Below, piece after piece: positions 1-64,000 of a stretch of 64,000 nucleotides of DNA (position 1 is the first letter of the stretch; every line of letters begins with the position of its first letter). Source of the stretch: Epithemia pelagica (Eukaryota > Protista > Bacillariophyta); NCBI GenBank assembly GCA_946965045.2, contig OX337230.1:620001-684000 (forward strand). The letters run 5' to 3'. The translations under genes were made by a program, and so were the position numbers. Under the pieces are notes generated by a model that ran no database searches, was not told the origin of the DNA, and saw only the letters and a list, made by a program, of their open reading frames with translations.

Positions 1-1
1 C

Positions 2-3000
2 ATTTGTGTCCGGGGACCACCCCTCTTTGGAGGATATGCCCCCGTGTGGACGAGCAATAGTAGTAATGACACGTCGTCGTCGAATCCATTGTCGCGTCGT
101 GGCGACGATTGCTTGTTGCCCGGCGGGTGGTTTGATACGGGCGATTTGGGCTATCTCGATGCCGACGGTTACTTGTACATTACCGGACGGTCCAAGGAAG
201 TCATTAATCGAGGGGGTGAAATTATCTCCCCCCTCGAAGTCGAAGAAGCCTGCATGGCCCATCCCGACATTGACACGGCCGTGGCCTTTGCCGCCCAACA
301 TGACGTGTTGCAAGAAGTCGTGGCCCTGGTCGTCGTACCGGCGACCACCACCACCAATAACAATACCAAGACGCAACCATTGTCCACCAGCACGACAACC
401 ACGAGACGGATCCCCAAAAAGATTGATTTACCAGGCTTGCATGCCTTTTTGGGTCAAGGTCGATTGGCGGCGCCCAAATGGCCCCAATGTTTGGTGTACA
501 TGGATGCCGTTCCCAAATCCCATACCAACAAATTGTTACGGGTCAAGCTGGGAGAACGATTGAAATTGCCACAATTCCATGATTCCATGTATCCCATTGA
601 ACGAACCTTTCAAGCCACTTGTCCGCCCCTGGGCACACCCCTGTCGGTACCCATCCCGTGTCAACCCGTCACGGTCCATCCACAAACCGTACAAGATATT
701 TTGCAACACGAATTTGTCAATCAACTACCACCCCTTCCTGCATCATCATCATCTCCTTCCACTCGAGAATTGGCAGTGACACTGCATCCCCTCAAATTGG
801 GTCATTTGGTCGTCCATGTCTACAACATTCATCGAATGGAGGTCATTGAAGCTGCGCAAGAATTGCTCGATGCCTATACGATGCCCAGTCATGTTTGCAC
901 CTTAACGGCACCCGTGGCCCATTCGGACCTGACACGAATCATACCGGAACCCTCCGATGCGGTCGCCAGTATTTTGCAACAAGCCATGGGACAAGGACCG
1001 ACAGCGGATCCGTTGGTTTCCAATTTACAACAAGTCTTTCAAGACTTGTTGGATTTGGATTGTCAACCGGCACCCGATACCAACTTTTTTCATTTGGGTG
1101 GATCGTCCATGATGGCCTCACAACTGGCGAGCAAGATACGAAAGATTCATAATGTGGCCTTTGGTGGTGCCGAAGTCTTTCATCATCCCAATTGTTCCGC
1201 CATTGCGGATGTGATTCGCGAACGACGAGGCGAAATTGGCATGAAGCGCTCCCTCTCGTCTGTTACCAACAACGCAAGCATCCGAGACAAGGCGAGTTTG
1301 GCGGCCTCGTCCCTCTTTTCGCAAAAGCTCAACTTGGATGGCGTCAAATTCGATTCTACACGGATCCATGTCGAACCAGACTGGAAAGTGCACCTGTTGC
1401 AACTTCTCCCACTCTTTGTCATTCATCCCTTGTGGCAATTGACGCGGTTCTTTATGTTTTTCCAAACCTTGCTAGTAGTACTGAAACGAGTTCCCAATGA
1501 AGACAATCTTGTGGCCTTTGTCATAACGCTGGTTACCTTTCATTTCATTTGGATTGTCATCACTCCGCTGGTATTTGTGGCCATCAAATGGATCGTCATT
1601 GGCAAGTACAAAGCGGGGCGGTATCCAATTTGGGGCGAATACTACATGAGATGGTGGTTTGTCGATATATTGCGCAAAATGATTGGACTTGGCTTTTATG
1701 GGAGCAGTGAGGCACTGTTGCGAGAGTACTACCGCTGGTGTGGTGCCACGATTGGAACGGGGGCACGAATTTCCGTGTCCGCCGACATTGCCGAATTTGA
1801 TTTGGTTCACATTGGAGAGGAAGCCGCAATCGACTTTAGCGTTGTTCGAGGCTTTGCAGTGGACAGTGGCTGTGCTCTGTTGGGACCCGTTACGGTGGGA
1901 AATCACGCAAGTGTGAGCATTCGGGCCATTGTTGCGCCCCATACCTCCATTCCAGACCACACACATCTCAGTCCAGGGGGCACAAGCTACGAAATCCACG
2001 CCGGCGAACCAGGACAAGACATTCAACATCTCCGTTACAATCGATATGCCATGCCAGGCCCGAATTTTTGGTATGCGACTTTCATTACGGCACCCATTGT
2101 GACCTTGGTCGAATATTTGTCCCATATTCCGGCCTTGGCCATCTTTTGGTACATGGTTCAGCAACCGTGGCGATCCAATCACGAGCCATTTGATTCCATA
2201 CCCGACTTGATGCAATGGCTTTGTGATCCAAGGAGAATACCATACTACATTTGTATACGGATTGCACGAGCCATTGGGGCTCCAGTGGTTCACATGCTTC
2301 TTGCCGTCCTCATCAAGAGGCTGATCATTGGCAAGTTTCGTCCCGGACCACGTGACACCACATCCAATTGGCAATTGGTTCGACATCAACTGGCCAGTAA
2401 ACTTTTTACCCGGGAAAAGATGAATGACTTTACCGAATTGATTGGTCGTCACTATGAACTGGTCAGTGTTCTGTACCGGTGTCTGGGTGCCAAGGTGGGG
2501 AAACGCGTCTTTTGGCCTGGTCAACAACCGGTCTTTTCCGGTGAATTTGATTTGCTCGAAATTGGAGACGATGTCGTGTTTGGATCTCGATCCGCCATTT
2601 ATTGCAGTACAATCGATTCCTGTGACCGTGTCGTGTTGTGTGCCGGTTCCAACATGGCGGACAATACAGTCGTCTTGCCGGGATCGATTTTGGGCAAGAA
2701 TGCCGTTTTGGGATCCAATGCCATTTGTCCTCAAAACCGGTACCTTTCCGAAGGGAGTATTTGGTTTGGTGCACGATGTGGAGAGCCAGTCTTGTTGGGG
2801 AAGGGTGTGGACGATCAAATGAGTATGGACTCGAGCAATGTGAGCAAGGACCATATTCCACTACAAGGAGATGACAGCACGATCCGGCCTTTTGGCCGGG
2901 CCTTTTACCAAAGTGCGGCCTCCTATTTTGTTGTGCCCATTCCCTTGATTCTGCTGTATACATTCTTTACCAAGGTCCTGATTGCGGCCATTCAAACCAT

Positions 3001-3919
3001 GCCGATTTTGGGTGCCCTCTATTTGTCGGCTGGTATTTTGTTTGGCTTTGATACTGTGGTGGATGATTACGACAGTTACAGACTGTCCTTGTGGGGCCTG
3101 TACAGTACCATGGGATGGGCCATGTTGCTAGCCAATGCTAGTTTTCTCCTCTGCTGGCTCACGATTGAAGTCTCCGCCAAATGGATCTTTATGGGTCGTC
3201 GCCAGGAGGGGACCTTTAGCTGGGACACCTCGACTTATTCGCAGAATTGGGAATTTTATCAATTGGCCTGTCGCATCCGGTCCATGGGACGAAGTACGGT
3301 CTTGGACTTTTTATCGGGCACGTCGTGGCTGGCCTGGTTTTTTCGATTGCTCGGTGCCAAGATTGGATCCAATTGTTGTTTGTATCCCAGTCGTGCCGAT
3401 TTGATCATGACGGAACCCGACTTGGTTGCCATGGGAGACCGTGTGGTATTGGATTGTGCCCATGTCGTGGCACATTTGAATACGCGAGGCAATTTTGAAT
3501 TGAAACGCATCGAATTGGAATCCAATGTCACGTTACGGAATAGTAGTCGTGTCCAACAAGGCGTCCGGATGGAGACGGGGTCCATGTTGTTGGAAAAGGC
3601 CTTGGTCTTGACCGGTGAAGTGGTGGAAGCAGACAGTATCTGGATTGGTGCACCCGCCTCACGATTGTCGTCGTCATCCTCGTCGGAAACGAGTAGTTTG
3701 GGATCGCGTCCGTCTCTACAAGACATGGGGGCTGCGGAAACGGGACCCTCCCCTTCCAGGAATGCGTCGTCCTCCCTACGGATACCACCATACAATGCGA
3801 ATAGTACCAATGCCACTGGAAGGAATCGTGGTGGCAATGACCCAGTTGTGCAAATTGTAGGCCTGGCCAACCATAAAGGATTGGGAGAAAATGGATTGGA
3901 AGGTTTTGTCCTTGTATAA
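2..3919 (+). CDS. NRPS-like membrane-bound synthetase (A-domain C-terminal half + carrier protein + three TM/left-handed beta-helix units; Pls/TIGR02353-like C-terminus); 5' end lies outside the window
   Basis: Frame is open from base 2 (ICVRGPPLFGGY). Adenylation motifs: TGDLGYLDADGYLYITGRSKEVINRGGE and PKSHTNKLLR. Carrier-protein motif DTNFFHLGGSSMMASQL, Ser near 1103. Three repeats of hydrophobic segment + KW/KR-xx-GK/GR + GAxIG/GAKVG hexapeptide stretches. Confidence 0.85.
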   Translation: MCVRGPPLFGGYAPVWTSNSSNDTSSSNPLSRRGDDCLLPGGWFDTGDLGYLDADGYLYITGRSKEVINRGGEIISPLEVEEACMAHPDIDTAVAFAAQHDVLQEVVALVVVPATTTTNNNTKTQPLSTSTTTTRRIPKKIDLPGLHAFLGQGRLAAPKWPQCLVYMDAVPKSHTNKLLRVKLGERLKLPQFHDSMYPIERTFQATCPPLGTPLSVPIPCQPVTVHPQTVQDILQHEFVNQLPPLPASSSSPSTRELAVTLHPLKLGHLVVHVYNIHRMEVIEAAQELLDAYTMPSHVCTLTAPVAHSDLTRIIPEPSDAVASILQQAMGQGPTADPLVSNLQQVFQDLLDLDCQPAPDTNFFHLGGSSMMASQLASKIRKIHNVAFGGAEVFHHPNCSAIADVIRERRGEIGMKRSLSSVTNNASIRDKASLAASSLFSQKLNLDGVKFDSTRIHVEPDWKVHLLQLLPLFVIHPLWQLTRFFMFFQTLLVVLKRVPNEDNLVAFVITLVTFHFIWIVITPLVFVAIKWIVIGKYKAGRYPIWGEYYMRWWFVDILRKMIGLGFYGSSEALLREYYRWCGATIGTGARISVSADIAEFDLVHIGEEAAIDFSVVRGFAVDSGCALLGPVTVGNHASVSIRAIVAPHTSIPDHTHLSPGGTSYEIHAGEPGQDIQHLRYNRYAMPGPNFWYATFITAPIVTLVEYLSHIPALAIFWYMVQQPWRSNHEPFDSIPDLMQWLCDPRRIPYYICIRIARAIGAPVVHMLLAVLIKRLIIGKFRPGPRDTTSNWQLVRHQLASKLFTREKMNDFTELIGRHYELVSVLYRCLGAKVGKRVFWPGQQPVFSGEFDLLEIGDDVVFGSRSAIYCSTIDSCDRVVLCAGSNMADNTVVLPGSILGKNAVLGSNAICPQNRYLSEGSIWFGARCGEPVLLGKGVDDQMSMDSSNVSKDHIPLQGDDSTIRPFGRAFYQSAASYFVVPIPLILLYTFFTKVLIAAIQTMPILGALYLSAGILFGFDTVVDDYDSYRLSLWGLYSTMGWAMLLANASFLLCWLTIEVSAKWIFMGRRQEGTFSWDTSTYSQNWEFYQLACRIRSMGRSTVLDFLSGTSWLAWFFRLLGAKIGSNCCLYPSRADLIMTEPDLVAMGDRVVLDCAHVVAHLNTRGNFELKRIELESNVTLRNSSRVQQGVRMETGSMLLEKALVLTGEVVEADSIWIGAPASRLSSSSSSETSSLGSRPSLQDMGAAETGPSPSRNASSSLRIPPYNANSTNATGRNRGGNDPVVQIVGLANHKGLGENGLEGFVLV

Positions 3920-4406
3920 TAATAATAATAGTGTTTCGAGTAGATCAAGTTGCCGAATAAGGTACTAATACGAGTAGTAGTATAGTTATATGCATTCTAT
4001 CAAACCCATTTTTCGTTGTCCTCTGTGCCAAAGACAAAGTGTCAGGTGAGATGGTGGTTGTGGAGAATCGAAACAGGATCGAGTGTCCGGACAACGACGA
4101 CGACAATGACAGCCCTTTTTGTGTGTGTATCTCTTTCAAAGACAGTGTGTGGTTCCTCGAAATAAAGTCACAAACACACACTGACACACACCTCCTGGCC
4201 CACTCTGTATCTGTATAGTAGTATATTCAGAACCCTCTCTCTATAGTCAGAACCCTCTCTCCTCCCAACCCAAATGACACACACAAAAGTAAAGCCATCA
4301 CACGGACCTTCTTGTTGTTGTTGCGGCTCGGAGGATCTCGGTTTCCATGGCGTTTTGGAAGAATTCAGGATTCTGCCAACAACAACGACGACGACGATGG
4401 TCCAGG

Positions 4407-5756
4407 TCATTGTCGTTGTCTTTGGAGTGGCGGTAGATGACTTTCTCGCAACCACAACATGGTCTCCCAAAGATGGAGCATTGCGCTGCTGTTGTTGGAT
4501 GCATTCGAGATGCGAGCCAAGGGAAACGACGACAGATCAACGTGCCAACCATGACGCACCACCAACACCACGAAAAACTGCAAAAACTCGTGATGGATAT
4601 CCTCCACACCAACAGCCGGCAGGAGCATCATTCCTGCTCTACTAGAATGCTGCGGCATCCGACACGATTTCGTAGTGGTGGGTTTATTGTTGGGAGGAAT
4701 GATCTTGGTCTGGTTGTTCTTTATGGTGTTGTTGTTGTTGTTCGGAGTGATGGTGCTGCTGGAGGATTGGTGGTCCAAACGGTGGAGGATTGGAGGAGGA
4801 CGACGACGACACCAAGCATCCGACCAGGACCAGGATGCATCTCGACCACAACCAGGCGGTGGTGGTGATTGTGATTGTTGTGGTTGCCGTTGTCGTCGGC
4901 AACGATACCAAAGCAAGACGAGAACCAACAGTCCTCCTGCTCCCAGACTAGTCGCCACCAGGACAGCCAATCGACGCAGTCTCCCTGGACAACGAGAAAC
5001 GACACACGACCGACAGTATGCGCGCAAGGATTTCACCAGTGCATGTTTCCAGGAGAAGGAGGAGGAGCCACCACTGCGAAACAACCACGACGACCACTGT
5101 GTTGGGACAACCCGTCGAGTCCACCCGCATCGCTCGAGTAACCTATTCATCAACAACGATGAGCAGGGTTCCTGGTCCAACACGCATGATGATGATGAGG
5201 ATGATGAGAAGGACTGCTGATGGAGGGGATGGTGTTCCGGTGGTACTGCCATGGAATCGGTTCGATTGTCATGTTGTGTTACGATACCAATGGGGCTGTC
5301 AATGGTGTTGTGTTGTTGGTGGTGATCCTCGACCGTCTCCTCCCGTATCGACAACAAACCAGTGTCCTCTTTGTCGTCCACTAGACTCCATGGTTCCGGG
5401 TGACAGGGGTCTTCTTGTTGTTCTTGTTCCGACAAGAATGGTTCCTCCTGGGTGGTTCCTACTTCTTTCTCCACAACAAAAAGTTCTGGATCGTTCTTGT
5501 CCTTGTCCTCCTTGTCGAATGATACCATGTGGTGGTCAGGAATGGAATTTTCATTCTTGGTGGTGGTATCGTTCTGTTTCTCGGCAACTGCTACGGCTTG
5601 GTCCACCAGAACCACGTCGTCGGACGACAACAACGACACGGTCGAGGAGCTTGCATCCTCGTCTTGTCGTCCTTGGTCGGGAGGTGCTGTGGTTGTTGCT
5701 AATACCAAAGGATGATTCTCTGGACCAGTATCGGTGGCCGAAGCGTCACGAGACAT
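4407..5756 (-). CDS. Hypothetical low-complexity protein with one putative TM segment
   Basis: 449-aa ATG-initiated ORF with acidic, low-complexity N-half and hydrophobic LAVLVATSLGAGGLLVLVLLWY. No recognisable domain. Confidence 0.4.
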   Translation of the reverse strand: MSRDASATDTGPENHPLVLATTTAPPDQGRQDEDASSSTVSLLSSDDVVLVDQAVAVAEKQNDTTTKNENSIPDHHMVSFDKEDKDKNDPELFVVEKEVGTTQEEPFLSEQEQQEDPCHPEPWSLVDDKEDTGLLSIREETVEDHHQQHNTIDSPIGIVTQHDNRTDSMAVPPEHHPLHQQSFSSSSSSSCVLDQEPCSSLLMNRLLERCGWTRRVVPTQWSSWLFRSGGSSSFSWKHALVKSLRAYCRSCVVSRCPGRLRRLAVLVATSLGAGGLLVLVLLWYRCRRQRQPQQSQSPPPPGCGRDASWSWSDAWCRRRPPPILHRLDHQSSSSTITPNNNNNTIKNNQTKIIPPNNKPTTTKSCRMPQHSSRAGMMLLPAVGVEDIHHEFLQFFVVLVVRHGWHVDLSSFPLARISNASNNSSAMLHLWETMLWLRESHLPPLQRQRQ

Positions 5757-6210
5757 GGTCTATTTTGTTGGCTTTCTTGTTTTGTTGTGTGCCAAAAAAA
5801 TCCAAGAGACGACGAGAGAGAGGCGAAATGCGACAACAAAAGATACCTTTTTTGTGGTGACGGACAGACATATGAACGGGGGGTATAATAGGGGAAAAGC
5901 AAAAAAGGGATCACGCACGGACTGCGTGGGTTGTATGGAAGCGATATATTACAAAGAGTGTGGAAGCAAAAACTTCCGACAAGACGAAGACGAATTTTGG
6001 GATATATGAATATGTCTTTGTTTACGATGGATCGCCATTTGGAGCCAAGGTGGAACCTCTCCAACCACACACATTGCCTGTTTTGCTTTTGTCGTCGTCC
6101 TTGAAGAGGAAATCAATAAACGAAAGACATTCACCGAGAATAGAAACACCACATTCGTATTGAACCAAAACACACATTTGATAAGGAAAACACAAAACAG
6201 GCTCAAAATC

Positions 6211-8985
6211 ATGTGGATTGACTTGTCGTCGCCCTTTTTCTTGTCCACCGTGGCCTTGGCATCTGTCGTCTTGGTCTATGGCTATTTGGTCACTTCCGTC
6301 TTGCCCTATTCAGGCTTTTTGGTTCTGGCCTTGTTTCAGGAACCATCACACAACAATAACCACGAGTCGTCGACCACCACTACAACAACCACCATTACCG
6401 AAGAAACGGTGGGATATTATGCCGGTTGGATTACCAGTAGTTTCATGGTGGGACGAGCCTTGACCTCGTATGGCTGGAGCAAGGCGGCCAATGTGCATGG
6501 ACGGACCCGTATTTTGGTGTGGAGTTTGGCCTTGTCGGTCGTGTTGTCGCTCGGCTTTGGACTGTCCACCACCTTTGCCATGGCACTCCTCTTGCGATTT
6601 GGACTGTACGTGTATGTTGGTTGTGTTTGGGCCTCTGAGAGAGAGAGAGAGAGAAAACAAAGAGACTCGGCAAGAATTCTCCATGGCTCTACCAAAGAAT
6701 CAATCCATGGAATCATCTCTTTTGAAATGTGAATCTAACAGTTCTGTCTTTCGATTACTCTAATATACAGTGGATTGAGCAACGGATTGATTGGAACGGC
6801 CAAGACGGGTACGTGGATTCACTTTTTTGGGCTGCTTGGACAATGATGACACTCACCAAACAAACTATATATCCCTTGCTTATCTATCTATCCACCAACA
6901 GTCTTGACGGAAATTGCGGGAGGAGACGAAATTCGAGAATCGCGCAGTGTCGGTGTGTGTATGAGCATGTATGGATGGGCCTTGTTGTTTAGTCCCATGG
7001 TATCCGGTCTCTTGGCCGATCCCTTGCGACAATATCCCTTTTTGGTTCCGTCGGAATCAACGTGGTATTATGCTCTGTTGCAACGATTCCCCTTTGTGTT
7101 GCCCAATGTGGTGGCCGCCATTGTTTGTCTGGGATCTTTGATTCTCGTCCACTGCTTGGTTCCCGAAACCTTGGTGCGTCCCCCTCCCACTCAACCATCA
7201 CCACAGTCAACAAAAACCACAACCACATCTTCTCGATCGGTAACCTCCCTTGTTTGCCAATGGTGGAAGGCCGTCTGGGGACAATCCACCCAACAAGACA
7301 CTGGGACGAATCATTCAAACAAGGAAGAACAAGATCTCCTATCACCCATTGTCAATCCTCCACAACCAACAACAAAATCATCATCATCGTCATCCTTGGC
7401 AGTGTCTGCGACGCAGCAACCCCACACTGGGAATCAATCCCCAAACAACAACGACGACGACGACATGCCAAGCCTTTATGGAACTCTTGGTACCACCGAC
7501 GACCACCAACGAAAATCACTGACATCCACTCGTATCGACACAAAGGATTCGTACCACACCAAGACGGATCCTCTCCGCCGTGGGGCTTCGGCATCCTCCT
7601 CCTCGGAAACATCCCTCACCAATCTGCAATTGCCTCAAGACATTGTCTTGTTGGCAGCCCAAACCGATATTCAGACAGCCCTTCGGGCTTCGGTACAAGC
7701 CTTTCATGTGGAAGAAGGATCTCTCATGTCGTCCATTCAGTATCGACAACGATTGTCGGCGGCCTTGGTCAAACGACGAACCACCCTCCTGGCCGCGGCC
7801 GCTCAGACACAACCACAACCAACGGCATCTCATACAGAATCGGATACCAATGGTACTAGGGAATCAACATGGAACAACAACACGACCACACCATCCACAA
7901 GGAACAATGAAATTGCTCCCCCATCCACCGACAGGGCGCCCAACAGTGGAGATATGGCAGAGTCCAACACAGAAACTGAAGCCACGATTGCGTCGTTGTG
8001 GGCCATGAAAGCCACACGGCGGCAACTCATTGTATTTTGGTAAGCTTGCGTGTTGGACTGGTTTCGGGTCGAGGTTCCAAAGGCTCTGGAGTGCGTCTGT
8101 CCTAGAATCTCGTAGTGTATCTCGAATGTGCACTCTCTCATATGCGTGAATCCATGTCTCGATTTCTACCACAGGTTGGGAACCTTTTTTATGCATTCCG
8201 TCGATGAGAGCATTCCCTTGTTTCTCATGTCTCGCAAAGGTGGTTTGGGCTTATCGGCCGTGGCCATTGGGACAGTCTTGTCCTTGTCGGGTGGCATTTT
8301 TGTTAAATTGCAGTACTTTGTCTATGCCTATCTGGTGGATGTCTATGGATTGTATGGGTCCATGAAAGTGGGGACCCTCGGGATGTGGCCCTTGATTGCC
8401 TTGATCCCCCTAGTACTCTTTCTCAATGAGACTGGGTCCATGGTCGACCTCACCTCCAATGTCGAAGCCGCCGTCTTTCATCGGAACAAAGAGACAACAA
8501 TCAACACGACGACGACTACAATCAATGACACATCTGAAACTCTGTCCTCCCCTTCCATGATTCATGTGGAGGGTCAAACGATTGCGGGGACACACTTTCA
8601 CAACAACAACAATGACGGCCACAACGAATATGGACATTTAACCTGGGCGGCCTTGATTTATTTGACGCTCGTACTCTCCGTGTCACGCATGTGTTCCTTT
8701 ACCTTTCTGTCCTCCTTGGTGGTAACCATGAATCGATCCGTCCCCAATCCGTCCCATCGAGGAGCCATGAATGGATTTTGTACCATGGGTGCCAGTGTGG
8801 CCAAAGCCTTGGGACCACCCTTTGCCGGATTGCTCGTGGCATTTTGCCTTTCGGCGGGTGTCTTCTCCACACCCTCGGCGGGTGCCATTGTCATGTTTGT
8901 GGCGTTGGCAAGTTTGGGCGGTCTCACCGCCCTTGGTGTGACGCTCCTCCTTCGCGAAGAGACGGCAAAGAATGGATCCTTGTAA
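6211..8985 (+). CDS. MFS transporter, ZIFL/TOM1-like; 4 exons (6211-6605, 6771-6808, 6902-8039, 8174-8985)
   Basis: GYYAGWITSSFMVGR, splice-joined GLGLSNGLIGTAKTVLTEI, SPMVSGLLADP, RFPFVLPNVV, GAMNG..GASVAKALGPPFAG. All three GT..AG introns keep the frame. Confidence 0.85.
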
Positions 8986-9398
8986 CACAGAAACAAACAA
9001 AGAAACAGCAGGCCACATTGTTGGTATCAAGTCTGTGGTACAATGCTTGCAAAAGAAACCGCATCGCTGTCACCAACAAACAGAACGATATTCAATGGCT
9101 TGAATCTTGTAGAGTATTGGATTGGACTTTGAAGGGAGTTTTCGTTGATGATTGAATCTCTAAGAGACACTGCGCATTAGTCGCAGGCGTGGGGAAACCA
9201 CCACCACAATCACAAGAACCAAGGCATCCAGAGAGACTCAAAGTCGGATCAAAATTGACAGAAAAAGCTCCAAACGTCCGAGGTTCCGACCGGAAACTAT
9301 TTTTCGTCGTTTGCTAGAGGGACGTGGCATACACTCCCATGGTATTTCATTTCATGGAATGTCTGTGTTTTCCTGAATGTTGAATTCCAGCAAACCAG

Positions 9399-10146
9399 CG
9401 ATCAATGCGATGAATCCCTCTAGTCCCAGAAACATCCGTATTCCTTTGTTGGATGGTTGGTGGATTGGATCACGATTCCTTCCAAAACAAGCTGTGCTCT
9501 TCATTCTCCGGATCGTCGTCCTCGTCATCCCCCAAGGTTCCTGGTATCACTGTCGTCGTCTCGAATGCCTGTGCTGGTTGTGGCATCCACCCGTTTTGAA
9601 CGGCAACTTGTTGGTGGGCCATGGAAAGCAAGGTTTCCAACTTCGCACGAGTCGCTTGCAAGGTGGCATTTCTCGTTTGCAATTCCATACAGGTTTGTCG
9701 CAAGGCTTGTTCCTTGGCCTTTTGATCTCGTCGTCGTTGTGAGGATCGTCGGGCCGTGGCGGATCGTCGATCAATGCGATGAATCCCTCTAGTCCCAGAA
9801 ACATCCGTATTCCTTTGTTGGATGGTTGGTGGATTGGATCACGATTCCTTCCAAAACAAGCTGTGCTCTTCATTCTCCGGGTCGTCGTCCTCGTCATCCC
9901 CCAAGGTTCCTGGTATCACTGTCGTCGTCTCGAATGCAAGTGCTGGTGATTGTAGCTGTGGAATCCACCCGTTTCGAAGGGCAACTTGTGTTTGGGCCCT
10001 GCACAGCAAGGTTTCCAACTGCGCACGAGTCGCTTGCAAGGTGGCATTTCTCGTTTGCAATTCCATACAGGTTTGTCGCAAGGCTTGTTCCTTGGCCTTT
10101 TGTTCTCGTCGTCGTTGTGAGGATCGTCGGGCCGTGGCGGATCGAT
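9399..10146. repeat. Tandem direct duplication, ~370-bp unit (9399-9767 and 9768-~10146)
   Basis: Both copies begin cgatcaatgcgatgaatccctctagtccc and end gggccgtggcggatcg; scattered substitutions and a small indel. Confidence 0.95.
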
Positions 10147-11475
10147 GGTCGTGTTGTTTGGCGTGTGCGGTCCAGAACAGGTCTTGATCGAGGTTCCACT
10201 GCCGCTTCCACCACGACTCAAAGGCATTCCAGTCTCCTCCAATGGTCGTGGGCAATTTGCGTCGGGACAAGCCATGGACGTGCAATTGCTGCAACAAGTC
10301 GTTGGTCGATTCGGCTTGATGAACGCGCACAATATGGGACCACTGCGGTCCCAACAAGTTGTGCGTGATATAGTCGGCCAAATCGTGTTGATAGGGACCA
10401 AAGTGATGCGGTGGAAATACGACATGCCACACGACACTGCGAATGGGCAGGGCCGTGTAAATCAATTCCAAGGCAAACGAGACCAAGCCTGGGGTCGTCG
10501 GTGCCTCCCGAAAAATGGACATGAGGACAAAGCCATGGGTTTGCGAAATGGGATTTTGAAAGGCCACAATGTGATAAAAGTACCAATGCCATTTCAATTT
10601 GCAAGAGCGAAACTGGGGAAAGGAATGCGCTGGTTTGTAATGAGACGAATCGGTCACCATGACAGTGCGTCCCTGCGAATCCTTGGGCAAAATCTTGGCC
10701 ACGCCGGTCCGAAAGACATCCATGTCCATGGCATTAAAGGCACTTTGTCGTTGAGGAGGAGGATGGTCGTCCGGAGGATGCTGGTCATTTGGACCATCCG
10801 CAGTTCCGGGTGCATAATCGTCCAATGGCACCAAGGAAATGGAAAGAGGCAAGTAAAACGGATCGTCACAAGATGGGGGAGGTCTCCACTCCTCGGTTTC
10901 TTGCAACGAGGCTGTGGATGGCTCCTGCGACAAGAAACTAGAAGGATGTGGTGTGTCGCGTCCGTAGAAGTAGTAGCAATGTCATCGAGAGAAAACAAGT
11001 GTCGTCGCATCTTCCAATACTTGGCCAATCGTTGACAGGCCCGTTCCATATGGCCATCTTCCACGGCCACAAATCGATCCCAGGGCGTTTCCTGTGCCAC
11101 CAAGTGGGGCACAACGTGCAAGGCATGCATCAAATCGGCCTTGTCGGACGGGTCGACCACGGCATGGTGCAAGGCGGTTTGAAATTCTTGCGACTGCCAC
11201 CACGGCACAAAGGACGGATTGTTGTTGTCAATGTTAGTGTTATTATTATTGTTGTGGTCATGGCCGTGGGTTTCCTTGTTGTTGGACAAGAAAGGCGTTG
11301 GGAAAGTGGTGGTTGCTTGTGTTGAATTGGCAGTAGCTGCTGCTCCATTCACTCCATCCTCCTCCATGGCGGCTGTCTCATCGTTGCACGTCACGACCGC
11401 GGCCGGTTTTCGATCATCATTATCCTCATCATTCGCTGCGGCAGACCTTGGTTCTGGTGGTGGTTGGTCTTGCAT
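9839..11475 (-). CDS. CRAL/TRIO-like lipid-binding domain protein with C-terminal bZIP-like region; frame break near 10935-11000
   Basis: N-part ERACQRLAKYWKMRRHLF; middle GVAKILPKDSQGRTVMV..LPTTIGGDW; C-terminal basic region + heptad leucines RRSSQRRREQK..LQTRNATLQATRAQLETLL. Two ORFs (10654-11481, 9839-10933) must be joined by a short weak-donor intron or an indel. Confidence 0.6.
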
Positions 11476-12500
11476 TGTCAATCTCGTCGTGTCCTTGTTC
11501 TTGTTGTGGTGGTGGCGGTTGGCTCGGTGGAGACAGGATGATGGATGATGGGTCCACCCATTCTCTCACGACAGAAGATCCGGTGCTTTTGGAGGAGGAG
11601 CTTCCTGGTGGTTCCTTTCCATTCTGGAATGGTATAATCTTACATCATCATCATTCTTCTTCTTGGTAGGATGATTTCATCTCTCCTTCCCCATTCATTG
11701 ATCTTTAGAAAAAATGAATGCGTGGAAAATGACGTCATCTCAGCGATCCAAACGCGATCCAGTTGGTCGCGTTTGATACCAGCCCGCGCCCAAACGCGCG
11801 GGCCCATCCAAAACATCCGCAAGCCCTGCTCTCCATATCGGCACGAAAATGGGAGGGAAGGTTTCGTCCCCATCCCATTGTCATCGTTCCAACAACACAT
11901 CTTTCTCGGTGGTTGTCAAACAAACCGATTGTGTGTCCAATCATCTCTTCGTTATCACTCCCTTGCTCTTATCTATTGTTGTCCTCTCTAGAAACTGTCG
12001 GTGTTCCTGCTTCTATAAGGTTTGTTTCGTGAATCTCCCTCCCATTTGGCTCTTCTCTATACATCGAGAGAGAAAAAAGAGGTGCCCCACAGCAAACACT
12101 ATCATCGTCTTTCCCACTCCCAGCAGCACGCACGGTTCGTGTGGGTGGCCCTCTTTCTTTTGGAGTGCGTGTATACGAGCCTTTTTGCGGACGGCAGGTT
12201 TCATTCCAACGTGGTGTATCATACGATCGACTCGAAACCAGCACCTTTTTTTTTCCTCGCTCAAGACCCGTTCGAGTCCTTTGAGAATCCCCTGCAACGG
12301 ATTGCTCGTTTGGACCAGACACGCACACACACACAAGACGAACGTTCCAGTCAATTTGGTCGACCAAGCATTTTAGAACGACGCTGTTCTGGATTCTGGA
12401 ACGTGTTGCAGTTCCCAACAGGGCACCCTTTTGACCACACCACACAAGTGGTTTGGACGACAACAACAACGACGACGACAAGTCCACTCTTGATACCAGT

Positions 12501-14486
12501 ATGTATACTCGAACCGAGTTGCCGATTGCCGGCACGGACGATGTCCCTGACAATGATTGGTTGTCCTTCTTGTCATCCTGCACGACAACGACAGGAACAA
12601 CAACAACCATAACTCCTCCACCGCTGTCGTCTTTGCAACGCGCCTTGCACGACATGGAAGAAAGTTTGCGATGTACCATTTGTCGCGATCTCTTTACCAT
12701 TCCCGTCAGTGTCCGTCCCTGCCATCATTCCTTTTGCAGTGAATGCATTCGCAAATGCTTGGCCGAATACCAACGCACGCGCTTTTCGCAAAAATCCGCC
12801 TGTCCGCTCTGTCGAACGCCCCTGCTCGTGGGTGGCGGCAAGGATGTCTCCAAATGCCTGACCGCCAATCATGCCCTCGAAGACACGATTCGACACTATC
12901 GACGGGTTCGACCCTTGTTGCGACACACATTGGCCGTATCGGCCGCCACCACAACAGTAGTAGCAGCGGCAGCAACCACAACGGACGAGGCCAATCAGGA
13001 TCCTTCCGCTGACACGAAACGCAAGGCGGCAGCAGCACCCAACGATTCGACCACCACCACAGCGACCTCCACCACCACCCAGAATGACACCGTGGAGGAC
13101 CCGAATTCCTCCGATTCGGCGGCTGCTCCTACGAATACCTTGCAACGCCGCCGCACGTACATGTACAGTCATTACAAGAAGCGCAAACAATTGCAAGACT
13201 TGTGTCGGGCCGAAGGCTTGAGCACGGCCGGCACCGACGTTCAACTCCGCGACCGCCATGCCGCCTTTTGTCTCAAGGTCAATGCCGAATGCGACAGTCG
13301 GCGGCCGCGCACCCTTGACGAACTCCGCCGGGAATTCAATCGACACGAACACGCCAAGCAAACTCAATCCATGCAATGGGAACACGAGTCGACCGAATCC
13401 ATGATGCGAACCTTGTATGAAACGCGCAAACAAGCGGGGTCGACCCAGGATGGCGGTACATCGACCAAGACAACAACGCGAATCACGACGGGCAATGCCC
13501 AAATGGATCACACCATGAACCAAAATTTTGCCGCCATGATTCAACAACTGCGGGCGGCGAAACAAAAAAACAAAAAGCAACAACAACAACAACCCAAACC
13601 ACAGGAAACGAGCGAGGGGAACTCGAAATCATCCTCCCCCAATGAGGAGGAGGACGGGAACGAATCCTCCACCAAAAGTCCGACAGTGGCCGCAGTGCCA
13701 TTGAAACCGGACAAACCGAGCAACCACGAGGCACTCGAACCAAGATCCGAAAAGGGGATGACTGCGGACCCGGTGGAGGGAAAACTCGACGTGAGCAAGG
13801 CACAAAACGAGGACGAGGAAGATGATGATGATTATAGTGACACGGATGCATCCGAAATTCAAAGACTGGAACAGGAAGTAGAGGGTTTCCCCGACATGTT
13901 TGCCGAATTTAGGTTGGACGAATTGAAACAAGCCAAGAAGGAGCGACGAGAAGAACGCCGACGATTGCGCCTCGCGGGCCAATCCATGACGACAACCACT
14001 ACTCCGATTGGTTCCAAGAGGAGTACAGTGCCATTGTCCTCCACATCGTCGTTGCCCGTGGCGGTCGTGACTGGTTCCTGTCAGAAATCCACGTCGGCCG
14101 ATCGCAAACACGCACGATCTTACGAAACCAGTGCCGATCGACCCGAACCCATGGCTGCCTTGGAGAACGACGACGAGTCGGTCCAAGTCGTTCAACCTCC
14201 ACCACGCGAAACAGCCGCCACCACGACGACCTTGGAGTCCTTTTTCCCCAACAAACGCCGTCGCACATCCAAGAGCAGTAGTCATTCTTCCAAGAACAGC
14301 CGCAAATCGTCGAATGCTGGCCCTTGGACGTGTCCCTCGTGTACCTATCGCAATGACAAGCCCCTCTACCTGTCGGCCACGGCCAAGTGTGAAATGTGTG
14401 AACGTCGCCGACCGCCACCTCCCATTGTGGCTCCTGCTCCTGCTTCTGTCACCAGTACTACGACCGCCACGTCGATCCATCAGTAA
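12501..14486 (+). CDS. RAD18: RAD18-like E3 ubiquitin ligase (RING-HC + SAP-like + C-terminal RanBP2-type Zn finger)
   Basis: LRCTICRDLFTIPVSVRPCHHSFCSECIR..CPLCR; SAP-like KQLQDLCRAEGLSTAGTDVQLRDRH..FCLKVNAECDS; WTCPSCTYRN..CEMC. Confidence 0.75.
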   Translation: MYTRTELPIAGTDDVPDNDWLSFLSSCTTTTGTTTTITPPPLSSLQRALHDMEESLRCTICRDLFTIPVSVRPCHHSFCSECIRKCLAEYQRTRFSQKSACPLCRTPLLVGGGKDVSKCLTANHALEDTIRHYRRVRPLLRHTLAVSAATTTVVAAAATTTDEANQDPSADTKRKAAAAPNDSTTTTATSTTTQNDTVEDPNSSDSAAAPTNTLQRRRTYMYSHYKKRKQLQDLCRAEGLSTAGTDVQLRDRHAAFCLKVNAECDSRRPRTLDELRREFNRHEHAKQTQSMQWEHESTESMMRTLYETRKQAGSTQDGGTSTKTTTRITTGNAQMDHTMNQNFAAMIQQLRAAKQKNKKQQQQQPKPQETSEGNSKSSSPNEEEDGNESSTKSPTVAAVPLKPDKPSNHEALEPRSEKGMTADPVEGKLDVSKAQNEDEEDDDDYSDTDASEIQRLEQEVEGFPDMFAEFRLDELKQAKKERREERRRLRLAGQSMTTTTTPIGSKRSTVPLSSTSSLPVAVVTGSCQKSTSADRKHARSYETSADRPEPMAALENDDESVQVVQPPPRETAATTTTLESFFPNKRRRTSKSSSHSSKNSRKSSNAGPWTCPSCTYRNDKPLYLSATAKCEMCERRRPPPPIVAPAPASVTSTTTATSIHQ

Positions 14487-15019
14487 CAACAAGAGAGCCA
14501 TGCCAAAAAGCAAGGTTCCCAGTTGGTGTCACGGCATGTGTGGACCACAAAGCAACGCCAATGCGATCACGGAAGAACTGGGTGGACGAACCATGTGTGA
14601 TGGATGAACGGCCGGGCAGGAATGGATTCATCGCCATACCAAAAGCTCCGACTGGGGCCTTTGGACGACGAATTGTTTTGCAGTTGAGTCCAATGACCTG
14701 ATGATTCTAGACACTCGCATGGTGCTACGAGGTCTGAGCTCAAAGGTTGATCCCTTGGTGATTCCATATACTTTAAGAGTCTGTGGACCGATAAAAAAGC
14801 TCTGAAAAAGCATAGTCGGTCAACCCTACTTTAGATGGCTGATATATTTTGTGTCTCAGTTGAAGAGACAGTAGCATAAGGGGAGAAAGTTTCTGTACAA
14901 GCACCAGTTTGCGTGCCCATATTCTGTGTAGAATAAGATCGTATACATCAAGGAACTACAACCGTTCACCGTGGATCTCATCACGTGCTCTCTTGGAGTC
15001 CTCCAAAAGACTCTCTCTC

Positions 15020-16237
15020 TCAGTCACTGGTCAAGACCGCGTACGCATTGTTGAGTGCTTGCATATGTTCTTCGGCTTTTTCCTTGGTGGTTCCATCATC
15101 GAAATCCTCGGCTCGGAATCGATCGGGATGGTATTGAAGGGCCTTGCGTCGATAGACACGTTTGATTTCGGCCGCACTGGCGTGGATATCCACACCCAAG
15201 GTATCCGCCGCCTCTTGTCGCTTGCCTTGCCGCATGGAACGCCACTGACGATCCCACTGAGAATTGTCCTCGTCGTCATAATCATCATCATCACTGTCAT
15301 TGCTATAAAAATAATTGAAATCGTCATCATCATCGTCGTCTCCGAATGAATGACTCGCCCCAAAGTGATAGTGACTCCCCGGATTGTTGAAAAATGCCGA
15401 GATTCGGCATCGGAGGCATTGACAGCCATATCTGTGATGGGCACCACCACCACCGCCGCCGCCGAAAAAGTCATAGTCATCGGCAAAGTAGCCACGGTAA
15501 AACTTTTCATAGGCTCGTTGCTCATCGTAGTATCGTTCCTGTCGTTGTTGTTTCCGGCGCTCTTCCCATGCTTTTTTGTAGGCTTGATAGGCCTTTTTCT
15601 GGGCGTCGTATTCTTCCTGTTCTTGTCGTCGATATTCTTCATAACGACGTCGAGCCTCGGCTTCCTGTGCCTTGAAATAGGCTTCTGCCTCTTTTTGACG
15701 TTCTTCCTCTCGCGTCCGCGCGGCCATGAGACTTTGCAACACGATACGAGGGGATTGGGCCTTGGTCAATTGGACCATTTCGGATTTGTAAACATCCACC
15801 TCCAAGGTCTGGCCTTGATAAAAGTTTTCCACGGTAATACAAGCGACGCGTTCACTCTGCCACTGATGCTGGCGGGAAACCTGTTTGTGATTGTGCTGTC
15901 GTCGGAGGGGTTCCAAGTTCCCCGGTGCAAACAAGACACACGACACATTGTGGCCCCGTTTCGTATCCAATCCAACCATAAACTTGCCCTTGCTGGAATC
16001 CCAATATCGAATGGTTCCGGTTCGATCGTTCAGATCTTGTTGTTTGTCTACCAATCCTTTGACCACGACTCGATTCGACAATCGATCGGATTGGTCATGG
16101 TTGTTTTGGGTGGCGTCTCCATCTGTTTCGTCGTCGTCTTGTTGTTGTTCTTCCATTGGAAAGAGCTCCTGATACGCCGTGGCGCAGGCCGGACGGAGCT
16201 TGGCTTGAGCATCCTTGTCGTTCCGTACCTGTGAGCA
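15020..16237 (-). CDS. Protein segment with C-terminal DnaJ (J) domain; probably the 3' part of the CCCH gene upstream
   Basis: ADTLGVDIHASAAEIKRVYRRKALQYHPDRF (HPD motif) at the C-terminus, coiled-coil before it. Frame stays open up to the TAA at 16238-16240. Confidence 0.75.
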   Translation of the reverse strand, partial: CSQVRNDKDAQAKLRPACATAYQELFPMEEQQQDDDETDGDATQNNHDQSDRLSNRVVVKGLVDKQQDLNDRTGTIRYWDSSKGKFMVGLDTKRGHNVSCVLFAPGNLEPLRRQHNHKQVSRQHQWQSERVACITVENFYQGQTLEVDVYKSEMVQLTKAQSPRIVLQSLMAARTREEERQKEAEAYFKAQEAEARRRYEEYRRQEQEEYDAQKKAYQAYKKAWEERRKQQRQERYYDEQRAYEKFYRGYFADDYDFFGGGGGGGAHHRYGCQCLRCRISAFFNNPGSHYHFGASHSFGDDDDDDDFNYFYSNDSDDDDYDDEDNSQWDRQWRSMRQGKRQEAADTLGVDIHASAAEIKRVYRRKALQYHPDRFRAEDFDDGTTKEKAEEHMQALNNAYAVLTSD

Positions 16238-19200
16238 TTAATGGTGCACACGGACAAACTCGGCCACACAAAACTCCACGACGAGAGGAACAGTCTGTTC
16301 CTGCTGGGCAATGACCGTCTCCCATAATTTGGCACGTTCCCCCTGCAACCGTTCTTGTTCTTGGACAAACTTTTGATACCGCGCTCGTTTCAATTCCTTT
16401 CGTGACACATGCGTCGATCGTCGCGAGTCAGTGCCTTGTTCATTCCCATTTTCATTGTCGTCATGGTCTGGAATGGCAGTATCCTTTGCTTTCGTGTCCA
16501 AATGCCTTGGATCTTGTGGTGGTGGTGGTGTGGATTCTGGGAGTGTCTCGTTTGCTGCTTCTGCAGCCTCGGCAGTTTCTTTGGCTTCTCGTTCCTTTTT
16601 TCGTCGTTCCTTTTTGGCAGCTTTTCGTTGTGCCTTGTACAATTCTCGCTCTTGTTCTGTCATGACGGTGGGCGCTGGATCCTCCTCTCCTCTATTATTT
16701 GGTTGTTGGTCCAACGAAGAAGGAGGAGTAGATGGGGGACCATCAGGAGCCCTTGGGACCTTTGGTTGTACTTTCCCAGAAGGATCCGGTCGTCCACGAA
16801 TGATGGTTGTATCAGAAGTTTCGTTGTAGCTCTTCTTTTTCTTTTGTTCTGGTGCGACAACGTTTGTGGTGGACGGACCACGGTTCTTCTTTTGGGTGTG
16901 ATGGACCGGCGAGACCATGGGTGGTACGTTTAAATGGTTCCCAACGTGATGATCCTGAGTAACAGTCGTCCGGGAAGTCGTGAGACGGCCGGCAAGTTGC
17001 CCTTTATGGAAAGAAGGATGGATGCCTTCTTTGTGCCTCTTGGTTGTTTGGGTCCCCTGGAAACTAATGATGGAATGGGAGGGTCCTTTGCAAAGGTTTC
17101 TGTAGTTGTCGTTGTTGTGGGGAAGGAACTTGCAGACAGTTCGGTGTGATGGCAACTACTTATTATTGTGGAGGACAACTCTCCTTCTGCCTTGGTTGGC
17201 ACCGATAATGATGATTGTGTCCTGGGGGAGACCGTCGGCAAGTTGCCCTTTACGGAGCGGAGGAGGGATGCATTCTGGGTGTCTCTCGGTCGTTTGGGTT
17301 CCCTGGAACCTGGCTCCGTCGTTGGCAAACCAATGGGTGGTACCTTGGAATGGTTCACAACGTGATGATCCTGAGTCACAGTCGTCCTGAAAGACGACGA
17401 GACTGCCGCCACCGGCAAGTTGCCCTTTATGGAACGGAGGATGGATGCGTTCTTTGCGCCTCTTGGTGGTTGTTTGGGTCCCCTGGAAACGGATGGAATA
17501 GGAGGGTCCTTATTCGCAATGGTTTCTGTTGTTCTTGTCTTTGTGGGGAAGGAACTTGCAGACGGTTCGGTGGGATGGCAACTTATTATTGTGGAGGACA
17601 ACGCTCCTTCTTCCTCCACTGAAACTGCTTGTGTGGTAGTTGTGGGAGGATGACGAAAGAGACAGGATGGATTTTGACAATGGCTTCCATACCGACACTT
17701 TTTCTTGTGCCTCTGGATACGAGTGTTGTTGTTCATGGTCTTCGCTTCCTGGTTCTGGTTCGTGTCCTGCTGCTGCTGGACCGTGTCGGCGGGTGGTGTT
17801 TGATACGACGACGACACGGAAGGACCAGAAGAAGAAGAAGAAGAGGGAGCAGAGGAGGACGAGGAAGAAGACGACGAAACGGGAACTGCTTTGGGGGCAC
17901 CTATTTCGTTCTTTTGCCGCGACTCTTTCAAAGACGACGACGGACCACCGTGGGTTTTCGGATTGCTTGTTGTTGGTGTCTCTTTTTCGTTTGAAAGAGA
18001 ATGACTGGTTGTGGGTCGCACATCCGGAGGCAGTGTACTGGGAGACGACGAGCCCTTGGCAACCATTGGTACGGATAAATCTTGTTTGTGGTGGTTGTGG
18101 TGTGGCGGTCTTTCGGGGATTGGTTTCCGGGTGGACGATCCAGCCGCAGTCGAGTCGTCGTCATGATTATCATCCACAGAGGAGGAGGAGGAGGAGGCCG
18201 ACGGTGGATAATGGGCCATCGTCGCCGACCCCGCAGTGGTTCCGGTGGCCCCCGTCGACCCTCCGACATGTCCTCCTCCTTTTTCTTGCACCAACAAGTG
18301 TGCGGCTGGATGACGAAAGGGACACGATGGATTGCGACACTTTGTTCCATACCAACACTTTTTGACAAACTTGTTGCCATTGTTGTTTGCATGGTTTGTT
18401 GTTTCATTCGTTTCCTTGTTGGGTTGTTGTTGGACCGACACTTGGTTTGTTTGCTGGTCCTTGGTGTTGGATTGGAGGCTCGGTTCCGGTGGGTCGTTCT
18501 GCGACACTGGCGAATCATCGGGAGCTCGAAACTGCCGACTGATGGCGGTTGATGGTCGAGTCTTTTCTTTCTCCGCGAATGTTGGTATGAGCGGATCGGT
18601 CCTGCTGGTATCGTCACTGGCAGTATGATTCTCGTCGTCGTCGGGACCAGGGCTGTCTCGGATCGCTGGCTGGGTGCAAGACTGCTGTTTCCGGGTGTTG
18701 GTCCGGCTGCTGGTTGGTCGTCGTTTCTTTCCAGGAGGAGTGCCCTTGGTTTTGTTGTCGTTGTTGTTCTTGTTGTTCTGGTCGTGGGAGTCGATGCTGC
18801 AGGGCTGTGACTGGTGTGGTTTCTGGGAGGTTGCTGCTTTGGAAAGATTCTTCTTGTTGTCGTTGGATCCCTTTGGTTTTGTCTGGTTGTGTTTGTTGTT
18901 GTGGTGGTGGTGGATGTGTTTGTGGTTGGTTGGACTGATGGCCGAGTTTGTTTCGTGGTCATTTGGCAACAATGGCAATCCTTTTGGCGTTTGCGGAGCC
19001 GACGACGACGATTGGTCGTTGTGCCGTTTGGAAGGCGGGTCCGAACTCATGTGTAGTTGTTGTTGTTGTTTCGGTGAGGATTCTCGAGACGTCTCATGGT
19101 TCTGCTGGCCCAAAAGGTTCTCCTGTTCCAGGTCCTGTCGTGTCGTCGTCGTAGTAGTAGTATCCGTGTCATGGTTCGTGTTGAGAGGATGCCCAAATTT

Positions 19201-19362
19201 ACAATGGGGTCGATTGGGACAAGACGAATCGTATCGACAGAGTCTTGTGGCGGGTGGTTTGCGGCGTCCTGGTCCTGGTCGTCGTCGTCGTCCTTGGTGC
19301 AACGACGAGGCGGCGGAGGGTGGTGGCTGCTGCTCCTGCGCCGACGACTCTGTCAATGTCAT
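16238..19362 (-). CDS. Low-complexity protein with three C-x5-C-x4/5-C-x3-H zinc fingers; frameshift near 16975
   Basis: CRYDSSCPNRPHCKFGH, CWYGTKCRNPSCPFRH, CRYGSHCQNPSCLFRH. ORFs 16930-19524 and 16238-17155 overlap in different frames, and repeat homology shows the frame switch. Confidence 0.6.
16932..17612. repeat. Intragenic direct repeats: two ~260-bp copies (~16932-17190, ~17349-17612) plus a partial copy (~17230-17310)
   Basis: Recurring aatggtt..aacgtgatgatcctgagt, cggcaagttgccctttat/cgga, ggggaaggaacttgcagac, ttattattgtggaggacaac. Confidence 0.9.
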
Positions 19363-19722
19363 GGTGTGGGCAATATACGCTCTTGAGAATAGAGGACTTT
19401 GGTTCGAATGTGTGTGGGATATCCAACACCACAACAACAACGGGACAACAACCAACACGAGTTTTGAGGGAAATCGAACGAACGAAAGAGAGCGAGAGAA
19501 AACTTGCATCCAAACAACTCTCATCTCGCTCCCTCCTCACGATGAGAGATGAGAAGCGAACTCTATGGAGGCGCGCGGGACCAATCCCGACACTACTGCA
19601 AAGTGTACAAAGAAAGCCGCTCTTTACTTATTGTAGCGTCTGTGACGGGATCATTGTCCAGTCGCCGAAAAGCTATCCCGAACGCGTTACGAATGTGTGG
19701 GTAGTTTTGCCATGCCCCTCTA

Positions 19723-19736
19723 TACTCCTAGGAGTA
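19723..19736. promoter_or_regulatory. Palindrome TACTCCTAGGAGTA (recurrent intergenic motif)
   Basis: Perfect 14-bp palindrome upstream of the CCCH gene; half-sites at ~19740 and 19771. Regulatory role is inferred only. Confidence 0.3.
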
Positions 19737-20354
19737 ACTTACTCCTGTCATCGGAGGCCTCTATTACTATTACTCCTAGTCGAATAAAAGAGGAACAAAC
19801 TGCTGTGATTTCTATTACAGCGTCTTCTTTCGGTTGCACTTGTCTCTATCATGGTGCAGGACGAACCTTTGGTCCTTGGTCCGTACCGCGAATGACCAAA
19901 ACGAAGCATCCCGTACGTTCGACAGTCCAACACCCGAAGGGGTTCGGTACTTGCAGTGCTGAGACTGGATGCCACATTCGACTTCTCATCACGCACACAC
20001 ACACAAGTGTATACATAGTTTAGTCTTGTCCGTTTTCGTGCATCTCTCTTATAACCACGGATGCGACGGCCATCCAGCTCCACGAATCGTTCCAGAAACC
20101 ACCACGAGACTGCGAGTTGCCAAACGGCCCGTGGTGATGGTGGTGCTTGGCGTGGGCGACCATTTGTACTAGGTTGGTAGGAGTATGCACCCTGGGATAC
20201 CCGACCCGTCTCACCATATCACCGATACACGACGAGCCGACAGTGACATTGACGTGGATCGACCAAGAGAGATAGTTTCAGGCGGGCACCAAACCTTCAT
20301 CCGCGCAGTGGAAGAAGACTCGGTGCTGCACAGATGGACGAGTAGACCCTTTTT

Positions 20355-22253
20355 TTAGTTTCCAAGAATCCCCAGTCGATGCAACAGGTCGGGATGCGGC
20401 GATGCTTGATATCGCTGCACCACTCGTTGCTTCAACTCCTGTACCAATGACGCCTGAAACAAGGGATAGGGATTGGAAAAGTTGAGTCGCTGGACGGCTC
20501 GACCCTGACGGACATGGGCCAAAAAGGCCAAACCCGTGTCGTAATTGTGACTATGCAACTTGGTCGTTCGATTCATGGCCTCCCAGGCTCGATGAATAAA
20601 AAAGAAATAGGTACTGGACGTCCGATACAGGCCCTTGACATCGTCATTCCGGGAATGATAACACTGCTTGTCCTCGAGATAGGCCGTCGTCGTCGTCGTG
20701 GCCGTGGCGGTGGACCCATGGACGACCGGACGCTGCGGTTCCGTTGGGGTTGCCGAATGGTCGACTGTACAACGACCAAAGGTAAAGCGCCGAAAGTTCA
20801 ATTCGTCAATTTGGTGCGGGTTCCTGTCATTGTCATTGTTAGTACGGCCCGTTTGATTCTGGAGAAACCAGGGCAAGGGGTGGCTGTATCCTGGTTTCCT
20901 TATGGGTGGGGGTAGATGTTGTCGATAGGGCAAGACCAAGTATTCGTCGACATCCCAATGGGCCAAAAATTCCGTTTCCCCCTGGTACCGTCTCAAGGCG
21001 GCATTGGTGGATATGAGTTGGGCGGTGTACAAGCGTCGAATATTGCCAAATTCACAGGCGGAATCGCGCTTGGGATACTGCACGTACGTCACAAGACCTT
21101 GTTGAATGTAGGGTTGACACACGTGGCGCACGGTACTATTCGAAGCCAGGGGACTGTCGTCGTAAATATAAAAGTGGTCCACAAGGTTCAAGGCCAAGTG
21201 ATATTCCAACCACAGTACCAATTCCATGGGATGAATGGACAGAGTTTGTCCATCGGATCCTCGCTCGTACACGAGGTTGACGCGGGTCATGAGGGAAAGC
21301 TTGTAATAGGGTTTGGTGGTTGGTTGCATGAGTCGTGGTGGAGGGGACCCTCGTGTCCCCACAGAAAAAGAAGAATCTTCATCGGGATAGTGGACATTGA
21401 CATGATTCTCCGTAACGGTCGGCCAGGCATGAGAACAAATGGGAATGTTGGAAATGCTGGGAATACCATTGGACAGTGTCACGAGAGCTGGATCCACGAG
21501 ACCCTGTGTGTTGTTATCCTTCCGCGGCGTGGAAACCTTTTCGTGGTTGGTCCAATTGTTGTTGGTGGTCGTCGTGTTCCAGAATCGCATGGATGGTTGC
21601 AACGACACAAACATGGTTGTTTGATTGGCTCCCCGCTGTGGTATGCGAGGACGCAGATGCCTGGGTATCGGACATTGAATCAAGACATAGGGCAATTGAA
21701 GGCCCAATTGTTGTCCGCGGGTGGGTTTGGATTTGGGCCGCAGGGGCAGGGAGGGGACGCGCGTTGCATTGTCAAAGACACAGTCAAAGGTAATGTTGGG
21801 CTGAAACAATTGATACAAATCAGCCTTGTCTTGCCAATGACAAAAGACATGACTCTCTGCCACCATCAAGAGTTGGGTGCGATCGTGGGACGCAAAGACT
21901 TCGGCCAAGTGCGGCAAAAAGTGCGATTGCGGGACTCGCGTCCATGGTTGGGGATAGTCGCGATAAAAACAATGGGCCGTACGACGGAAGCGTGATGATG
22001 TTCTTGTGTTTGTTGGAGTTGTGGTGATGTTGGATGATGCATGAGAGAAACTCGGCTTGGTTGGTCCTGGGACAAACAAATTGGGCGGTTCCACTGCTGG
22101 TGGCACAATACTATTAAAAGGATCGAACTGGGAGTTCCATCCAAGACGAGCCTGGTTCAATGCCAAGAGGAACATTGCCGTGGCAAGAATTGTCAATTTC
22201 CGACGTTTCCACCATGACCACGAACGAGAGACGATCATCCACCTCATGGTCAT
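20355..22253 (-). CDS. Type II membrane glycosyltransferase, GT92/DUF23-like
   Basis: N-terminal signal anchor (KRRKLTILATAMFLLAL); WLEYHLAL..VDHFYIYDD; LVTYVQYP; FLAHWDVDEYL (DxD). Confidence 0.75.
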   Translation of the reverse strand: MTMRWMIVSRSWSWWKRRKLTILATAMFLLALNQARLGWNSQFDPFNSIVPPAVEPPNLFVPGPTKPSFSHASSNITTTPTNTRTSSRFRRTAHCFYRDYPQPWTRVPQSHFLPHLAEVFASHDRTQLLMVAESHVFCHWQDKADLYQLFQPNITFDCVFDNATRVPSLPLRPKSKPTRGQQLGLQLPYVLIQCPIPRHLRPRIPQRGANQTTMFVSLQPSMRFWNTTTTNNNWTNHEKVSTPRKDNNTQGLVDPALVTLSNGIPSISNIPICSHAWPTVTENHVNVHYPDEDSSFSVGTRGSPPPRLMQPTTKPYYKLSLMTRVNLVYERGSDGQTLSIHPMELVLWLEYHLALNLVDHFYIYDDSPLASNSTVRHVCQPYIQQGLVTYVQYPKRDSACEFGNIRRLYTAQLISTNAALRRYQGETEFLAHWDVDEYLVLPYRQHLPPPIRKPGYSHPLPWFLQNQTGRTNNDNDRNPHQIDELNFRRFTFGRCTVDHSATPTEPQRPVVHGSTATATTTTTAYLEDKQCYHSRNDDVKGLYRTSSTYFFFIHRAWEAMNRTTKLHSHNYDTGLAFLAHVRQGRAVQRLNFSNPYPLFQASLVQELKQRVVQRYQASPHPDLLHRLGILGN

Positions 22254-22520
22254 CGGCTCTTTTTGCTAGACCCAGAACGAACGAAAACTTGCTGCTGCTC
22301 TGCTGCCACCATGGTGCTTTTGCCGTCCAGATCTCTTTTGGAAAAAATGAGACTCGGTCATCGGTCGCTTTTAGAAGGTCACAGTCAAAAATCCACATCC
22401 GCCTCTTAGTCGCGTTACCATCTCACAACAAAGATACCATGAACATATTAATAGGCTGCCGGTTCTGTACTCGTCGTCGTCGTCGTCGTTGTCATTTCTC
22501 TTTGATTAGTTCCAAGAGGC

Positions 22521-24676
22521 ATGAAACGCAAGAATGCAGTGTTGTACCAATACCACCACAAGAAAACGAAAAAGAAGGGTTGTTGTTGTGGTGGTCGAAT
22601 AGTCTTGTCCACCTACACACTTGTCCATGGTCTGGCACTTGCCTCTCTCGGATGGATCCTGCTGCAAGCCTACCTGTACCACTATTCCCCCACCACCACC
22701 ACCAGCACTGATGTATCGTCACCGATCAATCACAGTCACGGCAAGTCCGCAGTCCGTCCGGATCCACGACAAAAACGACAAGCACAACCCCAATATCACA
22801 TGGTGTTTTCGACAAGCTGCAATGATCAACAACATTGGGAGTCCATTGTCTTTTTTTATCATGCCTACAAGGTCCAACAACCCGGCACTGTCACGCGGAT
22901 TCTCAGTGGTTGTACACCCCCACAAATGCAACACCAACGGCAAGTCTATCACGACTATGTGCAACCTCTGCGACGACAAGGACAACCGCCATTCAACACC
23001 ACCAATGGGAAACACGATGTTCAATTTTATCTCCACTTTGCCCCCGATTATGCCAAACTCCAAAAAGCGCACAATCATCCCTACAAATACATGAACAAAC
23101 GTACGTGTGGTAGTCAATGCAATTATGAAGGAAGATGAAGCAGACGAACACCATCCAGTGACATGCTTTGCGCGACTCTCTCACCACCCGTTACAACACT
23201 TTGCTTCTCTCACACAACTATCCAAAACAGCCTATGGATTGCGGCACTGGATGGAGCATTATCTCGTCAATACCTCCTCCTTCTCTTCTTCTCCTTCTTG
23301 GTCTTCTTCGAATACGTCGTCATCGTCACAACCACAATCCAATGCTCAATTCCAATTGCACGACGACGACATTGTCCTTCTCATGGATCCCGACATGATT
23401 TTGTTGCGACCTCTCACCCACGACTTTTCTCCTGTGGAACAATATTTGTGGGCAACTTCCAACAATCATCCTCCTACTACCACCTTTGTCCAACACGGTC
23501 GTCCCTTTGCCCAACAAGATGGCTACTTGTCCAATTCCTGGCAGACCTTGCCGAATCTCACGTACATTGTCCATGGCCATGACCACAACAACAACAACAA
23601 CAACAGCCATCCCTTTGCCTTGCCTTCGGGACACGATGGGCCCTTGTATTGGAATGCCGGACCACCCTATTTGGCGACCGTTCGTACGTACTTGCAAACG
23701 GCATTGCAAACAGCAATGGTGGAGAACGCCACCGTGCCACGTATAGTATTGTGTGGATGATCCATGCCTCTCTCTCACATCGTGGCTCTTGATTTTCTAC
23801 TCCACCGGGCTGAATGGGGCGAATGAAATGTTGTTTCGTTTCTTCGACCCATTTTGCTGTGTCTGTGCATGTGTCGGTCGGTCGGTCGGTGCAGGGGACA
23901 TGTACCGATTGGCGGTGAAATGGACCGAATTTGCGCCCCGTGTAGTTCAAGTGTATCCGGAACTCTTTGCGGAAATGTACGCCCTGATTTTGGCAGCGGT
24001 CGATTTGCAAATGCCCTTTACCTTGATTCAAAGCTTGGTTGTGTCCACCACAACCTCCACGTATGTGTCCACACCAACTCGTTGGTTTCTTGCTTTCGTC
24101 CCACCTGCTCGGGCAGCAGGACGGTCGACTCGATGGAGCCTGTGCCTGCAGTAGTTTACCAACCGTTTTGCTGTTCTTCTTCTGCTTCTTTTGTATTTTA
24201 GGAGTCGCGAAGGTTGGAAATTTATCGATGACTTACCCAACGAAAAGGCCTGCAACGACTTGTCGTCGTCTACCGGTAGTGATCCACCGTTCCAATTGCC
24301 AGTGGCGCTTCATTATTGCAAACGATATTTTTACGGCCCCATGTTCTTTTCCAAATACCGTCTCAAAAAGAACATTTTGAATTGCGACAAGCCCTTGATG
24401 GAACGACCGTCGGAACCCCTCCACACCGTTGTGGGACGTTACAATTATCGCTTGGCCACGACACCCCGAGCGGACCGGTCCGATTGGGACACCTTTCAAG
24501 CCGTGACTCATCCTTACAATCACCCCAAAACCGGCAAACGAGAAGCCTTTATGATTTGTGCCTTGACGCGGTACGTCAATCAAGCCGTGACACATTACAA
24601 GTTGGCCACGTGTCCCAAGGGGACGGCCAATTTGAATGAAACCTACACGGTATTCAAGGATCCGTCCAACACGTAG
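22521..24676 (+). CDS. Peptidyl-serine alpha-galactosyltransferase (SGT1/GT96)-like, HPAT-related; exons 22521-23100, 23231-23683, 23895-24060, 24202-24676
   Basis: HMVFSTSC..QQHWE..VTRILSGC; spliced YMNKPYGLRHW; LLMDPDMILLRP; AGPPYL; YPELFAEMYA; LHYCKRY. Three GT..AG introns restore one frame. Confidence 0.8.
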
Positions 24677-25998
24677 ATCAACAGTATTATTTTGTTGGCG
24701 GTGGAACCCTTCAACCGTTCTCCGCTTGGATTTGGCCTGCTCACCTTGTCAATCCACACTTGGAAAAGCTCGGTGTTGCTCGAGATAACACATACCAGCT
24801 CTCCATTGCCTCTTTTTGACCCGACTGAAACACGTGCGAATCCATTCCCCGTGCTGGCAAAGATAGAGGACGGTTATCGGGAGGGGAAAAGTGAAGAAGA
24901 AGAATCTTCTTCCGCTCGCAACGGTTCGGTCGGTTCACCCGCCTCGCCATTGCAGTGACCCAAAGTGGGGATCATGAGAGTTGTCATGGTGAGGAAACGA
25001 AAATGGGACACTAGAGTCCGATTCCACATCGACGGACAATTTCATGAATGACCTCAAAACGTGATCATGGTCATTCCAGAAAAAGCAAGGAACAGAAAGG
25101 AGAAAAGAACATCCAAAATATTGCTTTGGGAGAATATTCGACTGGATTTTAAAAAACAAGAACAAGTTCGAACAAGCAGCAAGCTGTGAGACACAATATA
25201 GTGGCATATACTGAAATGACATGGTGAACGTGAAGTCGTTGTTTTTCTTGCATCCAGCTTTTTGAGCATGGTTCTGTGTACAGTGGTATGACTATTCCAC
25301 AGTTTGCAATATCCAAGAGCTCCAACAGAGACTGGCAGAATGTCAATCCCCATTGTATCATAAAGCTGGCCTGATATTGTTCCAGAAAGCATGGCTAGAT
25401 ATTTAGAAAACAAGGTTGAACGAGATCAAAGCATATTAGAAGAGCAAAAATTCGAAACGTTTAGTATAAGCAAACAACAAAAGCCCATGGTGCGACTGTT
25501 CTGTTCCAATACTCTAGAACCAAAGCAATGTCGATATCCGTACGGATATGAACTCTGATGGAGACTTACGGTGTGTATAGTTTACCAGAAATGGTTCACA
25601 CCATGGATCGACAAGACTTGAATGGTTGGGGTATCCTCCTCCATGATGATGCTTCTTGTTGCAAGAGAACCCGGTAGAAAAGACCGTTGGAGTCTTTCCA
25701 TAAGTACCTGTAAGAAGAAATGTCTCACAATCCTATAATGCGGTCAGTGTGGAAACTCGGCGTCCACAATTTGCGCAGTTTTTCGAGGGACCTGGAGATT
25801 GAGAGACGACAAGAATCTGCAGCTCGCCGCGCGATTCGTATATTCGCGGGGCTGGCTGACTTGACCACGCGAGGCGACTCATCAGCCCTCATTGATCGGT
25901 GGAGGTGCGGATGGTTCAGGAACAGAGCATTCACAACTTACTCCATTGATCGGAATGGGGAACGATATAAAGACTATTGGTACCGTGTATGTTCAACC

Positions 25999-28440
25999 AT
26001 GTTTTCACACAACATTGTTCTTTGGGTCCTTTTGCTGCAACTGGCGGTGTCACAGATCCGTCCTGGAACATGCTTTTCGTGGACGAATCTTGGAATCGAA
26101 ACATCCACAACAAGAAGAAAACACATCGCCACGGAATGGGTCACGAGATCACCATGGAGAAGGACACCTTCATTCCTCGCTTTATCCGTCAAACATTCGA
26201 TTCCGACAAGGAGGAGACGAACGCAAGGATCAATGTCAGGGCTCTCCACAAGGACGACGACGTTTTGTCGTCCAATGACTCCCGAAAACAACAACGAGGA
26301 CCTAGAGACACCCCGGATCCATGCTCCCATTGAGAATGACACAAGTACCAAGACTTCACTACAACAGAAGCAATCCTTGCAACGACTCTACTCGGACGCT
26401 GCCCGTATTCGTCGTTTGTACGGTCATGGGGCAGCCCAACCCCTCTATCAAGCCATTTTGAACCAGCAAGTACGAGCGACCAACGAGACGGATGCCTCCA
26501 CTGCGACACGCATTGCGGCCCTCTCGGATGTGAAACGATTGTCGCACGTGTTTGACCTCTCCGCCAACGACGCGATACCATTCCAACAACGAAAACCACG
26601 ACACCAATTGCTGCGCCAATTACGTCAGTCGTTGGCTCGGGCCAATTATACCACGGCGGCCATTCGAGACATGGTGGGCATTGCGAGTGCCCAACAGGGT
26701 CCCTTTTATGCCACGTGTCCCATTTATCTGTCCACCGTCTCGTCGTCGGCACGTTGGAGCGGACGACAACGAGCACCCCCTCTTGTGGAGACACCTGTCC
26801 AATGCTTGGTCTCTTTATTGTTGCTGGGATGGTCCCTTCCACAATCTCTGGTTCAATCCGTCCTGGGAGACGTCTTGTTTCACGTCTTGCACGACTTGCA
26901 ACTCCTTGAACTTTCTCCAGTGGACGATTCGTGCTTTGCACTCGTTTCCATCTTTCCATTGACAGTGACGAACAACCACAACAACAACACTGGCGCACAC
27001 GATACGAAGTCATTCGCCGGGTCGTCCCATACGACGACAACATCATCAACAACCACAACGCTTTGGATTGCCACCGATTGGCATCCCAATGTACTAGGAA
27101 CGACGCGACCCTTTGATCCCCCCGTCGAAACCGACGACAACAATGAGCCTGGGAAAGTAGCAGCAACACCTACAACACAAACACGAGAACCCGTGTATTA
27201 TATTGGTCCGGATTCCTTGGCCATGGTCCAACTCGCACTCCCTCCCATGATTCAATCCCTCAATGTTTCAGCCGGCGCGTCTTCCACTACTGCTGATGAT
27301 GATGACCATCTCTGGGTCATGGACGTTTGTACCGGTTCCGGTATACAAGCTCTGGTCAGTACGCACTTGGTGCAACAACGTCTGAAGGACATGGCGGCAG
27401 CGTCGAGCGAACAAGCACAGCCATGCCGTCGCCTTCTTCATGTGTCAACCATGGATTTGAATCCTCGAGCATTGGAGTGTACATTGTGGAACTTTTGCCT
27501 CAATGGATTTTTGGAAGAGAAAGAGAAGGACAATTCGCGGACCACCCCGTCTATGGTCTTGCACCAAATTCAGGGCAATGTGTGTCAACCACAATCCTCG
27601 TTTCATCTCCAATCCTTTGGCTCCTCCTCGAGTGTGGCCGATCCTGGTGGTTGGAAGCACTTTGCCACTCTATCTGCTCTCATGGACCATTTGTCGCCGA
27701 GTCCCGTTCCATTGACGGCATTGGTTGCCAATCCTCCCTTTGTCCCATCTCCTCCGAGACCTCCTCTCGAAACGGCGACTACCCCGCCCTCTAGTAGTAG
27801 TTCCTATGGCTTGTTCTCCACCTACATTCCCAGCCAGACGGAATCCTCCATCAATACAACCAACACGAGACGTGAATCGGGTGGTGGCGGTAGCACTGGG
27901 GATGAAGTCTGGACCGCCATTGTCGACCACCTGGTACAACCCTATTTGAGGCCCACGGGACGGGTGGCGATTGTTTCCGAATTCTTTTGGTCCCAGTATC
28001 CTACTGAACGACTGGAACAACTGTGTCAGACGCACCGTGAACAAAACATATTGTCCACTTCTACTGCTACCAATACAAGAACAACTTCTATCAAAACCCT
28101 GAACCTGCTCTTGGTCACCAATCAATATCCATTGGATTGCCTCACGTATGCACAACGGAGGTGCTTTGGGAAGGACCGTGTATCGTCATCGACCCCCGAC
28201 GTGGAGGAATGGAGAGCCTTTCTGACCCACCAATTGGGCTACACGGCCATGTCTCCCGGATTTCTCCTCGTCGATCGAAACAACAACAACACTTTCCGCA
28301 ATGAACATGACAAGGACCACACAACAAGTATTCACCATGCCATCATGCCTCGATCCAAGTACGGGTCATTGTGGACACCGTCCAATCCGATCGCCATGGA
28401 ACGCATGGCAAGCATCTTACAGGAGTACTTGAAATGGTGA
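25999..28440 (+). CDS. Class I SAM-dependent methyltransferase (HemK/MTS-like, NPPF motif) with N-terminal extension and predicted signal peptide
   Basis: EPVYYIGPDSLA; motif I VMDVCTGSGIQAL; DLNPRAL; motif IV LVANPPFVP; hydrophobic N-terminus MFSHNIVLWVLLLQLAVSQ. Confidence 0.75.
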   Translation: MFSHNIVLWVLLLQLAVSQIRPGTCFSWTNLGIETSTTRRKHIATEWVTRSPWRRTPSFLALSVKHSIPTRRRRTQGSMSGLSTRTTTFCRPMTPENNNEDLETPRIHAPIENDTSTKTSLQQKQSLQRLYSDAARIRRLYGHGAAQPLYQAILNQQVRATNETDASTATRIAALSDVKRLSHVFDLSANDAIPFQQRKPRHQLLRQLRQSLARANYTTAAIRDMVGIASAQQGPFYATCPIYLSTVSSSARWSGRQRAPPLVETPVQCLVSLLLLGWSLPQSLVQSVLGDVLFHVLHDLQLLELSPVDDSCFALVSIFPLTVTNNHNNNTGAHDTKSFAGSSHTTTTSSTTTTLWIATDWHPNVLGTTRPFDPPVETDDNNEPGKVAATPTTQTREPVYYIGPDSLAMVQLALPPMIQSLNVSAGASSTTADDDDHLWVMDVCTGSGIQALVSTHLVQQRLKDMAAASSEQAQPCRRLLHVSTMDLNPRALECTLWNFCLNGFLEEKEKDNSRTTPSMVLHQIQGNVCQPQSSFHLQSFGSSSSVADPGGWKHFATLSALMDHLSPSPVPLTALVANPPFVPSPPRPPLETATTPPSSSSSYGLFSTYIPSQTESSINTTNTRRESGGGGSTGDEVWTAIVDHLVQPYLRPTGRVAIVSEFFWSQYPTERLEQLCQTHREQNILSTSTATNTRTTSIKTLNLLLVTNQYPLDCLTYAQRRCFGKDRVSSSTPDVEEWRAFLTHQLGYTAMSPGFLLVDRNNNNTFRNEHDKDHTTSIHHAIMPRSKYGSLWTPSNPIAMERMASILQEYLKW

Positions 28441-28572
28441 AGGGTGAAAATGTTGAAGACTGTAATTCCTGAATATCTTCAACATGCGAGGACATCGGCA
28501 ATCGATGTATTCCGTCACGTTCCCGGTTACGATCCATGAACCACATTGGCATGTTTGCATCCATTGGAACGC

Positions 28573-31500
28573 TCAACTGGGGTCATTCGTGGCAGGTTGT
28601 TGTTGCATGCTGTTCCGAATCAGTCGTTCCACTCGTTGCAATTCTTGTTCGGCGGCGTCGTCGTCGAGTGGACGGCATCGAGACCATGCCAATCGCACCG
28701 AGGTGAGTGTCGTGTCATCGGGATGGACGGGACGGTATCCATCCCGACTCCTCCATTGCATCATGCGTTCCACCAAGGCCGTCGCTTCGTTGGCTGCACC
28801 CCGACGGGCCCAGGCCTGAATGCAGGAATTGTACGTGATGCGGTCGGGTTGCAAGCCCACGACACCACCCGCCATGGTTTGCTCTTCCAATAAGTCCAAG
28901 AGAGTTTGCGCCCGTTGCGGTGCGTGGGCGTGACGACTCGTGGCCCAGGCGCCCACCAGAGAATTGTACGTGACCAAGTCGGGACGACAGGCCGTATCAT
29001 TCCGTTCTTGCATGATGCGCAACAGAGATTCGGCTCGCAAAGGACCATCGGATACGCGAGCATTTTTCCAAGCCAAAATTGCCGCATTAAAACTACGTGT
29101 GGTCGGTTGCAAGGACGGGTCTCCCGCCTCGGCCTTGCGCATCATTTCAAACAAGAGTGCTTCGGCTCGTTCGGCTGCTGGGGCACCGGCATTGGATCGC
29201 GCATACGCATCCATGACCGCATTGTAAAACAATACCGTTGGTTTCGCATAGATCTTGCCTTGCTTGTACAATTGTTTGGTGTGATCCAACAGAGCCTGCG
29301 CTTGGCTCGCCCCTTGACGAGACGCACTTTTGGCATAGGCTTGAAGGACCGCCGAATACAACAAACTCGTGGGTTTGAAATGCCCCATACCATTCCGATA
29401 GCCCTCTTCGACTTGCTCCAAAATGTGTTGGGCAAGTTCCACGACATTGCCCACTCCCGTTTTGGTCAAGGCGTTTAAAAAGGTGGCCATGACATTGGAG
29501 TCGGGTCGTACTTGAACATGACCCTGATTGGTCGCATAGTCATTCATTTGTTCCAGTAGCTGTTTCGCTCGGAGGGCAGCCAATGGATCTCGTGTACTGG
29601 CAATGAGTTGAAACAATTGAAAAAAGATAATGGTATGGGGTGCCAGTTCGGGCGATTGTGTAGACAAGTAGAGCTTGTGCATGCGCTGTTCCAGTTCCAG
29701 ACAATGTTCCAGAATCGTAAAGGATTCCGTACATGTCTTGTTTGCGTGTCGTTGCCACGCTGCAATTTGCTCCTTGTCCTGTTGGCTACTGCTGCCATCC
29801 AAGGAGGCGGCGGCCGCGGCCTTGTTCCAGGCGGTCAAGACACTGCCAAAGGATTTGGCCGTGGGTAAATACTTGACATGGCGCGTTTCTTCCCACAAAC
29901 CTTGCAATTCATCCAACAATTGTTCGGCACGAATGGCCGCCTCCACCGTTCCACAGTGCGCCCACACGGCCATGACGGATGTATACGTGACTTTGCACGG
30001 TCGTGTTTGATCCACGGCGGCATGGTCCTTTGTCGTCGTACTCGTCGTGGAGGATGCTACTGTGCGGGTGGTGCTGGTCGTATTGGTCGTACTGGGCGGC
30101 TCGTAATAGGATTGGTGTTGCATTTGCCGCAACAGGGTTTCGGCAATTTCGGCCGTGGTCGAACAGCTCGTCGTCGTACTACTGGCATTGCGATTGCTAT
30201 TATTATTCGTCCGGGAGTGTTCCTGTCGTTTTTCCAAGGCTTGTCCCAGCAAGTAAAGTATGGTATTCAAAAAGGCGGCATTGGGCCGCACGACACCCTG
30301 GTGGTGGTGTTGTTGTCGTGTCATGCGATTCCAAACCTCGAGGGGAGGAATGGCTTGGGCCGCCAAGACACTGGTATAGGTATACCAATCGGGTCGAAGA
30401 GTCTCGTCGTGGGTTTGGTGGTACAAATCTTCCAATTCGTGGAGCAAGCTGCGAATTTGTCGGACGCAGTGCGCTTGCAAGGCACGATTCGAGGAGGACG
30501 ACAACGAGTTTGACGACGACCAGGAGGAGGACGAGGACGACGAGGTTTCGATTTGTTCTTGTTGCGCTTGTTTCAAGGTTTGCGCCCAAGCATGAATGCA
30601 AGTGGTATACGAGACACGATTGGGTTGTACCGAACTGCCAGTGTGTTGTTTCATTTCCTGCAAGAGCGCTTGGGCTTCGGGTGCTTGTCCCGGTGTCTTG
30701 GCATAGGCCTTGAGACAGGTATTGTACGACACGACCGTGGGGTGAAGGACCGGATGGGCTTGCAATTGTCGCAAGACGGCCCGGGCCTTGAGTCCCGCCT
30801 GGGCATGACCCGAGTCGGCCCAGGCATTGAGGACGGCATTGTGCAATCGATCCGAGGGTGGTTTCTGGTTGTTCCATGAGGATCGGGCCAAGATTTGGTG
30901 CAAGAGGTGTTGCGCGGCTTGGGCATGGGCCACGCTACGCGCCTGGGCATGAGCATTCAAGACGGCACAATACGAGTATTCGTCTGCCATGACACGAGGG
31001 GCCAATTGCCACAATCGATGCAACCACACGTGGGCTTGTTCGGCTCCCTGCGACGAGGCTTGGCGAGACCATCCCAACATGACAATGTTGAAGGAAATGA
31101 CATCAAACAAGAAAGGGGCCGTATGGTTGTGGTTGTTGTTGATGGCAGAGCTGTTGACGTGACTGGCACTACGATTCAAATTGGATAGAACTGGCTCGAC
31201 GCGTTGCCACAACAAGGCATCGGCTTTGCGAACCGACTTGGGACTGTACCGAGAATGTCGCAACATGCGAGAGAGTTTTTGATTAAACGATAAAATGGCT
31301 TTGGCAGTGGCATTGGGAGAGGTGGAAGCAACAGACGATTTTCGGGCTGACCGTCGCCGTCGATGTTGTTTTGGGTTGGTTGGTTTGGTGTGGTTGCGAT
31401 TGAGATGGTGGTGTGCCGTTCCGAACCTGCGGCTGCTATTCTTGAGTGGACCGTGTTGGTGTTTTCCCTTGTGCCGTTTCGACGCCGAACCCTTGGATGT

Positions 31501-31863
31501 CTTTTTGGTTCGATCTTGCCTCATGACCAGTTTCGTTTCTCCTCCATCAACCACCGAGAGTGGTGATGAGCGTTGGGCGATGGTGCTTGTGGATGAGTTC
31601 CGTTGTGTTGTTGTTGTTGTTGTTGTCACGGTCGAATTGTGGGTCGCATCCATGGATAGCTTTGATGCACCACGAACCAAATAGGAGGTCGTCCATCCAC
31701 CCTTGTTGGATTTGGTTGTGTGAAACGCAAGGGGAGACACGGAACCCGTCGTACTGGAACAAACAAACGAGTCCACAACCACCATCCCATGGAGTGTTGC
31801 GGCCATGGTCCACACCAAAATTCTCCCAAAAGGACAACGAAACAGAGGGACTCTTGGAATCAT
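28573..31863 (-). CDS. Pentatricopeptide-repeat (PPR) protein, likely organelle-targeted
   Basis: Many ~35-aa helical repeats (DVISFNIVMLGWSR, DEYSYCAVLNAHAQ, TVVSYNTCLKAYAK, TVLFYNAVMDAYAR, DLVTYNSLVGAWA) and an S/T/R-rich presequence. Confidence 0.9.
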   Translation of the reverse strand: MIPRVPLFRCPFGRILVWTMAATLHGMVVVDSFVCSSTTGSVSPLAFHTTKSNKGGWTTSYLVRGASKLSMDATHNSTVTTTTTTTQRNSSTSTIAQRSSPLSVVDGGETKLVMRQDRTKKTSKGSASKRHKGKHQHGPLKNSSRRFGTAHHHLNRNHTKPTNPKQHRRRRSARKSSVASTSPNATAKAILSFNQKLSRMLRHSRYSPKSVRKADALLWQRVEPVLSNLNRSASHVNSSAINNNHNHTAPFLFDVISFNIVMLGWSRQASSQGAEQAHVWLHRLWQLAPRVMADEYSYCAVLNAHAQARSVAHAQAAQHLLHQILARSSWNNQKPPSDRLHNAVLNAWADSGHAQAGLKARAVLRQLQAHPVLHPTVVSYNTCLKAYAKTPGQAPEAQALLQEMKQHTGSSVQPNRVSYTTCIHAWAQTLKQAQQEQIETSSSSSSSWSSSNSLSSSSNRALQAHCVRQIRSLLHELEDLYHQTHDETLRPDWYTYTSVLAAQAIPPLEVWNRMTRQQHHHQGVVRPNAAFLNTILYLLGQALEKRQEHSRTNNNSNRNASSTTTSCSTTAEIAETLLRQMQHQSYYEPPSTTNTTSTTRTVASSTTSTTTKDHAAVDQTRPCKVTYTSVMAVWAHCGTVEAAIRAEQLLDELQGLWEETRHVKYLPTAKSFGSVLTAWNKAAAAASLDGSSSQQDKEQIAAWQRHANKTCTESFTILEHCLELEQRMHKLYLSTQSPELAPHTIIFFQLFQLIASTRDPLAALRAKQLLEQMNDYATNQGHVQVRPDSNVMATFLNALTKTGVGNVVELAQHILEQVEEGYRNGMGHFKPTSLLYSAVLQAYAKSASRQGASQAQALLDHTKQLYKQGKIYAKPTVLFYNAVMDAYARSNAGAPAAERAEALLFEMMRKAEAGDPSLQPTTRSFNAAILAWKNARVSDGPLRAESLLRIMQERNDTACRPDLVTYNSLVGAWATSRHAHAPQRAQTLLDLLEEQTMAGGVVGLQPDRITYNSCIQAWARRGAANEATALVERMMQWRSRDGYRPVHPDDTTLTSVRLAWSRCRPLDDDAAEQELQRVERLIRNSMQQQPATNDPS

Positions 31864-32284
31864 CATCCTTTCGTTTCACAAACACTGCCTCACTGAGGAA
31901 GAACCAGACCGGATTTTCGGTTCGGCTTGATCATTATTGTCTCGGGCGGCACAACCGCCATTGCCATTGTGGGTGATACAGAAAACAGAACACAAAGAAA
32001 ATTCTGTCGTGGGTTTCAGCGACCTTCCTGCGACTTCATGATGAGTCAATACGCGGGACTGGATTTGAGTCATGCGGGACTCCGTCGGATCCGTTATCCG
32101 TTGGACGACGTCGTGTTTCGTGTTCTCTTTTCTTTTTCGCGTATCTTTTCATCCTTGTCACTGGGTCAATGGACAACACACAAAACGGAGACTCATTCTT
32201 CTGTTAGGACATATCGAGATACCAGAGTTCAAATCTTTTTTTCTCTTTCTCTTGACACAACACGAACCAACGAAGGACGCCATC

Positions 32285-33730
32285 ATGAGCGACGCACCCT
32301 CGAAACAACAAGCCGCCGAAATCTTGACGGCCGAAACCATTCCCTCCTATCTGCAAGAGCAGTGTTGGGACGACTTGCACGACAAAGTGCCGGCCTTGCA
32401 ATCCCTCCGTCCCACCGACTTGCCATCGGCATTGACTGTCACGCCCATTGCGGGTGGCAATGTCAATTATGCCTTTTGCTTGACCTTTGCCACACCCAAC
32501 CACAAAACGACGGTCTTTTTGAAACAAGCACCGGAATTTGTGGCCATTTTTGGACCCGATGGATTTCCCTTGACCTCGCAACGCATGCAACGCGAAATCA
32601 ACGTCTACCACGAATGGTCCACCTTGCTGGGAACCACCTTGGCGGCTCGGTATCTGCCGCAAATTTATCATTTTGATCGTACGTACCACACAAAACACAC
32701 ATATGGATGATCAATGGTGTCCGTTCGACCACAGGACCGTGGCTCACGAGTGTGTATGTCTGTTTCCCTCTTGCCTTGTTTTCTTCGTCTCTTGGATCGT
32801 TTACTCTGTGTTTGTGTGCCTGTGTCAGGTTCCCATATGGCGGTCGTGATGGAATTTTTGGAGGGGTTTGAATTGTTGGATCATGTCTTGGTCCAGGATC
32901 CCTCCACGACAACGTCGACGTCGTCCCTGGACTTTCATGAATCCGTCGCGAGTAGTTTGGGCGATTTCATGGGACGGACTCATGCCTTGACACATGCCTC
33001 GTACATTTCCACCGACCGTCGATTGGCCTACACGTCCAACTATGAAAATCGAGAAATGCGCGACATTCAATTGGAATTTGTCTTTACCAAATGTTACCAA
33101 GAAGCGACGGATGAACAACGGGCTGGCTTGGAGTTGACTCCGGAATTTCTGGCGCAAGTCAAATTGCTCCGGGACCAATACAATGGTCAACGAGATGCCG
33201 AGAATTTTGTCTTGAACCATGGCGATTTGCATCCAGGCAGTGTCATGGTCCATCCCACCACGGGACACGCCAAGGTGATTGATCCCGAATTTACCGTCTA
33301 TGGACCACCGGGATTGGATGTGGGCAGTCTCTTGTCGGGCTACATTTTGGGGGCCATTCATCAAGCCCATGCTGGACATATCGCGGCCGCCCAGGAACTG
33401 GTCCAAGCCTCCCAAGCCATTTGGAAGCACTATCTCGCTGCCCTCCAAGCCGTCTGGTCGTCGTCGTCCAACAACAACAAACCAAGTCTCGACGACGTGA
33501 TGCAACGCATTGCCATTGAATCCGTGGGATTCGCGGCGGCCGAAGTGTGTCGAACCGCCTTGGAATTTGCCGGAGGACGCAAATGGTTGCAATTTGACGA
33601 CCCGACCGTCAAGGCGGCGGCCAAAAAGAATGCCTTGACCTTGGTGCAACAGTGCATGGTGGACCGACATGCCGGAGGCATGGACTTGCTATGGACCGAA
33701 ATGACCAAGGCCATTGAACGAGTTGGATAA
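32285..33730 (+). CDS. mtnK: 5-methylthioribose kinase-like (APH/choline-kinase fold); exons 32285-32678 and 32829-33730
   Basis: IAGGNVNY, VFLKQAPEFV, spliced DRSHMAVVMEFL, LNHGDLHPGSVMV, KVIDPEFTVYGPPGLDVG. Confidence 0.75.
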
Positions 33731-34199
33731 AAGAGAGAGAGAGAGATGTAGAGAGAGTGATGACCAGCGGGCAAAAATTAGAGAGACTCATGTCCAAGAC
33801 GCTCATGGCGCCCGATACACACGGTCCTGACGCAATCGACGAATCCGCTTCTAACTTGTAGAAATACCATGCTTTGTTGATCGAGTAATATTTGCTAGCA
33901 TCTACACTTTCTGCTTTATAGACGGCTACACTTGAAAATATTGAAATGTCGAGAGACCAAACACTTGTTCCGAGGAAATTTTGCAAAGAGTCAACGAAAA
34001 TGGTGCAGATGAACTTGCAACGTTTCAAGGGAACTATAGGTAGACTAGTCAGTAATATATGGCCGTATCAAGCAATTAGACTGGAGCTACAACTTTCATT
34101 TCGCAACAATAATACTACCACAAAGCATGGTGCCGCATCCCATATATTTGTGTTAATCCTACAATTTGACGTTGGCATCCACAAGGCTCGTTTGTGCAA

Positions 34200-36137
34200 T
34201 TAAAACAAAACGTCTCCCGATGTTCCATTGTCATCCTCTTCTTCATCGTCCAATGCCATGAGATCATTTTCAATTGCTACCTTTTCGTGATAGAGTTTGG
34301 CCATGCGTGTTTTTGCCTGTTCTGCCATGTTGGTTTCGCGAATCGTTTGAAATCGAGCAATGTTCTTTTCGGCCTCCGACAATTGCTGACTCACCAACTC
34401 CAACTTGCGATCCAACTTTCCTCGCTTGATTTCGGCCGGACTCTTGCGCTTGGCGGCCATGAGAGCCGCCTTATAACGAGACTTTTTCTTCCCACTCGCC
34501 GCCACCTGTTGCTGAAGCTGGTCCTCTTCATCCTCTTCCAAATCGACCAATGCCACAAGTTCTTGCTCAATCTCCACCTTTTTGTTGTACAAGTCCACCA
34601 TTCGTGTCTTGGCTTGCGTGGCCATGTCGATATCGTCAATGCCATGGAAACGAGCAAAGTTCTGTTCCGCGTCCGTCAGCTGACTACTGATACGTTCGAG
34701 CTTACGTTCCAGTTTCGTCCGCTTCTTTTCTTCAGCGTTCCCACCAATGCTTATAGCGGCTGCCGCAAGGCGTTTCCGACTATTGCTAAGCAGACTCTGC
34801 TTTCCTCCTGAATTCTCCAATGCTCCAAGGTTGTCCAGCGCACCCAAAACCTTGCCCAGCGTTTCAGCAAGGTAGGCAGTGTTGTTGTTGCCCGCCGAGA
34901 GTGACGGAGCCTGTTTCTTGGAAGATTTGGGCTTTCCCATTGATTTTCGGGGTGTGCTTGAAGGAAAATGATCTCCCTCTTGAGAGTCCTTGTTCGCTCT
35001 CCACGGAAAGTTGAGCGCATCCAGTTTCTGGACACGTTCACTGGAGACGGGAGACAAGCGCCCTTCTTGCAATTTCTTGCCCAGCCAATACTTTTGATTA
35101 CGAGTCCAGTCATGCAATCGCTTACTGTCCGCGTCTTTTCGATCGGAAACTACCGTGGTTCCATTATCTTGATAGTACTTGGAGAGTCGTTCGTACATGA
35201 TATCCCACTTCATGCTGTTCACCGTTTTGTTTTTCTTGTTCCTTTCGTCCGTATCGTCGTCATTGGTAGTCGGGAATGCGTCGATCGCCGCCGTGGCACC
35301 AAGGGGATGAGAATGAGATGGTTCGTTGGTGGTCGTGATGGCGGAACCAGCCCAATCAAAGCCTATACTTGTAAGCCTCTGGATGCGCTCGACATAAATA
35401 TCCGCCATTTGATCTCCTTCTTCCTCTTTTCGTTTGGCTAGCAAGTAGCGTTGGTTGCGAACCCAATCCGCAAATCTCTTGAATTCCAGATTTCCATCGT
35501 TCTGGTACCGGACACGTGTGTGACCATACTCGTTGCGAAACTCTACCAATCGATTAAAGTACTCATCCCAACTGGCTCGTGCGGCCACGGCATGCTTCTC
35601 CTGACTATCTCTTGTCACACTAAAGCCATCGTCTTTAATGGTTTTAAACATTTGAGACTTCATGGGTGGTTTGAGAGTTTCGGCCATGAGGTTTTGAAGC
35701 AAGGGTTGCAAGGTGCGATAAATCTCAACCGTCTCCTCGAGGCCTCGATTTCGTGGAAAGGATTCCAAGTTACCATCGAGAGGGGTGTCGCAAATGGGAC
35801 AGAGCATGTAACTATTGGTGGAGATTGCTTGCGCCCAGGCGGATGACAAGCAATCACTGCAAAAGTTGTGCTGACAGGGGGAGACGCTCACTGGAGATTG
35901 ATAGAGTCTCTTGCAAATGAAGCAGGTCAGGGATCCTTCCAATTTGGCCAGAGCCGTCAAGGTCTGCTGATATCCGTTGGACATGGGAACACCGACACCG
36001 GGGCCAGGTTGTTGTTGTTGTTGCTGCTGTTGTTGGGGCGCTGCGTTATGATGATGCGTTTGCGATTCCGAAGCCGACGACAGCAAGGACAACCAGCCGC
36101 CGTCCGACACCTTGAAGTCTCCGTTTCCCAAACTCAT
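34200..36137 (-). CDS. RING-HC + two helicase-associated (HA) domains + duplicated C-terminal coiled-coil
   Basis: LTCFICKRLYQSPVSVSPCQHNFCSDC..CPIC; HA1 WDEYFNRLVEFRNEYGHTRV..WVRNQR..RIQRLTSIGFDW; HA2 WDIMYERL..WTRNQK..RVQKLDALNFPW. Confidence 0.85.
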   Translation of the reverse strand: MSLGNGDFKVSDGGWLSLLSSASESQTHHHNAAPQQQQQQQQQPGPGVGVPMSNGYQQTLTALAKLEGSLTCFICKRLYQSPVSVSPCQHNFCSDCLSSAWAQAISTNSYMLCPICDTPLDGNLESFPRNRGLEETVEIYRTLQPLLQNLMAETLKPPMKSQMFKTIKDDGFSVTRDSQEKHAVAARASWDEYFNRLVEFRNEYGHTRVRYQNDGNLEFKRFADWVRNQRYLLAKRKEEEGDQMADIYVERIQRLTSIGFDWAGSAITTTNEPSHSHPLGATAAIDAFPTTNDDDTDERNKKNKTVNSMKWDIMYERLSKYYQDNGTTVVSDRKDADSKRLHDWTRNQKYWLGKKLQEGRLSPVSSERVQKLDALNFPWRANKDSQEGDHFPSSTPRKSMGKPKSSKKQAPSLSAGNNNTAYLAETLGKVLGALDNLGALENSGGKQSLLSNSRKRLAAAAISIGGNAEEKKRTKLERKLERISSQLTDAEQNFARFHGIDDIDMATQAKTRMVDLYNKKVEIEQELVALVDLEEDEEDQLQQQVAASGKKKSRYKAALMAAKRKSPAEIKRGKLDRKLELVSQQLSEAEKNIARFQTIRETNMAEQAKTRMAKLYHEKVAIENDLMALDDEEEDDNGTSGDVLF

Positions 36138-37445
36138 GGTGGTGCTATTACTAATCCAGCGGACCGACTCCACCGCCGCTGCCAATTCCCTATACTATTT
36201 CATAATGAAGCCTTGTGGTGTGAGATGGTGACAAGAAGGATCCATAGAACTCGGAACCACAACCTGCTCCTCTTATCTAATCTATCATGACTTTTGCTTA
36301 CTTACCGCCGACTGATCAGCACAATGAAATGAATTCAGATTCAGCGGGCAAACGTCTGCTTGTTTGTGGAACGGTCGTAGAGTTGAATAGACGGACAGGA
36401 CGCTGCTTCTTTTTTCTGTTTTCGATTTGTGTAGTGCGTATGGTGTGTGTGTGTGGCGTGGGCTTGGAGGCTTGACTGCTGGTTAACCGATCAGATGGGA
36501 TCTTTCAACTGAAAATTCTCTTACTGACATCGGAAGCGCTAGCCACTATACGATAATTAGTACTCTGGAAGAAACGGACTAAGAAGCGTTCTCGTGACGA
36601 AGAGAACTTTTAGCTCAGACACCCAACAAGCGAATCTAAAAAGCACAGTTTCTAGCTTCTATCCTGGTAGGAGTCTCCTATCCATACTATATGGAAGGGA
36701 GATGGGAGTAGCTAGAGAGATAAAATTACAATCGATCTGAATGGACCTAGACACAACCCAATTCAAGTTGATCGTCTGTGAGACAATCTCCGTAAGGCTT
36801 ACAACGTGGTTCGATTTTGTTACAGGGGAACGGACCAAATTGCCGGCACCGTCAACGTTCGAGTGATCCATGGACATGCCTTAGAACTCAATGAAACCTC
36901 CTTTCATTGGACACAAATGACCTCAAAGGAGACAAATTTGCACTGCAAGAACATTCAAGTATACTAGGCCCCTCAGATCAAGCCCATCATCTTTGATGGA
37001 AATCCAATGATTCGGCTTGCATATTTGAGCTGGAGAGGACCTTTAGTCCCAACCCCTACTCGTAAGAGACGTATTGTCTGCTTACGACTGAACCATGCTG
37101 AAACTATTCGCCACTGCCACATTCTTCTCGAAGCGTTGTCTTTTCCAGAGTAGAACGATGCCTTATCTAGCCGCGCTGTGTGAGTTTGGACGGTTCCGCA
37201 GGCGTCACCACCTTGGATTTCTTAGTGCTGCTCCTGACACTTCTGGCTCCTCTTCGTGCTCCCCGAGGGTGGGGAGGTTGTCCTTTTTGTTGCGAGGGTA
37301 CCATGCCTGGTTGCAAAGATGCAGAAGTGGATTGCGCCGGTTGCGAAGCTCCTTTCGGACCTCCAGCACTGCGTTGCTGGGACGGATGAGGATGGTCTTG
37401 TGGTGGTTGTTGCTCTTGCATAGCATACGGAGTACCACCCCGAGC

Positions 37446-37566
37446 AGAACGATGCTTTGTCTTACCCCGACTAGAACGATGCTTTGTCTTAACCCCGACT
37501 AGAACGATGCTTTGTCTTAACCCCGACTAGAACGATGCTTTGTCTTAGTCTTACCCCCAGTAGAAC
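37446..37566. repeat. Minisatellite, ~4 copies of 27-28-bp unit AGAACGATGCTTTGTCTT(A)ACCCCGACT
   Basis: Adjacent near-identical units with no spacers; diverged single copy at ~37152. Confidence 0.95.
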
Positions 37567-39475
37567 AAGTTGGTAGATTCAGTTTGCCTCCTCGCTCCGC
37601 TTCGGCTAGAATAACTGGAAGGACGGCCGCATCCAACGCAGCGTATTCCAGTTGCTCAGCCGAAAGGGGGCGCTTTGTCCAGGACGAGAAACCATCATCT
37701 TCTTTGAATGCTCGGTCTTTGTCGAGCTGCATTTGTTCGTCGGAAAGCAGACTCACAAATTCCGCCAAACCTGGTATAGTTTCATCGTCCTTCCACAACT
37801 CCTGTAAATCCATTACTGGATTTGCTTTGCAGTTCAATTTGGTACCTAATACATTACCGAGTCCTTTTAAATCATTGTGAGGGTTGAATCCGAGGACAAG
37901 TTTCTCTTGAAACATTCGAACCATGAACTGACGACACCTTACTCGAAAGCTCTTGTTCTGAACGGCGACCAACATATCGATAACATAGGTTGATAGTTCT
38001 CGTTTCGAATCATTGCGGAATGCAATTTGGAGAATTGCCGACTGGCCTCGGCTCAAGAATTCAGTGTCAATCGCAACGAGCCTGGGTGTGTTCATAACAT
38101 GATCTTCTGCTTTCTGTAACAACTCCTCCGAGTCGATCAAAATTGGTGGCGTGATAGAAGAAATGAGTTTCTCATTGACTGCGAAATCCTTGGAAAATGT
38201 TAATCCCTGAACCGCATGCAGAGCTTTCTTCCATCTTTTCACACGGTCCTCCATGGACAATTTTCTGGAAAAGGACTCATCCAAGTCGGTGGTTGGAATC
38301 ACCCTACAATTCCAAGGCCGCGGTGGTCCATGCAACCACTTGGTGAATCTATAACGATTCGGCGACGAGATAATGTTGATGTTGGCCAATGGATCTTTGT
38401 TTGCCGACCGCGTTCTTGTGATTCGATATTGTAGCCGGCACAGCCGTACTGCCAACAGTCCTGGATTATCAAGCAGGCTCATACGGAGCTCTTGTTGGTT
38501 ACCAAGGAAGACAGAATCCAAAAGGAGGTCTATCTTTTTAGGAATATCCTTGATTGCCAGCACAAGTGGTAAACGAAATATGATAGATCGAACAGCCTCA
38601 CGATCTCCCTTAAAAACGTCCACCAGGTGGTCGGCCTTGGACCTTAGGTGATGGAAGGAGTGATCGTTCTTATTCATGACAGCATGCCACAATCGTCGAG
38701 GGTCATGTGGAAGGGCTGCCCATGCATGAAACTCGCTTTTGGTCATAAAAAACACATGGTAGTAGAACGCACAGGGATCTTTTCCGGCCTCTATCAGTAC
38801 TTCGGCTCGTTTTCGCAAAGCGGGAAGTCCCTCACGCAAAATACCGACAGATTCACGAAGGAAATCTTTGAGAGCATGTTCTTTGCCTGCAAACACTCTT
38901 TCCCTCAAGTACATGGATCCATCCCACCTGGAATCAAACGACGAAGGCGGAAACCTACGAATGACCGATCCGATGATTTCCCTGTCTCCATAGAAAGATT
39001 TCCGGAAGAACTCCACCCGACTTTCCACTGTCTTGCTTTCACCCCACATCGAGTAATGTTTGCCACCAAAATAACTCAAATACTGCCTCATAAGATAATC
39101 CGATTCAACGCCAAACTCATCACGAATCATTTGTATGGATTTGCGTACATCGGACTCGGTGGAGTTCAAAAGTTCCCAGTCTTTTGTTTCCCATGGCGAA
39201 AGTCCAACCTCACGTTCAAGGAACGATACCATGCGATTTTTAAGGCCTGTGTCCCTTTTAGTGTTGCCATCGAAAACGGACGATGAACTAAAACAACAAC
39301 CTTGTGAACATTGCCATTTTCTCTTGAATCGAGCCAAGGCGATGTTGTTCAAAGAACTTCGTTTTCGCGTCGGTACATCAGCCAGAAGCCACTGATAGAG
39401 AAGCCCCTCAAATATTGAAGAGACCCTATTGTTCCTGGTTCCATTTGCTCTACAGCCGATTCTTGCAGCAATCAT
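37517..39475 (-). CDS. mTERF-like helical repeats fused to a DEDDy 3'-5' exonuclease (Mut-7/EXD3/RNase D-like), paralogue 1
   Basis: Repeats SIIFRLPLVLAIKDIPKKIDLL, LLDNPGLLAVRL; ExoI VAIDTEF, ExoII HNDLK, ExoIII WTKRPLSAEQLEYAALDAAVL. Confidence 0.75.
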   Translation of the reverse strand: MIAARIGCRANGTRNNRVSSIFEGLLYQWLLADVPTRKRSSLNNIALARFKRKWQCSQGCCFSSSSVFDGNTKRDTGLKNRMVSFLEREVGLSPWETKDWELLNSTESDVRKSIQMIRDEFGVESDYLMRQYLSYFGGKHYSMWGESKTVESRVEFFRKSFYGDREIIGSVIRRFPPSSFDSRWDGSMYLRERVFAGKEHALKDFLRESVGILREGLPALRKRAEVLIEAGKDPCAFYYHVFFMTKSEFHAWAALPHDPRRLWHAVMNKNDHSFHHLRSKADHLVDVFKGDREAVRSIIFRLPLVLAIKDIPKKIDLLLDSVFLGNQQELRMSLLDNPGLLAVRLCRLQYRITRTRSANKDPLANINIISSPNRYRFTKWLHGPPRPWNCRVIPTTDLDESFSRKLSMEDRVKRWKKALHAVQGLTFSKDFAVNEKLISSITPPILIDSEELLQKAEDHVMNTPRLVAIDTEFLSRGQSAILQIAFRNDSKRELSTYVIDMLVAVQNKSFRVRCRQFMVRMFQEKLVLGFNPHNDLKGLGNVLGTKLNCKANPVMDLQELWKDDETIPGLAEFVSLLSDEQMQLDKDRAFKEDDGFSSWTKRPLSAEQLEYAALDAAVLPVILAEAERGGKLNLPTCSTGGKTKTKHRSSRG

Positions 39476-39681
39476 AATCCGTCATGGTTGGTTGTTCTGA
39501 ATGAAGATGAATCTTTCTCTTACTTTCTGTATCGCAGACGCACTGACTATAACACCGAGAGTACCACAATGAGCGAAAGAGAACATCACAACAAAATCTG
39601 GTGTGATTGGGCTACTCTCTACTCTGACTACATGCCTATCCAATAAAGGAAATCCTTTCGATAGAGTGGCGGAACGTAGTT

Positions 39682-41931
39682 TTAGATCTTCTTGAGAATA
39701 CCATTAATGGCATCAAAAAGCGACATCAATCTCTTGCGATCCTCAAGTATATAGAGCGTTTTGGGGAAGGAGGTAACCATTTCCACCAGTTCTTCCTCCG
39801 AGATACCAGGAGTACAACGAAGTATGCGCAGTTTTTCTCTCAGTTCTGATCCCGAATCCCTTTGTAACCTAGCCGCCGTTCCCATGATTGCCTTTGCGTC
39901 TGCGATTGTTACACCCAGTTCTTCAACGAGAATATTGTACTTGTCGGGCGTTCCTCCTTGCTCGGACTTCTCCTCCACAATTCCATCCTCCCTGGACTTT
40001 TCTGCCAGTATTACCAACAAGACGGCAGCATCCAAAGCTGCATACTCCAGCTGTGCGCTCGAAAGTGGACGCTTTTCCCACCCATGCGCTTGGGATCCCT
40101 TCCAGAGTTTGCGGCCATCTGACGAATACTTCTGAACACAGGAAGCCAAGCTTGGTTGTTCATTTCCCCACAGTTGCTGAACATCCAGCACATGCTCTGC
40201 ACGAGGTAGGAGATTGCTGCCGAGAACAGAATCTATAGCCTTTAAGTCGTTCCTTACAGCAAAACCCACAACCGTCTTGGCGAGAAACAGCTTCTCGATG
40301 AAGGTCCGACAAACCCTCCGAAAAACTTCATCGTGATCTGCTGCCATCAAATCTACAACAAAGGTCTCAAGTTCATCGCCATTGCGGGGTCTAAAGGAAA
40401 GTTGGAACACTGCCCCGCGATTGTTGCTTCGAAACTCAGTATCCAAAGCAACGAGGTCAGCCGAGGCAAAAACATCCTCCTCAAGAGAGAGCAAGCCTTC
40501 CACGGATTCAACCAATACGGGTGGAGATTTGAGACATATCCTCCCCGAGGAAAGTTCACTGAGACTATCTTTCACCGATAAACCAGAGACGGCGCGACAG
40601 GCATCGCGCCATGGTTCTGAATCAAGGTGTGCCTCATCTGACGCTTTTCCTATCGGGGAAAAGTCGGTGGAGAAGGAGGAAACGTGTCTTGTTGGTGCCA
40701 TCTGCCAAGTTTCGAACTCGTTTTTCTGCAAACGCACAACACAATCTAAACAGAACGACGGTTGTTGGCCTGCCTTCGTAATGGCCATAATGCGGGGCTT
40801 GACGTGATGCCTTAGAGAAAGCGTCAGAAGACGAGGGTACTGCTTGAGCGCGAGACGGAGTTTGATATTATCACCGTCGAAGATATCATTCAAGAGATAA
40901 TCACGTGTGGGTTTCAAGTGACGTTCGACAGATTTCGTGAGGACTGTAGGTACCCGGCGAACTATGGAGCACGATGTCTCTTTGTCTCCCCCAAACAGCT
41001 CGGTCAGAAAGTCGACCCTGTCTTGAAAAGACTCTTCACCGTCAAGTCCTTCAATTGTTACGTCGGGAGAGTCGGCTGACAACGTTTTTGCAAAATTAGC
41101 AATTCTCGGCCACTCTTCAAATGATTCATCCGACATGCTGAAAACATCGAGTAAATCTGACGAAACTTCGAGCCCATTCCTGGCCATTATTTCCACTCTT
41201 TTCTGTAATCGGCTAAATTCCCCAGAAGTACTCCTCAAAATCTTTGGGAACAGAACAATTACCGACCGAAGCATTGCCTGATTTCCTTCCAAACAATGTT
41301 GAGATACATATTCGATGACGTCACGCAAGTCTTTAGTTCGTATGGGTAGACTTTCTAGGATAATCCTTCGAATGGCATCTTTATTCCCACGAAATAACTC
41401 GGTCAAGAAATTAATCATGTCTTCAAATTTGTCGCAAGCGAGAACTTGAGCAAAGGTGGGAAACATTTTTCTTATCTCTTTTGTGGACAAGCCCGACGCT
41501 TCTCGAAGGAACTTCAGGCGCTTCTCTACATTGTCGTTTGTCATTGACACCAATCCTGAACTGTCTAATGAGCCTTCTGTAACAGTTCTGTCCAGTCCGA
41601 TTGTTTGGGTAAGGAAACGAGCCATTTTCTTTCGCTTTTTCACATTTGATGGTGCGGATTTGCTGCCTGTATTCATATTTCTGAAGTACGTCACAGCCCA
41701 ACTATGACAGATCACTGATGTAGTCCGACTTTGACAGAGCCGTGCATAGCGCTCGCATCTTGTTGGAAAACTGCAAAGACAAGCCACATTGCTTAGACCC
41801 CATATCGATCTAAAGTTTCCATTGCGGACAACAGCTGCCATCATCTCCTGAGATCTGAACCAACTCAGGTCGATGTGTGCAAGCGTGCGACGGAGGTTTT
41901 GAGGTGAAACGTCTGTACCTTCGTGCGTCAT
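39682..41931 (-). CDS. mTERF-like repeats + DEDDy 3'-5' exonuclease + short C-terminal mTERF-like repeat, paralogue 2 (start codon uncertain)
   Basis: mTERF-type PTVLTKSVERHLKPTRDYL and YPRLLTLSLRHHVKPR; ExoI VALDTEF, ExoII RNDLK, ExoIII WEKRPLSSAQLEYAALDAAVL. Confidence 0.8.
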   Translation of the reverse strand: MTHEGTDVSPQNLRRTLAHIDLSWFRSQEMMAAVVRNGNFRSIWGLSNVACLCSFPTRCERYARLCQSRTTSVICHSWAVTYFRNMNTGSKSAPSNVKKRKKMARFLTQTIGLDRTVTEGSLDSSGLVSMTNDNVEKRLKFLREASGLSTKEIRKMFPTFAQVLACDKFEDMINFLTELFRGNKDAIRRIILESLPIRTKDLRDVIEYVSQHCLEGNQAMLRSVIVLFPKILRSTSGEFSRLQKRVEIMARNGLEVSSDLLDVFSMSDESFEEWPRIANFAKTLSADSPDVTIEGLDGEESFQDRVDFLTELFGGDKETSCSIVRRVPTVLTKSVERHLKPTRDYLLNDIFDGDNIKLRLALKQYPRLLTLSLRHHVKPRIMAITKAGQQPSFCLDCVVRLQKNEFETWQMAPTRHVSSFSTDFSPIGKASDEAHLDSEPWRDACRAVSGLSVKDSLSELSSGRICLKSPPVLVESVEGLLSLEEDVFASADLVALDTEFRSNNRGAVFQLSFRPRNGDELETFVVDLMAADHDEVFRRVCRTFIEKLFLAKTVVGFAVRNDLKAIDSVLGSNLLPRAEHVLDVQQLWGNEQPSLASCVQKYSSDGRKLWKGSQAHGWEKRPLSSAQLEYAALDAAVLLVILAEKSREDGIVEEKSEQGGTPDKYNILVEELGVTIADAKAIMGTAARLQRDSGSELREKLRILRCTPGISEEELVEMVTSFPKTLYILEDRKRLMSLFDAINGILKKI

Positions 41932-44277
41932 ACATCTCCGGATAGCAGAGGCGTGCGCGGCGAAGTGTCAACCGCAGAGGTGGAGGATGAAACATCATCA
42001 TCATCTTCTTCTTCGCTACGACTGGTGTTTCGGCGCTGCCAAGGAAAGGAAGCACGGCAAATCGCCGTGAATTCGTCGTCCTCGTCGGGTGCGGCATAGG
42101 TTCCGTCATTGGTGCCACGACTGCGCTTCCGACGATCAAAGAAACGATACAATACCAATCCAATCACAATCGCAATGGATCCAGCAAAATCGGACAAACA
42201 AGGCGTTCCTGCCAGCGGCATAAAGGGTAAAAGAAAGGCAGCCGTTCCCACTATGAAAAGACACCGAAAGTGTGAGAGAGTGCAATCATGACACAAGCGT
42301 CGAAGCAACTTTACCCAGACGGCTCCGACCAACTTACAAGGTACCATGAGAGTGACAGCTAGAAAGAAGAGAGTTGTAGAGCCGTACTTGAGACAAAAGA
42401 GCATAAAGTACGAGTATCCCAAACAGGCTACCAAATGTAAATTGACCAACCAAAACGACATGGTTCCACAAAGGGCGTCGGGGTGGCATCCACTCTTGAC
42501 GGAGGGGCTACCAACCATGTAGCATTGCAGTCCGAACCACAAATTCTGTAGCACATGTTCAGGTTGAACTGTGGGCGTCGACACGAGACCACCGAGAAAG
42601 GCCAATGGAATGGAAAAGAACAATTGAAAGACGGCAATCCATCCATTGAGGTATATTGGATAATCTCTTCGAACCGCTTCAGTTCGTTCCATGGCCCATT
42701 CTTTGTATAGCGTAGAAACAATCATCGGAATGCAAGAGGCAATCAAAACAGTAGACCAAACAGAAGCAAGAATCTCCTCTTCTCTGGTTGCTTCTTCAAA
42801 GGGTAACCATTGACATAGACTGCCATCCGGAGTCGAGTCTGAGGGTCTCCATTCCTTCATACTGGGCCACAAAAGCCTTTCCAAGGATGCAGCATTGTTA
42901 TGAGTCTCTTTCATCCAGCCAATACCATTGTTGTCATCATCGTCCGTAGGGTCCGAGATGTGCGAAAGACAATTCTCTTCGTCAAATTCCAGTTTGCAAA
43001 TTGTACAATCATTGTCCACATTAATGGCTTCGCAATAGTAGGCCGGTGATAATCGATTGGCCCAATGGGGTCCCATGAGTACTACAATGCCCAAGGCAAC
43101 AACTGTCGCACCCACGTATTGCGTCCAACGATACGTGGTTTCCGGTTGCTGCTGCCGCCGCCGCCGCTGTCGTCGATTCAAGGAAACGACCAAACTCAGA
43201 GGCACCGCGGCTTGAGGCAGTAGAATGAGTAACGGGCCTGGCAAATAGACAGCGGCGTAGATTTGCATCGTGGTGGCAAGGGAATCCAAGGCGCCCATGA
43301 TCGCCAAGTCACGAACTCGAAGACTCTCTTTTTGCTGTTGTTGTTGTTGCTCATGCGGTGGTGAATCCACAGAGTCATGTTCCTCTCCTTCCGAGGTAGA
43401 AGGCAAATCACTCAACAAGGGAGTCCTCAAATCGTCTCGGTCTCCCTCTTCGTCACAAGCCAAAGGAGTCACTGGAGCTGGGCTTTGGACACTTCTCGTC
43501 CAGTCTGGTGAGCTATCCCTTGCCAACAAGGATGCTCTTGTCTCATCCTCGTCTCTTACGGTGCCATTGTGAGTATCCAACGTCAGATTGTTATCTGCAA
43601 TGCTGTTCTCCTCGTTGTTCTCCTCGTGTTGCTGCGACCCTTTGTTGCAACAGGCTGCTGGGAGAATGTAAGCAAAACAAATGGGAATGTAGATAATGTT
43701 GCAAAACAAGTTCAAAAAGTTTGGGTAATTGAACCTATATCGACCATCCAGGACACCGCCACCAACAACAAGAAAGATTGTAAACATCACAACCGTGGTT
43801 AGGGGTCAGGTTTGTCCAATCTTCACCGGAAAACTGCATTGGACACCATTCAATAACGTACATGGGGATGGCTTGGAGTTTGAGTGTGACGGCATTTAAA
43901 GAGCCAAACACAATCAGTCCCAGAAAGCTCAATAGCACTCGAATATCGCAGACCGACACGGGCTGCGGCCGTGCCGAGGCTTGTGGTTGTCCCGCAGCAC
44001 TCCTGCCGCTGGCGAGTGATAAAGGAGGAGGGCTATCCGAAGTGTCTCCTCGTGCCATGGTCAATGCCGTGGCTGGTGGCTCGGTTTGTACCACCACTTC
44101 GTATTCGAGAGCCGGATGTACTGGAATGTCGGGTTCGTCATGTTCCACCACAACCACCGGCTGCGGCTCTTCCTCCTCCTCCTGGGTAAGACAATCGGTC
44201 AATAGACCATGAAAGGAATGTCGCTCGTCCGAATCTCGACCCTGCAGCAACTGAAAGCCTCGTCGTGGTTCAATCAT
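41928..44277 (-). CDS. CRT-like (chloroquine-resistance-transporter family, DMT superfamily) transporter; introns 43861-43735 and 42337-42251
   Basis: FGSLNAVTLKLQAIP|MFNYPNFLN after splicing; MGALDSLATTMQIYAAVYLPGPLLILLPQAAVPLSL; SCIPMIVSTLYKE; YLNGWIAVFQ. Confidence 0.85.
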
Positions 44278-44948
44278 TGCTTCAAGACAGAATGAACATA
44301 GGTGGGAACGTATAGAGTGTCTCTCTCTTTTGTTTGTTGTTGTATTGTGTTGGGCTATCAGGCCTCAGACGCAATCGCCGTCACTCGAAGAACAACTTTG
44401 AGCCTGATTGTTGTTCTGGTTCCATTCGTAAGCGACCGTGACGATGGTGGGGCTGGGCGCTTTCGGTGTGGGTTGTGGGTGTGGGGCGCGACCCCTCTTT
44501 GTTCGGAACAATGAAATTTCACTATAACCCAAACTGTACTGTCCGAAGCACTGCGGGTTTGAAGAAAAAGGGGCAGAATTTTGGTGGGGGGCGCAGAACT
44601 CGAGAACTCAATAATTATTGAGGAATGATGTGTCACAGAGGTTCAGAATGAGACAGAATGCCTTTAAATAAATCCATGTCCCATGTCACCAGAATTCTCC
44701 CAACGGAGGGGTTCTCATTCCTACGTAGACTACGAACTCGTACTCCGCTGTTCTACCTAGAAAATCGAAACTATTCCTCTAGTTGACAATGAGGAAATCA
44801 AAATTCATGTGGTCAAATGGCGGCTCCGCTCATGCCCTTGTCTTTAGGGAGGTATAAATGCCAGTCTTTTAGTAAGCGTTAACCGTGTTTTTTCCGGGAT
44901 ATTTCATGGAATAGCTGCTCATGGATAACGTCGTGTCCATAAATGTCG

Positions 44949-46892
44949 TTACTCTTGTTTGGCTGTCTTTTTCTTACGACCACTCTTGGACGCGAGTGCC
45001 GTTGTCTCCTTCTTTTTGCCTGATTTAGTGTCAGAAGATGTTGTGCTTCCTTTGGTGCTTGCAGAACCTTTGGTACTTGTAGTCGTCGCACTGACTTGAT
45101 TCCAATGCGCCCGGACGCGGTCCACAATGAATTGGACCAGCAAGAGCACAATCAATACAGGTACAAACACACATGCCTTTTCAAAGATCATGGTTCCTTG
45201 TTCGTATCCGAATTGATCGCAGAACCAATCATAGGCTTGGACGACCCAGTCTGGCAACCGTCCTCGACCCGGCAAGGCCAAGGCGGGCAACACAATCCGT
45301 TGGGCCTTGGACATGGGTTCCATAAAAATGTACTTACGGGCCACATAAAAGTACTCGACATCATTACTTGGATTGGTTTGCATCACTGGCAACAAGGCAT
45401 GGAGTGCCGTCTTTTCCAATCGTCCATGTTCGTCTGTACTGTGATGAATTACGGCCATGCCTTTGCGTGGTTGAATCTGAATGGGAGTCGACGCCGTGGC
45501 ATCTTTTGGTTGTTTGGAAGAATCATAGTCGGCTCCCAATACGCTAGGATACAGAATATCTCCACCCTCGTCACCGGTCAGGTCCGACAGGAAAATGGTC
45601 ATGGATGCAACAGGGATTTGTTGTTGTTGCGTAGAATCACCAAAAATATCGTATTGAGCATGAATGTACGACGATCCATCGGTTGCCAATCGATCAATGA
45701 TAAAATCGGAAAAATGCGCCGACGGAAAGGATGTCACTTGTTCCAATCGTTCTTCGACTTGTTTCGCTGCCTGTGTCATCCAAAGACCCTGCCATAAGGT
45801 TACACGATCGACATTGACAAAGTTGGAGGGGGCGGGTGTATATTGCAAACGATCCGGCGAGCTGGCCGCTGACAAGTGCGTCCATCCCGCCGTTTCCGCT
45901 TGTTCGATCAAGGCACTGCATTCCGATGCTTTGAGCAAATCATGAATGAGATAAATCGTCGGATGCGCCGCCTCCACATCTTCAAAAAAGGGACGGTCGT
46001 CTCCGGCGTACAAACGGACACGCTCGGGCATGTATTGCGCCGTAAAGCCTGCTCGTCGCGCCAGTTCTGCCGCATTGGGCAGTTCCGGATCCAACAAGGC
46101 CGTGGCCAACAATTGGGCTGAATTGAGGGAAATCATGACTACCGGAATGTCCACTTGGTCCGCCCGTGGATCGGGTTCCTCGTGCAATTGCCAAAAATCC
46201 ATATCATCATCTTCAGCATTGTCACTTCCGAGATTGGCCAAATGATCCTTGTAGACCAATTTGGAACGTGAAGGTGGCAACCGATAAATGTCATCTGGTC
46301 GATGAGGATCGTCCACATTGACCACCAGCAAAGCAGCAGCCCCTGATTCCTGCGCCATGAGAGCCATTTCGACACCCGATACTCCGGGATGTGTTGTCAT
46401 GATGCATAAATTGCCAACAATTTCATCGGCATTGTCCAAGGGCTTGACCGGAACTTCAAACTCGGGTACACCACTGACCTCATCCTCTTGTTGTTCCTCA
46501 CTGTCTTCGTCTTTCAAGTTGCGTTGTGCTTGCTCCAGATTTTGTCGCGCCTTTTCTTCCATGTCACCAACCGTTTTGAGATATTCACGATAGACTCGTT
46601 TGTCCTCAATGCGCAATCCATCGAGTGGTACTCCCAACACGGGTGCGGTTTCGACTTCCAACAAGGCGGCATCACTCGTTTGTGGACCAAACAAGGCCAC
46701 ACTGGCATCCAAAGCCGTAATAATAGCTGAATTGCCCCATTCCAATACAGCTGCTTCTTGTACGGTGCGCCGAGGAAATAAACGAGCTTCGTATTCTTGT
46801 TGTTCTTCGTACAGAGTGGACGAGTCGGCCGCCGCCACAATGACATGGCTTTGCGACAAAAGGAAAAAATACAACCAACCGAGACAACTCAT
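44949..46892 (-). CDS. Secretory-pathway protein: signal peptide + PA domain + prolyl-4-hydroxylase-like 2OG-Fe(II) fold (degenerate) + C-terminal TM and KK-rich tail
   Basis: PA-like VEMALMAQESGAAALLVVN; P4H-like IYLIHDLLKASECSALI, SMTIFLSD..EGGDILYP, IQPRKGMAVI, ALHALLPV. Confidence 0.7.
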   Translation of the reverse strand: MSCLGWLYFFLLSQSHVIVAAADSSTLYEEQQEYEARLFPRRTVQEAAVLEWGNSAIITALDASVALFGPQTSDAALLEVETAPVLGVPLDGLRIEDKRVYREYLKTVGDMEEKARQNLEQAQRNLKDEDSEEQQEDEVSGVPEFEVPVKPLDNADEIVGNLCIMTTHPGVSGVEMALMAQESGAAALLVVNVDDPHRPDDIYRLPPSRSKLVYKDHLANLGSDNAEDDDMDFWQLHEEPDPRADQVDIPVVMISLNSAQLLATALLDPELPNAAELARRAGFTAQYMPERVRLYAGDDRPFFEDVEAAHPTIYLIHDLLKASECSALIEQAETAGWTHLSAASSPDRLQYTPAPSNFVNVDRVTLWQGLWMTQAAKQVEERLEQVTSFPSAHFSDFIIDRLATDGSSYIHAQYDIFGDSTQQQQIPVASMTIFLSDLTGDEGGDILYPSVLGADYDSSKQPKDATASTPIQIQPRKGMAVIHHSTDEHGRLEKTALHALLPVMQTNPSNDVEYFYVARKYIFMEPMSKAQRIVLPALALPGRGRLPDWVVQAYDWFCDQFGYEQGTMIFEKACVFVPVLIVLLLVQFIVDRVRAHWNQVSATTTSTKGSASTKGSTTSSDTKSGKKKETTALASKSGRKKKTAKQE

Positions 46893-47281
46893 TTTCACAC
46901 CGTCCCTTGTCATTTCTAGAATGATGCTTTGCTCGGGCACCGCAGCACTGCAACTTCGAACTTCTCTCACCCTCAAGACAACCAGTCAAGATCGCAATAA
47001 AATGAAGGGGATCTTTTTTTGATGTTGTGGGTCTGTCATGGTTCCACGTGGTGACAGAGGGCAGATTTCCTTTTTGGTTCTGCGACTCAACGGTTCACGA
47101 CCTCGGAAGGAGAAACCTTTCTCCATAAAATCCCAGTAGGAGTAGGAGAGCAAAATAACACCCAATCTCTTTATTATCAATCGAACGTTATATGTAAGAA
47201 GGCTGATATGAGTGTAAATGCCTACAACCCTGATACCGTTTTGCCAAGACTGTCAGTCATTTTCTTGACCCAGGGCCACCT

Positions 47282-48187
47282 TTACATGTAAGGAGCATTG
47301 TAGGAATCTTCGTCTCCGCGACCTCGACCCCTGCTGCCTCGTTGATCGTCACCGTCTTGTCGCTGCTGCACCACATGCATGGGCGGAGGACCCTCCATTT
47401 CTTCGAGTAGATCCTGCTTTCTCTTTTTCCGTGCAACTCGAGTATAACTCAAGGCTTTTGCCTTGAGTTCTTCTGACGCCGCCGGGCACTTGCCCAGAAT
47501 ATGACCCGTCAAAATGGAAGCATTCCAAATCTTGTCACGAGACCGAGCCGCTACCTGTTGACAATGAATGCAGATAAAACTCCACGTTTCCTTATCTTCA
47601 GTCCATTCCACAACAAACTGTTCTCGAATCCAGGGATTCGTGATCTGACGTCCTCGAGTACCCCCAGTGCTTTTTCGAGCGTCTCCATCTCCCTCTCCAT
47701 CTCCCTCTCCCTCGACATTCTCTGACTTTCTCGGAGCTCTCGATCTAGATCTAGGTGCACTCTTCTTATCATCGTCTTGATCCAAAATAGCGTGGGGTCG
47801 ATGCGGCATTTCCAGAGCCTTCTTCAATACAGGGCAAAGTGCTCGGTAATGACGTGTGGTCTCTTCAAAATTTCGATTGTGTACAATGCATTTGCTCAAA
47901 TCCGAAGCAGGTTCCAAAGGAGTATGACAAGTGGGACATCGTAAGGTGACGCCTTCGGGAACTGTGCCATCTTCTGAGATTCCGAGCTTTTTGCGAATGC
48001 ATTCGTTACAGAATGAGTGATTACAGGGCTGGAGGGAAACTGGAACTCGAAAGACTTGACCACAGAGACTGCAGCGCATGGATTCGTCCATGCTAAACAA
48101 CAACGTGGCAGCTTGATGAAAGTAGACCGAGTTGTTCGGCTTGAACTGCGCGAAACGCAGCCAGCCGGGGTCTTTTTCATTATCCAT
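47282..48187 (-). CDS. RAD18-type RING-HC protein with C-terminal BED-like zinc finger
   Basis: MDESMRCSLCGQVFRVPVSLQPCNHSFCNECIR..CPTCH; NPW..F..FICIHC..ILTGHILGKC (C-x2-C..H-x4-C). Confidence 0.75.
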   Translation of the reverse strand: MDNEKDPGWLRFAQFKPNNSVYFHQAATLLFSMDESMRCSLCGQVFRVPVSLQPCNHSFCNECIRKKLGISEDGTVPEGVTLRCPTCHTPLEPASDLSKCIVHNRNFEETTRHYRALCPVLKKALEMPHRPHAILDQDDDKKSAPRSRSRAPRKSENVEGEGDGEGDGDARKSTGGTRGRQITNPWIREQFVVEWTEDKETWSFICIHCQQVAARSRDKIWNASILTGHILGKCPAASEELKAKALSYTRVARKKRKQDLLEEMEGPPPMHVVQQRQDGDDQRGSRGRGRGDEDSYNAPYM

Positions 48188-49175
48188 GATTCTTGTTCCA
48201 ACTATCAAGGCTTGAGGTAAGCAAACTGTTCAAGATTGATGAAGACAAGATCACAAGCAAACAGTAAACCGTATGAAACCGTTCTATTGCACAAGTCACA
48301 TCCACCGCGAAGGGCAAAAGCAAAAAGCATATACTTGGATGAGATTCGTAGATGGAAAGGGTCACAATGACAAGAGTGATGTATCCAATGAATTGCAACA
48401 AGATCCGAAAGACGAAAGATTGATTGAAGATGAAGTGAACGCTAAACTTGGTTCGGACACCAAGGAGTCGGACCTTTTCGTGCTTTCAAAGTTTTTGCGG
48501 GTAGGGCAACACAAAAGTGGATCAACCAACCGTATGCAGCTTGTCGTCCAAAAGTTTGAAGTCCTCCGTCTGGTTCTGGTACGATTATGTCGTTAAATTC
48601 TACGTGGCGTTGAATGATCGAACGGTACGAATTTCTTGTAGAAACTTACGTAGAAGAATTCAATATTACGGTGTCACAAACTTCGCCAAACTTTGGAGTT
48701 GGATTTAACCGTTAATGCGATAGAAAGTCGACCAGTAGTCGCTGAACGGTTTTCACATAGCTACCAGAGTTGCCAAATGTAGCCGTCCTCTAACCATATA
48801 CTCCTCCTCCTAGAGGAGTAACCAATGACCTGATCTTCATGCAATGGACCAAGCCTAGCAATAGAGGTGTTTGAATCCCACCTCCCACCCCATGAAGGCG
48901 TCAAGAGAGGGAGGGTAACTTCAACTTCAGGAACCCTCATGACGACGAATGATAACAAATTCATTTTTCCTTAATCGTTACTGATCTGCTTGCATCATGT
49001 CCACAATAGCAATCACCAAACAAGCTCATTCATTTCATCCTGGTCGTTTTCGTTTTCCTGCACACTTTCTCTTGACACGTTTCTTCTACGTTTTACATCA
49101 AACACACGCAAAATGACGACGGATTGACCGATATACAAAGTAAATATATTGAAGAATCCGTTCATGTTGTATAGT

Positions 49176-50576
49176 TTACTTCTTGCGAGCCAAAAAGAAG
49201 AAGGATGGCGTAAAGATTTCCTGTTTGCCGCCATCCACCAAGTCAATCGCAGTGGCATTCAACAAGGCACTGACGCGTGTAGTACCCTTGGGAGCAATGC
49301 GCAAGAATTCCAACACAGACACGGTCATGTGCGTGCAGATACGACCAAGACGCGTCATGCGGAATCCAGAGAGGGTGAACTTGCCATTGAGAGTATCGTA
49401 CCAGGGGATTTCAAACTCGGAATGTACATTTTGGTTGGCATCAAACGAGTCAAGGACTTCAAATCCTGACTTTTCGAGCGAGGCAATGATATCTTCGGCC
49501 GTTGCCAAAGTAGGGAGACCGTTGCCAACTTCAATACCTTCCTTAATGCGAAGGTGATCCTTATTGTTCTTGTCGAAACCACGTTCAGGCAACACAACCC
49601 ATTCAACACCAACAAACATACCACCCTTCTTCAAGGCACGGTTGACACCCGAGAAGCACTTGACGCGGTCAGGGGAATGGCAAGTGGCTTCCACTTCAAA
49701 GGCAACGTCGTACGTGTTGGGTTCAAACACTTCATCCAACTTCTGGAAATCACCTTGGACAAGACGGCACTTGTCCGCAATTCCCTTTTGGGCACAGTAC
49801 TTGTTTCCCACCTTGACCTGATACTCATTGAGGGTGACACCGGTAATGTCGGCACCGGTAAACTGCTGCATGTTGCGCATGGGACCACCCACACCACATC
49901 CAATGTCAATAGCCTTGGTGTTGGCTCCCATACCAGCGCGCATGGCCATGTAATATTCCAAGCGTTTGATCGACTCTTGGAAGGTTTCTCCCTGTTTGCG
50001 AGGAGCAAAGTGGAAGGACTGAAAGATGGGAAATGACGAGCAGATTCGACGACGAAACCAAAGTTAGAAAAATGCCATCCAGACATGAAGGACGACCAAG
50101 CATGGGCTTGGTCATCATTGAGCTCGATATAGACAATGAGCTCTGAACGACCCGACGACCTGGTCATCCTCATTGGAACAGTGATGAATTCCACGTACCT
50201 GGCCCCATCCGTACTCGTAAAAATCAGTGACAAGATTGTAAAAGGAGTTGACCATGGTGTGGTACTCTTTTTGGCGTTTTTCGATGGATTCTTTTTCATG
50301 CAAGCTTCCAACATTCTTTCTAGCTCCAGTGAACATGCTGTCATAGCCGTCCATTTCGTCCTTCACTTCTTCCCGTTTGATGAGGGAGTCAGGGTTGGAA
50401 AGCAAGGATACGGAACCAGTGAACATGCCACCAAAGGAGTTACCAACACCATCACGCTTGAAAGATCTGCTCACGCGAAAGACCACATTGATGAGGACAA
50501 TCACACCAATGGTGCCAGCAAGCAAAGGGGAGGTCAACCCAGTAGCAGATAACAAGTCGTCCATGGTGAACGCCAT
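49176..50576 (-). CDS. SMT1: Sterol 24-C-methyltransferase (ERG6/SMT family); exons 50576-50199 and 50018-49176
   Basis: MVNSFYNLVTDFYEYGWGQ|SFHFAP across a GT..AG intron; IDIGCGVGGPMR; EATCHSP; GIEVGNGLP; FTPSFFFLARK. Confidence 0.95.
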
Positions 50577-51100
50577 TTTGTACCTTCTCTTGTTCGATTT
50601 TGGAACCTCCGAGATGCGTGGTCGATGCACGTACTCGCGAACTGTACAGCTCACCAATGCGACAGAAAAATAACAGTAAGCCTCGCAAAATTCCAATGGG
50701 GGATCTTCGGCACGTTCTCCACAGTCTTTCGTGTTTGCAAGCATGACTTGAGCCCCACTGGATCTCTTTTTCTGTCATTGTTTCTCGCACATGCCGATGT
50801 GGTCCGGTGGGGCAATTATAATCCCGGCTGGCCAGGATCCTCCCCCAGTTTTCGCATTTTGGGCGCTACTAGCTACTCCTAGGTAGCTAGCTCGCTCTTC
50901 TAGCTAGCTCAGTTTTGTTGGTGTTGCATTCTAATTTTTTTTGAATCGAAAATTTGGCGCATTGGAAGCATTCGAAAAAGTCGAAAGAAGGTCAGTCTCC
51001 GTCATCATATTCCTTTAGAATATTTAACTTGTGTTGCCGGTTGGCATTCCGCATCCTCATTCCTCCTCTCGTTTGATTCGTACTTTCAGACATTACAACC

Positions 51101-52528
51101 ATGACGGCAGCAAGGGAGACTGGCGCTCCGATTGTTGAGCCGACAGCCAACGGTGCTGTCCAAGACCACAGCAATGGCGTGGAATCGACGGCGAAATCAG
51201 ATTCCACGGCAGAAAAAGATCAGGACAAGATGACCGCCAATCTACGAAATCGTGGTCGATCCTTGGCCGATCGATCCAAGATTCCAACCAGTTTTATCGT
51301 TTCCATTGTATCGGTCGTATGGATGCATGTATTTGCCGGTACCTTCAATGGGGCTACACTCGATTCAATATCTGGATCGTACCAAACTGCCATGAGTCAA
51401 CTCAGAAATCTTGTTACTTATTGCAACTACTTGACTCAATCGTTGCTTTCGGGAGCCGAGGATGGACCCGAAGCTTCGGAGTACATGGTGACCGCCGTGG
51501 TAACTTTAGCTGTGGCATGGGTGACCTATGTCCTGTTCTTGGCACCTTTGTGGGGTGGATTTTGGACTGGACCACGGGCCAAACGACATGTCATTCATCG
51601 ATACATGGGATTACTCTATCTGATGCAGTACCCGCTTGCCTGGATTGAATTGGCCCGAAGCTATGACACAGCGAGAGAAAGCTACCTGCCGCATTTGATT
51701 ACTCTCAATGGTAAGCAGCCACCGAGATAGGTTTTGTGTGTTCCTGAAACAGTTTTTGAATGTTCCATTCATACACGCTTGGTTTCCTCTATTGCAGGAT
51801 TGACGCAAGCTTGGTCGGCCTTTTTCTCGTTCAAAGTGTTACCTGAATTGAATGATGCCGGTTACTACTCGGACAAATCAGTGCTTTCGAGAAGCTTTGT
51901 CCATGAGAATGCCTTTTTTCAAATGATGACCGTGTTTGGATCCCTCTACTATGTGGATACCTGTCGAGAGACCTTGCGATCCACATGGGCGGGTCGATTG
52001 CTGGAGTATGTCTACATGTTTTGGCCCTATGTGTTGATCCGCCCCTTGTTTCCCATTACACGGTTCAAAGACGCTGGTTCCACACACAAGGGACGAACCA
52101 ACGCCAACTTGAAATTCTACGAAATTGGAACCTATCTGGTCAAAATCTTCTTTTTGTATGCCAAATACTTTTTGGGCTTTTATTTCAACTTTCTCATCTT
52201 TTTGGAACTTCCCACCGAAAACGATTGGAAGTTGTTGCGGGGATGCCTCCTCTTGAACATTGGAACGGTTAGTATTGCCGTCTTCTTGCATACGTTGCGC
52301 TTCAAAAAGATTTTCCCGGGTGTCATGACATTTTCAATTTATCTGGGGCAAATCTATGCCACCATTCTCGGCATTCCATTTGTGTACAACATTTTTGCGT
52401 CCCATCCCAAGTTGATGGCCGTATGCTTTGCAGGGTTGCTCTGTAACATGACACGAAGCCGGAAGATACACGCAGTATGGTGTTTCTGCACCATGTGCCT
52501 ACTCAGTTATAAAGGTATTGAGTGGTAA
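51101..52528 (+). CDS. Unknown multi-pass membrane protein; intron 51711-51797
   Basis: Two ORFs join in frame across gtaagc..ttgcag (TLNG|LTQAW); several hydrophobic segments; no family recognised. Confidence 0.7.
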
Positions 52529-52802
52529 AATCAGAGGATGTTGGTTTGTCAAGTCTATATCTAATCTTTGTATACATGAGTGAAGTCGTGTCCACTGTCT
52601 TCTCGCTGTTTCTAATTTAGCTATCTTTTACCAAGCAACGTTAAACGTACTAAAACCCTGTCCCCATCACTTGTTCTTTGCTTCTCTAATCGACCAGGGA
52701 TACGTTGGTGTCCCAGGTCCACGTGCACTGCCATGAATGTCCCTGACAGGCAGGAAGGAAAACCTTTACAGAAAAAGGGGTAATTCAGAGCTGCACTCTT
52801 GC

Positions 52803-54485
52803 TCACTTATTGTCGTCGTCATCTGTGGGCGTCGGCATGGTGCATGGGCGTTGCGCCTGGACAAAATCAATGTTCTTGATTCGCACGCCACCCAGAATTC
52901 GTTCGGGTAGCGTCATCTTGGGAATTATCTCTTCGTCTTCTTCTTCGTCATCATCATCATTTTGTTTCTCGCCATGTGGTTGTTGATCGCCTCCTCCTTC
53001 CAACAAAAACATGAGATCGACAGCTAAGGACTTGGCATAGCCGAGAACCAGTTTGACAATGCGATTGGCAACAGGGTTGCTACTGATATCAATCAAGATT
53101 TCCAGATACCTTCTCGGTTTTACATTCGTCCCATGGTCGTCGTCAAAAATAAAGTGTTGCTTCATCTTCCGACCAAGCAAGGTTGGTCGGCTTCCTACCG
53201 CCGATCGGACCACAAAATTACCATCGGCCACACGAGGAATGAGTTTGAAGACACTGGTGCGGTAGGCGTCGAGATCATGACCACCAAAGAAAAACGGCTT
53301 GGCCACCTTTCCAAATGGCGTACTGGTATCTGTCAACGCAGAAGTTTCATTGGTACCAAAGTAGGTGACCCAATGGTAGAAGCAGTTGGAGGATGGTACG
53401 AGAAGATTCACGACAAAGACGAAATCTGGCAGCTCTTTGCGACCCGTTGCTGCTTCTCGACGCAAGGCACGTTGTATCCGTTCTTCGGGGTGTTGCGAAA
53501 GTCCTGTCTGCCACAACGGTTCCGGTACTTGAATGAGATCTACCGCAAAAAGTTTCAAGACGGATGCCTCGGAATTTTCTTTAAGACCATCTTCCAAATA
53601 ATTGGCACCACGGACTTTGAATTCTTCGGCCGGTTGTTCAGCCCATGTCTCCAAGGAAAGGGGACGTGGATCAAGCGTCCAGGACGTATCTGTGTCAGTC
53701 CGAGTTGTACTCTCGTCTGTATTGTTGGTTTCGGGTAAACTAGTCGCTGGCTTGTTATCGTCATCATCATCATCATCATCATCTTCTTTTTCATCGCGCA
53801 ATGGAGTATCTGTGTCAGTCTGAGTTGCGCCCTCGTCTGCATTGTTGGCTTCGGGTAGATTAGTTGCTGGCTTCTTATCGTCATCATCATCTTCATCCTC
53901 GTGCAATAGAGGTGCGTCGTCCAACTGAGACGATAAATCCGCCATGTCGATCAATGAATCTGCCTGCTTTTGCTCCATTTCAATTTCATCTTCTTCGGCA
54001 GTTTCAATTTCAATGCCTTCTTGGCTGGGCGGTGAAGGTAGCGCGAATGGATTGAGCTTGACTGTAGGCCGACCACGAAGCATCAACTCCAGTTCGGGTC
54101 GAGCGCGATTGGGACTGTAGTAGGCCGTGACCACGGCCGAAGACATGCGCCGTGGAACAAACGCAACAGAGGCTGGAGAGATTCGTCCCGAGTTGCTGGG
54201 TACTCGAACCAATTGAGGAGTTTCTGCCAAATTCAGTTCATTGTGTGGCAACGCGTACGTCGAATAGGTCCGCGTGGCTCGATAGGTCGTGCTCGTAGAA
54301 GCCGTAGTACTAGTAGTGCCCGTGGTGCTGCTGCTACTTTGACTCTGATCCGAGGTTTGAGAGCCTCCCAATTTGGGCAAGTCTTCACAGCTGACGTCCT
54401 TTCGGTATGTACCGTTGATACATTCCTTACTGGCCTCGACCGGATTTTGAAGGCTGGATTCTACCATATCCACGGAACAGGGCAT
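52803..54485 (-). CDS. EDR2 C-terminal (DUF1336) domain protein
   Basis: FKVRGANYLEDG; FKLIPRVADGNFVVRSAVGSRPTLLGRK; YLEILIDISS; DLMFLLEG; LPERILGGVR. Confidence 0.9.
   Translation of the reverse strand: MPCSVDMVESSLQNPVEASKECINGTYRKDVSCEDLPKLGGSQTSDQSQSSSSTTGTTSTTASTSTTYRATRTYSTYALPHNELNLAETPQLVRVPSNSGRISPASVAFVPRRMSSAVVTAYYSPNRARPELELMLRGRPTVKLNPFALPSPPSQEGIEIETAEEDEIEMEQKQADSLIDMADLSSQLDDAPLLHEDEDDDDDKKPATNLPEANNADEGATQTDTDTPLRDEKEDDDDDDDDDNKPATSLPETNNTDESTTRTDTDTSWTLDPRPLSLETWAEQPAEEFKVRGANYLEDGLKENSEASVLKLFAVDLIQVPEPLWQTGLSQHPEERIQRALRREAATGRKELPDFVFVVNLLVPSSNCFYHWVTYFGTNETSALTDTSTPFGKVAKPFFFGGHDLDAYRTSVFKLIPRVADGNFVVRSAVGSRPTLLGRKMKQHFIFDDDHGTNVKPRRYLEILIDISSNPVANRIVKLVLGYAKSLAVDLMFLLEGGGDQQPHGEKQNDDDDEEEDEEIIPKMTLPERILGGVRIKNIDFVQAQRPCTMPTPTDDDDNK
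53686..53900. repeat. Intragenic tandem duplication, 120-nt period, in the EDR2-C gene
   Basis: gtatctgtgtcagtc at 53686 and 53806; encodes DDDD(K/N)KPAT(N/S)LPE(A/T)NN..TDTDT twice. Confidence 0.9.
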
Positions 54486-55211
54486 GATGATGCGTTCTGC
54501 AAGAGACAGGAGATTCAGATATAGTCTTGATGATTCGTGATGTGTTGAGAATGCAACTTTTTCGAAATCAGTACTCTCCCACTCTCAAAGACGAAAATAA
54601 TGTTTCATTGATGCCTTTAATCGTTAAAGAAAATGTTCGGTTGTAGTCGGTTATTGGGCTGTCGGAAGGTGTTCTAAAAGGAGGAGTTTTCGGGTTGGCC
54701 TTGCTTGTTTTTCTTGAGCTTTTGACCTACGAGGTTCCCACAAGACACACCCGTCTTCACAAGATTCCACCCATAACCCATACACTCTAATTTAATCATA
54801 CAATAGAAAAATGTGAGCACTATCATCTCCCTACGCGTGAAATTTTGGTCATGAAATGTCTATTTAACTTTCTACAACAGAAAATCTTCCGAGTCGGGCG
54901 TGATCACACCGAGCTCACACCCCACTATGTAGCCATCCAACAACGCGATCCATTCTCAATGATTCCTCTACAGCAAAATCTCAAATCCCTCTCTTACCTC
55001 CGGACTCTCGACGCTACAATACATGCCAGGGAATCCGATATTTGCTTTAAGGCACGAAGTCCCACGATGAGCACAAGCAAGTTCTATTTCTCCGTAGTAA
55101 CTGCTGTGGCGGCTACTCGACTCTACAACGCTCTTCACAACATGGCCGCGTATTGCCAAAAAAAGCAACGTAGAATAGGTACGATTAGAAACGATTGTTG
55201 CGCACTATACC

Positions 55212-55385
55212 TACTCCTAGCTCGTTAGATGTGCCCTGACCGCAGCAAGGATTCGGCACAAACTTGCACGAGAGAAATTGCTGTGGAGCTTCTGAGTAGG
55301 AAGTACTCCTAGGAGTACCTACTCCTAATACCTACTAACCCTACCTCCACCTCTCTACCTACTCTAGGACTAGGACTAGGAGTAC
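55212..55385. promoter_or_regulatory. Cluster of TACTCCTAG-type half-sites around a perfect 16-bp palindrome GTACTCCTAGGAGTAC (55303-55318)
   Basis: Seen directly in the EDR2-C/PRK divergent intergenic region; function is inferred only. Confidence 0.35.
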
Positions 55386-55837
55386 ATCTCGTGCTTATTG
55401 AGCCCGTCAAATCGAATTCTTGTGTCTCGTGTTTCGTGTCTCGGGTCTCAAATCTCAAATCTCTAACGTAGTTTGCCCGCTTTTGGCTGCTGGAGGCAAT
55501 TTTGCGTTCGTCACACAAGAGATGACCACATCACTTCACATGACACAGATGGACACGTAGTTGAATTTAAAGTTTTCATTGGTCAGTATCATCAACTGAG
55601 ACGTCGCAGAGACGAATCTACCACGTCGAATCTCATGATTTTGTACACTACTTAAGGATCCTAGGTGAGCGAAGCAGTACAAGATCGAGCGTCACACCCA
55701 TCATACGTAATACGTACTACGACACAACGCGGTTTGCGTCGAAATTTGACAATTGCATTCTCGTAATCTTCTTTGGTGAGAGTTGTCATAACAAGTTCGA
55801 GTTTGTTGTCTGCATCCACAAGTAACAATATCCCAAA

Positions 55838-57010
55838 ATGAAGTTTACTTTGCTTGCCTCTTCCTTTGCTGCCGTTTCGGCCTTTGCCCCTGCTGCTTTG
55901 CGAAGCCACCAATCCTCCACTAGCCTTGATGCTTTGAAGGAAGGACAAACACCCGTCGTGATTGGTGTCGCCGCCGATTCCGGTTGCGGAAAGTCCACTT
56001 TTATGCGCCGTTTGACCAACATTTTCGGCGGAGATGTTGTCGGACCCCTTGGCGGTGGATTCGACGCCGAAGGTGGCTGGGAAACTAACACCCTTGTGTC
56101 TGACTTGACCACTGTCATCTGCTTGGACGACTACCATTTGAACGACCGTGCCGGACGTAAGGTCACTGGTCTTACCGCCCTCAACCCCCTTGAAAACAAC
56201 TTCGACCTCATGTACGAACAAGTCAAGGCCTTGAAGGAAGGAAAGACTGTCGAGAAGCCCATCTACAACCACGTCAACGGAACCCTTGACACCCCCGAAA
56301 AGATTGAACCCACTCCCATCATCATCTTTGAAGGTCTTCACCCTTTCCACGATGAACGTGTCCGTGAACTCATGGACTTCTCCCTCTACCTTGATATCTC
56401 CCCTGATGTGAAGTTGAACTGGAAGATCCAACGTGACATGGAAGAACGTGGCCACTCTCTTGAATCCATCATGGCCTCCATCGAAGCCCGCAAGCCCGAT
56501 TTCGACGCCTTCATTGACCCCCAGAAGAAGTTGGCCGACTTGGTCATTGAAGTCCTCCCCACTGCCCTCGATGAAGAAGACAAGAAGACCCTCCGTGTCC
56601 GATGCATCCAAATGCAGGGTGTCGAAAACTACAACCCATGCTACTTGTTCGACGAAGGCTCCAACATTGAATGGGTTCCTTCCGCCGACAAGCTCTCTTC
56701 CCCTGCCCCAGGAATGAAGTTGGCCTACTACCCCGAAACTTACGGTGTCAAGGAAGCCGCCATTGTCGAAATGGACGGAAGCTTCGACAACATCCAAGAA
56801 TTGGTCTACGTTGAATCTGCCCTCAGCAACACCAACACCAAGTTCTTTGGTGAATTGACCCAAGCCATGCTCAACTTGGCTGATGCTCCTGGATCCAACA
56901 ATGGAACCGGTTTGATGCAAACTCTTGCCGCCTTTGCCATCAGATCCATCTATGAAAAGATCTCGGCCGTCAACGAAGCCAAGATGGCCGAAGCCGCCGC
57001 CTCCTCTTAA
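55838..57010 (+). CDS. PRK: Phosphoribulokinase, plastid-targeted
   Basis: Signal peptide + VSA|FAP transit; VIGVAADSGCGKSTFMRR; VICLDDYH; EGLHPF; YLDISPDVKLNWKIQRDMEERGH; strong codon bias. Confidence 0.98.
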   Translation: MKFTLLASSFAAVSAFAPAALRSHQSSTSLDALKEGQTPVVIGVAADSGCGKSTFMRRLTNIFGGDVVGPLGGGFDAEGGWETNTLVSDLTTVICLDDYHLNDRAGRKVTGLTALNPLENNFDLMYEQVKALKEGKTVEKPIYNHVNGTLDTPEKIEPTPIIIFEGLHPFHDERVRELMDFSLYLDISPDVKLNWKIQRDMEERGHSLESIMASIEARKPDFDAFIDPQKKLADLVIEVLPTALDEEDKKTLRVRCIQMQGVENYNPCYLFDEGSNIEWVPSADKLSSPAPGMKLAYYPETYGVKEAAIVEMDGSFDNIQELVYVESALSNTNTKFFGELTQAMLNLADAPGSNNGTGLMQTLAAFAIRSIYEKISAVNEAKMAEAAASS

Positions 57011-57639
57011 ATCTGTTGATACTATCCAGGGAACCTAATCGCGCTGTCGATTCTCCAGAAATCTAAACTCAACCTCTTTAACTCTTATTAGAAACAACGA
57101 AATTCATCCATGCCAGATTAGTCCTACAGAGAAATCCGTGGGATACATTTGCCAGAGCCCACTATGTCGGATTCTGTAGTGTCAATTTTCCGAGCCAATG
57201 TTGTCGGTCGATGTCGACGAACCTGACGGCAAGACCAGAAACAGAAATGACGAGACGAGAAAACATGCTCAAGTCCTCAACGCTTCTCATCTCGACCTTG
57301 GTTGCAAACCTCTCAACTGAACTCGCGAATCCCGTTGGATGATTAAATGGGACACTGTGCCGTAGGCGAAGGTATGGACGGTCGGAAATATACTACTTGT
57401 AAGACATGCTTCTGTTCTTTCCACAAGGATTCTAAAAGACATTGCTAGTGCTACATTTACAAATGAACAAGTCAAAAGTATTGCGACATTGTGCGCAATC
57501 TTCTTCCATGGTCAGTCCACTCATCCAGCACCAATGAGGACTGGTTTTCCACCAAGATGATCAGATCGAACCTCATTGAACCAGAAGCAAACGATCCACA
57601 ACTTTGAGAGGGATCATCATATGGTGGTCTCCAGTCTCG

Positions 57640-58884
57640 TTAGGTTGGAGTTGATGATATGGATGGTTGTAGATTGACAATTACAAAACCCGCCACAACC
57701 GCCAAGGCACCCAACAACGACGCGGCCGAGAGGACATGAGGGGTTTGCAAAATGAGCAAATCGGTCAAGAATCCCATGGGTACAATCAGACCCAATCCGA
57801 CACTCACAACAGTGGCATCTCCAGTCAACACAATGGCTCGGAAACACAGGTACTCGGACAAGACATAGTCCAAAAAGCCTCGGAGCAACAACAAAGCGAC
57901 AAAGTAGAGTATGGTGGAGGCAGTCACTGCCGAAGCCCCTGCCAACGTCAATTGAATAATGTTGGGTATAGTCCAGAGCGCCACAGGGAGCAAGGCTACT
58001 TGTACGGTCAAGCCTACACAGCCCAGCAAAAGACCAACGGAATAGAGGGATTCGTCTTGTGGACATTCAATGCGTGCTTGCAAGGCGTAGGAAGCATAGG
58101 CCAAACCCGACAAGAGAGCATAAATGTCTCCCTGCAAACTTTCTTGAGGCCCCGAGCTTGATTCGTCTGTTTCCGATGACGAAGAATCGTGATAGGCTGT
58201 CAAGGTTGTCCCCAGCAAGGCGAGCAAACAACCAGCTAGTTTCCAATAGGTGAATCGTTCGACTCGTACCAGTACCGCCAAGACGAAGCAAAAGACACCA
58301 TTGGTACTGGTCAAGACAGAAGCAGAGGCCAAGGATGTTTTCTGCAGTGCAATGTTAAACCACCAATTGGCGGCAAACCAACAAGGTGCAATTTTGGCTC
58401 CTACGACCAAATGTTGGGAATAGTTCCATGGAAGAGGGCTTTGTTGCGACGCCTGTCGAGATGATTCAGCTGTTTGTTGTTCCAATTCGGTCAATTCGCA
58501 GTTTTGGTAACTGGTTGTAGATGACAGGGAGGAATCATGTGTATTCCTGGCGTAAAGCAATGATCGAACGTGTTTGTCGTGATGGACACCATGTTTGATA
58601 GTATGGTCATTGTCGTCCCGGTTGCGTGTTTGTTCGCCGACAGATGATGGAAGCCATTGGAAACCACACCAATGAAATGGTATCAAAAATAAGAAGCTGG
58701 TTGCCCCAACGTAGGCAAAGACAAAGGGAGATTCCAGTTCATCGGGAATCGAATCGTAGATGAATTGGACAAAGGCGGAGCCGATATCCCATAACACAAC
58801 GGCGAGCACCAAGAAACAGAGACCAAGGGTGTAGGGCGTTATGGCAATTCCATCCTTATTGCGGAGTCGTAACATTGTCATCAA
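57640..58884 (-). CDS. SLC35F5/THI74-like DMT (EamA) transporter
   Basis: APCWFAANWWFNIALQKTSLASASVLTSTNGVFCFVLA; GDIYALLSGLAYASY; VVSVGLGLIVP. Confidence 0.85.
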   Translation of the reverse strand: MMTMLRLRNKDGIAITPYTLGLCFLVLAVVLWDIGSAFVQFIYDSIPDELESPFVFAYVGATSFLFLIPFHWCGFQWLPSSVGEQTRNRDDNDHTIKHGVHHDKHVRSLLYARNTHDSSLSSTTSYQNCELTELEQQTAESSRQASQQSPLPWNYSQHLVVGAKIAPCWFAANWWFNIALQKTSLASASVLTSTNGVFCFVLAVLVRVERFTYWKLAGCLLALLGTTLTAYHDSSSSETDESSSGPQESLQGDIYALLSGLAYASYALQARIECPQDESLYSVGLLLGCVGLTVQVALLPVALWTIPNIIQLTLAGASAVTASTILYFVALLLLRGFLDYVLSEYLCFRAIVLTGDATVVSVGLGLIVPMGFLTDLLILQTPHVLSAASLLGALAVVAGFVIVNLQPSISSTPT

Positions 58885-58966
58885 CCATCAACCTTTCTGT
58901 TGTGACGACATTTGGAATGACATCTCTTTGTGAATGATTATTTTACGGTCTAAAACAATTGGACTC

Positions 58967-60258
58967 CTAAGCGGTGGGTTCGCAAAGGAGGGGTGTTTCG
59001 TCCGTGACACTAAGGAACTGTGCCTGAGGGGCGGGGGAGTAGATGGGAGTGACCGGAGCAAAACATGGTGTAGCCAGATTTTGCAACTGAGTGGTTCTTG
59101 TTTTTCTCTTTGTTTGGTGTTGTCGTATCGCGGCGATGTTGTTGTTGGCATGGGTTGCCAGTGCAGAAACGATTGCGTGGCCAAGGGAGGCTTTTGCATA
59201 GTGCCCGATTGAGTAGATATGTGCTTCTGGGTACGAGAATTTTTTTGTTTTGCTGTTGGCGGCGGTAAGGAGGTTGCTTGGTGCGTCTGACGCTTCTTGA
59301 AAGAGTCTGTATACCTCAGGATGTGCTTTGCTTCTTTTTTCGTCTTTTCCGAAGAAGGCGCTGGTCCAAGGGGGTGGTTGTGTCGGGGAGAACAGATGTG
59401 GTTGAAAAGCTGAGGGAAAAAGGAGACGGTCTGCGAACGAACCAATCGCTCCAAGATGGTCTACCGTAAAAGGTATGAGGTATATGCCGTTGTGGAGAAG
59501 GTGTTTTGATGTCTCGGGGTCTTTGCAAAACTTAGCCCTTGCCGCTTCTTGATGCGTCCTGGATGCCAAAGTGGCGAGTGTGTTGTGGTCGGACGGGTCA
59601 AGAATGGTTTGGGGTTGTTGGGGGGTGGGGGTGGGATGGTAATGTCAATCGCGACATATTGAAACGGTGAGTTTTTGTGCGGCTTGGACAGGAGCATACC
59701 GACGTCTGCTGGTCTAATGTTTCTTTGGTGCTGTGGTGTCAAACCTGGGGGTTCGATGTGGACATCATGGGGAGTGTCAACGGCTTCGGCTGCTGGAGCG
59801 ATTTGGCGGAGAATGTCATAGAGTGTGTCTCTTATGGCATTGGACAGAGGTGTTTTGGAAGCAGAGGCGCACGAGTACAGACGGTCACCCATTGGATCGA
59901 TCGCTTTTGTGGCTGAGCAGCGACATCGTTGGGGCCAGGATTGTGTGGGGTCTCGGACAAACAAAGGTAATCTCAATTTTCGTTTGATAGCGGTTTGGAA
60001 AACTCTGTTTTGGAAACGGAATTTGGTTGCGGTTAGTGGAAGGGAGAGAGCCATGCTTGTGAGGGGCGAAAGTAAGCCGGGCAAGAAGATTCGCTGTGTT
60101 GGGTCGGTTTCTGTGAATAGTTTTGGGATTGTGTGCTCTTGCACAGTGTGGTTCAAAAGGCGGTTGTGTGTTGTGTGATCATACCTCGTTGGTACGTATA
60201 GGCTCTCTTCGGCGTATTCGTTTGCAAAAAGTGACAAAGTCTTACGGAAGGTTGTCAT
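58967..60258 (-). mobile_element. Decayed 3' fragment of an RLE-type (CRE-like) non-LTR retrotransposon
   Basis: FQTAIKRKLRLP..CRC..DPMGDRLYSC..KTPLSNAIRD (knuckle His positions appear mutated), RPADVG..AIDITI; after a frameshift, LIPFTVDHLGAIG. No RT core is present. Confidence 0.7.
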
Positions 60259-60807
60259 ATGTTCGTCGGTACTATCTTTCCAGTTTGACAGTTCTCGTTG
60301 GTGAACTAGTGGGATTGGCGTGTCGGTTGATGTTGCCAGAGCTATCGCCCTGGCTGTGTTAGAATTCTCACCGTCTATGGTGGTTAGATTCTACATCTCA
60401 TCGATTCCTCATGTCACATAGCCTCGTGCTATCGCATCATGCCATCTAGCTTCGAGCTATGTTCCCTAGCTTTGCGCTATATCGACCTATATTTCTTCGC
60501 AAATCATGAAAAGTGAGAATAGATTGACGAACTCACTCTCAAGACTAAACTGGGTCGTGCGGTATTACAACGGACGTAAATTTGGCCGTTGCTCGGACAT
60601 TATACTAACGCCCTAAGCATACGCGCCCGAAATCATCGAGCGCGCCCAAGCGACATCCGAGCGCTGTCGGCATCTATCCGACCCAACGGTCTAAGTATCC
60701 CAAGCACGACACACGATCACGCGAGACCATATTTCCATTCCCACAATCTCCAAATTGTCAACAAGCTGCGCGCCATGAAAACAACTATGCCAACCCAAAG
60801 CAAGAGC

Positions 60808-61147
60808 TGTTGACCCTGTATATGTTATCCACCCACATATACATGTCATATACATCACATGAATCGACTCCAACTATTCCAAACCTGTTGCCGCCAAGAA
60901 CCTATGACACATGACCCTTGGCAGGACCGAACATTTCACGTAGACCTATCGTAGTAATCAACACACAATCTAACAATATCACCATTTATCACATCCTCTT
61001 TTGTGTCCCGACTATCCTTCTGATAGACTTCGACTTGCTTGCTTCTCTGACCCTGAGAAGCTTGTATCGGTTGGTGACCTACCTGATTGTCTGCTCTACC
61101 GAGCATCAATGTCCCTACGATTCAGAAAGAATTGTAACAGATTAACA
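60808..61147 (+). repeat. Candidate 5' LTR (340 bp)
   Basis: Starts TGTTGA and ends TTAACA (inverted termini); followed directly by gtctcaaagc, resembling a PBS. The 3' LTR and target-site duplication cannot be checked here. Confidence 0.65.
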
Positions 61148-61175
61148 GTCTCAAAGCTTATTTCCTTGTGGTTTC

Positions 61176-61955
61176 ATGGATTCTAACGAGCTTATCACTC
61201 CTGTACGACAGATCTATCGAGCCAAACTGCATCCCGGGCAGCCCGATACCCTGGTGCAGCAGGAACTGGTGCCGACGCCGAAGGCAGCCAACACATCGGT
61301 CAACATCTCCGTCGACAGTTCCAACAGCAACCCATTCGAGACTCCAACCCAGCCTCACGCTCCGATCCCTGCGCCGTTGCTTCGGCCCCCGAGTCCGCCT
61401 CGTCGGCTCGTCCCTTCTCGATCCCGTCGTACCACCCGGTTGATTGCTGATCATATCAAGTACTTCCGTCAACCAACTTGTTCGACCTTCGATCCCGAGA
61501 TCATCCGTGGGGAGACCCAGATGGAACGCCAGTTCCAATCGGTGACCCACATCGTCGACCAAGAAGACATTGACCGTCTGAACGACCAACTTCACCGTTC
61601 TCCGAGGCGTCGCCTCATCTTGGCCGCCCTCTCGGGCAACCCCATCCGTACTGTCCACCTCCGCTTCCTAACCTTCGAGCGCCCAACTGGATACTACAAT
61701 ACCATCCACGTCGTGAACGCGACAACTTGCCCTCTGCCTCCTAACGTTGTACGCCTAGATAACTACGTTGCCTACATCCACGAGGTCCATACCATCGAGG
61801 ACCATCGTGCAACTATCTACCCTTTGCGTACCGAGGTCGAGAACCACCTGGCTGAAGGTGATACCCCTTCTTCTGTTGCTTGTGCTGCCCCATCTGAGCC
61901 TGGAAACGACTCTGATCATTCGGAAGAGAGTGAGGATTCGGAGACCGAAGCTTAA
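61176..61955 (+). CDS. Upstream ORF (259 aa) inside the copia element, unknown function
   Basis: ATG 29 nt after the candidate LTR; P/R-rich N-half, globular-looking C-half, acidic tail; no stops. Confidence 0.65.
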   Translation: MDSNELITPVRQIYRAKLHPGQPDTLVQQELVPTPKAANTSVNISVDSSNSNPFETPTQPHAPIPAPLLRPPSPPRRLVPSRSRRTTRLIADHIKYFRQPTCSTFDPEIIRGETQMERQFQSVTHIVDQEDIDRLNDQLHRSPRRRLILAALSGNPIRTVHLRFLTFERPTGYYNTIHVVNATTCPLPPNVVRLDNYVAYIHEVHTIEDHRATIYPLRTEVENHLAEGDTPSSVACAAPSEPGNDSDHSEESEDSETEA

Positions 61956-62275
61956 TTACTCATAGTTAACTCCCGTCCTCTCAAAACCTTTCCAAGACTT
62001 AAACTCAACGCACATCCGGGTACCCTTGGTCACACAACACGCCACACATTCCCGTCAAATCGCGAAAATTCGGCGAAAATTTGTTGAAACTCGGCGAAAA
62101 TTTGTCGGAATCAACGGAAATTTCCAGGAGTCGCACATCACAACACACATCCGGGTATTACATACGTGGTACATACGTGGCACACGTGGTACATCCGGGT
62201 TCACATCACATCACACATTAAATAAACCACATCACACCGCACATTAAATAAACATCGAACCAACCAAATAACACC

Positions 62276-64000
62276 ATGGATCCTCAATCACCCAAGACAC
62301 CTACGACTCCTAAGGGAGAAGATAACCAAGACAATGTCTCGGACACAGACCTATTCGACCACATCATATTTACTGTCTGCCAATTCTTTACCAAAGAAAG
62401 GGCTGACTACTTAATGAAGTGGATGAAATACCATGGTTTTGAGAACATTACCCATGTTATCTCGTATATGCAAACTAATACCGAGGAATCCATGAAGGAA
62501 CTGACACAGTACAAGGTCAACAAACAGACACATGATCTACAAGGCCCCACAAGACAGCAGATCAAGCTCTTGGCTTATTGGGCCATATACAAGACCAATG
62601 AAATTCAAGACGAGCTATCCAATAGCGACTGGATGAACCTAACGAGGAAAGAGTTCAACACTTGGAGGATCAACACAGATTTCTCTAAGGGACCACCTAG
62701 TCAAGTCCCAGTCTCGCCAATGAAGTCACCGTCATCTGTGAAATCTGTCAGCACAGTTACTGCCGCATCCCAATCTCAACAAGACCTTACAGCATTCAGG
62801 AAGGGAACTAAGCGCGACGCAACTGCATATGAGGTATTCAAGGATGAACGATACTACGATTCATTCTGGCGTGTATTCAAGACTACAGCTAAGGCTCAAG
62901 GCCTATCCAACGTTCTGAATTTCAAATACACACCACCCCATGATGATGAGTATGCCGAAGAACTTTTCCAAGAGCAACAAGTATTTCTTTACTCTGTTCT
63001 TGTCCGTATCATTCAGACTGACCAAGGTCGAGCCTATGTACGTGAACATGAACATGATGAAGATGCGCGTGCCGTATTGCAGAAGTTACATTCTTTGCAT
63101 ACCGAATCCGACCTAGCAAAGCGAGAGGTCCTCCGTTTAACCAACTACATTTCCAATCTACGTCTTGACGACACATGGCGCGGAACAACACGTCAATTTC
63201 TTCTACACTTTCAAGAGCAGCTACGTTTGCTAGACAATCTAGTGACATTGTCTGATCGCATCCCTGATCATACCAGGATGACCTTCCTCATGCAAGCTGT
63301 AGAAAAGGTACCTGATCTCCGCCGAGTCAAGATCTTGGATAATGTGGTGAACACCAAATCCGGTGCAAAATCCCTTTGCTATCAATCATACTTCCGTCTC
63401 CTTCTAGACGCAGCTTATGACCATGATCAAGCAACCCAGTCATCTGTTCATAGTCGCCGTCGACATGTCAAACAACATGAATCACTATATGGCCAAGATA
63501 CAGATGCTGACATAACCTCACAAGATGATATGGAGTATCATGTCCACAACACCACAGCGACATCTGAATCTCCATCCTCTTTGTCCAAGGTTAGTCTACC
63601 GCGTGACCTATGGTTCAAACTTTCTGAAGAAGATCGCAAGTTGATCATTGAGTATAACAAGATGATTCAAGCACCTTCATCAACAACACCGAGGAAAGTG
63701 CAAACACATGCCCTCGACATTGATCCGGAACCTGATCCTGACCCCAACCAAGTTGCATCTGATGACGACTCACCTGGCGTAGTCCCTGAGCATCCAGATG
63801 ACTCAGATCCGGTTACACAATTTATCAACCAAGCCATGACGACTGATATCAATCACCCGGCAACTGACCTGACTAGTGTTCTTTCTAACGCCAAGTCCAA
63901 GACGAGCAAGAAGGTTACTTTCAAAACCAACATGCATAAACAAGCAGGACATGTTCCACGCTATCTGTTTTCCAGGAAATCTACTTTACCAGGAAATCAA
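62276..64000 (+). CDS. gag: Copia Gag(-Pol) polyprotein N-terminus, open to the window end
   Basis: My translation shows no stop over ~575 codons (so it is missing from the ORF track). Diatom copia gag-type motifs FRKGTKRDATAYEVFKDERYYDSF, AKAQGLSNVL, WRGTTRQFLLHFQEQLRLLD. Confidence 0.85.
   Translation, partial: MDPQSPKTPTTPKGEDNQDNVSDTDLFDHIIFTVCQFFTKERADYLMKWMKYHGFENITHVISYMQTNTEESMKELTQYKVNKQTHDLQGPTRQQIKLLAYWAIYKTNEIQDELSNSDWMNLTRKEFNTWRINTDFSKGPPSQVPVSPMKSPSSVKSVSTVTAASQSQQDLTAFRKGTKRDATAYEVFKDERYYDSFWRVFKTTAKAQGLSNVLNFKYTPPHDDEYAEELFQEQQVFLYSVLVRIIQTDQGRAYVREHEHDEDARAVLQKLHSLHTESDLAKREVLRLTNYISNLRLDDTWRGTTRQFLLHFQEQLRLLDNLVTLSDRIPDHTRMTFLMQAVEKVPDLRRVKILDNVVNTKSGAKSLCYQSYFRLLLDAAYDHDQATQSSVHSRRRHVKQHESLYGQDTDADITSQDDMEYHVHNTTATSESPSSLSKVSLPRDLWFKLSEEDRKLIIEYNKMIQAPSSTTPRKVQTHALDIDPEPDPDPNQVASDDDSPGVVPEHPDDSDPVTQFINQAMTTDINHPATDLTSVLSNAKSKTSKKVTFKTNMHKQAGHVPRYLFSRKSTLPGNQ

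Follow-up and report, generated by a model that had tools for sequence, protein, structure and literature searches.

What kind of molecule is made by the enzyme encoded at the start of this diatom sequence? The gene opens a 64,000-nucleotide window of the Epithemia pelagica genome (the whole stretch that was analysed), and a first-pass annotation had placed it at positions 2-3919 and read it as a membrane-bound enzyme with the layout of epsilon-poly-lysine synthetases but an acyl-activating rather than amino-acid-activating adenylation domain. The frame that begins at position 2 does hold all of the motifs quoted in that annotation, as well as the stop codon (3917-3919); however, the start codon and the greater part of the adenylation (A) domain are encoded upstream of the window. 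We extended the frame in that direction, as the annotation had advised, and reached a first ATG at G000:C3:618295, 1705 bases before window position 1. The window therefore contains the 3' two-thirds of one intronless ORF (G000:C3:618295-623919), a single uninterrupted frame of 1874 codons with long low-complexity inserts in the A domain. In one short contig of run X4, a 147-nt skip (L003:5675->5823) was considered as an intron and rejected, because its ends are not GT..AG and it has only 24 letters on one side. The sequencing runs that contain the gene are all DNA-like contig sets. A survey of the gene neighbourhood, which covered the window, Epithemia and Nitzschia, revealed no neighbours that were informative or conserved.

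The domain anatomy of the full protein is clear (Table 1). Pfam detects AMP-binding (E 2e-45), AMP-binding_C and PP-binding domains, and no thioesterase domain was found in the full protein by the same search. The NCBIfam model for the poly-lysine and poly-ornithine synthetases, TIGR02353, matches the C-terminal part in three stretches with an E value of 7e-66 and 223 bits, below its curated cut-off of 423.1 bits. All three of the profile searches that the annotation had recommended thus gave matches, and the relationship that it had proposed between the membrane part and Pls was borne out. An AlphaFold2 model of residues 1003-1790 (m00b8c02939b6; pLDDT 89.2, pTM 0.88) contains six long helices in three pairs, with a beta-helix unit after each pair, so that the predicted layout of an A domain, a carrier (T) domain and three repeats of membrane helices plus left-handed beta-helix (LbH) holds at the level of both profiles and fold. 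The Ser-rich tail, residues 1791-1874, was excluded from the folded and aligned regions. The carrier serine, which the annotation had described as intact, is indeed present in the PP-binding domain, and the genome encodes two phosphopantetheinyl transferases (PPTases; PF01648).

Table 1. Features of the 1874-residue protein, with positions counted from the first letter of the window unless a genomic coordinate is given.
Feature	Residues	Position	Strand	Basis
N-terminal part and start codon, upstream of window	1-569	G000:C3:618295-620000 (L003:1795-3500)		ORF extension
A domain, 3' part	570-760 of 1874	2..574	+	Pfam AMP-binding on full protein
A8 hinge motif GRSKEVINRGGEIISP	631-646	185..232	+	homologue alignment
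Catalytic A10 lysine, aligned with AtAAE3 Lys500	Lys746	530..532	+	role from PMC8905533
Carrier (T, PP-binding) domain	911-974	1025..1216	+	Pfam PP-binding, E 3.5e-10
Phosphopantetheine-site serine	Ser938	1106-1108	+	invariant, 93/93 diatom sequences
Membrane helix pair 1	1030-1062, 1069-1101	1382..1597	+	AF2 helices 28-60, 67-99
Soluble unit 1, left-handed beta-helix	~1108-1237	1616..2005	+	AF2; C1 part of TIGR02353
Membrane helix pair 2	1258-1289, 1312-1345	2066..2329	+	AF2 helices 256-287, 310-343
Soluble unit 2, left-handed beta-helix	~1358-1537	2366..2905	+	AF2, Pfam Hexapep
Membrane helix pair 3	1549-1583, 1599-1633	2939..3193	+	AF2 helices 547-581, 597-631
Soluble unit 3, left-handed beta-helix	~1648-1790	3236..3664	+	TIGR02353 positions 513-695, E 3.8e-21
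Candidate catalytic glutamate	Glu1707	3413-3415	+	invariant, 53/53 sequences
Candidate catalytic histidine	His1727	3473-3475	+	invariant, 53/53 sequences
Ser-rich low-complexity C-terminal tail and stop	1791-1874	3665..3919	+	translation

The three membrane repeats resemble one another in plan but have diverged. The first helix pair terminates in a KWIVIGKY...RWW motif and matches TIGR02353 positions 2-328; the second and third terminate in KRLIIGKFRPG and KWIFMGRRQEG. In soluble unit 1, Asp1169 is kept in 51 of 53 sequences. Unit 2 carries the motif EFDLLEIGDDVVFGSRS, weak Pfam Hexapep and Hexapep_2 matches (residues 1423-1477) and a local match to the LbH of gamma-carbonic anhydrase (E 1.7e-5). 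The candidate catalytic pair of unit 3 is invariant among the 53 sequences, one of which is a canonical Pls. A sequence search for solved structures of the membrane domain returned local beta-helix matches only, and Foldseek of the membrane part matched only small LbH acyltransferases. The best fold matches of the soluble units were the serine, galactoside and maltose O-acetyltransferases, AntD and GlmU, all of which share the left-handed beta-helix with each of the three units. The active sites of LbH acyltransferases lie between the subunits of a trimer, and the three fused units appear to mimic such a trimer. A pseudo-trimer has likewise been described for a model of the poly-ornithine synthetase PosA (PMC10522769). 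The known LbH acyltransferases are soluble homotrimers that use acyl-CoA, whereas the diatom protein joins three diverged copies into one polypeptide, which is held in the membrane by six helices and supplied by a tethered acyl-carrier thioester.

What the enzyme loads onto its carrier depends on the A domain. Its three best matches in the PDB are oxalate-CoA ligases of the AAE3/Pcs60 type (5ie0, 6qjz and 8aff; E 7e-42, for 5ie0, to 2e-33), compared with 1.6e-20 for 4-coumarate-CoA ligase, the next class of solved relatives; the AAE3-like character that the annotation had noticed is therefore well founded. FadD7 is the best NCBIfam match, and the model for amino-acid adenylation domains, TIGR01733, reaches no more than 88 bits where its cut-off is 317. 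A gate histidine and motifs A3, A5, A7, A8 and A10 are common to AAE3/Pcs60 and the diatom domain. The A8 hinge is nearly invariant in 93 diatom homologues, as it is across fungi and bacteria, and the A10 lysine is invariant in the same 93. Val362 occupies what we take, from general knowledge of motif A4, to be the position of the amino-binding Asp, and no acidic residue occurs at any of the eight mapped pocket positions. By sequence, then, this is an acyl-CoA-ligase-type domain, one that would not recognise an alpha-amino group. It also differs from its closest solved relatives: AAE3 and Pcs60 are separate enzymes, CoA ligases of 514-543 residues that release acyl-CoA, whereas the diatom A domain is part of a much longer chain and has a fused carrier domain to provide the acceptor thiol.

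The residues of AtAAE3 that contact oxalate are Ser289 and His319 (PMC8905533). Ala486 and Pro527 occupy these positions in the diatom protein, replacements that show little or no variation among 93 diatom sequences, and Gly is found at the positions of both His216 and Ala313, which suggests a larger pocket. Because the residues specific for oxalate are not kept, oxalate is unlikely to be the substrate, and we rejected it despite the identity of the closest relatives.

A fungal enzyme suggests a concrete product. PMAs, the polymalate synthetase of Aureobasidium melanogenum (Wang et al. 2020; QHD40385.1), is described as the key enzyme of polymalate synthesis, encoded by a 5049-bp gene and consisting of an A-like, a T and a C-like part with six membrane regions (PMC11286673, PMC9210645, PMC11905612); its characterisation is genetic only, and isolation of the enzyme has yet to be achieved according to a review (PMC9210645). 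The same order of A-like, T and six-helix C-like parts, with no TE domain, is present in the diatom protein. A 1688-residue A. melanogenum protein (P0401) aligns with it collinearly along the full length (1695 columns, 32% identity, 796 bits). The eight positions equivalent to the AAE3 pocket (V, G, A, A, G, M, P, K) are identical in all eight cases, and so are all of the core A motifs, including MPLFHVGG, NAAGG, SYGMTECMPI and the A10 Lys, which diatoms in general share with Aureobasidium. These pocket motifs are nearly identical in other fungi, a diplonemid and bacteria, with Val replaced by Ala, Ser or Ile in some. Both proteins lack a thioesterase domain and a signal peptide, and the diatom protein is longer by about 190 residues, owing to Thr/Ser-rich inserts and its Ser-rich tail.

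Organism, architecture and length (1682 versus 1688 residues), rather than an accession, lead us to equate P0401 with the published PMAs by inference: neither QHD40385.1 nor the name 'PMA synthetase' is among the listed cluster members or the matches to the Aureobasidium query, and the PMAs gene is also absent from the supplement of PMC11905612. The identification fits because fungal Pls homologues of the amino-acid type have fewer than 1500 residues (PMC10522769). The subfamily thus appears to contain the fungal polymalate synthetase. Fungal relatives of this layout, which the first-pass annotation had said exist, were found, and apparently include this genetically characterised enzyme, which it had not named.

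How close, then, is the diatom protein to the canonical synthetases of epsilon-poly-L-lysine (Pls) and delta-poly-L-ornithine (PosA) (PMC10522769)? It shares with them the A-T-six-helix layout, with the helices interleaved with three soluble units, and the tandem beta-helix pseudo-trimer, and with Pls the Glu/His pair of unit 3. However, its TIGR02353 score is half of the family cut-off, and in place of an amino-acid A domain with an alpha-amino-binding Asp and an acidic diamino-acid pocket it has an acyl-CoA-ligase-type domain with the pocket V-G/A-A/G-M/P. One Kitasatospora genome encodes both types as separate paralogues, which score 806 (canonical Pls) and 98 bits on TIGR02353. A tree gave the same picture: a long branch separates the subfamily from canonical Pls, and the diatom proteins form a separate, well-supported clade. 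By these sequence measures the subfamily is distinct and far from canonical Pls, and we rejected membership of that family. The same differences in score, A-domain type and paralogy make it likely that the product is an ester rather than an isopeptide. Literature searches for TIGR02353 and for a Pls cryo-EM structure found no paper.

The fusion is not special to diatoms; it belongs to a wide subfamily that includes bacteria. The gene is present in every diatom sampled, and more than 90 diatom proteins show the fusion, which recurs in fungi, a diplonemid and bacteria of several phyla. Many fungi without known polymalate production have the family, a point that counts against a polymalate product. 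The closest named homologue, from the diatom Epithemia clementina, is 70% identical, and the catalytic motifs are all invariant across the 93 full-length diatom homologues. Allelic differences comprise 30 synonymous and 10 non-synonymous changes, and all indels within the ORF are multiples of three; the gene is under purifying selection.

Overall, we consider it about an even bet (probability near 0.5) that the gene encodes a single-chain membrane polyester synthetase of the PMAs-type subfamily, most likely one that uses malate. The A domain would adenylate a small carboxylic acid, most probably L-malate at its beta-carboxyl, and pass the acyl group to the phosphopantetheine arm on Ser938 of the carrier. 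The three beta-helix units, predicted to be cytosolic, would pack as a pseudo-trimer on the six-helix membrane bundle, and at the putative His1727/Glu1707 site the hydroxyl of an acceptor, either a free monomer or the growing chain, would attack the thioester. Repeated cycles would yield poly(beta-malate) or a closely similar polyanionic polyester, and this product could leave through or along the membrane bundle. The annotation's open choice between polyamide, polyester and acyl transfer brackets this reading; we favour the polyester, and the other two become rivals.

Of these rivals, a carrier-dependent acyltransferase that does not polymerise is rather unlikely, but it has a rational basis. 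A small acid would be loaded and transferred once by the beta-helix trimer to a membrane-facing acceptor, for example a lipid head group, a polysaccharide, a protein or a long-chain polyamine. The beta-helix units do resemble O- and N-acyltransferases that transfer once only, among them AntD and the acetyltransferases for serine and galactosides; iteration is not proven by anything in the sequence, and the family is widespread in organisms without known polymalate. Against this, all of the characterised enzymes with this A-T-six-helix-triple-LbH architecture iterate, namely Pls and PosA (PMC10522769) and PMAs (PMC11286673), and the diatom and Aureobasidium proteins have identical acyl pockets. 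Improbable, too, is a Pls-type synthetase that makes a secreted polyamide from an unusual amino acid, such as a beta- or omega-amino acid, which the A domain would bind although the canonical Asp is missing. Homologues of homopolyamide synthetases are on record in eukaryotes (PMC10522769), and both the strength of the TIGR02353 match and the Glu/His pair would suit such an enzyme; but it is hard to reconcile with an A domain that groups with acyl-CoA ligases, with the Val at the amino-binding position and the lack of any acidic pocket residue, or with the sub-threshold score, the long branch and the separate Pls paralogue within one bacterial genome.

There is very little to recommend an AAE3/Pcs60 homologue that activates oxalate and, through the fused transferase, makes oxalyl esters or amides: the solved relatives point that way, and databases label several fungal members 'Oxalate--CoA ligase' or 'peroxisomal-coenzyme A synthetase', but the four altered pocket positions described above, invariant or almost so in the 93 diatom sequences, argue against it. 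Finally, the gene model might be decaying or chimeric, its A-T and membrane parts not forming one functional protein, as the long inserts in the A domain and the DNA-like, rather than RNA, nature of the runs could suggest. This is hardly credible for an uninterrupted frame with all its catalytic motifs intact, in-frame indels and mostly synonymous allelic differences, particularly because the 93 diatom proteins with the same fusion include MMETSP transcripts of orthologues (P0003, P0067 and P0084) that are marked complete and span the A, T and membrane parts.

It is conceivable, though distinctly doubtful, that diatoms as a group use the enzyme to make an unnoticed polyanionic polyester, polymalate or a close analogue; our literature search found no report linking polymalate and diatoms. 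Such a polyester could act outside the cytosol as an anionic partner of long-chain polyamines and silaffins in silica deposition or, alternatively, as a component of mucilage or of the frustule coat. Diatom cell-wall biology would then gain a new class of biopolymer.

The gene is conserved, under purifying selection, in all diatom lineages sampled. If the polyester reading is true, a polymer with a slime mould and a few fungi as its only known sources would gain a synthetase in the main silica-forming algae, and a subfamily that spans bacteria, fungi, diplonemids and diatoms, now labelled 'hypothetical', 'AMP-binding enzyme', 'oxalate-CoA ligase' or 'peroxisomal CoA synthetase', would acquire an identity. 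It would also mean that the Pls-type membrane polymerase scaffold serves non-amino-acid monomers across kingdoms.

The reading frame that enters the window at position 2 stays open until a stop codon at 3917-3919, and frame 2 contains every motif from which the first-pass annotation had proposed an NRPS-like membrane enzyme. Upstream, the frame is open for another 1.9 kb, and with this 5' part the complete gene was recovered. A genome profile search indicated that the synthetase is single-copy in Epithemia pelagica, the further TIGR02353 matches being weak beta-helix ones; the genome also encodes two phosphopantetheinyl transferases. The gene is present in four E. pelagica sequence runs, all DNA-like contig sets from a single study. 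Thirty of the 40 best-supported substitutions among them are synonymous and 10 non-synonymous (allelic or strain differences), all indels within the ORF are multiples of three, and a 1-nt indel lies upstream of the proposed ATG, at L003:1658. Moreover, the MMETSP orthologues P0003, P0067 and P0084 are marked as complete ORFs and span the adenylation (A), carrier (T) and membrane parts, implying that in other diatoms the fusion is one mRNA. That the gene is broken or chimeric is excluded for practical purposes.

Two observations concern a length of 147 bases. A single short contig from run X4 skips 147 bases, equal to 49 codons of helix pair 2, at L003:5675-5823 (window 2176-2323); the skip has ends CA..CT and one flank of only 24 letters, and is probably an assembly artifact or a rare allele. 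The orthologue model of Epithemia clementina (L029:14386-14533, in that species) has a 147-nt GT-started intron in beta-helix unit 2, after ...YRCLGAK, a site at which the window gene is uninterrupted.

Coordinates of the synthetase, its domains, neighboring ORFs and two Kitasatospora genes (C3, contig OX337230.1, on which the window covers 620001-684000; L003, region holding the gene and upstream DNA; L002, region upstream; L019 and L026, Kitasatospora loci)
Feature	Position	Strand	Details
Synthetase gene	C3:618295-623919	+	uninterrupted ORF, 1874 codons; first ATG C3:618295 (L003:1795)
AMP-binding_C	within the full protein		Pfam match
PP-binding	residues 911-974		Pfam E 3.5e-10
Hexapeptide repeats	near residues 1423-1477		weak Pfam matches
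1132-aa ORF upstream of synthetase	L002:3136-6534 = C3:613136-616534	-	opposite strand
MFS_1-like ORF	window 8128-8985, possibly with 6904-8043	+	4 kb downstream of synthetase
RING-type zinc-finger ORF, 677 aa	window 12453-14486	+	zf-C3HC4 E 1.7e-7
Kitasatospora canonical Pls	L026:2200-6249	-	806 bits; 1350-aa open frame
Kitasatospora FadD7-type relative	L019:3460-8136	+	1559 aa

Profiles for AMP-binding (Pfam, E 2e-45 on the full 1874-aa protein, the match split by low-complexity Thr/Ser-rich inserts), PP-binding and TIGR02353 all matched, in keeping with the domain layout first proposed. TIGR02353, the NCBIfam model of the Pls/PosA terminal domain, aligns with the C-terminal units in three stretches (223 bits, E 7e-66), a score below its curated cut-off of 423 bits. 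The A domain (L003:1795-3500 plus window 2-574) is broken up by a number of low-complexity inserts rich in Thr, Ser, Gln and Asn (such as residues ~30-130, 270-300, 400-425 and 585-600), which are missing from fungal and bacterial homologues. An AlphaFold2 model of the C-terminal region, built from a 45-sequence alignment (mean pLDDT 89.2, pTM 0.88), has six helices of ~33 residues each in three pairs, with one beta-helix unit after each pair. This whole architecture is absent from solved proteins; Foldseek matches in the PDB were only small hexapeptide O-/N-acyltransferases. Helices 2, 4 and 6 are followed by Lys/Arg-rich motifs (KWIVIGKYKAGR, KRLIIGKFRPG and KWIFMGRRQEG), so that, by the positive-inside rule, all three beta-helix units would lie in the cytosol alongside the A and T domains, from which they must be supplied. 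Glu1707 and His1727 of unit 3, invariant in 53/53 sequences, Pls included, are the best candidate catalytic residues.

What does the A domain activate? In NCBIfam it matches acyl-CoA ligases best, those of the FadD7 family among them, and in a search against solved structures three oxalate-CoA ligases come first (Arabidopsis AAE3, 5ie0, E 7e-42; grass pea, 6qjz; yeast Pcs60, 8aff), the next enzyme class following at E 1.6e-20; the early impression of an AAE3-like domain was thus correct. Oxalate itself is nevertheless disfavored as substrate. The AAE3 oxalate pocket (Val215-His216, Cys288-Ser289, Ala313-Met314, His319, Lys500) corresponds in a HMMER alignment to Val362-Gly363, Ala485-Ala486, Gly521-Met522, Pro527 and Lys746: Ser289 and His319, the two oxalate-specific residues (PMC8905533), are both lost, and His216 and Ala313 of AAE3 are each Gly, which should enlarge the pocket. 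A polyamide product, which the kinship with Pls and PosA might suggest, is disfavored by the A domain too. With TIGR01733, the model of amino-acid adenylation domains, it reaches only 88 bits where the cut-off is 317, and Val362 occupies what we take to be the motif A4 position of the alpha-amino-binding Asp in amino-acid A domains. Across 93 full-length diatom homologues, little or no variation is seen in the pocket residues, the A3/A5/A7/A8/A10 motifs or the carrier Ser938.

When the C-terminal region was used in a word-seeded search, over 1100 proteins were retrieved; the best 120 of them are 48-70% identical, all named ones coming from diatoms (Epithemia, Mayamaea, Seminavis, Nitzschia, Pseudo-nitzschia, Stephanodiscus, Cylindrotheca). 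Database names are uninformative or wrong, reflecting the A domain alone and overlooking the membrane polymerase part ('7a-methyl-1,5-dioxo-octahydro-1H-inden-4-yl' in Seminavis, 'AMP-binding enzyme', 'Oxalate--CoA ligase', 'peroxisomal-coenzyme A synthetase', 'acetyl-CoA synthetase-like'). HMMER, run exhaustively over 1.8 billion representatives, yielded 2050 matches; all but ~3 of the 49 long ones checked (>=1300 aa) also align to the diatom A domain, at ~31-51% identity, and the named long relatives come from the diplonemid Artemidia, chytrids, Mucoromycota, Basidiomycota and many Ascomycota. Two fungal paralogues, P0197 (Verticillium albo-atrum) and P0215 (Epichloe bromicola), keep the membrane/beta-helix part with degenerate adenylation motifs (A3 STNGPWG-KD and FNNSPWLNRE, respectively; A5 and A7 lost), and may be inactive or supplied by another enzyme. 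The fusion occurs in bacteria too: a scan of bacterial genomes detected it in Novosphingobium, Myxococcota, Planctomycetota and Kitasatospora, along with a truncated match in one Dormiibacterota genome. In each of the four bacterial and one fungal proteins scanned, the A domain is FadD7-type and TIGR02353 scores 166-225 bits. In a six-frame search, one Kitasatospora genome holds both a FadD7-type protein (98 bits to TIGR02353) and a canonical Pls, implying distinct paralogous subfamilies. A maximum-likelihood C-terminal-domain tree places canonical Pls on a very long branch and recovers diatoms (support 100), fungi (88) and bacteria (100) as one group each.

The polymalate synthetase PMAs of Aureobasidium melanogenum ATCC 62921 (QHD40385.1), described as the key enzyme polymerizing malate to PMA, is an NRPS-like protein with an A-like domain, a T domain and, bearing six transmembrane regions, a C-like domain, encoded by a 5049-bp gene (PMC11286673) whose complete removal and restoration are reported (PMC9210645). 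With a Dothideomycete family member as query, Aureobasidium proteins 1685-1690 aa long were retrieved; they fall into two clusters at 90% identity, in agreement with the two PMAS homologues reported in A. melanogenum (PMC11286673); QHD40385.1 itself was not found among the Aureobasidium matches listed. The 1688-aa member, P0401, is very probably the published PMAs, given its organism, architecture and length (~1682 vs 1688 aa), since fungal amino-acid-type Pls homologues are <1500 aa (PMC10522769). An end-to-end alignment of the diatom protein with P0401 gives 32% identity, with no difference at any of the eight pocket positions. Throughout the subfamily, bacteria included, the pocket is nearly unchanged against a background identity of ~35%, which argues for one common substrate.

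The anatomy and conservation are observed; the proposed mechanism is modeled on those of Pls and PosA (PMC10522769) and on the route suggested for PMAs (PMC11286673), which runs from malyl-AMP through malyl-S-enzyme to ester formation (PMC11286673, PMC9210645, PMC11905612). The substrate adenylated by the A domain would be a small hydroxy-dicarboxylic acid; L-malate, activated at its beta-carboxyl, is the likeliest. Ser938-phosphopantetheine would then bear the acyl group. The cytosolic beta-helix pseudo-trimer would catalyze the attack, for which a free monomer or a chain end would provide the hydroxyl, and the growing polyanionic polyester would exit through the six-helix bundle. The main alternative is an acyltransferase of single turnover, as iteration is not provable from sequence.

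The neighboring genes give no hint to the function of the synthetase. The MFS_1-like ORF, a weak match (E 1.7e-4) that falls short of the Pfam cut-off, could be one exon of a gene for a transporter. The upstream 1132-aa ORF matched no Pfam model at E <= 0.001.

Enzymes of this kind are already known, from Pls-like membrane synthetases and, among these, PMAs; no member has been examined in vitro, and no algal member has been studied at all. According to a recent paper on another NRPS-like enzyme of diatoms, no one has investigated what NRPS-like genes do in these algae (PMC13194791), and our literature search for polymalate and diatoms found no paper linking them. If the enzyme is a polyester synthetase, diatoms, a major algal group, should contain a polymer so far unreported there, which is simple to test.

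What the first reader, a model, noticed from the sequence alone, without database searches (positions are those of the whole stretch)
37517..41931. Tandem pair of mTERF-repeat / DEDDy 3'-5' exonuclease fusion proteins
Seen: two adjacent, apparently intronless, strongly diverged paralogues. Each has mTERF-type helical repeats and an exonuclease with all four acidic residues plus Tyr intact (DTE / D / YAALD). The N-termini are R/S-rich and acid-poor, like transit peptides. Known: mTERFs bind organellar DNA/RNA in transcription termination, fork barriers, splicing and ribosome assembly, and normally have no catalytic domain; Mut-7/EXD3/RNase D-type domains trim RNA 3' ends. Inference: sequence-guided organellar nucleases that couple target recognition to 3' trimming of rRNA or mRNA ends. 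I do not know of a described mTERF-exonuclease fusion.
Basis: partly seen in the sequence, partly recalled or inferred. Interest (0 to 1): 0.8.

Follow-up and report, generated by a model that had tools for sequence, protein, structure and literature searches.

The report
Diatom mTERF–exonuclease fusion gene pair
Two neighbouring diatom genes each join an mTERF nucleic-acid-binding repeat domain to an intact 3'-5' exonuclease, a combination I found in only a few diatom assemblies and in no paper; one copy looks expressed and the other is broken in a sister haplotype.

Summary
Two intronless minus-strand ORFs sit at exactly the stated coordinates: g1 (37517-39475, 652 aa) and g2 (39682-41931, 749 aa, probable start at Met30). 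They are about 29% identical across both domains.

- **Domains.** g2 passes Pfam thresholds for mTERF and for the 3'-5' exonuclease. g1 passes only the exonuclease threshold, but profile comparison (98.4%) and a predicted structure show a diverged mTERF domain.
- **Structure.** Both models (pLDDT about 82) match human MTERF1 and the Nibbler, WRN and RNase D exonuclease folds. All DEDDy residues are present in both.
- **Distribution.** A search of 1.84 billion cluster representatives found the fusion in five clusters only, all traceable to diatom or diatom-like assemblies (Epithemia clementina is the only named one). The exonuclease parts form one clan, next to diatom ankyrin-exonuclease proteins.
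- **Literature.** No paper searched describes the fusion.

Caveats:
- g1 carries two nonsense mutations in a sister haplotype and has about 1% of g2's depth in an RNA-like run.
- A related double gene in another diatom is likewise broken in one haplotype.
- Organellar (probably mitochondrial) import and RNA 3' trimming are inferred, not shown.

Verdict: a real new domain architecture, a variant of the known repeat-plus-nuclease theme, of moderate interest.

The parts
39682..41931 (-). g2: longest ORF (749 aa) of the upstream mTERF-exonuclease gene. The probable true start is Met30 at 41844.
   Evidence: ORF list. Pfam mTERF 1.2e-16 and exonuclease 2.7e-13. The sister allele's model starts at Met31. 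Depth is about 760 in the RNA-like run X4.
41650..41844 (-). g2 leader (aa 30-94): basic, acid-poor and disordered; a presumed import presequence.
   Evidence: 10 R/K against 1 D/E in the first 70 residues; best 12-residue hydrophobicity only 1.39. pLDDT is below 50. 35 of the 41 codon differences between the two alleles fall in codons 33-128.
40690..41652 (-). g2 mTERF solenoid (about aa 94-414).
   Evidence: Pfam PF02536, 3 stretches. The model aligns to human MTERF1 residues 85-396 with Z 15.4 over 287-290 residues. Foldseek prob 1.00, TMt 0.51-0.56.
39982..40611 (-). g2 DEDDy 3'-5' exonuclease domain (about aa 441-650). ExoI D497/E499 at 40432-40446, ExoII D562 at 40234-40254, ExoIII Y630/D634 at 40027-40044.
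   Evidence: Pfam PF01612. Nibbler EXO Z 18.4, rmsd 2.4 over 180 aa; WRN exonuclease Z 17; RNase D Z 16.5. Motif positions.
39685..39945 (-). g2 C-terminal helical tail (aa 663-749): one or two extra mTERF-like motifs after the exonuclease.
   Evidence: Weak Pfam mTERF hit, E 0.012. It matches mTERF-only proteins by phmmer. It is homologous to the tail of P0151 and to the start of P0151's second mTERF module. Helices at model residues 634-719.
37517..39475 (-). g1: the downstream paralogue (652 aa). It is intact here and broken in the sister haplotype.
   Evidence: ORF list. 29% identity to g2. The L001 allele has K79* and R351* plus 5 missense and 1 synonymous change. Depth is 0-8.5 in run X4.
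38330..39262 (-). g1 diverged mTERF domain (about aa 72-382).
   Evidence: No Pfam hit at E<=1. hhalign to an mTERF profile gives 98.4%, E 6e-15. phmmer with g2's mTERF part gives 7.8e-12. Foldseek to MTERF1 gives E 1.3e-3.
37586..38254 (-). g1 DEDDy exonuclease domain (about aa 408-630). D470/E472 at 38057-38071, D535 at 37859-37879, Y611/D615 at 37628-37645.
   Evidence: Pfam PF01612, 31.4 bits. Nibbler EXO Z 18.9, rmsd 2.6 over 184 aa. Motifs.

Best explanation
g2 and g1 belong to a small family found only in a few diatom assemblies. In this family a full mTERF solenoid (an organellar nucleic-acid-binding repeat domain) is joined by a short flexible linker to a catalytically complete DEDDy 3'-5' exonuclease of the Nibbler/Mut-7/RNase D class.

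Shown here:
- the architecture, the folds and the catalytic motifs;
- a single origin of the fusion, next to diatom ankyrin-exonuclease proteins;
- an old g1/g2 duplication at a conserved locus beside a CRT-like transporter gene;
- deep, uninterrupted coverage of g2 in an RNA-like run.

Inferred mechanism:
- The basic, acid-poor, disordered leader takes the protein into an organelle. A mitochondrion is most likely, because no signal-peptide-like hydrophobic core is present.
- The mTERF groove holds an organellar RNA, or a ribonucleoprotein or DNA site.
- The tethered exonuclease trims or degrades the 3' end by two-metal hydrolysis, so binding and trimming are coupled in one chain.

g2 is probably the working copy in this species. 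g1 is dispensable or being lost.
For: - **Architecture.** Pfam hits for both domains and hhalign for g1's mTERF part.
- **Folds.** AlphaFold models have pLDDT 82.7 and 82.4. They match MTERF1 at Z 15.4 over about 290 residues and Nibbler EXO at Z 18-19, then WRN, Rrp6, RNase D and the mitochondrial T. brucei RNase D.
- **Catalytic residues.** DEDDy is complete in g1, g2, P0003, P0004, P0005 and the second unit of P0151.
- **Rarity.** The exhaustive search gave 444 hits. Among the best 150, both parts occur only in P0001-P0004, with a weak mTERF match in P0005.
- **One origin.** The seven fusion exonuclease domains form one clan (99/97). g1 pairs with the syntenic Epithemia ORF (100/99).
- **One gene.** Contig X4/29 runs without a joint from 39771 to 41549 at depth 760, while spacers are near 0. 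P0003 sits on an ORF-sized 2,073-nt contig.
- **Leaders.** All seven members have 6-10 R/K and 1-3 D/E in the first 50 residues.
- **Precedent.** The review PMC9181182 describes a mitochondrial RNase D whose N-terminal zinc-finger RNA-binding domain feeds the catalytic site.
Against: - No localisation predictor or experiment was available. The leader reading rests on composition and low hydrophobicity only.
- The kind of run X4 is not on record. Contigs cannot show transcript ends, and the deep contig stops 89 nt before the g2 stop codon.
- Nothing here tells RNA from DNA as substrate. WRN and Pol I exonucleases score nearly as well as the RNA enzymes, and the mTERF part matches DNA-bound MTERF1.
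- One haplotype carries multiply broken alleles in both species examined. The first exonuclease of P0151 has lost two catalytic residues. Both suggest weak constraint.
- pTM of 0.59-0.63 gives no reliable relative placement of the two domains.
Confidence: 0.55

Rival explanations
1. The fusion works on organellar DNA, not RNA. The mTERF part binds double-stranded mitochondrial or plastid DNA as MTERF1 does. The exonuclease then resects or proofreads 3' DNA ends at replication pause, termination or break sites.
For: - The g2 solenoid aligns over its whole length with DNA-bound human MTERF1.
- WRN exonuclease and Pol I proofreading domains score Z 15-17, close to the RNA enzymes.
Against: - The best sequence and structure matches are RNA-trimming enzymes: Nibbler is the only PDB sequence hit, followed by Rrp6 and RNase D.
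- mTERF proteins are also reported in RNA splicing and transcript stability, although direct RNA binding is still debated (PMC13126933).
Confidence: 0.2
2. The proteins are not organellar. They keep the unknown, possibly nuclear or cytosolic, RNA-trimming role of the parental diatom ankyrin-exonuclease family, with mTERF repeats replacing ankyrin repeats as a scaffold.
For: - The nearest exonuclease relatives are diatom ankyrin-exonuclease proteins, including Phaeodactylum XP_002178891.1.
- From my own knowledge, not tested here: Nibbler and Mut-7 act on small RNAs outside organelles.
- No targeting predictor was run.
Against: - All seven fusion members carry a basic, acid-poor N-terminal extension ahead of the first mTERF helix, and it is disordered in both models.
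- By established knowledge, characterised mTERF proteins are mitochondrial or plastidial.
Confidence: 0.15
3. The pair is evolutionary debris of a lineage-specific domain shuffle. g1 in particular is a polymorphic pseudogene and the family has little or no function.
For: - The g1 allele in L001 has 2 nonsense, 5 missense and only 1 synonymous change. Nonsense variants appear in contigs from two of three samples.
- g1's depth is about 1% of g2's in run X4.
- The L005 allele of the double gene has two stops and a frameshift.
- The first exonuclease of P0151 has lost its ExoI Glu and ExoII Asp.
- The Epithemia locus has no g2-type copy.
Against: - Long intact ORFs with complete catalytic motifs have persisted across species whose neighbouring genes are only 52-61% identical.
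- g1's lineage keeps an intact 659-aa ORF in Epithemia clementina.
- g2 is intact in both haplotypes, with few changes in its domains (3 nonsynonymous, 3 synonymous), and is deeply covered in the RNA-like run.
Confidence: 0.1

Closest known systems
mTERF family (human MTERF1-4; plant and algal mTERFs; Pfam PF02536)
   Same: The N-terminal half has the same helical-repeat solenoid. g2's model aligns with MTERF1 residues 85-396 (Z 15.4), and g2 passes the Pfam threshold. An N-terminal presequence-like leader is present.
   Different: Described mTERFs carry no catalytic domain; that is my own knowledge, and the papers searched gave no counter-example. Here a DEDDy exonuclease follows the solenoid, and in g2 one or two more mTERF-like motifs follow the exonuclease. 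g1's repeats are too diverged for the Pfam model.
Nibbler / Mut-7 / EXD3-type DEDDy exonucleases (PDB 7jw2, 7jw6), with WRN exonuclease, Rrp6 and RNase D
   Same: Same fold (Z 18-19, rmsd 2.4-2.8 over about 180 residues). Same ExoI, ExoII and ExoIII motifs with Tyr. Nibbler is the only PDB hit by sequence.
   Different: Identity is only 22-28%, and sequence E-values are 1e-4 to 2e-3. The flanking domains of those proteins are absent. This is a resemblance, not orthology.
Diatom ankyrin-repeat plus 3'-5' exonuclease proteins (for example Phaeodactylum tricornutum XP_002178891.1 / B7FVA3; uncharacterised)
   Same: They are the closest exonuclease relatives (33-44% identity). They share the conserved extension ahead of the exonuclease and the C-terminal position of the domain. 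The 952-aa ankyrin proteins P0029 and P0041 are sister to the fusion clan (94/87).
   Different: Their N-terminal repeats are ankyrin, not mTERF. g1 and g2 show no ankyrin match.
Trypanosoma brucei mitochondrial RNase D (TbRND; PDB 7c42-7c45; reviewed in PMC9181182)
   Same: It is a mitochondrial DEDDy RNase D-class enzyme whose N-terminal RNA-binding module feeds the 3' end into the catalytic site. Structural match Z 15.4-17.4.
   Different: Its binding module is CCHC zinc fingers, not mTERF. It comes from a different lineage and arose independently.
Organellar helical-repeat plus nuclease fusions (PRORP, PPR-SMR, OPR/HPR-RAP) and the engineered MTERF1-FokI nuclease (PMC10692114)
   Same: The design is the same: an alpha-solenoid that binds nucleic acid joined to a nuclease in one chain. 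MTERF1-FokI shows that an mTERF can direct a fused nuclease to mitochondrial DNA.
   Different: The natural examples use PPR, OPR or HPR repeats with endonuclease domains. The mTERF example is man-made and carries an endonuclease. Here the fusion is natural and carries an exonuclease.

Membership tests
mTERF (PF02536) | Match to the family HMM above Pfam's gathering score | tested here: met
   g2 scores 61 bits against a cut-off of 23.1. g1 gives no hit at E<=1, so this feature is met for g2 only.
mTERF (PF02536) | Homology of g1's N-terminal half to mTERF repeats | tested here: met
   hhalign of a g1 plus Epithemia-orthologue profile against a 12-protein mTERF profile gives 98.4%, E 6.3e-15 over 248 columns. 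phmmer with g2's mTERF part hits g1 at 7.8e-12. The Epithemia orthologue gives a weak Pfam hit of 17.7 bits.
mTERF (PF02536) | Solenoid fold of repeated short helices, as in MTERF1 and MTERF3 | tested here: met
   g2: MTERF1 Z 15.4, 287-290 aligned, model residues 52-385 against chain 85-396; MTERF3 also matched. g1: Foldseek MTERF1 E 1.3e-3, prob 1.00, but TMt only 0.35-0.37.
mTERF (PF02536) | Import into mitochondria or plastids, and nucleic-acid binding | not testable with these tools
   Only composition was examined: basic, acid-poor, disordered leaders without a hydrophobic core.
DEDDy 3'-5' exonuclease (PF01612, DnaQ-like superfamily) | Match to the family HMM above the gathering score | tested here: met
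   g2 scores 50.5 bits and g1 31.4 bits against a cut-off of 23.6.
DEDDy 3'-5' exonuclease (PF01612, DnaQ-like superfamily) | ExoI D-x-E, ExoII D and ExoIII Y-x3-D residues present | tested here: met
   g2 has D497/E499, D562 and Y630/D634. g1 has D470/E472, D535 and Y611/D615. The first unit of P0151 lacks the ExoI Glu and the ExoII Asp.
DEDDy 3'-5' exonuclease (PF01612, DnaQ-like superfamily) | Exonuclease fold | tested here: met
   Nibbler EXO Z 18.4 (g2) and 18.9 (g1); WRN about 17; RNase D 16.5.
DEDDy 3'-5' exonuclease (PF01612, DnaQ-like superfamily) | Metal-dependent 3'-5' hydrolysis | not testable with these tools
   This needs an enzyme assay.
Mut-7 / Nibbler / EXD3 subfamily | Orthology: closest sequence kinship and shared accessory domains | tested here: inconclusive
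   Nibbler is the only PDB sequence hit, but it is weak (E 1.4e-4 and 2.1e-3). No accessory domain of that subfamily was detected. No tree with bona fide Mut-7 proteins was built.
Diatom ankyrin-exonuclease family | N-terminal ankyrin repeats | tested here: not met
   Neither g1 nor g2 gives an Ank hit, whereas P0006, P0009, P0011, P0013, P0016, P0021, P0029, P0041 and P0170 do.

The most novel reading that the evidence does not exclude
This is a natural, self-guided organellar nuclease. The mTERF solenoid recognises particular mitochondrial (or plastid) RNA or DNA sites and its own tethered exonuclease sets or destroys the adjacent 3' ends. That would be the first catalytic mTERF and an exonuclease counterpart of PRORP or PPR-SMR. 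Duplicated units, such as the dead-plus-active pair in P0151 or g2 plus g1, might work as a pseudo-dimer.
Probability: 0.25. Interest if true: 0.75.

Novelty: new variant of a known kind. Interest (0 to 1): 0.55.

Why it matters
mTERF proteins are regarded as non-catalytic adaptors, and how they act on organellar RNA is still debated. A natural mTERF joined to an active-looking exonuclease would give a direct handle on what an mTERF binds, because the nuclease leaves a readable mark at 3' ends. It would also add a new type to the repeat-plus-nuclease enzymes of organelles. Gene expression in diatom mitochondria and plastids is hardly explored, so a lineage-specific enzyme there is a useful entry point. 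The narrow distribution and the broken alleles limit its general importance.

Tried and rejected
- **Word-index protein search.** With g2 and with the family alignment it returned only the sister allele. It missed even P0002-P0005, so it says nothing about absence.
- **Metagenome scan.** Using family patterns it gave 80 loci, all matching only exonuclease residues 438-635. None was a fusion.
- **ESM Atlas feature search.** It returned only exonuclease-only clusters, with scores of 0.80 or less.
- **Literature.** Searches for mTERF with exonuclease, fusion, diatom, Nibbler, domain architecture, or the two Pfam accessions found no description. Two reviews were checked.
- **g2 and g1 spliced into one transcript (as the single ORF of P0151 suggests).** Rejected. 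No joints were found, spacer depth is near zero, and depth differs about 100-fold.
- **Diatom plastid-type leader.** The conserved S-F-P at g2 residues 54-56 could look like a signal-peptide cleavage motif. I judged this unlikely. The preceding stretch is weakly hydrophobic (1.39) and even less so in the sister allele. No predictor was available.
- **Domain packing.** Model coordinates are not exposed, so I could not test whether g2's C-terminal helices pack onto the N-terminal solenoid or how the active site faces the groove.
- **Organism.** The species was not identified. Neighbouring genes are only 54-61% identical to Epithemia clementina.

Full report
**1. What is in the sequence**

The window has two long minus-strand ORFs at exactly the reported coordinates: g1 at 37517-39475 (652 aa) and g2 at 39682-41931 (749 aa). 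They are 206 nt apart. G+C is about 46-48% here, as in the rest of the window. BLASTP aligns the two proteins over 581 residues at 29% identity, E 5e-62, covering both halves. No further copy lies in the window.

Pfam gives mTERF (PF02536, 61 bits, cut-off 23.1, three stretches) and the 3'-5' exonuclease (PF01612, 50.5 bits) for g2. For g1 it gives PF01612 only (31.4 bits).

g1's N-terminal half gives no Pfam match even at E<=1, but three results show it is a diverged mTERF domain:
- phmmer with g2's mTERF part hits it at 7.8e-12.
- A profile of g1 plus its Epithemia orthologue matches a profile of twelve mTERF-only proteins at 98.4% probability, E 6.3e-15, over 248 columns.
- The Epithemia orthologue itself gives a weak Pfam mTERF hit of 17.7 bits.

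**2. Structure**

AlphaFold2 models built on 63-64-row alignments reach a mean pLDDT of 82.7 for g2 (from Met30, pTM 0.63) and 82.4 for g1 (pTM 0.59). Both show the same layout:
- a disordered leader of about 60-70 residues;
- a run of about 25 short helices;
- a disordered linker of about 15 residues;
- an alpha/beta domain.

g2 adds six more helices at its C-terminus.

The helical part of g2 aligns with nearly the whole of human MTERF1. Model residues 52-385 match chain residues 85-396 with Z 15.4, 287-290 residues aligned and rmsd about 7 Å, which is expected for solenoids of different curvature. Foldseek agrees, with prob 1.00 and TMt 0.51-0.56, and also finds MTERF3. g1's helical part matches MTERF1 more weakly (E 1.3e-3, prob 1.00, TMt 0.35-0.37).

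The alpha/beta domains match these exonuclease structures:

| Structure | Z |
|---|---|
| Nibbler EXO | 18.4 (g2), 18.9 (g1); rmsd 2.4-2.6 over 180-184 residues |
| WRN exonuclease | about 17 |
| RNase D | 16.5 |
| Rrp6 | 16-17.5 |
| mitochondrial T. brucei RNase D | 15.4-17.4 |
| Pol I proofreading domains | about 15-17 |

By sequence, Nibbler ("exonuclease mut-7 homolog") is the only solved relative.

**3. Catalytic residues**

The three motifs are intact in both proteins.
- g2 has LDTEF (D497, E499), RNDL (D562) and YAALD (Y630, D634).
- g1 has IDTEF (D470, E472), HNDL (D535) and YAALD (Y611, D615).

The same columns are conserved in the consensus of 38 exonuclease relatives.

**4. Start codon and leader**

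A 97.9%-identical copy of this locus was found on a 1.6-Mb contig of another assembly (L001). It is a sister haplotype or a close strain. That copy has indels within the first 100 nt of the g2 ORF, and its ORF and gene model begin at the Met30/Met31 pair. The likely start of g2 is therefore window 41844.

From there the first 70 residues hold 10 R/K, 1 D/E and 14 S/T. The most hydrophobic 12-residue stretch scores only 1.39 on the Kyte-Doolittle scale. All seven family members have the same kind of N-terminus, with 6-10 R/K and 1-3 D/E in the first 50 residues.

This composition fits a mitochondrial-type presequence better than the signal-peptide-led plastid leader of diatoms. It is composition only; no predictor or experiment was available.

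**5. Is it one gene, and is it expressed?**

Four public runs hold the stretch, and none has its kind on record. Three are flat at about 100-200 across the region and include contigs of up to 509 kb, so they look like genomic DNA.

The fourth, X4, looks like RNA. Its depth is about 760 over g2 (39771-41936), 0-8.5 over g1 and close to 0 in the spacers. In X4 one 1,779-nt contig runs without a joint from 39771 to 41549. That span covers g2 residues 128-720, which is most of the solenoid, the linker and the whole exonuclease.

No joints were reported in any run. In another organism the fusion protein P0003 sits on an ORF-sized 2,073-nt contig.

These are contigs, not reads, so transcript ends and strand are not shown. 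The X4 contig stops 89 nt before the g2 stop codon and I cannot explain this. The frame beyond that point is conserved in a relative.

**6. Relatives**

The exhaustive profile search of 1.84 billion cluster representatives gave 444 hits. I re-scanned the best 150 with g2's two halves separately and with Pfam. Both domains occur together only in these:
- the sister allele, P0001;
- P0002 and P0151, from another assembly;
- P0003;
- two proteins of Epithemia clementina, P0004 and P0005 (P0005's mTERF match is weak, E 1.2e-3).

P0004 is a truncated gene model. The real ORF is 659 aa (L003 7335-9311) and is 40.6% identical to g1. It lies in the same gene order, between the CRT-like transporter gene and the RING-finger gene.

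P0151 is a single 1,333-aa ORF with the order mTERF, exonuclease, mTERF, exonuclease, tail. It also lies just downstream of a CRT-like gene. Its first exonuclease has lost the ExoI Glu (DAKF) and the ExoII Asp (HVVEG).

The metagenome scan and the Atlas search found exonuclease-only relatives and no fusion.

The nearest non-fusion relatives of the exonuclease are diatom proteins with N-terminal ankyrin repeats. One of them is Phaeodactylum XP_002178891.1.

In a maximum-likelihood tree of exonuclease domains:
- the seven fusion domains form one clan (99/97);
- g1 groups with the Epithemia syntenic ORF (100/99);
- g2 groups with both units of P0151 (90/89);
- two 952-aa ankyrin proteins are sister to the fusion clan (94/87).

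The fusion therefore arose once, probably from an ankyrin-exonuclease lineage. The g1/g2 duplication is older than the split from Epithemia, and the P0151 duplication is separate.

Neighbouring genes are 52-61% identical between these species, while the fusion proteins are 38-41% identical. The family evolves faster than its neighbours.

**7. Signs of weak constraint**

In L001 the g1 allele differs at 8 positions. Two are nonsense (K79*, R351*), five are missense and one is synonymous. The nonsense variants also appear in contigs from two of the three samples, and the low-depth g1 contig of the RNA-like run carries R351*.

g2 is intact in both alleles. Codons 129-749 differ at six codons (3 nonsynonymous, 3 synonymous), while codons 33-128 differ at 35. 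The CRT-like gene further upstream is also relatively diverged (96.5% aa identity), so the divergent block probably extends upstream of g2.

In the other diatom, the second haplotype (L005) of the 1,333-aa gene has two stops and a 1-bp deletion.

No genome-wide baseline was available, so I cannot say whether such broken alleles are unusual in these diploid genomes.

**8. Mechanism and comparison**

The architecture is shown. The function is inferred from the families.

mTERF solenoids bind DNA or RNA along their groove. DEDDy domains remove 3' nucleotides by two-metal hydrolysis. Joined by a flexible linker, the two should couple binding to 3' trimming or degradation.

RNA is somewhat more likely as substrate, because the best matches are RNA enzymes. 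DNA is not excluded.

The closest working analogue in the literature read is the mitochondrial RNase D of trypanosomes, whose N-terminal zinc fingers feed RNA to the catalytic site (PMC9181182). Helical repeats joined to RAP nucleases are described in the same review. An engineered MTERF1-FokI nuclease has been used on mitochondrial DNA (abstract of PMC10692114).

No paper searched describes a natural mTERF-exonuclease fusion. Subscription journals and domain-architecture databases were not searchable.

**9. Verdict**

This is a new domain architecture built from two well-known domains, along a known design principle. It is confined to a few diatom assemblies, and one copy in this species is decaying. 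I rate it a new variant of a known kind, with interest 0.55.

Noticed in passing
window 41928-43790 (-), with L001, L002, L003 and L005: A CRT-like transporter gene (PF08627) lies directly upstream of the fusion gene in all assemblies examined. Its stop codon overlaps the first, probably unused, ATG of the g2 ORF.
   Followed up: partly
window 34200-36185 (-): A 661-aa protein with a RING finger, a polyglutamine run, HA (helicase-associated) repeats and duplicated C-terminal coiled-coil segments. It is syntenic with Epithemia clementina (54% identity).
   Followed up: no
window 41545-41844 (g2 codons 33-128) compared with L001: The two haplotypes differ at 35 of 96 codons here but at only 6 of 621 codons in the rest of g2, so a boundary between high- and low-divergence haplotype blocks lies inside the gene.
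   Followed up: partly
L002 8001-12002 and L005 6001-9788: Another diatom carries a single 1,333-aa ORF with two mTERF-exonuclease units. The first exonuclease has lost two catalytic residues. The second haplotype has two stops and a 1-bp deletion.
   Followed up: partly
window 39606-39771: In the RNA-like run X4 the deep contig over g2 ends at 39771, 89 nt before the stop codon. Nothing is laid down to 39606, and there is no joint or loose end.
   Followed up: partly
L003 7335-9314: The NCBI model KAL7571395.1 of Epithemia clementina (437 aa) looks N-terminally truncated. The ORF is 659 aa and includes the leader and the mTERF-like half.
   Followed up: yes
P0170, P0021, P0006, P0009, P0011, P0013, P0016, P0029, P0041: There is a widespread, uncharacterised diatom family joining ankyrin repeats to a C-terminal DEDDy exonuclease. 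One member also shows a weak, below-threshold Pfam match to a Tudor-like domain.
   Followed up: partly
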